From NCBI GenBank assembly GCA_040752415.1, contig JBFMGU010000178.1, positions 1 to 22,348 on the forward strand: 22,348 nt of DNA, given 5' to 3'. Shown piece by piece: positions 1-22,348 of this stretch. The stretch is from Myxococcota bacterium. GTDB lineage: Bacteria; Myxococcota; JACRCW01. Positions within the stretch are counted from its first letter, which is position 1; each line of letters opens with the position of its first letter. The position numbers and the translations under genes are program-made. The notes beneath the pieces are model-generated. The model was not told the origin of the DNA, did not search any database, and was given only the letters and a program-made list of their open reading frames with translations.

Positions 1-99
1 GCCACGGTGCGACAACCCGGACAACCGAGCGCCGCCCGCCCGACGATGGAGGCCGTCCGGCGCGTTGTGACGGCAGATGGCTCCAGGTGGAGCTAAATT

Positions 100-128
100 T
101 TGACTCGCTTCAGGCCGGGCCTTAGCGT
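100..128 (+). promoter_or_regulatory. Putative sigma70 promoter of the M23 peptidase/nagZ operon
   Basis: TTGACT (100-105), 17-bp spacer, TAGCGT (123-128); AT-rich TAAATTT just upstream; about 40 bp before ATG 168. Confidence 0.5.
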
Positions 129-167
129 GAGCGCATTCCAGACAGGCCCGGGAGCGCAGAAATCCCC

Positions 168-1520
168 ATGCCCATCAAGCGTTCAGCCTCCTACCGCGGG
201 CGCGCCATCCTCCGGCGCGTGAACACCCGGTCCCCCGTTGCCATGCTCACCGTGGGGCTGGTGGGTGGCCTGCTGGGGCACTCGTTGACCACCGCGTGTC
301 GCCCCGCTGACCCGGAACCGGAGCTCTCCGTCGTCACCCCGGCTCCCGTGGCCGCGCCCGCTCCCGCCGTTGTCGAGGTGACGCCGGCGCCCACGCAGCG
401 CGAGGCCCCGGAGATGCCCGCGCAGGTGCAGGTGCGCGAGGTCTCTCGTCGGATGAACCGCGACACGCTGGGCGCGCTCTTGTCCCGCGCGGACGTGTCG
501 GGCGACGTCGCGGCCAACGCGGTGGCGGCCATGCGTCCGGTGCTGGATGCGCGGCGGATGCGGCCCTCGGACTTCGTGACGGTGCGGCTGGAGAACGGCG
601 CGCTGGCACGCATCACCATCCAGCGTGACCGCGACGACGGCGTCCCCGAGACCATCACCGTGCAATCCGACGGGCAGGGCGGCTTCACCGCGCGCACCGA
701 GGCGCCGGAGGTCCGCGTGGAGGTGGCCAAGCTCTCCGGCACGGTGCAGAGCACGCTGTACGAGAGCATGGTGGCGGCGGGAGAGATGCCCAGCCTCATC
801 AACCAGTTCGTCGACGTGTTCGCCAGCCAGGTGGACTTCTACCGTGAGGTGCAGAACGGCGACGGCTTCCGCGCGCTCGTCGAGAAACGCTACGCGGGCG
901 ACAAGTTCGTGGGCTACGGGCGCGTGCTGGCCGCGGAATACAAGCAGGGCTGGCGCACGCTGCGTGGCTTCCACCACAAGAGCCAGGACGGCAGCGCGGG
1001 TCACTTTGACGAGAAGGGCCGCAGCCTGCTGACCGCGTTCCTCAAGACCCCCATGGAGTTCACGCGCATCACCAGCAAGTTCGGCATGCGCTTCCACCCC
1101 ATCCTCAAGGAGCGCAAGGCGCACAACGGCGTGGACTACGGCGCCCCCACGGGAACACCGGTGTGGAGCGTGGCGGATGGTCGCGTGGTGACGGCGTCGT
1201 ACGAGGGTGCGTGCGGCAACGCGGTGATGATCCAGCACAGCAATGGCATCCTCACCGGCTATTGCCACCTCTCGCGCTTTGCCGCGGGGCTGAAGGCCGG
1301 AGCGCGTGTGTCCCAGAAGCAGGTCGTCGGGTACGTGGGGACCACCGGTCGCTCCACCGCGCCGCACCTGCACTTCCTCATGAAGCGCAATGGCCATTAC
1401 GTGAACCCGCAGCGCATGGAAGCTCCGCGCAAGCCCGGCCTCACCGGCGACGAGCTCACGCGTTTCACGCAGTCCATCCAGCAGCTGGCGCACGAGCTGG
1501 ACGCCATCCCGGCCGCCTGA
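168..1520 (+). CDS. M23-family peptidoglycan DD-endopeptidase (MepM/Csd3-like)
   Basis: Zn ligands HNGVDY (HxxxD) and PHLHF (HxH); ITSKFGMRFHPIL and GYVGTTGRSTAPH motifs; N-terminal hydrophobic anchor and Pro/Ala linker; GGGAG RBS. An alternative start lies at 243. Confidence 0.92.
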   Translation: MPIKRSASYRGRAILRRVNTRSPVAMLTVGLVGGLLGHSLTTACRPADPEPELSVVTPAPVAAPAPAVVEVTPAPTQREAPEMPAQVQVREVSRRMNRDTLGALLSRADVSGDVAANAVAAMRPVLDARRMRPSDFVTVRLENGALARITIQRDRDDGVPETITVQSDGQGGFTARTEAPEVRVEVAKLSGTVQSTLYESMVAAGEMPSLINQFVDVFASQVDFYREVQNGDGFRALVEKRYAGDKFVGYGRVLAAEYKQGWRTLRGFHHKSQDGSAGHFDEKGRSLLTAFLKTPMEFTRITSKFGMRFHPILKERKAHNGVDYGAPTGTPVWSVADGRVVTASYEGACGNAVMIQHSNGILTGYCHLSRFAAGLKAGARVSQKQVVGYVGTTGRSTAPHLHFLMKRNGHYVNPQRMEAPRKPGLTGDELTRFTQSIQQLAHELDAIPAA

Positions 1521-1543
1521 CACCGCGAAAGGAACCTCACGAC

Positions 1544-3322
1544 GTGGGCACCGCGGCGCGCACAGGGACGGCACTTCTCCTGGGAGCGGTCACGCTCGCG
1601 CTGGGGATGTCCGCGCATGCCGCCATGGCGCCTGCCGCCACGTCGTCACCGGCGGCCGCGGAGGACCTTCCGCCCGCGCCGCGCGTGGTGGCGGGCGTGG
1701 ACCTGGAGCCGATCCTGAACGGCATGTCGCTGGAGCAGAAGGTGGGGCAGCTGCTCTTCCTGAGCTTTGGCGGCACGGAGATGGATGAGCGCACGGAGCG
1801 ACTGCTCCGCGAAAAGCGGCCCGGCGGCGTGGCGTTGTTCTCGCGCAACATCGTGAACCGCAAGCAGCTGCGCGCCCTCACCCACGACGTGAAGGACGTC
1901 ATGGCCGCGGACATCCCGCCGTTCCTCGCGGTGGACCAGGAGGGCGGCACGGTCATCCGGCTCAAGGACCACGCCACGCTGCTTCCCTCGGCCATGGCGT
2001 TGGGCGCCTCGCGCAGTCCCTCCCTCTCCGAAGCGGCGGGGCGGGCGGTGGGTGCGGACCTGCGTGCGGCCGGGTTCAACATGAACTTCGCGCCGGTTCT
2101 CGACGTGAACAGCAACCCGGACAACCCGGTGATCGGCGCGCGGTCGTTCGGTGAGAAGCCGGAGTTGGTGGCGGAGCTGGGGGCCAGCTTCATTGCGGGG
2201 CTGCGCGCTTCCGGCGTGGCGGCGGTGGCCAAGCACTTCCCCGGCCACGGCGACACCACCGAGGACAGCCACTACCGCCTGCCCAGCCTCCCGCATGACC
2301 TGGACCGCCTGATGCGCCTGGAGCTGGCCCCCTTCAAGCGCGCCTCCGACGAGGGATTGGCCGCGGTGATGACCGCCCACCTGGCGCTACCGCGCATTGC
2401 CGAGGAGCCCGACCTCCCCGCCAGCCTCTCGAAGAACGTGCTCACCGACATGTTGCGCAAGCGCCTGCGTTTTGGCGGCATCATCATGACCGACGGGCTG
2501 GAGATGGAGGCGGTGGCGGGTCGGTACGGCGCGGGGAACGCGGCGGTGCGCGCGGTGAAGAACGGCGCGGACATGGTGATGGTCCTCTGGTACCCGGAGC
2601 GGAAGAACGAGGTGCACCGCGCGCTCCTGCACGCCGCACGCACCGGAGAGATCCCCGCCCCCCGCCTCGACGACGCGGTGCTGCGCATCCTGGGCGAGAA
2701 GGCCAAGCTGGGCCTGCTGGGGCCGGTGCCGCCGCCGCCGGTGGTGCCGGGTCGGAGCCTGGTGGGGATGGATGACCAGGTGGCCAGTGCCGCGGTGACG
2801 TTGCTCCGCAATGAAGGCGACGTGGTCCCGCTCTCCCGGGAGCAGCAGGTGCTGGTGGTGAGCCCGCATCCGGTGTTCTCCAACGCCATCAAGCAGCGGA
2901 TGCCGCGCGTGCGCACGGTGGTGATCCCGTCCACCGCGGGACCGGAGCGACGTCGAGAGGCGCTCAAGCAGGCCATCAAGCAGGGGCGGGAGGCCGACGT
3001 GGCGGTGGTGGCGGTCATCAATGACGTGCAGCTCAGCATTGCCCAGGCGCTGCGGCGTGACCGTCCGGGCCGTCCGCTCGTCGTGGTGAGCCTGACCAGC
3101 CCGTATCTGTTGCAGGAGGTGCCGGAGGTGGACGCGTACCTGTGCACGTACAGCTACCTGCGGCCCAGCCAGGTGGCCGCCGCGCGTGTGCTCACCGGTT
3201 ACGCCCCAGCCCGAGGACGACTGCCTGTCACCATCCCCGGCTTCTACGCGTTTGGAGATGGGATCATCCCGCCGCGTGCTGCCACCGCTGCGGGATCGGG
3301 GCCGCGGTCGGCGCCGGAGTGA
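1544..3322 (+). CDS. nagZ: Beta-N-acetylhexosaminidase, GH3, two-domain, with signal peptide
   Basis: [27 protein letters not shown] (NagZ Asp-His dyad), MTDGLEM nucleophile; GTG at 1544 after AAAGGA RBS; signal peptide ending AHA. The ORF-track start at 1163 overlaps the M23 gene. Confidence 0.9.
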
Positions 3323-3388
3323 CGTCGATCTGCGTACGGTGGTGCGCAGCGGCGCGGCAAATTGGAGTTCAAACCGATTTTGAAGGGG

Positions 3389-3417
3389 TTGCTCCCACAT
3401 CTGGGGGCATGTATACG
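3389..3417 (+). promoter_or_regulatory. Putative sigma70 promoter of acpP
   Basis: TTGCTC (3389-3394), 17-bp spacer, TATACG (3412-3417) in an AT-richer intergenic stretch. Confidence 0.35.
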
Positions 3418-3468
3418 GGCGCCCTTTTCAAAACGGCGCCGCACGGCGCCACTGGTGGAGATGAAAAG

Positions 3469-3744
3469 ATGAGCACCCCGCATCCCGAGGTCGCGGCCAA
3501 GGTCAAGTCCATCATCTGCGAGCAGTTGGGCGTGGCTGAGGACGAAGTGAAGATGGAGTCCAAGTTCATTGATGACCTCGGCGCTGACAGCCTGGACATC
3601 GTTGAGCTGGTCATGGCCTTCGAGGAGGAGTTCGAGACCGAGATCCCCGACGAGGAGGCCGAGCAGATCAAGACCGTGGGGGACGCCATCAACTACGTGC
3701 AGGCGTTCATCGAGAAGCGGCAGAAGGCCCAGCAGGGCGGCTGA
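3469..3744 (+). CDS. acpP: Acyl carrier protein (91 aa)
   Basis: [21 protein letters not shown] phosphopantetheine motif, [23 protein letters not shown] before ATG 3469. Confidence 0.97.
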
Positions 3745-4018
3745 AGCTTCACCGACGGTGACGTGGGGAACGCCGCGCCCGCCGCTCACCGCGGGCCGGC
3801 GCTACCGCCCACGTCCACGCCCCCACGCCTCACCACCGGTTCATCCCGGCCATGACGGCCGCGGGGGCGCTTGTTAGCTGCCGGCACTGGCAGAAACCGC
3901 GCGCGCCCACGTGCCCCAGGGCCTGAGCCGCGCGCCGTATCCCTGGGCAGGCCCCTCATCCGGCCTGTCCGCAACGGAGGGCAGGGGCCGCAGGGTGCCT
4001 GTCCCAACGGAGTGCAGC

Positions 4019-5284
4019 GTGCGCAGGGTCGTGGTGACCGGGCTGGGCCTGGTGACGCCGTGTGGCAATGACGTGGCAAGCACCTGGGACGCCATCATCA
4101 ATGGCCGTTCCGGCATTGACACCATCAAGAACTGGGACGCCAAGGAGCTGGCCTGCCAGATTGGCGGCGAGGTCAAGGGCTTTGAGCCCACCCAGTACGG
4201 CGTGACCTTCAAGGAAGTCCGCCGCATGGATGACTTCCAGCTCTTCAGTCTGGCCGCGGGCTACCAGGCCATGAAGGACGCCGGATTCCCCGCCGACGCC
4301 GAGGGCATCCCCCGCGTCTCCGACGCCGACGCCGAGGAGGCCGCGTGCATCTTTGGCGTGGGCATGGGCGGCGTCAGCACCATCACGGAGTGCCACTGGC
4401 TCCTCAAGGAGAAGGGTCCCCGTCGTGGCGCCAGCCCGTTCCACATCCTGCAGATCATCGCCAACATGGCCCCGGGCTATTTGTCGATGAAGCACAACCT
4501 CAAGGGCGCCAACTTCACGCCCACCAGTGCCTGCGCCTCCAGCGCGCACGCCGTGGGTGAGGCCTTTGAGATGATCCGCGCGGGTCGCTGCGACATGGCG
4601 CTCACCGGCGGCGCGGAAGCCACGCTGGAGCTCATGCCGGTGGCCGGGTTCTGTGCCATGCGCGCGCTGTCCACGCGCAATGACAACCCCAAGGGCGCCA
4701 GCCGTCCCTTCGACAAGGAGCGCGACGGCTTCGTCATGGGGGAGGGCGCGGGCGCGCTGGTGCTGGAGAGCCTGGAGCACGCGCAGAAGCGTGGCGCGCG
4801 CATCTACGCCGAGGTGGTGGGCTACGGCGCCACCGGCGACGCGAGCCATCCCACGGCGCCGGCGCCGGAGGGGGAGGGCGCGCAGCGGTCCATGCGTCGG
4901 GCCATCAAGCAGGCGGGCATCAGCGCCTCCGACGTGGAATACATCAACGCGCACGGCACCAGCACCGAGTACAACGACGCCAACGAGACAGCGGCCATCA
5001 AGCACGTCTTCGGCGACGCGGCCAGGAACGTGTGGGTCAGCAGCACCAAGAGCATGACCGGGCACCTCATTGGCGCGGCGGGCGGCGTGGAGGCGGTGTT
5101 CAGCGCGCTGACGCTGGCCCGCGGCGTGGTCCCCCCGACGATCAACTACGAGAACCCCGACCCCGCCTGCGACCTGGACTACGTGCCCAACACCGCGCGT
5201 GAGAAGCGGGTGAAGTACGTGCTGTCCAACAGCTTCGGGTTTGGCGGCACCAACGCCTCGCTGCTCTTCAAGCGCTTTGAGTGA
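4019..5284 (+). CDS. fabF: Beta-ketoacyl-ACP synthase II
   Basis: RRVVVTGLG start; catalytic Cys (TSACASS), His (INAHGTST), His (KSMTGHL); NSFGFGG; GGAG RBS before GTG 4019; follows acpP. Confidence 0.96.
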
Positions 5285-5465
5285 TCAACGCGAGAAGATC
5301 AATCCCAGGTCCAATTCCACCGCATCAAAAGGCTCGGCCCGGACCTTCTCGTCGACCCCGAACGCGGTGACGTTGGCCCCGACTTGTCGACGGGCGGTAG
5401 ACCACCGGCGTCAGCATTCGCGCAGTAGGTGATCTTGCGGTGGGCGGTCGCCCGCGCGTGGGTTC

Positions 5466-5755
5466 GCAGCGCCAGAACAAGCTGCCCATCGGCATGACAG
5501 AGGTCGTGAGCGGACCACGACCTGGAGTGCGGCGGGCCCTCGCCGCCCTGGTCAGCGCCGAGCGGGTCTCCGCACCCGCCGACGGTCCACCACGCGCAGC
5601 CGCGCGCATTCTTCGTCGTCGAGGAGCCCGGGGTTCCCGTGACCGCCGCTGAGGACGCACTTGGCGCTGACCAGGGCGGCGAGGGCCCGCCGCACTCCAG
5701 GTCGTGGTCCGCTCACGACCTTTGCAATGCCGATGGCACCTCATGCTGGCGCCGC
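5466..5755. repeat. Long inverted repeat (REP-doublet/MITE-like element or structured RNA)
   Basis: 5501-5559 is the exact reverse complement of 5663-5721 (59 bp); pairing extends with mismatches to about 5466 and 5755; spacer about 103 bp. Confidence 0.9.
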
Positions 5756-5835
5756 CCCTCAAAAGGCACCCTCTTGGCAATGGTTGTCGACGGGAAGGCC
5801 CGCGCTGCGATGAGCGGGTGGCCTGGCGCGTTGCC

Positions 5836-6330
5836 TCAGCCCGGGCCGGGGCGCGCGGCGGGGGAGGGCGGCGGCTCGGGCCGCGTGGCCTCGATCTCGA
5901 CGACGGCGGCCCGCATCATCTGCGCCACCTCGCGGATGGGGATGTGCTCGGGGCACACCACCTCGCACGCGCGACAATCGCCGCAGCGGTCAAAGTACTT
6001 CAGCGCGGGAACGCACTCGCGGTAGTGCGGCGCGGCGCGCGCCATGGAGATGACCACCATCATCGGGCCCTGCCATTCCAGCGCGTCGGCCTTGGGGGTG
6101 ATGGGGCAGACCTGGTCGCAGGACCCGCAGGCCGTGCAGCGCACGAACGTGTGGTACCGCTCCCGCGCCGCTGGCGGGATGGGCGGCAGGCCCTCCGCCA
6201 CGTAGTTCTCCCGGAAGATGTCCAGCCCCGTACGGTCGGGGCGGAAGGCCCGCAGGAGCCAGCCCTTCAGGCCGTGCCAGCCAATGAAGAACCAGGCGTG
6301 CAGCTGCTTGGGGTCCAGGGGATTCTTCAT
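5836..6330 (-). CDS. 4Fe-4S dicluster domain protein (164 aa)
   Basis: Two ferredoxin-type motifs, CTACGSCDQVCP and CGDCRACEVVCP; aromatic amphipathic N-terminus; start placed at ATG 6330 (MKNPL). Confidence 0.85.
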   Translation of the reverse strand: MKNPLDPKQLHAWFFIGWHGLKGWLLRAFRPDRTGLDIFRENYVAEGLPPIPPAARERYHTFVRCTACGSCDQVCPITPKADALEWQGPMMVVISMARAAPHYRECVPALKYFDRCGDCRACEVVCPEHIPIREVAQMMRAAVVEIEATRPEPPPSPAARPGPG

Positions 6331-6699
6331 GCCTGCCGCCAGATAGCAGACCTCCCGCCCAGACGCTTGTCTGCCTTCCCTGGCTTGGCGGAGGCGCAAA
6401 CGTGGCGCAGGTCACGGCGTCGGGGTGTGGCGTGCCGGTGACAGGGTGTGACGCCGTTGTCAGGGCGGACGTTTGAATGCCGTCGAGCCCTTGCGCGTCG
6501 GCAAAGAAAGCCCCATGTTGCCGCCCCCGTTCCCGCCGTGGCGGGAGGCCAGTTTGGCGCCTCTGAGGGAGAGCAGAGGGCCGGCGGCACGGCGGATGAA
6601 TGCTGGGCGTTGATGGCACGAGGGACCGGCAAGGGCCGGACGCAATGGCTCAACGCCCCTGGACTTGGTTTGGCGGCCTCGGGCCGCAGGAGACTGCAG

Positions 6700-7707
6700 A
6701 TGAAGATGTTTTCGCGTTTGTTCCTGGCAGCAACAACTTCCACTTTCCTGCTGATGGGCTGTACCGACGGCGGTGGCGGTGAAGACGCGGGCGCGGCTGG
6801 CGACGGCGGCGACGACGGCGGCGTGGTGGCTGACGCCGGCATGGAAGACGCCGGCGTGCCCGACGCGGGCCCCAGCGCCTGCACCGAGGCCGACGGTGGC
6901 AACCCCTGCGGCGCGGACCAGTACTGCGACTTCAGCATGACGCCGGCCGCGTGCATGAAGCGCTGCGACGCGCCGACGAACCCCACCCAGTGCACCGGCG
7001 ACACGCCGATCTGCAACACCGAGACCGGCATGTGCATGGCGCGTTGTGACGCGGCCACCAACCCCACCACCTGCGGCGGTGACGAGGTTTGCAACACCAC
7101 GGACGGCACCTGCATCGCGCGCTGCGACATCGACGCGGGCGCCACGGTGTGCGAGGCCGGTGATGTCTGCGGCACCTCCGGCCTGTGCGAGCCCGAGTGC
7201 GTGGACATGGATTGCCTCACCGCCGTTGGCGCGGGTGAGGAGCTGTGCGATCCCGCCACGAACTCCTGTGCGGATCCCAGCGAGGTGACCGAGGCTGCGT
7301 GCAGCAGCTTCATCCTGGCGTCCAACCCGCCGGATCGCGACCCCGCTGGTCCGGTCATCTACATGGTGAGTGGTGAGAGCGGCGGCGCGGGCTGCGCTGG
7401 TGGTGACACCGCGTACAGCGTGACGTTCCACTACTACGACGCCGACGGCGACGCGGAATCCGACGCCACCTGTGGCGCCACCTGCCCGCTGTATGACCGC
7501 GTCGCGGGCGTGCGCAAGGAAGCGGATGACACCACCTACGGCAACCAGTCCTTCACGGCCTTGACCGGCGACGCCGGCAACACGGCCACCGAGGGGCAGT
7601 TCACGGTGACGTTCTGCTACGGCGCGGCGGATGCCGCGGCGGAGATGCTGATCACCCTGCTGGACACGGCGGACAACCCCAGCAACTCCGCGTGCGTGAC
7701 GTACTGA
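6700..7707 (+). CDS. Cys-rich repeat lipoprotein (335 aa)
   Basis: AGGAG RBS; signal ending in lipobox LLMG-C; D/A/G-rich linker; five 4-Cys modules; acidic C-terminal domain. Confidence 0.85.
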   Translation: MKMFSRLFLAATTSTFLLMGCTDGGGGEDAGAAGDGGDDGGVVADAGMEDAGVPDAGPSACTEADGGNPCGADQYCDFSMTPAACMKRCDAPTNPTQCTGDTPICNTETGMCMARCDAATNPTTCGGDEVCNTTDGTCIARCDIDAGATVCEAGDVCGTSGLCEPECVDMDCLTAVGAGEELCDPATNSCADPSEVTEAACSSFILASNPPDRDPAGPVIYMVSGESGGAGCAGGDTAYSVTFHYYDADGDAESDATCGATCPLYDRVAGVRKEADDTTYGNQSFTALTGDAGNTATEGQFTVTFCYGAADAAAEMLITLLDTADNPSNSACVTY

Positions 7708-7742
7708 TGTTGGGCTGACTGCCGCGCGCAGTCCCTGCCCTC

Positions 7743-7787
7743 AGCAAGCCCCCGTTCGGCCTGGTGTCGAGCGGGGGCTTGTTGTTT
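7743..7787 (+). terminator. Rho-independent terminator after the Cys-rich lipoprotein
   Basis: Stem AGCAAGCCCCCGTTCGGC / GTCGAGCGGGGGCTTGTT followed by GTTT, 35 bp after the stop, between convergent genes. Confidence 0.7.
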
Positions 7788-7878
7788 CGACCGTCGTCGC
7801 GCGAGGCCTCGTGAAGGCGCGGCCCAGCGCGCGGCGGATGCGCCGTGACGACGGAGAACCAGCTTGTGGAAGGTGTGC

Positions 7879-8457
7879 TCAGCGCTTGGGCTTGGGAGCG
7901 CCGCTGGCGGCCTGCGCAATGCGCTCGGCGAGGATCTCGAGGGCGCGGTCGGCGGTCTCCGCGCTCAGGATCATGTCATCCCGGTTGGTGTCCAGCTTCT
8001 CCCCGACGAGGTTCTCCAGCACCGAGCCGTTGGGGGCCATCAGGATGATGGGCTTGCCGTACTGCCAGGCCTGCGCCACGTCGCCCAGCGTGCCGGCGCC
8101 GCCTTCCAGCGCAATGAGCGCGTCGGCCGCGCTGCAGATGAGTGTGCTCCGCGCCAGCCCCATGCCCGTGGGCAACACCAGGTCCAGCTCACCGCAGCCG
8201 TCCTGCTTGCGCATGCTGGAGAGCAGGCCAATGACCATGGGCGGGTCACCAATGATCCTGCCACGACGACGCAGGTTGGCCTTCTCCTCCTGCGCACCCT
8301 CGCACGCGGCCTTCAGCACTTCACCGGTGCCGGCGCACAGGAGGTGAAAGCCCTTGGCCATCACGGCGCGGCCCACGTCGCGCGCCATCTCCACGACCAT
8401 GAAGCCCGCCTTGTCCTGGGCGGCCAGCGCAATGACGGGTCGGGGCGTGATGGGCAT
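7879..8457 (-). CDS. SLOG-superfamily (LOG/TIGR00725-like) nucleotide-binding protein
   Basis: PTGMGLARS...ADALIALEGGAGTLGDVAQAWQYGKPII matches the TIGR00725-type pattern; GGAG RBS. Confidence 0.75.
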   Translation of the reverse strand: MPITPRPVIALAAQDKAGFMVVEMARDVGRAVMAKGFHLLCAGTGEVLKAACEGAQEEKANLRRRGRIIGDPPMVIGLLSSMRKQDGCGELDLVLPTGMGLARSTLICSAADALIALEGGAGTLGDVAQAWQYGKPIILMAPNGSVLENLVGEKLDTNRDDMILSAETADRALEILAERIAQAASGAPKPKR

Positions 8458-8472
8458 GGCGGCGCTCCAGAA

Positions 8473-9252
8473 TCACTTGGCGGGCTTGCCGCGGCCAATG
8501 GCCACCTTCTTGAGCACCACGTCGGTGTTCGGGCGGTCCTGGGCGTTGCGCGGCACGCGCGTGATTTTGGGAATGAGGTCCTCACCCTCGATGATCTTGC
8601 CGAACACGGTGTGCTTGCCGTCCAGCCACGGCGTGGCCTTCTCCGTGATGAAGAACTGGCTGCCGTTGGTGTTGGGTCCGCTGTTGGCCATGGACAGCAC
8701 GCCCGGCTCGGTGTGCTTGAGCTCGGGGACAATCTCGTCGGCGAAGCGGTAGCCGGGGCCGCCGGTGCCGTTGCCCAGCGGGTCACCGCCCTGGATCATG
8801 AAGTCGGGGATGACGCGGTGGAAGATGGTGCCGTCGTAGAGCGGCTTCTTCACCTTCTGGCGCGTGCGCGGGTCGTTCCACTCCTTGGTGCCCTCCGCAA
8901 GCTGGACGAAGTTGGCGACGGTGAGCGGGACCTTGTCCCAGTACAGCTCGGCCACCATGTCGCCCATGCTGGTCTTGAAGGTGGCGTACAACTTGTCACC
9001 CGGCTTCACACCCAGCTCCGCCATGACGTCCTCCTTCTTCTCGGCGTCCAGCTGCTCGCGCAGCGTCTTGATCTCCTGGTCCTTGCGCGCCGAGTCCTGG
9101 CGGGCCCGCGCCGCTTCCGCCTGCGCGCGATTGGTCTCCGCCTTCAGCTTCTGGACCTCTTCCTCCAGGCCCTTGAGCTTGGCTTCCAGCTCCTTGTTCT
9201 GGCAGCCGGACAACAACAACAGCGGGACGACGAGAAGGGACGCGAACCTCAT
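8473..9252 (-). CDS. Cyclophilin-type peptidyl-prolyl isomerase, lipoprotein with coiled-coil stalk
   Basis: FHRVIPDFMIQGGDP, LSMANSGPNTNGSQFFIT, WLDGKHTVFG; lipobox LLSG-C after ATG 9252; heptad E/K/L-rich segment. Confidence 0.92.
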   Translation of the reverse strand: MRFASLLVVPLLLLSGCQNKELEAKLKGLEEEVQKLKAETNRAQAEAARARQDSARKDQEIKTLREQLDAEKKEDVMAELGVKPGDKLYATFKTSMGDMVAELYWDKVPLTVANFVQLAEGTKEWNDPRTRQKVKKPLYDGTIFHRVIPDFMIQGGDPLGNGTGGPGYRFADEIVPELKHTEPGVLSMANSGPNTNGSQFFITEKATPWLDGKHTVFGKIIEGEDLIPKITRVPRNAQDRPNTDVVLKKVAIGRGKPAK

Positions 9253-9341
9253 GGCACCCTGCCAGGACCTCTGGGGAACGTGAGGATGAATGCCGTCAGC
9301 ACCGACGGAGCGACATCCTCTAGCGGAGGCTGCCGCGCCGT

Positions 9342-10289
9342 TCAATCCGCGTCGCTACCACCCGGGCTCTCCGGCGCGCACACCCGGTTCCGACCTTGTC
9401 GCTTGGCCTCATAGAGCTGACGGTCGGCGCGTTCGAACAACGCCTCCAGCGTCTCCGCCGCCCCGTGGGTGGGGACATGCGCCACGCCCACGCTGATCGT
9501 CACGGCGCGGTCGGCCACCTTGAGGTGCGCGGCGGCGTCCTGGCGGAGGCGCTCCGCGGTGGTCAACGTGCCCTCCAGCCCCGTCATGGGCAGCAGCACC
9601 ACGAACTCCTCACCGCCGTAGCGCGCGCACAGGTCCGTCTCCCGCAGGCCGGCGCGGAGCTGCGCGCCCAGCTCCTTGAGGACGCGGTCGCCCTCCAGGT
9701 GGCCGTGCTCGTCGTTGATGGACTTGAACTGGTCCACGTCCGCCACCAGCAGCCCCAGCGGGGAGGCGTAGCGGTTGGCCTTCTTGAGCTCCAGCGTGCC
9801 CAGGCGGTGGAACTCCTGGCGGTTCAGGAGGCCGGTGAGGGTGTCCTGCGCGGCCATCTGCTCCATCTGCGTGGCGTGGGCGCGGAGCTGGTCCTGCAGG
9901 GACTTGATGCGCAGCTGGATGCGCGTGCGTGCCAGAAGCTCCAGCGGCTCCACCGGCGTCACCAGGTAGTCGTTGGCGCCGGCCTCCAGCGCGGCCACCT
10001 TGTCGGTGAGCGTCTCCCGCTTGGTGAGCATGATGATGGGCAGGTCCGCCAGGTTGCTCTTGGCGCGCACGCTGCGCACGAAGGTGCGTCCGTCCATGCG
10101 CGGCATGACCAGGTCGGTGATGACCAGGTCCACGCGCTCCGTAAGGACGTGCTTGAGCGCCACCACGCCGTCCTCCGCCTCCAGCACGCGCTGGCACACC
10201 TTGGCGTCCAGGAGCACCGCGCGCACCATGGCCCGGCGGGACGCCTGGTCATCCGCCACCAACACCGTCACGCCATGCTCCGAGGACAC
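9342..10289 (-). CDS. Response-regulator diguanylate cyclase (REC-GGDEF)
   Basis: REC: VLVADD, DLVITDLVMPRMDG; GGDEF: DTLTGLLNR, DVDQFKSINDEHGH, RETD I-site, RYGGEEF; GGGAGG RBS before GTG 10289. Confidence 0.93.
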   Translation of the reverse strand: MSSEHGVTVLVADDQASRRAMVRAVLLDAKVCQRVLEAEDGVVALKHVLTERVDLVITDLVMPRMDGRTFVRSVRAKSNLADLPIIMLTKRETLTDKVAALEAGANDYLVTPVEPLELLARTRIQLRIKSLQDQLRAHATQMEQMAAQDTLTGLLNRQEFHRLGTLELKKANRYASPLGLLVADVDQFKSINDEHGHLEGDRVLKELGAQLRAGLRETDLCARYGGEEFVVLLPMTGLEGTLTTAERLRQDAAAHLKVADRAVTISVGVAHVPTHGAAETLEALFERADRQLYEAKRQGRNRVCAPESPGGSDAD

Positions 10290-10429
10290 CGAGGGGCCCC
10301 TCCCGCGCAAGACCGCGCACTCTGGCAGGTCCCCGCCACCCTGAAAAGTTCTGCGCTTCCACCCACCTTTGGCTCCCCTTTCCCACCTCCGGTGGATCTG
10401 CTCCAGTGCGCCCCTTGCTTTCTGGCAAG

Positions 10430-10450
10430 TAAGTGTTACAGTGACACTAA
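10430..10450. promoter_or_regulatory. NrtR operator overlapping an extended -10 promoter of pncB
   Basis: TAAGTGTTACAGTGACACTAA is a 21-bp palindrome with the GT-N7-AC core; it contains TG-T-TACAGT (10434-10442), with TTGCTT at 10415-10420; RBS AGGAGG at 10452-10457. Confidence 0.85.
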
Positions 10451-10465
10451 CAGGAGGAACCGACC

Positions 10466-11809
10466 ATGAACCGGGCCATGTTCACCGACCTCTACGCCTT
10501 CACCATGGCGGCGGCGTACGTGCGGGCGGGAATGAGTGAGCGTCGCGTGACGTGTGAGATGTTCACGCGCCGGCTGCCGCGGAACCGGCGTTTCATGGTG
10601 GCCGCGGGGCTGCAGGAGACCCTGGACGCGCTGCGGGAATGGCAGCTCTCCGACGACGACATCCGCTACCTGAAGGACGTCCCCATGCTGCGCGGGGTGA
10701 TGACGCCGGAGGTGGAGGAGCGGCTCCGCCGGCTGCGGTTCACTGGCGACGTGTGGATGATGCCCGAGGGAACGGTGTTCTTCCCGCATGAGCCGGTGAT
10801 GCGCGTGACCGCGCCGGTGTTGGAGGCGCAGATCGTCGAGACGTACCTGCTCAGCGTGTTCAACCAGGCCGCCAGCGTGGCCAGCAAGGGCGCGCGGGTG
10901 ATGCTGGGGGCGCGCGGGAAGCCGGTGGTGGAGTTCGGGATGCGGCGGGTGCACCCGGATGCCGCACTCTCGTCGACGCGCGCGGCGTACCTGGTGGGCC
11001 TCAGCGGCACCTCCAACGTGGTGGCGGGGAAGACCTACGGAATCCCGGTGACGGGGACCATGGCGCACGCGTTCGTGATGGTGCACGAGAGTGAGGAGGC
11101 GGCGTTCCGCGACTTCGTGGCGGCGTATCCTTCGGGCGCCACGCTGCTGGTGGACACCTACGACACGCTGCAGGGCGTGCGGCGGGCCATCCGCGTGGCG
11201 GGCCCGGAGCTGGGCGCGGTGCGCCTGGACAGCGGGGACCTGCTGGAGATGAGCCGCAAGGTGCGCGTCATCCTCGACGAGGCGGGCCGGGAGAGCACGC
11301 GCATCATCGTCAGCGGTGACCTGGATGAGCACAAGGTGGAAGCGCTGGTAGCGGCGAACGCGCCCATTGACGTGTACGCCGTGGGCACGGAGCTGGCGGC
11401 CAGCGCCGACGCGCCGACCCTGGGAGCGGTCTACAAGGTCGTCCACGACCACGAGCAGGATCGCTCCCTGGCCAAGTTCAGCAAGGACAAGGCCACGCAC
11501 GCCGGGGTGCACCAGGTCTTCCGTCGGAAGGACGCGCAGGGGCGGATGGCGGCGGACGTGCTGGGCCTCGACGGGGAGACGCTGCCCGGCCACGAGGCGC
11601 TGCTGCAGCAGGTGATGAAGGACGGCCGGCCCCACGGCACGCAGGCCACGCTCTCCGAGGCGCGGGCCCACTGCGCGGCGCAGCTCCAGGCGCTCCCGGA
11701 GTACCTCAAGGATCTTTCGAACAGGACCACGGATGTCTACCCGGTGACGGCGAGCGATGCCGCAACCGCAGCCACCGAGACCGCACGGCGGCGGTTTGTT
11801 TCCGCCTGA
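10466..11809 (+). CDS. pncB: Nicotinate phosphoribosyltransferase
   Basis: TDLYAFTM, EFGMRR, GTSNV, GTMAHAFV (phospho-His), LLVDTYD, VRLDSGDL, SGDLDE, VGTEL. Confidence 0.95.
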   Translation: MNRAMFTDLYAFTMAAAYVRAGMSERRVTCEMFTRRLPRNRRFMVAAGLQETLDALREWQLSDDDIRYLKDVPMLRGVMTPEVEERLRRLRFTGDVWMMPEGTVFFPHEPVMRVTAPVLEAQIVETYLLSVFNQAASVASKGARVMLGARGKPVVEFGMRRVHPDAALSSTRAAYLVGLSGTSNVVAGKTYGIPVTGTMAHAFVMVHESEEAAFRDFVAAYPSGATLLVDTYDTLQGVRRAIRVAGPELGAVRLDSGDLLEMSRKVRVILDEAGRESTRIIVSGDLDEHKVEALVAANAPIDVYAVGTELAASADAPTLGAVYKVVHDHEQDRSLAKFSKDKATHAGVHQVFRRKDAQGRMAADVLGLDGETLPGHEALLQQVMKDGRPHGTQATLSEARAHCAAQLQALPEYLKDLSNRTTDVYPVTASDAATAATETARRRFVSA

Positions 11810-11821
11810 AGGAGAAGGACC

Positions 11822-12457
11822 ATGAACAAGGTCAACCGCATCTTTGTCGACGTGGATACCCAGGTGGACTTCTGCGAGCCGCAGGGCGCGTTGTTCGTGG
11901 CGGAGGCGCCGGCGGTGATGGAGGCGTGTCGCGCGCTGGTGCGCGTGGCGCAGAAGCGCGGTGAGCTGATCGTCGGGAGCGTAGACAGCCACGCGTTCAA
12001 TGCGTGGGAGTTCAACACCAACGTCACCGACGGAAAGCCCGGCCCGTTTCCCCCGCACTGCGTGAAGGGCACGCCGGGATGGCTGAAGGTGGCGGGCACC
12101 ACGGGAGACAAGGCGTACTTCGTCCCCAACGTGATCCACGACGTGAAACCGCCGCAGGGCACCACCGCGCTGTACTTCGAGAAGGAGGTGTACAGCCTGT
12201 TTGCCAACCCCAACGCGGAGACCACGCTGCGCAAGCTGGCGGCGGAGCGCGGTAGGCCCACCTTCACGGTGTTTGGCGTGGCCACCGACTACTGCGTGAA
12301 GGCGGCGTGCGAGGGCCTGCTCCAGCTGGGCGTGGGGGACGTGGAGCTGGTGACGGACGCGATTGCCGCCGTGGTTCCCGCCGACGGGGAGAAGACCATC
12401 CGGGCGCTGCAGGAGCAGGGCGTGCGGTTGGTGAAGGCCGGCGACGTGGTGGGGTGA
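11822..12457 (+). CDS. pncA: Nicotinamidase (isochorismatase family)
   Basis: VDVDTQVDF, DSH, FPPHCVKGTPG, FEK, GVATDYCV catalytic Cys; directly follows pncB. Confidence 0.9.
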   Translation: MNKVNRIFVDVDTQVDFCEPQGALFVAEAPAVMEACRALVRVAQKRGELIVGSVDSHAFNAWEFNTNVTDGKPGPFPPHCVKGTPGWLKVAGTTGDKAYFVPNVIHDVKPPQGTTALYFEKEVYSLFANPNAETTLRKLAAERGRPTFTVFGVATDYCVKAACEGLLQLGVGDVELVTDAIAAVVPADGEKTIRALQEQGVRLVKAGDVVG

Positions 12458-12496
12458 CTTGCCCGGCGGTGCCCTGTTGGAGCAGGGTCCTCCGCC

Positions 12497-13276
12497 ATGG
12501 CTTCCCCGCCGCGCAAGTCACGACCCGAACCGGTGCCGCCGGAACTTGAGACGGGCGGCACGCAGGCGGAGTTCCTCCAGCGCTACGACGCCGACGCGTA
12601 TGTCCGTCCTTCCGTCACCGTCGACATCGTGCTGTTCACGGTGGTGGAGGGCGCGCTGCGGGTGCTGCTGATCCGACGCAAGAAGCATCCGTTCAAGGAC
12701 GCATGGGCGCTGCCCGGCGGATTCATCCACGCGGATGAGAGCGCGGAGGACGCGGCTCGTCGGGAGCTGGCGGAGGAGGCGGGGATCTCCGACATCTTCC
12801 TGGAACAGCTCTACACGTTCTCCAACCCCGGGCGGGACCCGCGTACCTGGGTGATCAGCGTGGCGTACTACGCGCTGGTGGCCAGTGAGCGCCTGCACCT
12901 GCGCGCCGGCACCGACGCCTCCGACGTGGATTGGTTCCTGTTGAAGGATGGTCGCAGCGGGGTGGAGGTGCACCGCGTGGGCGGCGGTGGTCCGGTGGAG
13001 CTGGCGTTCGACCACGCGGAGATCCTGGCCACGGCGGTGAAGCGCATCCGCGGCAAGCTGGACTACGTGCCCATTGGCTTCCAGCTCCTGCCCGAGCGGT
13101 TCACCCTCAGCGAGCTGCAGACGGTGCACGAGGCGGTGCTGGGCAAGCCGCTGGACAAGCGGAACTTCCGCGCCAAGGTGCAGCGCGACGGCCTGGTGAA
13201 GGCCACCAAGGAGAAGCGCGGCGGCGCGCACCGGCCCGCGCAGCTGTTCCGCTACGTCGACAACAAGCGGGAGTGA
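12497..13276 (+). CDS. nrtR: Nudix-related transcriptional regulator of NAD metabolism (Nudix + winged helix)
   Basis: PSVTVDIV, WALPGGF, RELAEEAG, LEQLYTF, RDPR, LAFDH, FTLSELQ, LDKRNFR, HRPAQLF; in an operon with pncB and pncA. Confidence 0.93.
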   Translation: MASPPRKSRPEPVPPELETGGTQAEFLQRYDADAYVRPSVTVDIVLFTVVEGALRVLLIRRKKHPFKDAWALPGGFIHADESAEDAARRELAEEAGISDIFLEQLYTFSNPGRDPRTWVISVAYYALVASERLHLRAGTDASDVDWFLLKDGRSGVEVHRVGGGGPVELAFDHAEILATAVKRIRGKLDYVPIGFQLLPERFTLSELQTVHEAVLGKPLDKRNFRAKVQRDGLVKATKEKRGGAHRPAQLFRYVDNKRE

Positions 13277-13279
13277 GCC

Positions 13280-13858
13280 TCAGCGCGCGGCCACGGGAGG
13301 ACGGCTGGACAGGTCCTCCTTGAAGTACTTCCCGCACACCAGCGCCACCAGCGCTCCCGACGCCAAGGGCAGCAGCGAGAGCACGCCGGCCATGTGTCCG
13401 AAGATGGGTCGCGCCGACGCCGTCAGGAACTGCTCCGCGTCCCCCACGAAGAACACGCGCGCGTAGCCAATGCCCGTGAACAAGAGGAACAACAGGCCCG
13501 CCGCCGCGACGGGGAACGCGCTGTAGGGCGGATGCATTTTCACGATGGCCCGGCGCACCGCCATGAACCCCAACGACGTGGCCCCGACGAGGAACAACAG
13601 CGTGAGCGCGCTGAGCGGGAAGCGGTACGTCTCGAAGGTGGCGCTGTCGGTGGGGTCCAGCAGGTAGTGGAAGAACCACGACGGGTAGAAGTGGAAGAAC
13701 CAGGCCGCCACCGGACCGCCCACCAGCGTCGTGGCCGCCTGCGCCAGCAGGTAGGGCGGGCCCAGCACCTCGTCACGCGCTTCCAGTCGGCCACGACCCT
13801 GGTAGGCGCACATGCCGCCCACCATGACGTGCCACAACGTCATCAGGAAGAAACCCAT
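13280..13858 (-). CDS. Hypothetical integral membrane protein (about 5 TM)
   Basis: Several hydrophobic segments; starts 6 bp after the ALDH stop; FYPSWFFHYLLDP aromatic loop. Confidence 0.75.
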   Translation of the reverse strand: MGFFLMTLWHVMVGGMCAYQGRGRLEARDEVLGPPYLLAQAATTLVGGPVAAWFFHFYPSWFFHYLLDPTDSATFETYRFPLSALTLLFLVGATSLGFMAVRRAIVKMHPPYSAFPVAAAGLLFLLFTGIGYARVFFVGDAEQFLTASARPIFGHMAGVLSLLPLASGALVALVCGKYFKEDLSSRPPVAAR

Positions 13859-13864
13859 GGCCGC

Positions 13865-15454
13865 TCAGTTCCCGAGCAGGCCCTTGATCTTCTTCCCCAG
13901 ACCCTCGCTGTAGAGGAGCCGGGCCAGCTTGCGCAGCAGGTCGCGCGTCTTGGGGCTGTACGGGTACCACCACAGCTCCTTCTGGCCGAGCAGGAACTTG
14001 TCGTAGTTGACGTGGCGGGCCTCGCAGAAGTCGCGCAGGCCGTCGTCGGAGTGGCTGCGACCGATGCCGCTGGCCTTCACACCCGCCCACGGCGTCTCCA
14101 CCATGGAGAAGCTGGCCAGCACGTCGTTGATCATCACCGTGCCCGCCTCCACCTGCTCCGCAATCTGGCGGCCCTTCTCCACGTCGGTGCTGAACACGTA
14201 GGCCAGCAGGCCCAGGTCGCTGTCGTTGGCCTTCTCAATGGCCTCCTGCTCCGTCTTCACGGGCATGATGGGCATGAGCGGACCAAAGGACTCCTCCCTC
14301 ATCACGCGCATGGAGTGGTTCACGTTGGTCAGCACCACCGGTTTCACGAAACGCGCGCCCGGCTCCGGCATGGACCCCGTCTCCAACTTCGCGCCCTTCG
14401 CCTCGGCGTCGGCCAGCAGCGTGCGGATCTTGTCCACCTGCGGCGGGAACGTGCACGCGCCGATGTCGACGTCACCCGTGGGCTCACCCTGGCGCAGCTC
14501 CTTGGCAATCTGCACCACGCGGTCCTTCAGCTGCGGGTAGACGCGCTCGTCCACGTAGACGCGCTCCACGCTGGCGCAGATCTGACCGTGGTTGCCAAAC
14601 GCGCCCCACGCCAGGGCCCACGCCGTGCGCTCCACGTCGGCATCCGCGCAGACAATGGCCGGCGCCTTCCCGCCGAGCTCCAGCGAGCAGGGAACCAGGT
14701 TGCGACCGCACGCCTCACCCACCTTGCGACCGGTGGCCACGCTCCCGGTGAAGGTCACGTGGTTCACGCCCGCGTCGAGGAGCGCGGCCCCGGTGGCGCC
14801 CCGGCCCGTCACCACTTGCAGCAGGTCGGGGTCGATGCCCGCCTCCACGAACAGGTCGCGGAGCCGCAGCGCGATGAGCGGCGTGACCTCACTGGGCTTC
14901 AGCACCACGCTGTTGCCAGCAATCAGCGCGAACAGCACGCCGCCGAACGGGATGGAGAACGGGAAGTTCCACGGCGAGATGATGCCGGCCACGCCGCGCG
15001 GGACGTAGTGGATGTAGCTGCCGCGGTTCTTGGCGAGGCGGATGGGGATGTGACGGGGCTTGAGCGCCTTGGGGCCGCGGTTGAGGTAGACCTGCAGCAG
15101 CTCCAGCACCACCGTGATTTCCATGGCGTGGGCTTCCTGCAGCGTCTTGCCGTTCTCACGTGTGATGGCCTCGGCAATCTCGTCGGCGTGCTCCAGGATG
15201 AGACCCTTGAGCGGGTAGAGACGCGCGCAGCGCTGCTCGACGGTGAGCGCGCCCCACGCCTTCTGCGCCTTGCGCGCCTTCTCCACCGCGGCCTTGACCT
15301 GGGCCGCATCCATGACGGGAACGCGGCCAATCTCCGCCCCGGTGGCCGGGTTGGTGACGACGATCTCCTCGACCGCGGGCCGGTCCGTGGACACGGGCTG
15401 GGCCGGCGGGATGAAGGGCTTCTGCGACTGGCCGTGGGCTTCCGCGGTGGTCAT
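13865..15454 (-). CDS. NAD(P)-dependent aldehyde dehydrogenase
   Basis: ISPWNFP, KPSE, FTGSVATG, LELGGK (catalytic Glu), GQICASVER (catalytic Cys), EESFGP; GGAG RBS. Confidence 0.95.
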   Translation of the reverse strand: MTTAEAHGQSQKPFIPPAQPVSTDRPAVEEIVVTNPATGAEIGRVPVMDAAQVKAAVEKARKAQKAWGALTVEQRCARLYPLKGLILEHADEIAEAITRENGKTLQEAHAMEITVVLELLQVYLNRGPKALKPRHIPIRLAKNRGSYIHYVPRGVAGIISPWNFPFSIPFGGVLFALIAGNSVVLKPSEVTPLIALRLRDLFVEAGIDPDLLQVVTGRGATGAALLDAGVNHVTFTGSVATGRKVGEACGRNLVPCSLELGGKAPAIVCADADVERTAWALAWGAFGNHGQICASVERVYVDERVYPQLKDRVVQIAKELRQGEPTGDVDIGACTFPPQVDKIRTLLADAEAKGAKLETGSMPEPGARFVKPVVLTNVNHSMRVMREESFGPLMPIMPVKTEQEAIEKANDSDLGLLAYVFSTDVEKGRQIAEQVEAGTVMINDVLASFSMVETPWAGVKASGIGRSHSDDGLRDFCEARHVNYDKFLLGQKELWWYPYSPKTRDLLRKLARLLYSEGLGKKIKGLLGN

Positions 15455-15553
15455 GGATCACTCCGGGAGGAAAGAGGTCGCGGATCTTGGCCTCGCGCAC
15501 GCCCTTCGGCAAGGCCCCTGGACGTCGTCCTGGGCCAGGAGCATGGTCCCGCC

Positions 15554-16198
15554 GTGACCGCCACCCTCGACCACGCGGTGTCCGTGCTGGTGGAGCGCTG
15601 GCAGCGCAGGCTCCTCCCCGCCGACGCGCTCGACGACTGGCGCATCCACCCGGCCACGCTGGTGGCGTTCCTGGACGTGCTGGGTGTGGCTCCCGGCCGC
15701 GTTCTCGACGTGGGAGCGGGGCGGCACCTGACGCTTTCCCGCGCGTTGCGGGACGCGGGTTTCTCCGTCGTCACCGTGGACGTGCAGCCGCCGGAGGGAC
15801 ATCACCAGGGGCTGGGTCCGGTGGTGGCCGGCGCGGCCGCGCTCCCGTTCCCCGACGGGGCATTTCCCCTCGTGGTCAGCCGCCTGTTCCTGGGCGCGCC
15901 CGTCTCCCAGGCCGCCCGCCGCGACGTGGCGCTGGGCCGCGCGAGCTCCCACGAAGAGCGTGCGCGTGAGCTGGAGCATGGGATTCTCGTCGAGCTGGCG
16001 CGGGTGGCGGCGCCGGGCGCGTGGCAGGTCCACCACGTGCTGGAGCGGGTGCTCTTCTCGGACCCACGCGACGCCGGCCTGGAAGTCCACTGGCCCATCC
16101 GTCCCCACGTGCCCACCGCGCCCCCGCCGTGGCGCGACCACCCGGCGGAGGCCCTGCGCTACCACCTCAGCGGCGTGCTGCTGTTGCGCAAGCCCTGA
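15554..16198 (+). CDS. Class I SAM-dependent methyltransferase-like protein
   Basis: Motif I RVLDVGAG, VTVD, LPFPDGAFPLVVS, ELARVAAPGA; the real portion of ORF 13394..16198; start uncertain. Confidence 0.65.
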   Translation: MTATLDHAVSVLVERWQRRLLPADALDDWRIHPATLVAFLDVLGVAPGRVLDVGAGRHLTLSRALRDAGFSVVTVDVQPPEGHHQGLGPVVAGAAALPFPDGAFPLVVSRLFLGAPVSQAARRDVALGRASSHEERARELEHGILVELARVAAPGAWQVHHVLERVLFSDPRDAGLEVHWPIRPHVPTAPPPWRDHPAEALRYHLSGVLLLRKP

Positions 16199-16219
16199 GG
16201 CGTCTCCCATGCTGCGCGC

Positions 16220-16945
16220 ATGAGCCCGGAGCCCGCCCCGGACAAACCCGCCCTCACCGACGAGGGTCGCGCCGCCATCCGTCGGGCGCGCATCCTCATG
16301 CTGCCCATCCGGGTCATGCTGCTGCTGCTCCTTGTCACGCTGCCCGCCGGTGGCGTGGAGGCGGCTTGGGCGGTGGAGGCGCTGCAGCCGTTCCTCGTCG
16401 CGTTCGTCGTCATGATCGCGTTCGAGCGTGCGGGCATCACCGTGGATCCCTCGGCGCCGAGCCAGGACCGCGGCAGCAAGCTGACCCTGGTGGTGGCGGT
16501 GTTCATCTCCGTGCTGCTGGCCGTGCGTGAGCTCTCCCGCGGTCTCCCCGGCGTCCCGGAAGCGCTGCGTCCGACGGAGAGCTGGCTGGTGCGTGGTGCG
16601 GCGCTGGCGTTGGTGGCGTCGGGGCTTGCGCTGCGCCAGTGGGCCATGGCGACGTTGGGACGCTTCTTCACCGACCAGGTGCGCATCTTCGAGGGCCATC
16701 GGATCGTGCGGGAGGGACCGTACCGGTTCGTGCGGCACCCGTCGTACGCGGGGCTGGCGCTCATCATGGTGGGGCTGCCGTTGTCGTCGGGGTCGCTGGT
16801 GGCCACCGCGGTGGGCGTGACGCTGGGCTTCCTCTCGCTGGCGTTCCGCATCCGCGTGGAGGAGGCCGCGCTCAACAAGGCTTTTGGCCCCGCCTACGCT
16901 GAGTACGCCGCCCGGACCGCGCGCCTGGTTCCCGGTCTGCTCTGA
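16220..16945 (+). CDS. Isoprenylcysteine carboxyl methyltransferase (ICMT/PEMT) family membrane protein
   Basis: TLGRFFT, HRIVREGPYRFVRHPSYAG, RIRVEEAAL, FGPAYAEY, RLVPG; multiple TM segments. Confidence 0.88.
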   Translation: MSPEPAPDKPALTDEGRAAIRRARILMLPIRVMLLLLLVTLPAGGVEAAWAVEALQPFLVAFVVMIAFERAGITVDPSAPSQDRGSKLTLVVAVFISVLLAVRELSRGLPGVPEALRPTESWLVRGAALALVASGLALRQWAMATLGRFFTDQVRIFEGHRIVREGPYRFVRHPSYAGLALIMVGLPLSSGSLVATAVGVTLGFLSLAFRIRVEEAALNKAFGPAYAEYAARTARLVPGLL

Positions 16946-17110
16946 CGTTAGCCACCTAACGGGACGCGTCCCCGGACGGCGGGCCACGCCGCAAACCACT
17001 GGAAATGACGCGGCCTGGCACTGGTACGGGGCTTGCGACAGTCGGCGGTTGCGCCTGCGCATCAGCGTCTGTAAGCGGGGCGCCTTTCTGCTCGTCGCGA
17101 GGAGCCTGCT

Positions 17111-18289
17111 GTGAACGTCTGCCGCATCACCCATGGTCTTGTCCTATTGCTGCCGCTTGCTCTTGCCTGCGGCACCTCCACGCCCGGTGAGGGCGGATCG
17201 TCCGAGTCCACGTCGTCGTCCTCGTCTTCGGGTGGCATCCACGAGAACCCCGACGCCGGGAGCAACACCGTCCCCGCTCCAGAGCTCGGCACCGGGGATC
17301 ACTCCGCGGCGTCCGTGACGCTCACGCTGATCGCAGACGAGGATGACGGCCTCAACGTCCCGCGCGACCTGGAGTTCCACCCGCAGCGCCAGGAGGAGCT
17401 GTGGATCGTGAACCGCGCCGACGACAGCACCGTCACCGTCTTCCACCCCGGCACCGACGAACGCAGTGTGGTGAAGAAGGTTGACGCCTACGCGCTGCAC
17501 TTCATGGAGGAGGTGAGCTCCATTGCGTTTGGCGCGCCCAACACGTTTGCCACGTGCCAGGAGTCGACGAACCGGTACAACAACCAGGCTCCGTCGGGGA
17601 ACCTGTTCATGGGGCCGGCGCTGTGGACCGCGGACTTCTCTGTCTACGCCGTGGCGGATCCCATCGGTCTCGGCTCTCACCTGGACATGCTGCACGAGAG
17701 CCCGCTGTGCATGGGCATCGCGTGGGTGGAGGGCAACAAGTACTGGACGTTCGACGGCTACGACAGCGCGCTGGTCCTCTACGACTTCCAGGAGGATCAC
17801 GGCGCCGGCTACGACGATCACAGCGACGGCATCATCCACCGCTACGCCGAGGGTGAGGTGAAGCGCGAGCCCAACGTGCCCAGCCACATGGAGTACGACC
17901 ACGACGAGGGCATGCTCTACGTGGCGGACACCGGCAACAGCCGCATCATCCGCATGGACCCGAGCACCGCCACGCCCGGACAGTCGCTGCCGGCCAAGGA
18001 AGATGGCACGGTGCATCGTCGCTACGACGGCGCCACCATCGAGGTCATCGTCTCCGTCGACAGCGGCCTGCTGGACATGCCCAGCGGTCTGGCCCTGCAC
18101 AACGGCCTCATCTACGTGACCGACCACGGCGACAGCCGCATCAGCGCGTTCAACAAGCAGGGCGAGCGCGTGAACTACCTGGAAACCGGCCTGCCCTCGG
18201 GCTCGCTGATGGGCCTGACCTTTGGTCCCGACGGGAAGATCTACTTCGTGGACGCGGACCAGAACCGCGTGTTCCGAATCGATCCGTGA
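17111..18289 (+). CDS. Lipoprotein with NHL-like beta-propeller
   Basis: GAGGAG RBS; lipobox ALA-C; Ser-rich linker; blades PRDLEFHP, LYVADTGNSRI, PSGLALHNGLIYVTD, MGLTFGPDGKIYFVD. Confidence 0.85.
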   Translation: MNVCRITHGLVLLLPLALACGTSTPGEGGSSESTSSSSSSGGIHENPDAGSNTVPAPELGTGDHSAASVTLTLIADEDDGLNVPRDLEFHPQRQEELWIVNRADDSTVTVFHPGTDERSVVKKVDAYALHFMEEVSSIAFGAPNTFATCQESTNRYNNQAPSGNLFMGPALWTADFSVYAVADPIGLGSHLDMLHESPLCMGIAWVEGNKYWTFDGYDSALVLYDFQEDHGAGYDDHSDGIIHRYAEGEVKREPNVPSHMEYDHDEGMLYVADTGNSRIIRMDPSTATPGQSLPAKEDGTVHRRYDGATIEVIVSVDSGLLDMPSGLALHNGLIYVTDHGDSRISAFNKQGERVNYLETGLPSGSLMGLTFGPDGKIYFVDADQNRVFRIDP

Positions 18290-19303
18290 TCACACCGTGG
18301 CGTGCACGCCCGACGCGGACCGCACGCCAAGCCCCGCCCGACGCTCGATGTAATCCACGAAGCGCACGAACGGGTCGAACCCGACGAGGCGCGGCGCGTC
18401 GGTGACGAAGTTGCTGAGCGAGTTGATGTCGTAGATGTAGATCTGACCGTCCCGCTCACTCTCCAGGTACTCCACCCCACCCACGTCGAGACCGCCCGCA
18501 CGCGTGGCGCGCAGCACGGCGTCCACCACCCAGTCCGGCGCCGTGGTGGCCTCGATCTTGCGCGCCTTCTTGCCGGCGGTGGGCGCAGCGCAGAACGCGA
18601 AGTCGTCGTCGCTCGTCGTCGGTGCGGGGGCGGGGACCTGGCAGATGTCGGCGGGGCAGAGGTTGAAGCCCTCGTCGGGGTCGTTGTGGATGCGGATGGC
18701 GTAGAGCTGGCGGTTGTCCAGCACCTCCACGCGCACAATCGAGCCGCCCTTGAGCGGGTGGTACTCCTGCACAATCGCCGTGGCGTCGACGCCGAGGATG
18801 CCGTTCAGCTCGCCGGCCGCATGCGCCGCACGCAATTCCTCGACGCTGCCAAACCGCCGCATCAGCGCGCCGCTCCCGCCAATGTTGGGCTTCACCATCA
18901 CCGGGAAGCTCAGCTGCAGCGCCGCCCCGACGATCTGGTCCACGTGATTCACCACCCGGCTGCGCGGGTGCGGAATGCCCAGCTTGGCAAGGAGGCTCAG
19001 CTGCAGGCTCTTGCTCAGCTCCAGCCCATACGCCGCCGTCCCATTCACCACCGGCACGCCCACGCTCTCAAGGTGACCCAGGTACTGCTGCGCCGCGAAG
19101 ATCGCGTGCCCGTGCCCCCGCAGGTACGACGACGGACTCATCCGGTTCACCACCACGCTGTATGGCGAGCTGCGCGCGGACGGGTCGAAGGAGAGCTCGT
19201 GCGCGAGGATCCGCTCGTAGGAGAGCCCACGTCGGTCCAGCTCAGCGAACAGGGGAATGAACCACTCGGGGTGTTCGTACAGGATGCCAATGGGCTTGCT
19301 CAT
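18290..19303 (-). CDS. RimK-like ATP-grasp ligase
   Basis: VVNRMSPSS, PVVNG, SKSLQ, FPVMVKPNIGGSG, IVQEY, GGVEYL, YIYDINSLSNF; GGAG RBS. Confidence 0.88.
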   Translation of the reverse strand: MSKPIGILYEHPEWFIPLFAELDRRGLSYERILAHELSFDPSARSSPYSVVVNRMSPSSYLRGHGHAIFAAQQYLGHLESVGVPVVNGTAAYGLELSKSLQLSLLAKLGIPHPRSRVVNHVDQIVGAALQLSFPVMVKPNIGGSGALMRRFGSVEELRAAHAAGELNGILGVDATAIVQEYHPLKGGSIVRVEVLDNRQLYAIRIHNDPDEGFNLCPADICQVPAPAPTTSDDDFAFCAAPTAGKKARKIEATTAPDWVVDAVLRATRAGGLDVGGVEYLESERDGQIYIYDINSLSNFVTDAPRLVGFDPFVRFVDYIERRAGLGVRSASGVHATV

Positions 19304-19581
19304 GGGTGACTCCGTTATAGCGGATCCGTCATGTTGACAGGGTGTCCGTAGCAGCGGAGGCCGCCAAGCTCAAGACGGAAATCGAGCGCCGAGTCAGTTG
19401 GAGTGGTGAATCCCGCTCTTGGGCTCTCCGTGCCCACGACCACGGAGGCCGGCGTATGCGGGGACGCGTCCTGACCACGGGTTCGCAAAGGCGTTGGTGA
19501 GGGCGTGACAACAGGGCCCGCGGCTGGCTTGCGGAGGCGATGGGGCCCACGTCGGCGGGGGGCACCTCCTCCCCGGCGGCT

Positions 19582-19623
19582 CTCTCACGATTATCGTGAC
19601 ATATGTCTCGATTATCGTGACAT
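19582..19623. repeat. Two tandem 21-bp near-palindromes
   Basis: CTCTCACGATTATCGTGACAT followed by ATGTCTCGATTATCGTGACAT; AT-rich island in GC-rich intergenic DNA. Confidence 0.85.
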
Positions 19624-19795
19624 GGCCGGCAACGCCCCATCCCCCTTGGCGTTCGAACCATGGGGCATGTTTCGCTTGCCTGCGCTCACACGCCAGGTCC
19701 GGCTGGCGCCGCGCTCCGTCCCGCCATCGTCGAGGCAGCGCGACGATTCCGCGAGCCCGCCGTCACCCCCTCCCAACGCCTTTCAGGCTCCGATG

Positions 19796-20272
19796 TCAGC
19801 GAGGATATCGACGGGAAGACGCCGTCACCGCAGTCGCGCGCGCCACGGCACGCGTGAGCACCACCAGCAGCTTCTCCGTCGTGGGAAGGGTTGCGGCTTC
19901 GCGCAGCGTGAAGAAGCGGGCGTCGGACACGTCGGAGCCGGCGCGCAGTGTGCCGCCCAGCTCGGTGCACACGTAGTCCATGACCACGAAGTGATGGCGC
20001 ACGCCGTCCGCGTCACGCTCCACGCGCTCGTACACGCAGGACAGTGGCCCCACGCGCACGCGCAGCCCGGTCTCCTCGAGGATCTCGCGCGCGGTGGCCT
20101 GCCGCAGCGTCTCTCCCAGCTCCACGCGACCGCCCGGCAACGACCACAGCCCCTTGGCAGGCTCTCGTGCGCGCTGGATGAGCAGCACCCGGTCTCCGCG
20201 CAGGATGATGCCGCCCACGCCCACCACGGGTTGTCGAGGTGGAGCCTTGCGTCCTGGTGCTGGTTTGCGCAT
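19796..20272 (-). CDS. Nudix hydrolase (ADP-ribose pyrophosphatase/YjhB-like, 158 aa)
   Basis: PVVGVGGII, VLLIQR, WSLPGGRVELGETLRQATAREILEETGL (intact Nudix box), AGSDVSDARF; the real portion of ORF 19796..21217. Confidence 0.9.
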   Translation of the reverse strand: MRKPAPGRKAPPRQPVVGVGGIILRGDRVLLIQRAREPAKGLWSLPGGRVELGETLRQATAREILEETGLRVRVGPLSCVYERVERDADGVRHHFVVMDYVCTELGGTLRAGSDVSDARFFTLREAATLPTTEKLLVVLTRAVARATAVTASSRRYPR

Positions 20273-20311
20273 ATGGCACCCGACGGGCCTGGAGTGCCCT
20301 TGGGAGCTACC

Positions 20312-20539
20312 ATGAAAGCCACCATCAAGTACTGCGGGGTTTGAAACTACCTCCCACGCGCCGCGGGTCTCGCGGCGGAGCTCAAGAAGGAATTCAACGC
20401 CGAGGTGGAGCTGGTTGAGGGCTCCGGCGGCGTGTTCGAGGTCACCGTCGACGGCAAGGAAGTGTTCAGCAAGCACAAGGTGAAGCGACACGCCAGCCCC
20501 GGTGAGGTGGTGGCGGCCATCCGCGCGCAGCAGCAATGA
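20312..20539 (+). CDS. SelW/SelT/SelH (Rdx family) selenoprotein, 75 aa, TGA at codon 11 read as Sec
   Basis: GGGAG RBS; translation MKATIKYCGV-U-NYLPRAAGLAAELKKEFNAEVELVEGSGGVFEVTVDGKEVFSKHKVKRHASPGEVVAAIRAQQQ; CxxU and GGVFEV/VFSK Rdx motifs. Confidence 0.93.
20351..20380 (+). promoter_or_regulatory. Bacterial SECIS-like hairpin
   Basis: Stem CGCCGCG (20359-20365), loop GGTCT, CGCGGCG (20371-20377), lower CTC/GAG pair; the loop starts 21 nt after the in-frame TGA. Confidence 0.75.
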
Positions 20540-20578
20540 CGGTTGACGGTTGGCATGCGGGCTGCTCCTTTGCGGGGC

Positions 20579-21256
20579 ATGTCCGTCGAGAAGCCAGCAA
20601 CGTTGCGGAAACACGTCGAGGCCGCGGGGTGGATGCACGTGGGGGCAGCCGCGATGTGGCTGGGGTTCACCGCCGCCGTGTTGGAGTGGACACGCTCCAT
20701 TCCCGCGGACGCTTGTGATTGCCAGTATCCTCCGTCGGGATTCGTTTTCGGGTTTGGCGGCACGTCGCTCGCGTTGGCCTCCATGGCGACGGCCTGGACC
20801 GCGGTGCTCCACTCCGCATGCGCGTGGCGTCGGGCTGTCTCTCCCATGGCACAGCTGCGCGACGCCACGCTGGCCCTGTTGATGGCTGTCCCGCTCCTGG
20901 GAGCGCCACGCCTGCGCCGGCTCGTCGCGGAGCTGGAGGAGGAGGTTGTCGACGAGCTGGCGTGGCGGTGGCGCGGCAGCTCCTTCGGCAACACCGCGAT
21001 GTGGACCGAGGTCATTGCCGTGGGCGTCATGGTCCTGGTCAGCGTGCTGGCGCACGGCGGGGACTCGGCGTTGGTGCAATGGGTCTACGCCACGTCGATG
21101 GTGCTGGGCGTGGGCGCGGTGCTGGTGATGCGCGCGTTGGTGCATCTGCGACTGGTGCCGTTGTTGCGCGCGCTGCAGCGACGACGGGATCCGCCCGTGG
21201 TGCGCGGGTCGCGTCATCTGCCCGTGGCCGGGGGTGGGGTCTACGAGGAGCTGTGA
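20579..21256 (+). CDS. Hypothetical membrane protein
   Basis: Four to five hydrophobic segments; fills the gap between the selenoprotein and the convergent gene; start uncertain (TTG 20543 possible). Confidence 0.55.
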   Translation: MSVEKPATLRKHVEAAGWMHVGAAAMWLGFTAAVLEWTRSIPADACDCQYPPSGFVFGFGGTSLALASMATAWTAVLHSACAWRRAVSPMAQLRDATLALLMAVPLLGAPRLRRLVAELEEEVVDELAWRWRGSSFGNTAMWTEVIAVGVMVLVSVLAHGGDSALVQWVYATSMVLGVGAVLVMRALVHLRLVPLLRALQRRRDPPVVRGSRHLPVAGGGVYEEL

Positions 21257-21257
21257 G

Positions 21258-22348
21258 TCAGATGCCGCCGCGCAGCGTCAGGTACGGCCCCACGAGGAGG
21301 TCGATGTTGCTGGCGCGGTCATAGAACCGGTTGCGCTTCGCCATGCCTTCCTGCGCCGTGTAGAAGACGGCGGAGTAGCGCAGCCAGGCGTGCAGACCCA
21401 GCTCGAACTGCACGAACATCGCCTCGAACAGGTAGCCGGCGCGCATGTCAAACCCGGTGAACGCGGGCGGCCGCGCGAATCCCCGACGCACCATGCGCGA
21501 CTTCCCGGTCTCCTGGTCCACCACCTCCACGTAGGTCTGCTCGAACGGCAGGCAGCGGTCGAGGCGGTTGGGTGAGCAGGTGCTGCGCGGCTTGAGGACC
21601 ATGGGGAACACAAAGCCCGCCCCAATGGCCGCCTCCGTCGCAATGGCGCCGAACTTCCCGCCCAGAGGACGGTAGAGCAGCCGCACGCCGGGGCGCATGG
21701 AGTGGTACCAGAGGTCGGAGAACGCCTCGACGTCATCCTTGGCGCCGCGCGGCCGGTCCACCTTGCCAAAGCCCACGAACTCCGTCGCGTAGCCAAGGAA
21801 GAGGTCCAGGTCCATGTCGGACGCGCCGTAGACGCGCCAGCCGGCCCACAGGTTCGCCATCATGACCGTGCCGGGCAGCGGCAGCAGCTCGCCGTTGAAG
21901 ACGCCCTCGGGCGCTTCCGGAGACGGCGGACCACCCGCGGGAGCGCCGCCGTTCGCAATTCCGCGCCGGGTGGCGTCCAGGCCCTCCCAGATCTGCAGCG
22001 GGCCGGTGAGGCTGTCGGAGATGCCAAAACCCACACCCTGCACGCGACCGCCCAGCACCAGGCCAAACGGCGAGCGATACGCGAAGTCCAGCGCCAGCCC
22101 CGCGGTGCCCGCGTCCAGGCGGTAGTTGCCAATGGGGTCGTTGAAGGCATTGCTGTTGAACCGCTCGTAGAAATAGCCGCCCACCACGCCCACCCCGACG
22201 TGGAGGCCACGACCCATGGGCCGGTCCAGGATGGCCGCAATGCCGGTCTTCTTCTCCTCCGGCTTGGCTTTCTCGTCGGGCTTCTTTTCCTCCGCGGCCG
22301 GTCTGGCTTCCGCGACGGGCGCGCCTTCCGTCGGTGGCGGCGTCCCCT
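21258..22348 (-). CDS. Hypothetical protein, probable outer-membrane beta-barrel; 5' end lies outside the window
   Basis: The frame stays open from 22217 to the window edge (P/E/K-rich linker); alternating amphipathic strands such as GLALDFAY, LWAGWRVY, FDMRAGY, FELGLHAWLRY, VGPYLTLRGGI. Confidence 0.7.
   Translation of the reverse strand, partial: GTPPPTEGAPVAEARPAAEEKKPDEKAKPEEKKTGIAAILDRPMGRGLHVGVGVVGGYFYERFNSNAFNDPIGNYRLDAGTAGLALDFAYRSPFGLVLGGRVQGVGFGISDSLTGPLQIWEGLDATRRGIANGGAPAGGPPSPEAPEGVFNGELLPLPGTVMMANLWAGWRVYGASDMDLDLFLGYATEFVGFGKVDRPRGAKDDVEAFSDLWYHSMRPGVRLLYRPLGGKFGAIATEAAIGAGFVFPMVLKPRSTCSPNRLDRCLPFEQTYVEVVDQETGKSRMVRRGFARPPAFTGFDMRAGYLFEAMFVQFELGLHAWLRYSAVFYTAQEGMAKRNRFYDRASNIDLLVGPYLTLRGGI

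Follow-up and report, generated by a model that had tools for sequence, protein, structure and literature searches.

The interval from 20312 to 20539 on the forward strand of the window, the 22,348-nucleotide stretch of Myxococcota DNA analyzed here, almost certainly encodes a SelW-like protein of the Rdx (SelT/SelW/SelH) family, with a thioredoxin-like fold and with selenocysteine (Sec) specified by the UGA at codon 11. The reading of this in-frame TGA as selenocysteine, proposed in the initial annotation of the sequence, is supported by the conservation of the TGA among homologues, by the selenocysteine machinery encoded in the genome and by a conserved hairpin behind the codon. The gene is an ordinary member of a long-known and widespread selenoprotein family.

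The selW-like gene, identified from its translation and from profile matches, consists of 75 codons and a stop codon. Its ATG start codon (20312 to 20314, forward strand) is preceded at a distance of 5 nt by a Shine-Dalgarno-like GGGAG (20302 to 20306, forward strand), found by direct reading of the sequence. The encoded N terminus is M-K-A-T-I-K-Y-C-G-V, with Y-C-G-V at codons 7 to 10, followed by the TGA of codon 11 (20342 to 20344, forward strand). The frame then stays open for 64 codons (12 to 75), through the motifs GSGGVFEV and VFSK, up to the true stop codon, which is also TGA (20537 to 20539, forward strand); homologues end within a few residues of the same point. The initial annotation had described a ribosome-binding site, an ATG, YCGV followed by TGA, 64 further codons and the two motifs, and each was found where it had been placed. 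The strong GC bias at third codon positions (GC3) that it had noted is likewise present, at 0.80 upstream and 0.88 downstream of the TGA, with values of 0.66, 0.39 and 0.84 at codon positions 1, 2 and 3 of the whole frame. An open frame alone is little evidence in this window, which is GC rich (0.687, or 68.7%, overall) and has long open reading frames (ORFs) in all six frames. The selW-like frame is beyond chance since the match of its 75-aa read-through product to Pfam Rdx (PF10262; E value, 1.7e-18; 67 bits against a cut-off of 22.6) covers residues 4 to 71, on both sides of the TGA. Two spurious long ORFs span the selW-like gene and the neighboring Nudix gene, one of 473 aa on the reverse strand (19796 to 21217) and one of 279 aa on the forward strand (19505 to 20344); these antisense and sense ORFs are artefacts of high GC content and could mislead ORF-based annotation.

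The assignment to the Rdx/SelW family, originally made from motifs, holds when the read-through protein is compared with profile models, as Rdx/SelW models are matched above their curated cut-offs. In addition to PF10262, these are NCBIfam NF041051, "SelT/SelW/SelH family (seleno)protein" (96.4 bits against 88, spanning profile positions 2 to 69 of 70), and TIGR02174, CXXU_selWTH (61 bits against 34.2). When genomes were searched in six frames, the selW-like gene of the window scored 87.8 bits against NF041051, right at the cut-off of 88, which just 2 of the 301 phylum genomes searched exceeded; copies in this phylum are thus borderline for NF041051 and clear for the family. A search of solved structures matched eight distinct Rdx-family chains, the best being 2fa8_A (E value, 1.1e-8). 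The redox motif C-G-V-U (Cys8 to Sec11; 20333 to 20344, forward strand) was located by alignment with the CxxC of 2fa8, 3dex and 2ojl, in which YCGVU lies against YCTQC and the TGA codon stands opposite the second Cys. The expected correspondence of the TGA to that Cys was therefore observed in solved homologues, and it recurs in database proteins, with Cys at the position in 21 of 39 aligned homologues.

An AlphaFold model of the read-through protein, built with 39 homologues, has a mean pLDDT of 95.4 and a pTM of 0.81. Its elements (strand 2 to 8, helix 14 to 28, strands 31 to 37, 42 to 46 and 49 to 53, and helix 65 to 74) form a thioredoxin-like beta-alpha-beta-beta-beta-alpha fold with C8-x-x-U11 at the junction of strand 1 and helix 1. 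Foldseek searches with the model ranked bacterial SelW-related proteins first (TMq, 0.84 to 0.90; rmsd, 1.2 to 1.7; for 2fa8, 0.88 and 1.2), followed by MIEN1 and mouse SelW (2npb; TMq, 0.66) and then by thioredoxins and glutaredoxins.

Under translation table 11, the ORF listing splits the gene into a frame that ends at 20344 and a 44-aa ORF with a GTG start (20405 to 20539). Translation might accordingly be thought to stop at the TGA and the locus to yield only this shorter protein from the GTG at 20405, and databases do contain many such N-terminally truncated forms. We consider this very improbable. The ten codons before the TGA are conserved as protein, behind a ribosome-binding site and an ATG, in all relatives examined (M-K-x-x-I-x-Y-C-x-x); homologues begin M-K-x-x-I-x-Y-C, as does the protein of the window, and the family profile match starts at residue 4. 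Judged on the model, the 44-aa product would be without strand 1, the redox motif and most of helix 1. The truncated database entries agree with the earlier prediction that gene callers would split such a gene: four near relatives in the protein database are 53 to 67 aa long and begin after the TGA, and among the 150 matches listed, at least 31 proteins begin at query residue 11 or later.

The TGA is conserved well beyond the window. Among 41 related genomes, all five matches carry one TGA at C-x-x-TGA, in the same aligned position. When 301 genomes of the phylum were searched for the family, 133 gave matches, amounting to 140 match rows; 131 rows (one of them from an unpublished genome, G195) have one in-frame TGA, and the other nine are Cys forms without it. 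In named genomes, 60 loci were recovered, of which 58 have TGA, one has TGC and one (L113) is cut by a contig end. The 58 TGA loci span Gemmatimonadales, Acidobacteriota/Thermoanaerobaculia, Methylomirabilota, Chloroflexota, Actinomycetes, Bacillota, Polyangiaceae and others. A single base separates TGA from TGC or TGT, the family includes Cys forms (9 of the 140 phylum matches and 21 of the 39 aligned database homologues) and the assembly is a draft; on these grounds a Cys codon could have become TGA by nonsense mutation or been misread as TGA in sequencing, which would make the locus a pseudogene or a CxxC Rdx gene called wrongly. Against this, the TGA occupies the same codon in 131 of 140 phylum matches and 58 of 60 named-genome loci with both flanks intact as coding sequence, TGA is also present in a second copy of the gene elsewhere in the genome, a conserved hairpin follows the codon and GC3 remains high downstream. 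Because the TGA and both its flanks are conserved, mutation or error was excluded, and we leave it a negligible probability.

The second copy is a SelW-like paralogue on contig C25 (15841 to 16056; genome G000) that is 52% identical to the protein of the window and reads Y-C-G-A-TGA; in its hairpin all seven pairs form and the loop is 3 nt long (GUC, within AGUCU). Sec and Cys forms also occur in tandem at loci L056 to L060, in five of five genomes of one genus, g52 (G205, G270, G069, G166 and G189). There the Cys form reads C-x-T-C-N-Y and lies a few hundred bases from the Sec form; this is a natural Sec/Cys paralogue pair.

The initial annotation had held that the organism has the selenocysteine trait, and the genome does contain selA, selB, selC and selD. 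The assembly is an 11.0-Mb draft of 520 contigs (96.8% complete, 4.29% contamination), in which all four genes lie on contigs other than that of the window; the GC content of these loci, 0.69 to 0.73, is similar to that of the window. Each gene scored above the curated cut-off: selA at 531 bits, selB at 283.5 bits in a 691-aa ORF, selD at 304.7 bits and tRNA-Sec (selC) at 73.8 bits, with the anticodon given as tca by ARAGORN. The SelB protein carries SelB-wing_2 and SelB-wing_3 domains, which are SECIS-binding winged helices. The selD frame (contig C171, 7395 to 8327; genome G000) contains one in-frame TGA near the N terminus, in the motif SGG-U-AAK; selD is another selenoprotein gene of the same genome and would be broken by standard callers.

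The frames of selA and selB are open and have no internal TGA. This bears on a further explanation, in which TGA is generally a sense codon in this organism, for Trp or Gly (tables 4 or 25), or is read through by some means other than the Sec pathway. In its favor, the column aligned with the Sec position in the 39 database homologues contains Trp in 18 proteins as well as Cys in 21; these homologues are short proteins picked from the 150 listed matches for a match starting at query residue 1 to 5, a selection that leaves aside other listed matches starting there. Cys8 is kept in 38 of the 39. Several of the Trp-bearing homologues also have a C-terminal extension that begins with W, as would be expected if a real TGA stop had been read as Trp, and the combination would fit gene callers that translate TGA as Trp. 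General reassignment is further opposed by the selW-like gene itself, which terminates with TGA where its homologues also end, and by the presence of a tRNA-Sec with anticodon tca together with the full selA, selB and selD set. It was rejected because the gene itself ends in TGA and the selA and selB frames contain no internal TGA; there is scarcely any chance that it is correct.

A bacterial SECIS-like hairpin lies inside the coding sequence (20359 to 20377, forward strand), identified from folding and comparative pairing. It begins 14 nt past the UGA and has a 7-bp stem (20359 to 20365 with 20371 to 20377) and the loop GGUCU (20366 to 20370). In the window alone, the 60 nt after the UGA show no folding advantage over dinucleotide shuffles (z = 0.29; 118 of 200 shuffles equal or better), so the case for the hairpin is purely comparative. 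An Rfam scan of positions 20200 to 20700, with E values up to 10, returned no family, only two chance-level matches far below their gathering scores (Atu_Ti3, 14.5 bits; flavi_FSE, 11.3 bits).

Across 33 Sec forms, standard pairs fill 89.6% of cells, compared with 68.3 ± 1.7% in shuffles (0 of 500 shuffles reach the observed value), although the sequences are related to one another and these statistics overstate their independence. Stem partners slid out of register give 22 to 54%. Five of the seven pairs show changes on both sides (covariation score, 0.499 versus 0.114), loop position G26 is invariant and U27 is present in at least 90%. The hairpin overlaps the conserved peptide RAAGLAAE, and part of its conservation could be protein driven; the pairs persist despite changes in the encoded peptide (AAGLAA, ASSLQA, AARVAA and ATRAAA). 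The 33 Sec forms retain 5 to 7 of the 7 pairs (mean, 6.27), whereas eight Cys forms retain 0, 3, 3, 3, 3, 4, 4 and 7 (mean, 3.38), in counts that omit L026, L051 and the Cys copy of L060, which the extraction pattern missed. The four recovered Cys paralogues that adjoin Sec paralogues in the L056 to L060 group have 3 or 4 of 7 pairs. For 58 loci from other phyla (L113, cut by the contig end, being excluded), 57 retain five or more of the seven pairs, and the loop reads GGUCU in 42.

One Cys form, L032 (genome G162, contig C109, 27861 to 28064), reads C-A-P-C-G-Y with TGC at the Sec position and has 7 of 7 pairs and a GGUCU loop. The hairpin is therefore not strictly confined to Sec forms. L032 looks like a recent replacement of Sec by Cys with a leftover SECIS.

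The selW-like gene is divergent from a Nudix hydrolase gene (19799 to 20272, reverse strand; PF00293; E value, 6.6e-22), beyond which lies a gene for an ATP-grasp protein (18293 to 19303). The start codons of the Nudix and selW-like genes are 39 nt apart (20273 to 20311), and with only this distance between divergent starts, the promoters must overlap coding regions. Downstream is an ORF (20555 to 21253) that, like three other ORFs, had no match in the Pfam search. The divergent Nudix neighbor is shared with genome G001 but does not recur elsewhere. Of 31 loci scanned for a Nudix-box pattern within about 1.5 kb of flanking sequence, only 2 had one; the neighborhood gives no functional clue.

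Bacterial SelW-like CXXU selenoproteins have been in print since 2005 (passages of PMC1088965 and PMC1794560), and NCBI has a curated "(seleno)protein" model. In the passages of PMC1088965 concerned, the family outnumbers all other selenoprotein families in the Sargasso Sea data, with 48 genes and seven Cys homologues, and its SECIS hairpins have a conserved G in the loop. The corresponding passages of PMC1794560 list it for 10 completely sequenced bacterial genomes, Geobacter sulfurreducens and Desulfotalea psychrophila among them, and report very few Cys homologues in Sec-using organisms, a pattern matched here by the 131 Sec forms among 140 phylum matches. As far as these descriptions go, the gene of the window shares with the published proteins a small size, an N-terminal CXXU, an in-frame UGA and a downstream hairpin whose small apical loop has a conserved G (PMC1088965, PMC1794560). 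It shows no difference of substance from them and is another member, from a large (11 Mb) GC-rich genome. The NF041051 model (SelTWH_Campy, 70 positions, equivalog) covers this short form, at 96.4 against 88 bits.

The Cys-type Rdx structures (2fa8, Agrobacterium Atu0228; 2oka; 2obk; 2ojl; 3dex; 2p0g) have the same fold (TMq, 0.84 to 0.90), with YCxxC at the motif position of YCGVU. They are about 100 to 108 aa long, have Trp after CxxC (CTQCNW/CRW) and share 26 to 37% identity in structural alignment; the protein of the window differs in its 75-aa length, its Sec and the N-Y after its motif. Mammalian SelW (2npb) and MIEN1 (2ljk) belong to the same Rdx family and have a thioredoxin-like fold with CxxU/CxxC at the start of helix 1, but they match more weakly, at sequence E values of 8.2e-4 and 4e-4 and TMq values of 0.66 to 0.72. 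The SECIS of eukaryotic SelW is of a different kind and lies in the 3′ untranslated region, according to a figure legend (PMC1088965, Figure 7), whereas the element in the window is inside the coding sequence. In the bacterial SECIS of the E. coli fdhF type, the hairpin lies inside the ORF, directly 3′ of the UGA, and its small apical loop contains G and U. The hairpin of the window resembles it in placement and in the loop G and U, a SelB with C-terminal winged-helix domains being present, and differs from it in sequence.

In bacterial selenocysteine incorporation, SelD makes selenophosphate, SelA turns Ser-tRNA(Sec) into Sec-tRNA(Sec), and SelB-GTP binds both Sec-tRNA(Sec) and, through its C-terminal winged helices, the hairpin 3′ of the UGA, bringing Sec to the ribosome. 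We infer that the UGA at 20342 to 20344 is decoded in this way, as selenocysteine rather than as a stop. The GGUCU hairpin 14 nt downstream would recruit SelB loaded with Sec-tRNA(Sec) to the ribosome, with selC providing tRNA(Sec) and selA and selD the enzymes that would load it, all encoded in the genome. The second TGA (20537 to 20539), which in the frame of the gene family has no such hairpin behind it, would cause termination. The position of CxxU at the N terminus of helix 1 in a thioredoxin-like fold points to a thiol-dependent oxidoreductase. The product is most likely a small enzyme of this kind, as predicted from family resemblance, motif and fold, and would cycle through a Cys8-Sec11 selenylsulfide. 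A redox function of bacterial SelW-like proteins was likewise proposed from the conserved CXXU in a passage of PMC1088965, whose authors call the function unclear.

The protein of the window is closest by identity to copies from Gemmatimonadales and Acidobacteriota metagenome-assembled genomes (MAGs; L064 to L071), at 60 to 68%, and its identity to the copy in G001, the only other genome of its own family, is on par with these at 64%. Identity of this level with copies from other phyla suggests either strong constraint or horizontal transfer. A short Sec-containing SelW with a built-in SECIS (encoding RAAGLAAE) might be a self-contained, horizontally mobile selenoprotein cassette, an idea we regard as speculative and rather unlikely; the high identity may arise simply from the dual constraint, on RNA and on protein, acting on 75 residues. 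If the mobile cassette were real, a single hairpin would function with SelB proteins from phyla very distant from one another.

The gene brings no biological novelty, since the SelW-like family has been known since about 2005, as have its CXXU motif and the SECIS in its coding region. Its importance lies mainly in annotation, as the standard code splits the gene, whose correct product has 75 aa and carries Sec at residue 11, and protein databases hold the family largely in damaged form, as N-terminally truncated copies or with W at the Sec position. For the organism, the finding indicates that selenocysteine is in use, given the machinery present, a selD with its own UGA and a second SelW-like gene.
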